Source: an uncultured archaeon (lineage in GTDB: Archaea > Asgardarchaeota > Lokiarchaeia > Sigyniarchaeales > Promethearchaeaceae). From it: DNA of 10,932 nt. The translations under genes were made by a program, and so were the position numbers. The stretch lies in contig CAYRPF010000089.1 in assembly GCA_964426185.1 (NCBI GenBank), positions 1 through 10,932 of the forward strand. The letters are read 5' to 3'. The notes under the pieces were generated by a model. The model was given only the letters and a program-made list of their open reading frames with translations, searched no databases and had not been told where the DNA came from. How positions within the stretch are numbered: position 1 is the first letter of the stretch; the number at the start of each line of letters is the position of its first letter. Below are positions 1-10,932 of the stretch, in pieces.

Positions 1-173
1 TTAATTGGGAAGGATATGCAATCACCATGGATCCCACCTTCATGTCATTTTATATTGATTTCAATTCACAAACAGGTGGATTATCGCTTTTACAAATTGC
101 ACCTATTGCTTTAATCTCTGCTTTAGTCGCATTTGGTTTAGTTATTTTGCTGAAAAAAGTAAAGATTAGATAA
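1..173 (+). CDS. 3' end of a C-terminally membrane-anchored cell-surface protein (partial, starts upstream of the window)
   Basis: Frame +3 is open from 3 to TAA 171-173: NWEGYAITMDPTFMSFYIDFNSQTGGLSLLQIAPIALISALVAFGLVILLKKVKIR*. A ~22-residue hydrophobic helix followed by a basic tail is a typical archaeal surface-protein anchor. Not in the ORF track because it is truncated. Confidence 0.8.
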   Translation, partial: NWEGYAITMDPTFMSFYIDFNSQTGGLSLLQIAPIALISALVAFGLVILLKKVKIR

Positions 174-203
174 CCCGGTCATGCTCCGATTTCTAACCAA
201 TGA

Positions 204-536
204 TATATTTTATCTGACCATGATATCATTGTCGAGCTTTTTCTCAGTATTTGGATTTATGAAATTCACGATGATCCAGCTTCATACATATGGAATATAA
301 CAGAATTCACCAATGGGAATTAAGTAATTGTGTTTCGAGTGATAGATCGAGCAGGAAATTAATTTTATTTGAACTATACTTATGAAATCGAGAACATCCA
401 TGGATTATTTCCCCAACTTTGGAATTTTGCAGACAATATTTTGCAAAGTTATTACGGCGTGGTAATTGGGGCAGGTGGTGTTGTAATGATTGGAGTGATT
501 TATGCAATCTTAAAGAAGAATTTGAGTAAAAAGTAA
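204..536 (+). pseudogene. Relic C-terminus of an Ig-like-domain surface protein with TM anchor, interrupted by in-frame stops
   Basis: Frame +3: YILSDHDIIVELFLSIWIYEIHDDPASYIWNITEFTNGN*VIVFRVIDRAGN*FYLNYTYEIENIHGLFPQLWNFADNILQSYYGVVIGAGGVVMIGVIYAILKKNLSKK*. The W-N-x-T..NG-x-[Y]..D-x-A-G-N pattern resembles bacterial Ig-like repeats. It ends in a TM helix plus lysine tail. Internal TAA at 321 and 360, final TAA at 534-536. Confidence 0.7.
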
Positions 537-544
537 GCATTAAC

Positions 545-570
545 CCAAATACTATTTTTTTTAGTTTTAG
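545..570. terminator. Oligo-T tract between convergent 3' ends (candidate archaeal terminator)
   Basis: ACTATTTTTTTTAGTTTTAG lies between the + strand relic stop (536) and the ogt stop (567). Confidence 0.35.
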
Positions 571-1055
571 TTCTCAAATATTTTTTGTGGATTTTCATGT
601 TTCAAAAGCCATTGTTTTCGATAGAGTCCGCCAGCATAGCCTCCTAATTTTCCATTTGATTGAATAACTCGATGACAAGGAATAACGATTGTAATGGGAT
701 TCTTACTATTTGCATTGCCAACGGCACGTACAGCTTTAGAATTGCCAATCATTACTGCAACTTCTTTATAAGTAGATACTTTACCATAAGGAATGGATTC
801 TAAAGCATTCCATACTTTTTGCTGAAATGGAGTTCTTTGGGGGGATAAAGGAAGAGAAAATTCTGTTCGTTCATGGTTGAAATATTCTTTTAGTTGTTTT
901 TGAGCCATGGATGTAATTTTGTTCGGATTGCTGAATTTTGAACGTTTAGATATTATTTCACAGAATCTAATAGAAGTAATTGCCTCTGAACTTGCTGTTA
1001 TTTTAAGCACTCCAATGGGGCAATTTAAATAATCGAAAAAGAGAACATCTTGCAT
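567..1055 (-). CDS. ogt: Methylated-DNA--protein-cysteine methyltransferase (O6-alkylguanine alkyltransferase)
   Basis: Active-site IPCHRV; HTH region TPFQQKVWNALESIPYGKVSTYKEVA..AVRAVGNANSKNP; C-terminal GGYAGG..RKQWLLKHE; 162 aa. Confidence 0.96.
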   Translation of the reverse strand: MQDVLFFDYLNCPIGVLKITASSEAITSIRFCEIISKRSKFSNPNKITSMAQKQLKEYFNHERTEFSLPLSPQRTPFQQKVWNALESIPYGKVSTYKEVAVMIGNSKAVRAVGNANSKNPITIVIPCHRVIQSNGKLGGYAGGLYRKQWLLKHENPQKIFEN

Positions 1056-1131
1056 AATAATTTATTAAAACGATAAGAAAAAAGAAATTATGTATATTTA
1101 GGGAAAAAAGTTCAAAAATTTTGTTTAAAAA

Positions 1132-3894
1132 TTAGTTTAAAAACTCCAGTTGCTCCTGAAGAAACTGCTTTTTATCTTGGTATTCCTTTAATTTGTCCTG
1201 TTCCTTTTCAACTAATTCTTTTGGTGCACGCTCTGCAAAAGTCCCTTGAAGTTTATTAAATATTTTTGAAATCATTTTTTCCACTTTCTGTAAAGATTTT
1301 TGAATTCGTTCTCGCTCTTTATCTAAATCAATCATTCCAGCTAATGGTAGAAAGGCGGTAATGCCATGAATGACTATTCGTGCAGATTGTTTTGGCTGTT
1401 TGAAGGATAATTTTAATTGCATTTGATTGTTTTCTAAGCCGGCTAATTGAGTTAACTCTCTGCTCCATTTAGTAAAGAGTTCTTTATTTTCAGTTTGGAT
1501 TAGAATTGGTACGGGTTTATTGGCAGGAATATTGAAACTGTGCTTAATATGTCGAATCTCTCGAATAAAATCTGAAATAACATTGAACTGGTTTTCAATA
1601 TCATTGTTAATTAGAGATTGATTACATTCAGGCCATGGGGCAATAATCAATGCTTGACCTTCTTTGACATTTTGAGGTAAAACTTGCCATAGTTTTTCAG
1701 TCAAAAACGGCATAATAGGATGAAGTAAGCGTAGGAATGTTTCCAACACGTAGATTAGCACCGCTTTTTGAATTTCCTTATGCTCATATTCTTTATCATA
1801 CAAGTACAATTTTGAACATTCTAAATACCAATCACAATAATCAGCCCAGAAGAAATTCTTTAATTCGCGAGTCATACGAAGATAATCATAATTTTCCATA
1901 TATTCATTAACCTGTTGAATGAGTTTGTTTAATTTTGATAAAATCCAACGATCTGGGATCTGAAGAAGTGAAGTATCGATCTCTTTGAAGGAAATGATGG
2001 ATTCATTTTGTTCGATATTACCCAGAACATAGCGTGTTGCTTGCCAAATCTTATTACAGAAACGATGGGCGGCTTCAACATTTCTAGGATCTAGATTTTG
2101 ATCCATACCTGGAGTACAATTTGATAACAAGGTATATCGCAGAGAATCCGCTCCATGTTGCTCGATTATATTGAGTGGATCATATTGTTCGACATTTTCC
2201 ATTGATTTCGAGATTTTTTGCCCTTTCTCATTTCGAATTAAACCATGTAGATACACGTGTTTAAAGGGTGCTTTACCCGTTAATTCAATCCCTAACATTA
2301 TTTCACGAGCAACCCAAAAAAAGAGAATATCGTAGCCGGTTTCACGCATGTCTGTAGGATAAAATCTCTTGAAATCTTCACTCTCTTCATTTGGCCATCC
2401 TAATGTCGAAAAGGCCCACAATCCTGAAGAAAACCAAGTATCCAACACATCTTCTTCTTGTTTAATATGATTATTTCCACATTTCGGGCATTTTTCCACG
2501 GTATTAACGTTAGGTTTTGGGCATATCTCTGCATTACAATCTTGACAATACCAGATAGGAATTCGATGACCCCACCATAACTGACGTGAGATGCACCAAT
2601 CACGAATATTACTCATCCAATGGTAAAATCTTTGCTCTTCTCGTTCAGGTAAAATGGTTGTTTCTCCACTCTTAACTGCATTCATTGCAGCTTCTGCTAA
2701 AGGCTTAGTTTTTACAAACCACTGAATGGAAACACGGGGTTCAATAACTGTGTGACAACGTTGACAATGACCTACTGCATGTCGATATGGTTCAATTTTG
2801 ATCAGAATTCCTTCTTTTTCTAAGTCTTTTACAATAAGTTCACGACATTCATCTCTATCCAATGAAGCATATCGTGCAGAGATTTCAGGCAAGATTCGCG
2901 CTTTTTCATCGAAAATGTTCACAAATTCTAAATTGTGGCGTTTTCCAACCTCAAAATCATTTGGATCATGAGCTGGAGTGATCTTCACTGCTCCAGTACC
3001 GAATTCGGGATCTACGTGTTCATCTGTAATAATTGGAATTGCCTTTCCCATTACGGGTAAAATGGCAAATTCACCGATAAATTTACCAAATTCGGAATGC
3101 CCAGGGTGGGTTGCAATTGCAGTATCCCCCATTATTGTTTCTGGCCGAGTGGTTGCCACTTGAATAAATTTTGTAGCACCTTCTGCCCATTTTCCGGAAC
3201 CCCATTCGTGATTAGGGCCATTCCAATCTTTGGTTTGAATAGGATAGCGGATATACCATAAATGTGAATCTTCTTCAAAGGATTCTGTTTCTAAATCAGA
3301 AATTGCTGATTCGCAGCGTCCTGGGCACCAATTGACCATATATTCTCCTCGATAAATATATCCTTTCTGATATAATCGATAGAATGCTTCTCGCACTGCA
3401 TGGGAAAGATCTGGGTCTAGTGTAAAGTGTTCTCTGGTCCAATCGCTGCTGATTCCCAAACTTTTTGATTGTTTGGTGATTCGGGCATGATATTGTTCTT
3501 TCCATTCCCACACTTTTTCAATGAATTTTTCTCGACCTATTTCTTTTCTGGAAATCCCCTGCTTTGCCAATTGTCTTTCAACCACATTTTGAGTGGCGAT
3601 TCCCGCATGATCGGTTCCCGGGATGAATAGGGTTTCTTTATTTCTCATTCTTTCGTAACGGGTCATTAAATCCTCAATGGAAATGGTGATGGCGTGCCCT
3701 AAATGTAATTGGCCTGTGACATTTGGTAGGGGAAGTGTGATACAGTATTTTTGACTGTTTTCATCGGTGATTTTCAACTCACGCAATTTTTCCGGTCGAA
3801 AGTAGCCTTCTTTTTCCCACCAATCATAAATTTCGGCTTCAAAATCCCTATGATTATATACTTTAGGTAATTGATCGCTAAGTTTTCCCACCAT
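1132..3894 (-). CDS. valS: Valine--tRNA ligase, bacterial/eukaryote-type
   Basis: PNVTGQLHLGH (HIGH), PGTDHAGIATQ, ATTRPET and GTGAVKITPAHDPND (editing domain), DWCISRQLWWGHRIP, DVLDTWFSS, ETGYDILFFWVAR, KISKS (KMSKS), and a C-terminal coiled-coil arm (IDLDKERERI..RAPKELVEKE); 920 aa. Confidence 0.97.
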   Translation of the reverse strand: MVGKLSDQLPKVYNHRDFEAEIYDWWEKEGYFRPEKLRELKITDENSQKYCITLPLPNVTGQLHLGHAITISIEDLMTRYERMRNKETLFIPGTDHAGIATQNVVERQLAKQGISRKEIGREKFIEKVWEWKEQYHARITKQSKSLGISSDWTREHFTLDPDLSHAVREAFYRLYQKGYIYRGEYMVNWCPGRCESAISDLETESFEEDSHLWYIRYPIQTKDWNGPNHEWGSGKWAEGATKFIQVATTRPETIMGDTAIATHPGHSEFGKFIGEFAILPVMGKAIPIITDEHVDPEFGTGAVKITPAHDPNDFEVGKRHNLEFVNIFDEKARILPEISARYASLDRDECRELIVKDLEKEGILIKIEPYRHAVGHCQRCHTVIEPRVSIQWFVKTKPLAEAAMNAVKSGETTILPEREEQRFYHWMSNIRDWCISRQLWWGHRIPIWYCQDCNAEICPKPNVNTVEKCPKCGNNHIKQEEDVLDTWFSSGLWAFSTLGWPNEESEDFKRFYPTDMRETGYDILFFWVAREIMLGIELTGKAPFKHVYLHGLIRNEKGQKISKSMENVEQYDPLNIIEQHGADSLRYTLLSNCTPGMDQNLDPRNVEAAHRFCNKIWQATRYVLGNIEQNESIISFKEIDTSLLQIPDRWILSKLNKLIQQVNEYMENYDYLRMTRELKNFFWADYCDWYLECSKLYLYDKEYEHKEIQKAVLIYVLETFLRLLHPIMPFLTEKLWQVLPQNVKEGQALIIAPWPECNQSLINNDIENQFNVISDFIREIRHIKHSFNIPANKPVPILIQTENKELFTKWSRELTQLAGLENNQMQLKLSFKQPKQSARIVIHGITAFLPLAGMIDLDKERERIQKSLQKVEKMISKIFNKLQGTFAERAPKELVEKEQDKLKEYQDKKQFLQEQLEFLN

Positions 3895-3983
3895 AATATG
3901 TGAAAGAGAGATTTGGATAAAAGAAAAATTTTTAGATCAAGGGGTTAATGAAAAAACAAAAGAGCATCTATCTTTAATTTAGA

Positions 3984-4055
3984 TGGACTTGGGGGGAATT
4001 GAACCCCCGATTTCACGGATGCGAACCGTGCGTTATACCACTAAACCACAAGCCC
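3984..4055 (-). tRNA. tRNA-Ala(CGC), intronless, CCA not encoded
   Basis: Reverse complement GGGCTTG TG GTTT AGTGGTA TAAC G CACGG TT-CGC-AT CCGTG AAATC GGGGG TTCAATT CCCCC CAAGTCC A forms a full cloverleaf with the G3.U70 alanine identity pair and A73 discriminator. It is followed by TCT, not CCA. Confidence 0.97.
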
Positions 4056-4097
4056 ATAATCTTCTCTGTTTTTGAATCAAGGATCGTAAATGTATAG

Positions 4098-4114
4098 AAA
4101 TATTAAATTTTTTT
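4098..4114 (-). promoter_or_regulatory. Candidate BRE/TATA promoter of tRNA-Ala
   Basis: The minus strand has an A-run followed by TTTAATAT about 45-50 nt upstream of the mature tRNA 5' end. Confidence 0.4.
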
Positions 4115-4140
4115 GGTTTTATTGGATGAAATAAGCAATA

Positions 4141-5178
4141 TCATGGAGTAATTTCTATATTCGCTTTTTCCTTTACTTTTTGAATTTGTCTAAGCAAGTA
4201 TTTTTGAGTCCGACAAAATGAACAAATTTTTCCATAAGTAGGGCGTCCACATTGGGAGCATGTTTGTTCCACAGTTGTGTTTTCACGCTGTTCTTGGAAA
4301 GTCTTTTGAATTACTGGTTGCATGCGTTTATAAAAACCTCTTGTATAGGCAAGCATATTTCCCTTTCTTCCCGTTTCAATTTCCAATAAAACTCCCTTGA
4401 GCTTATTTACAGGGGATTGTGCAGCGTAAGGGCACTCAGTTGTCAAAAATGGGATGTTTTTATAATAGGCATACATGGTAATTTCGAGTTCGCTTATGAA
4501 AAATAAGGGTTTAACTCGGGGAACTAAGTATTTAGATTCACTTTGAGATTTTGGTCCAGGACGACTCAAAAACATCAACTTCTGGTTTAAAAAATTGTTT
4601 AAAAGACTGGTTGCTTCATCTGTAAGGTTATGCCCTGTTGCCACCGCCGTAAATCCGTTTTCATAGGCAAATTTGTTTATATTATAGCGCTTAAACGCGC
4701 CACAGTAGGAACATTCTCCACGAAATTTCTGCAAATCATTAGTCCATTTTAATTTTCTATATACTTTTTTTAAAGAATGAATTGAATCAATCGTAATTCC
4801 ATATTTTTCCGAAATATCTATAGTATGAAATGGAATCCCTAATTGTTGGCACCAATCTTCAGCAAAGCGTCCTGAATCTTTCGAGTAATCGTTAGGTTGA
4901 ATTCCTAATTCCAGATATAATGCATGAACTTCCAGATCTTCAGGATAAAGTGTTTTAATTATTGAAAGAAGAACTTGTGAATCCTTACCTCCGCTGGCGG
5001 CAACTAACAATTTTTCATCTCGGTTTGGATGAAACATATGCTTTTTTTCAATCAATTTTTTGACCCGTTTTTCCATATTTTCCAAGTAGTGCTCTTTACA
5101 CAAGGCTAAGCCGGAATGTGGAATTTTAAACACTGCGTTTTGCTTGCATGACTGGTAAAATTTACATTTGCGGGTCAT
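4141..5178 (-). CDS. ttuA: TtuA/Ncs6(CTU1)-family tRNA thiolation protein (PP-loop, Fe-S, two zinc fingers)
   Basis: N-terminal C..C..CKEH finger, PP-loop ASGGKDS, central CSYC, ATGHNLTDEA, PRVKPL, ECPYA, and C-terminal CSQC..CSFC finger. The target position (U34, U54 or other) cannot be determined from sequence. Confidence 0.88.
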   Translation of the reverse strand: MTRKCKFYQSCKQNAVFKIPHSGLALCKEHYLENMEKRVKKLIEKKHMFHPNRDEKLLVAASGGKDSQVLLSIIKTLYPEDLEVHALYLELGIQPNDYSKDSGRFAEDWCQQLGIPFHTIDISEKYGITIDSIHSLKKVYRKLKWTNDLQKFRGECSYCGAFKRYNINKFAYENGFTAVATGHNLTDEATSLLNNFLNQKLMFLSRPGPKSQSESKYLVPRVKPLFFISELEITMYAYYKNIPFLTTECPYAAQSPVNKLKGVLLEIETGRKGNMLAYTRGFYKRMQPVIQKTFQEQRENTTVEQTCSQCGRPTYGKICSFCRTQKYLLRQIQKVKEKANIEITP

Positions 5179-5202
5179 TATTTGATTGAAAAGAAGCTAC
5201 AT

Positions 5203-5220
5203 TGTCATAAATCTTTTGCG
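5203..5220 (-). promoter_or_regulatory. Candidate BRE/TATA for a leaderless ttuA transcript
   Basis: Minus strand CGCAAAAGA-TTTATGAC; the TATA-like box lies 27-33 nt upstream of the start at 5178. Confidence 0.45.
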
Positions 5221-5301
5221 ATTATAAGATAAAAATGAAAAATCACTCTGCTAACCAATGGCCGCCTAAATTTAGAAATATCTAATATCAAATACTTAAT
5301 T

Positions 5302-5883
5302 ATGGCAAGTTCGGCTATATATTGCAGTATATGTGGATTTAAAAATGATCAATTCGCAATTTTTTGTCAAGGTTGCGGAGAGAAACTAATACATGAAAAT
5401 TCGCCCGCACAGCGTGAAGTATATTCTGAAAACATTCAAAATCAAAATAATGAGATCCAATTTAGTTCTTTTGGAGATAGGCTGATAGCATTTATTATTG
5501 ATAGTATTCTTTTTGATGTAGTTGTTTCTGTAATCGGGTTTGCTCTTGGTAAGAATTGGATTTTTGGCATGGGAACACATTGGAGTGACAGCATCCCAGG
5601 CGTTATTTTCGGCTTTCTTTACTTCTTCTTGTTTGAAGCGTATAACCATGGACAAACACCTGGAAAGATGCTCTTAAAGATAAAAACGGTGGATTCTAAA
5701 ACCTTTGGCGATATTTCACTGCAGCAAGCAGTCATTCACTCAATTGGAAAGAATTTATTCTTGATTATTGACCTAATCCTGGCGTTGTTTATGAAAGAAA
5801 AGCCGGAAGATGCGCAAGAAGAGAATCGTATCCGTTTTACTCAAAGATTGGCGCAGACAAGCGTCATTTCGCTTAAGGTTTAA
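5302..5883 (+). CDS. RDD-family membrane protein with N-terminal zinc ribbon
   Basis: CSICG..CQGCG zinc ribbon; FGDRLIAFIID (R and first D); hydrophobic helices; GQTPGKMLLKIKTV motif; 193 aa. Confidence 0.88.
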   Translation: MASSAIYCSICGFKNDQFAIFCQGCGEKLIHENSPAQREVYSENIQNQNNEIQFSSFGDRLIAFIIDSILFDVVVSVIGFALGKNWIFGMGTHWSDSIPGVIFGFLYFFLFEAYNHGQTPGKMLLKIKTVDSKTFGDISLQQAVIHSIGKNLFLIIDLILALFMKEKPEDAQEENRIRFTQRLAQTSVISLKV

Positions 5884-5910
5884 AATTTTTTTTCGTTAAT
5901 TTTTATTTAA
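5884..5910 (+). terminator. Oligo-T tracts after the RDD gene
   Basis: AATTTTTTTTCGTTAATTTTTATTT lies directly after the stop. Confidence 0.45.
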
Positions 5911-5916
5911 TAACTT

Positions 5917-5935
5917 CATGGCAAAATTTTATTAA
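5917..5935 (+). promoter_or_regulatory. Candidate BRE/TATA promoter for the glmS leader transcript
   Basis: CATGGCAAAA-TTTTATTAA. Archaeal spacing predicts a start near 5958-5962, just 5' of the structured region. Confidence 0.5.
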
Positions 5936-5965
5936 CTTAGGATTCTGATTAATCTTACTACAATC

Positions 5966-6121
5966 AAGCACGAATAACAAACCTCCAAGTGGGTATGAAG
6001 CATTCGTTAATAAAACCCCAGCACGATCAGATTTTCAGTCAATCAATGAGAAGTTGCAACGGGTTAAAGACATTTGTGCAATAACCATTTGCTTGGAGTT
6101 ACTTTGATAAATTTGTTGCTT
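5966..6121 (+). ncRNA. Candidate structured RNA (glmS 5' leader or standalone sRNA), family unknown
   Basis: A series of nested stems share one axis near 6040, with many G.U pairs that form only on the + strand. Folded by eye, not computed. Confidence 0.5.
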
Positions 6122-6125
6122 ATGT

Positions 6126-6130
6126 AGGTG
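6126..6130 (+). promoter_or_regulatory. Shine-Dalgarno-like site of glmS
   Basis: AGGTG lies 9 nt before ATG 6140 and is complementary to the 16S tail CACCU. Confidence 0.5.
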
Positions 6131-6139
6131 TAAAAGCTC

Positions 6140-7990
6140 ATGTGCGGAATTTTTGGACTGATCTCATCAGAGGAGGATCTCCCCATTGCAAAAATGATAC
6201 GGGAAGGTCTTGAACGTTTGGAATATCGTGGGTATGATAGTGCCGGAATTGCTTTAGTTAATCATGGTACGATAGAAGTACGCAAAAAAGCGGGTCGAAT
6301 TGCGGATATAAATGCAGAGGGATGGCTGGATTCAACTCCAGGAACGTTTGGAGTCGGGCATACACGCTGGGCAACTCATGGGCCTCCCGTTTACAATAAC
6401 GCACATCCCCATGTTGATTGTTCTGGAAAAATTGCTTTGGTTCACAACGGAATCATTGAAAATTATCAAGATTTAAGAAAAGAATTGAAATTACGGGGGC
6501 ATATTTTTCAATCTGATACTGATACGGAAGTTTTTCCCCATTTAATTGAAGAATTTCTTCAGAAAGGATTTGATTTAAAAGATTCGGTAATGGAGGCTGT
6601 AAAGCGATGCCGTGGGGCATTTGGAATTGTAGTTATTCATGCAGATACTCCAGATTATATGGTTGTGGCAAGAAAAGAATCTCCTTTGGTTATCGGGATC
6701 CTCCCTGGTAAAACTACTTTTTGTGCATCAGATATTCCTGCTTTCTTACCCTTAACGCGTAAAGCCATCGTTTTGGATGATAATGAATTAGCTGTCTTGT
6801 ATCCAGGAGAAGTCGAGATTTATCGTATCGATACGGGCGAGAAAAAAGAGCTTAACCATTTCGAAGTAAAATACACCATTGATGCAGCTCAAAAAGTATT
6901 AGATGGAAAACCATACAAATGGTTCATGCACAAAGAGTTGCATGAAGTTCCGCGTAAAATTCGGGATCAAATGGGTATGACTCAAGAACGCCTGGATAAT
7001 TTTGCTCAAGCAATTTTAGATGCAGACCATGTTTACATTACTGCTGCGGGAACGGCGTATTATGCTGCCTTAGCCGGAAAGTTTCAAATAACTCGATTTG
7101 GTGGACCGTATATTCAGTCAATTCTATGTTCAGAGTTTATTGATGCTGTTCCTGAAATGAAACCTAATTCTTTAGTAATTGCAATTTCGCAATCGGGAGA
7201 GACGGCTGATACAATTGAAGCAGTCAGATATGCACGGGAAAAGTTTGGTGCTAAAATTTGTTCTGTGGTAAATGTGATTGGTTCTTCATTAACTCGTTAT
7301 TCCAATGAAGTTATTATTACCACTGCAGGTCCTGAAATTGCTGTAGCATCACAAAAAGCATATTGCACGCAAATTACTGCACTCAGTTTAGTAGCTTTAA
7401 GAATTGCCGAATTACGAAAGAATTATTCTCCCGAAGAATTGACGCGCTACCGAAATGCTTTACTTCACACTGCGGATGTAATAGACAAGCTAATTATCGA
7501 AGAAGGGAAAATCCGAGAAATAGGCGAAAAATTGAAAGATGCAGATAATATTTATTTTCTGGCTCGTGGTTTGGGCCAAGCGGCCTCATTAGAAGGTGCT
7601 TTGAAGTTAAAAGAAATTGCCTACATTCATACTGAAGCTTATGCGGCTGGAGAATCAAAACACGGTCCCATTGCACTAATTGAAGAGGGATTTCCAGTTA
7701 TATTTGTTGCAATTCCAGATCAAACCTATGATAGACTTATTGGAAACATCATGGAAATGAAAAGTAGGGGTGGTTTAATCATTTCTATAGTAGCAGATTT
7801 TGATATTAAAGTTACAGAAATTTCTGATTATACCATTCGGATTCCAATTGAAAATACACCAGAATCAATAATAATGAGCATAGTTCCGTTTGCTTTTGCG
7901 CTTCAAACAATGGCATATTTTATTGCGGATTCCAAAGGTCTCGATCCAGATAAACCCCGCAATTTAGCAAAGAGCGTTACTGTTAAATAA
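6140..7990 (+). CDS. glmS: Glutamine--fructose-6-phosphate aminotransferase (isomerizing)
   Basis: MCGIFG (Cys1 nucleophile), LEYRGYDSAG, GHTRWATHG, HNGIIEN, SQSGETADT, ALKLKE, KHGP and PRNLAKSVTV; 616 aa. Confidence 0.98.
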   Translation: MCGIFGLISSEEDLPIAKMIREGLERLEYRGYDSAGIALVNHGTIEVRKKAGRIADINAEGWLDSTPGTFGVGHTRWATHGPPVYNNAHPHVDCSGKIALVHNGIIENYQDLRKELKLRGHIFQSDTDTEVFPHLIEEFLQKGFDLKDSVMEAVKRCRGAFGIVVIHADTPDYMVVARKESPLVIGILPGKTTFCASDIPAFLPLTRKAIVLDDNELAVLYPGEVEIYRIDTGEKKELNHFEVKYTIDAAQKVLDGKPYKWFMHKELHEVPRKIRDQMGMTQERLDNFAQAILDADHVYITAAGTAYYAALAGKFQITRFGGPYIQSILCSEFIDAVPEMKPNSLVIAISQSGETADTIEAVRYAREKFGAKICSVVNVIGSSLTRYSNEVIITTAGPEIAVASQKAYCTQITALSLVALRIAELRKNYSPEELTRYRNALLHTADVIDKLIIEEGKIREIGEKLKDADNIYFLARGLGQAASLEGALKLKEIAYIHTEAYAAGESKHGPIALIEEGFPVIFVAIPDQTYDRLIGNIMEMKSRGGLIISIVADFDIKVTEISDYTIRIPIENTPESIIMSIVPFAFALQTMAYFIADSKGLDPDKPRNLAKSVTVK

Positions 7991-8017
7991 GCTGTAAAAA
8001 GTGTTACTGTTAAATAA
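7967..8017 (+). repeat. Direct repeat of the glmS 3' end (27-bp period)
   Basis: GCAAAGAGCGTTACTGTTAAATAA (7967-7990) vs GTAAAAAGTGTTACTGTTAAATAA (7994-8017): 21/24 identical, last 15 bp exact. Confidence 0.9.
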
Positions 8018-8051
8018 TAAATTTTTTCTATTTCCTCACTTTATCTCGCTT

Positions 8052-10868
8052 ATGCAACCCGTTTATGACCCTCAGAACATTGAACTTAAGTGGCAGAAGA
8101 AATGGGAAGAATCGAAAAAATTTGAAGTAGAAAAAGATCCGAATAAACCAAAATTTTACTGTTTGGAGATGTATCCCTATCCGAGTGGTAAACTTCACAT
8201 GGGGCATCTCCGAAATTATACCATCGGGGATACATTTGCTCGCTATAAGCGAATGAATGGTTATAATGTATTGTATCCAATGGGATACGATTCTTTTGGA
8301 CTCCCTGCTGAAATTGCCGCGATTAAGAAAGGAACGCATCCTGAGATAACAACTAGAGCAAATATTGCCAGTATTAAGGCCGATCAAAAAAGAATTGGCT
8401 TCAGCTATGATTGGCGCCGGGAAGTATCATCCATTGAAGAATCTTACTATAAATGGAATCAATGGATGTTTCTTAAAATGTACAAGAAAGGACTGGCCTA
8501 TCGAAAGGAATCATTAGTAAATTGGTGTCCCAGTTGTAAATCTGTTCTTGCAAATGAACAAGTGATTAATGGAAAATGCTGGCGTTGTAATTCAATTGTA
8601 GAGCCTAAATTTCTTGCCCAATGGTTCTTCAAAATTCGAAAATATGCAGATGAATTATTGTCAGGATTAGATAATTTGAATTGGCCCGAAAAAGTAAAAA
8701 TAATGCAGCGAAATTGGATTGGTCGCAGTGAAGGAACCATCGCAGATTTCAAAGTAGAAGGAACTGATCAAACTTTAAGCATTTTTACCACTCGTGTAGA
8801 TACAATTTTCGGAGTTACTTTCATGACCATGGCGGCTGAACATCCATGGTGCCGTGAATGGGTAAAAGGGACTGAATATGAGCAAGATTACCACGAATTT
8901 TACAAAGAAGTTATGAAACAAGATCGTTATGAAAGAATGTCGGAAGAATCCGAAAAGAAAGGAATTTTCTTAGGAAAATATGCTATTAATCCTTTAAACG
9001 GTGACAGAATTCCTATATATGCGGGTAATTTTGTGATTTATGAATATGGTGCAGGTGCAGTTATGGCTGTCCCCGCCCATGATCAACGAGATTTTGAATT
9101 TGCCAAGAAATACAACATTCCTATTAAAGTGGTTATTCAACCTTTTGATGGTTATCAGTTAGTTGGCGAAAAAATGGCTCGGGCTTTTGTAGAAGATGGA
9201 ATTTTATTCAACTCTGGAGAATTTACTGGCATGGAAAATCGAGCTGCTATTCAAGCAATTTCTAAGAAGTTACAAGAAATAAAGAAAGGTGGACCAACAG
9301 TCAATTATAAAATTCGTGATTGGTTGATTTCAAGACAACGTTATTGGGGGACTCCGATTCCAATTATTTACTGTGAAAAATGCGGAACAGTCCCTGTTCC
9401 TTATGAAGATCTACCCGTTACATTACCTAAAGATGCTGTGTTTGGAAAATCAGGAAATCCCTTAGAACATAGCCCAACCTTTATGAACGTTTCTTGTCCT
9501 AAATGTGGTGACCCTGCTCGTCGTGAAACTGATACTATGGATACTTTTGTGGACTCTTCATGGTACTTTTTCCGATATACCAGTCCATTTGCGGAAGACT
9601 TGCCTTATCATAAAGAAGATGTGGAATACTGGGCTCCAGTCGATCAATATATAGGTGGAATCGAACATGCAATTCTACATCTTTTATATGCGCGATTTTT
9701 CACAAAAGTTAGCCGTGATTTAGGATTGCATTCAATTGATGAACCATTTAAGGCATTATTGACGCAAGGAATGATCAATAAAGCACATCCTTATTGTGAA
9801 CAATGTGATAAATTCCTTCCCGCTTTGTATGACAAAGATGGCAAATGGGAAGGTGACTATAATCCAGAAACTAAAACTTGTAATACATGCGGTCAGCCAT
9901 ATATACTAAAATCGGCTAAAATGTCAAAAAGTTTGGGAAATACGGTCTCTCCAGATGGAATTATTAAGGAATTTGGTGCAGATACTGCCCGATTTTTCAT
10001 CATGCACGGTGCAAATCCCGAAAAAGAGTTAGAATGGTCCGATTCGGGAGTTAGTGCTGATCACAAAATTCTTCTGCGCATTTGGTCTACATTAACTCAG
10101 AAAATTGAAAAGTTTCGTACAAAAAATGATGTATATGATGAATTCATTCGTTTCCGCCTTCATCGAATGATAAAAAATGTTACTGAAAATTACGAGCAGA
10201 TGTACATTCGAGATGCGCTTACTGAAATCATCCGTTTTACTGAGATTCTAAGAGATTATAAATCTAACATACCTCTCAAGTCTCTCTTTCAACAAGCAAA
10301 AGAAATAATCATTTTATTGTTGGCTCCAGTAGTACCTCATTTCTCCGAAGAATTATGGAATCTAGAAGGTCATAATGAGATGATTGCCATCGCAGAATGG
10401 CCTAAATATGATAAAAGTTTAATTTCTCCCGAAATAGAACTTCATTGGCTTTTTTATGATAACCTTATTGAGGATATTAGAAATATTAAAAAGATCATAA
10501 AAAAGCCGGCTACGAAAGTGACTATTATTGTAGCTGCTCAATGGAAAAATGATTTTGTTAAAACTATGATTGGTCAAGTTTTAGAAGGTCTAAATTTTGG
10601 AGAATTAATGAAAAAGGCAATGTCGAACCAAGATTGGAAACCACATGGTAAGTTGATTAAAGGAATTTTACAGAAGGTGTCAAAAAATCCTGGAAAATAT
10701 ACAGTACCTTTTAGCACTCAGTCTGAAGAATTGAAATTCCTGCAAGATAATATCAGTCTGTTGGAACGTGAAGTAGGACTAAAGGTGACAATTGAGGCAG
10801 AAGAAGAATCTATTGAGAAAAAGAAATCTCAAGGATTACCAGGTCATCCTGCGATTATTTTAGAATAA
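8052..10868 (+). CDS. leuS: Leucine--tRNA ligase, bacterial-type core with archaeal-type C-terminal domain
   Basis: [93 protein letters not shown] and KMSKS. Start reassigned from GTG 8001 to ATG 8052 ([18 protein letters not shown]), which fits the usual N-terminus. Confidence 0.97.
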
Positions 10869-10900
10869 TGATATTATATTTTTATCCTTTTTTTCATTTT
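10869..10900 (+). terminator. Oligo-T tracts after leuS
   Basis: TATATTTTTATCCTTTTTTTTCATTTT follows the TAA-TGA double stop. Confidence 0.45.
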
Positions 10901-10932
10901 AGCATAACATCCCAACATCCCGCTTAAAACTT

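Follow-up and report, generated by a model that had tools for sequence, protein, structure and literature searches.

The preQ1, SAM-II, and cobalamin riboswitches act through outputs in which a loop forms a pseudoknot or a kissing-loop interaction with the ribosome-binding site (RBS). The Escherichia coli rpsO leader, which is an operator rather than a riboswitch, forms a pseudoknot in which the Shine-Dalgarno (SD) sequence lies in a 31-nt loop, and the pre-initiation complex is trapped when S15 binds (PMC3985624). Bacterial glmS is subject to two unrelated RNA controls, the glmS ribozyme (RF00234) and the GlmY/GlmZ-RapZ-Hfq system; GlmZ is a trans-acting sRNA that activates glmS by pairing with an anti-SD (PMC5737377). 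For archaea, the fluoride class was as of 2021 the only riboswitch shown experimentally (PMC8241225). In the literature covered, outside which subscription papers mostly fell, we found no description of glmS control by RNA in Asgard archaea.

Here we describe the leader of an archaeal glmS gene within a 10,932-nt stretch of DNA, referred to below as the window. We conclude that this leader represents a real cis-regulatory RNA family that is limited in range and has not been described before. We further propose, with a probability of about 0.6, that it is a repressive translational operator which closes a long-range pseudoknot around the RBS.

The glmS locus and its predicted promoter

The source genome (3.26 Mb, 34% G+C) belongs to the genus of Ca. 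Harpocratesius repetitus (Asgard Lokiarchaeia/Promethearchaeaceae). Its glmS gene (6140 to 7990, + strand) encodes a glutamine-fructose-6-phosphate transaminase of 616 aa with the N-terminal residues MCG, a GATase domain, and two SIS domains, as assigned by Pfam and named homologues. A leucyl-tRNA synthetase-like gene (8001 to 10868, + strand) starts 10 nt 3' of glmS and is probably co-transcribed with it. Such a leuS-like gene adjoins glmS at most of the loci carrying the leader structure described below, but it is not a constant partner; at three loci (L133, L138, and L145) other genes lie 3' of glmS and the structure is kept. A search of the source genome with one query found no relative of NagB. 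Elsewhere in the window a tRNA gene (67 bits; 3984 to 4055, − strand) lies between a TtuA-like thiouridylase gene and a ValRS-like gene.

On the 5' side an RDD-family gene ends at 5883, leaving a 256-nt gap that is, as an earlier note on this DNA had pointed out, the longest between intact genes of the window. The gap contains a BRE/TATA-like promoter (GGCAAAAT TTTATTAA; 5920 to 5935, + strand), which the note had placed at 5917 to 5935; a like motif occurs in 12 relatives with differing upstream genes. As the motif lies about 30 to 40 nt 5' of the structure in 12 loci, the predicted transcription start (about 5958, TATA + 30) falls close to the first base pair of the structure. The SD sequence AGGUG (6126 to 6130, + strand) and the AUG both lie in the linker that joins the base of the structure to a coding target described below, and AGGT, GGTG, or GGAG was present at −10 to −15 in every locus bearing the structure.

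The predicted leader folds as a single-axis rod

Nearly the whole predicted 5' leader is taken up by an unbranched irregular hairpin, or rod (5958 to 6127, + strand), which places 51 bp on a single axis over 170 nt and has a U-rich 3' arm. It consists of a core (5966 to 6121) and a variable basal helix, CTACA 5958–5962 with TGTAG 6123–6127, which was absent from the earlier note and extends into the SD. A single-axis rod of this size occurred in 0 of 100 shuffles of the leader; of the 658 long upstream regions in the genome, 7 reached it, among them that of glmS (top 1%). The minimum free energy (MFE) of 5960 to 6139, −33.8 kcal/mol, equalled the shuffle mean; in the comparison with dinucleotide shuffles that the note had called for, the fold was no better than the controls (z −0.05 on the + strand, 0.64 on the − strand), an outcome that the note had listed as counting against its proposal. 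What stands above chance is the single-axis topology of the rod and its conservation, with the MFE at shuffle level.

Every sequence that the earlier note had named was found at its position, and most of its helices agree with the computed ensemble. The AAGCA, CGAAT, CAAA, CTCCAAG, and AACCC helices had probabilities mostly between 0.7 and 1.0, with one end pair at 0.5, and the GCAT (about 0.7) and GCA (0.5 to 0.85) helices were supported as well; the AAGCA/TGCTT helix does stop 4 nt before the SD. Of the helix described as 12 bp long, 7 to 8 bp were borne out, whereas its G·U extension reached a probability of only 0.1 to 0.4. The helix proposed between TTTTCA 6032–6037 and TGAGAA 6047–6052 must be given up, as its probability was about 0.2 and it clashes with the conserved fold. 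In that fold a 7-nt loop at 6034 to 6040 is closed by TCA/TGA and GATT/AATC, and 6050 to 6052 form the unpaired side of an internal loop. The resulting tip domain (6024 to 6053, + strand) carries this 2x3 purine internal loop (GA 6025–6026 / GAA 6050–6052; consensus Y-RA / GMR-R) beneath the terminal stem and ends in the apical loop UUCAGUC (6034 to 6040, + strand), whose unpaired probability is 0.85.

The rod matched no Rfam family and was single-copy in the genome by blastn, nhmmer, and model search. It is not the signal recognition particle RNA RF01857, the best SRP RNA match of the genome lying elsewhere (C10:54346-54663, E 1.6e-18), and neither a K-turn nor a 6S-like central bubble was conserved among rods. 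Conserved occlusion of the SD by the basal helix was also rejected; the RBS opening energy, high in the window at 12.6 kcal/mol, was close to background for the rod loci as a whole, which ranged from 5.9 to 12.6 kcal/mol compared with a genome median of 7.8.

Conservation and range of the rod

A BLAST-type DNA search of 60 relatives yielded no rod homologue above noise, and we therefore gathered glmS upstream regions by protein orthology. A rod of 137 to 192 nt ending near the SD was found ahead of glmS in about seven Promethearchaeaceae lineages, among them Ca. Harpocratesius repetitus, Promethearchaeum syntrophicum, and Ca. Lokiarchaeum ossiferum. The Harpocratesius-type lineage comprises the window and the loci L137, L002, L136, L003, L133, L138, and L131, and the Promethearchaeum lineage comprises L004, L141, and L006, the GlmS of L006 being identical to that of P. 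syntrophicum; the others are L139/L145, L144, L134, L135/L148, and L008, whose GlmS is identical to that of Ca. L. ossiferum. In 14 of the 16 leaders tested, no more than 3 of 100 shuffles reached the size of the rod, and the same test singled out none of 10 further upstream regions of glmS. The rod kept its position between the BRE/TATA box and the SD while the upstream neighbours varied. It was absent from the outer lineages and from loci at which glmS is preceded by another gene of its operon (L007, L009, and L146). L142, which has an assembly gap, is counted on neither side, and metagenome matches, which consisted only of distant GlmS loci (38% to 48%), were set aside. One Promethearchaeum genome (G012, locus L005) lacks 171 nt of rod 53 nt upstream of glmS, and the gap is flanked by short T-rich direct repeats; it looks like a clean deletion but may be an assembly artefact.

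Sequence conservation across the family was low, with 8 invariant columns in a poor alignment of 13 sequences (46% identity), 3 of them at or beyond the SD. The recurring motif is the 2x3 purine internal loop below the tip, which a strict descriptor recovered, in unchanged register, from 11 of the 16 rods, the other rods being near-misses by eye; this descriptor was derived from the same rods and matches 7% of background regions.

Two further observations concern the glmS genes themselves. In the sister family (f3; L014 to L029) an AT-rich gap with no rod separates glmS, in most cases, from a divergently oriented NagB-like or SIS-domain gene, an arrangement that suggests a different control of glmS there, probably transcriptional. 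For two proteins (P0120 and P0122; L138) the database gives a GlmS of 641 aa starting 25 codons upstream, within the rod. GlmS requires an N-terminal Cys, and this start is therefore probably mis-called.

Selection acts on the base pairs of the rod

When six relatives were aligned by sequence only, 93.9% of cells paired and 11 pairs showed double changes, compared with 38% to 50% pairing in slid controls, although kinship inflates both the pairing and the double-change counts. Against the consensus pairs of these relatives, aligned by sequence only, the window itself gave weak support (p 0.01 to 0.6), and RNAalifold on the 13-sequence MAFFT alignment returned no consensus pairs, which we attribute to the poor alignment. 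A covariance model built from the six relatives, with the window excluded, matched 5960 to 6131 over its full length (37.5 bits, E 4.4e-5). A second model (R2) ranked the held-out leaders L008, L006, and L145 first, at 21 to 24 bits against a background of at most 14, and missed five others (L004, L141, L134, L135, and L144). Searched with strict filters through 141 genomes, it gave no match beyond genus g1, so that the wider range of the rod is defined by position, shape, and tip motif, not by model match; pattern matches in an Acidiferrales contig and a Leptolyngbya contig were judged to be chance fragments.

Pairwise contrasts gave evidence of selection on the pairs. In six non-overlapping contrasts, in which the pairs were predicted from one sequence and scored in the other, there were 32 broken pairs, compared with 55.7 ± 4.6 expected, and 12 double changes, compared with 5.3 expected (p 0.003), 11 of the 12 coming from L139/L145. 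The window and L002 differed by 7 to 8 double changes against 3.2 expected (p 0.006 to 0.026), and six control pairs lacking rods displayed no pair-sparing effect, one of them being borderline. Among single changes at reference Watson-Crick pairs there were 16 G·T and 5 A·C (p 0.013), which agrees with the claim, made earlier from the G·U pairs of the window, that the element acts as a + strand RNA. Conservation, pair-sparing substitutions, this bias, and the single copy together uphold the idea of an undescribed + strand structured leader of archaeal glmS.

The tip loop is complementary to the start of glmS

Nucleotides 6035 to 6040 of the apical loop (UCAGUC) are complementary to codons 6 to 8 of glmS; the target GACUGA (6156 to 6161, + strand; +17 to +22 of glmS) lies in Gly6 (GGA), Leu7 (CUG), and Ile8. 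The earlier note had missed this complementarity because the loop was paired into a helix there. Loops of the Harpocratesius type, with UCAGUC, match GACUGA at +17 to +22. In Promethearchaeum both sides have changed, loop AAUUAAACC facing target GGUUUAAUU (+16 to +24) at the same site, and each of three synonymous differences in the target is answered in the loop. The loop ACAUAG of L139/L145 complements −2 to +4, over the AUG, and the loop UCCACA of L144 complements +4 to +9 (codons 2 and 3). L008 offers only 5 bp, or 10 bp with G·U pairs after melting of the tip, and no clean run was found in L134 or L135/L148, so that among the seven lineages complementarity was clean in four, partial in one, and lacking in two. 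The loops were mostly unpaired in the nested ensemble (0.5 to 1.0).

When each loop was compared with each initiation region, the matrix was block-diagonal and the pairing largely cognate-specific. With cognate initiation regions Harpocratesius-type loops formed 5 to 7 bp, and with foreign ones mostly 3 to 5; for Promethearchaeum loops the values were 7 to 9 and mostly 3 to 4 (up to 6 for L006), and for those of L139/L145 they were 6 and 4 to 5. The fractions of 2,323 genome initiation regions matching as well as the cognate one were 0.037 (window), 0.003, 0.040, 0.11, 0.23, 1.0, and 1.0, and the combined p for run length over the seven lineages was 0.004. Significance was confined to tests restricted to the loop, a first test of a whole-tip duplex against other coding windows having given no significant result. 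Because the idea had arisen after inspection of the data, we carried out a blind, alignment-free scan in which each 6-mer of the leader was compared with every position of glmS. Among 106 to 188 matches per genome, one position, +17, was common to six genomes of two groups with the letters differing on both sides, and its partner was the tip loop.

The codons at the target were also informative. Of the Gly and Leu residues conserved among five Harpocratesius-type genes (39 and 32, respectively), only 2 and 4 had an invariant codon, and Gly6 and Leu7 were among them; Leu7 is CUG, the rarest Leu codon of the genome (6.6% of Leu codons). The three relatives of L005 have retained GGU UUA at the target, whereas L005, where the rod has been lost, reads GGG AUA. 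The presence of CAG or UAA in the loop is explained by its complementarity to Leu7 alone. Mimicry of tRNA-Leu, aimed at the LeuRS encoded downstream, was rejected, since the loops of other lineages are complementary to Met or Cys-Gly and loci with no adjacent leuS still carry the rod.

The core loop-target duplex in the window is modest (−6.6 kcal/mol), and the linker between the rod base and the target is 28 nt in the window and 16 to 39 nt across lineages. With a 5' arm of 70 to 77 nt and so short a linker, pairing in cis would need a bent rod or an opened base.

Other structured leaders

A different conserved structured leader precedes the uS10 (rpsJ) gene in genera g1, g5, and g6 (G000:C60, about 11720–11913; L157, upstream of 1501). 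Its basal helix is TTTGGCGAWAGA...GCCAA, it is accompanied by a BRE/TATA-like motif of its own, and with 70 bp it forms the largest upstream rod of the genome; it did not match the glmS model, and we consider it a candidate archaeal ribosomal-protein leader. A rod of 48 bp precedes a short lysine-rich gene, Sec61beta-like by eye (G000:C26, upstream of 35428, + strand), and a short tandem array of approximately 30-nt units lies upstream of 14547 on the − strand of G000:C66.

Discussion

We propose that glmS mRNA begins with an irregular rod of about 170 nt, and that the apical loop may pair with the initiation region, at codons 6 to 8 here and at the AUG or codons 2 and 3 elsewhere. Such pairing would enclose the SD and AUG in a long-range pseudoknot loop, within a linker of 26 to 39 nt, or cover the AUG directly, and the paired state would block or trap initiation, making the element a translational operator. 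It is the likeness of the enclosed SD and AUG to rpsO that leads us to read the operator as repressive. Pairing in cis could be helped by bending at bulges or by a stabilising partner. As to the trigger, the low sequence conservation and the shifting target argue against a ligand pocket, and we therefore prefer a protein, which would bind the tip at the conserved 2x3 purine loop and report amino-sugar status (GlcN6P or UDP-GlcNAc), the outcome being feedback on GlmS synthesis. Amino-sugar feedback by way of a protein is probable, its link to amino sugars being drawn from the function of glmS only; we found no conserved candidate protein nearby.

The operator has to be weighed against a true riboswitch, a reading that the earlier note had offered. 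Here GlcN6P, UDP-GlcNAc, or a related metabolite would bind the RNA and stabilise the loop-coding pseudoknot to switch translation off. A pseudoknot from loop to RBS is a common riboswitch output. The idea has some appeal, since the purine loop adjoins the pairing loop and glmS is a gene under a metabolite-sensing RNA in bacteria (PMC7125110, PMC5737377). Nevertheless, we regard it as unlikely; apart from the 2x3 purine loop there are almost no invariant bases across the family, 3 of the 8 invariant columns of the poor alignment lie at or after the SD, and the pseudoknot helix shifts in sequence and position among lineages, which a ligand pocket would not be expected to do. Action in trans, with the rod released as an RNA of about 170 nt by early termination or basal cleavage, or with two transcripts kissing, would remove the geometric problem of pairing in cis. 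The paired 5' and 3' ends of the rod resemble those of a stand-alone RNA, its 3' arm is U-rich, and kissing antisense RNAs typically have loops of 7 nt that pair over 6 bp, but no conserved second promoter was visible between rod and AUG, the conserved SD implies a leadered mRNA, and no conserved cleavage motif was seen, so that we give this arrangement a low probability. The earlier suggestion of a processing substrate gained no support, as there was no conserved bulge-helix-bulge and a similar arrangement could be drawn, by inspection, in L002 only. A leader-peptide attenuator was rejected as well, since AUG-started upstream reading frames varied in position, length (1 to 54 aa), and sequence.

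A constitutive element would shield the 5' end of the mRNA, with the pairing fixing the level of translation or helping to present the RBS and no signal involved. The coincidence of the predicted start with the first base pair of the rod, RBS opening energies near the genome background, and loss of the element in one Promethearchaeum genome are all compatible with it. We nonetheless think it quite improbable, because protection of the 5' end would not call for a rod of 170 nt, a conserved internal loop, and a long-range pairing that covaries, and the loop covers the AUG itself in L139/L145. There remains the reading as a fold that arose by chance, a palindrome in the DNA, or a relic of a MITE, for which an MFE z of about 0, the roughly 1% of upstream regions that fold as such rods, and the clean disappearance of the rod from L005, with short direct repeats on either side, might be cited. 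The single copy, the pair-sparing substitutions, the excess of G·T over A·C, and the synonymous codons frozen at the target have largely refuted it, and we assign it a very small probability.

A repressive operator, if true, would be a third RNA control of glmS, among the archaea nearest to eukaryotes; few cis-regulatory RNAs have been proven in this group. If instead the riboswitch reading were true, the leader would define a new Asgard-native class, with an amino-sugar ligand closing a pseudoknot of very long range between the tip of the rod and the coding start of glmS. It would then be a third and independent RNA route to glmS feedback, and the first riboswitch specific to archaea. The architecture is unusual in that the tip of a 50- to 65-bp rod reads the first codons and its loop tracks synonymous codon changes; selection on synonymous codons at the start of a gene can thus stem from leader RNA. 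The pairing is open to direct tests, since compensatory pairs are known and two carriers of the rod, P. syntrophicum and Ca. L. ossiferum, are cultured.

Comparison with known systems

The glmS ribozyme RF00234 is likewise a 5' leader of the same gene, similar in length and containing a pseudoknot, as predicted here. Unlike the ribozyme, the archaeal leader is a single rod of variable sequence, lacking the P2.2-P2-P2.1 double-pseudoknot core and the invariant catalytic bases; RF00234 had no match at the locus and none over the cut-off in 14 genomes of the family, and the control search recovered it in Bacillus subtilis and three others. With GlmY/GlmZ-RapZ-Hfq the leader shares RNA-RNA pairing near the glmS initiation region and the translational control proposed here, but the pairing loop, unlike GlmZ, sits in the leader itself, and its target is the AUG or coding sequence. 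GlmY and GlmZ gave no Rfam match at the locus, and a search for RapZ (PF03668) found none in 5 genomes (87% to 93% complete) and recovered it in 7 of 14 controls. As in the preQ1, SAM-II, and cobalamin riboswitches, an apical loop is predicted to pair with the initiation region; unlike these and the fluoride riboswitch, the rod has no conserved aptamer core or Rfam match.

The rpsO (S15) operator offers the likeness on which our reading draws. Rfam indicated no relationship in sequence, the glmS stem is about 50 to 65 bp instead of a short hairpin, and the glmS leader serves a metabolic enzyme gene in an archaeal host, with a binding protein only postulated. In both, however, a 5' hairpin loop pairs downstream, by prediction in glmS, and places the SD in a pseudoknot loop of about 30 nt, and the control that we propose for the glmS leader would act where that of rpsO acts, at initiation (PMC3985624).
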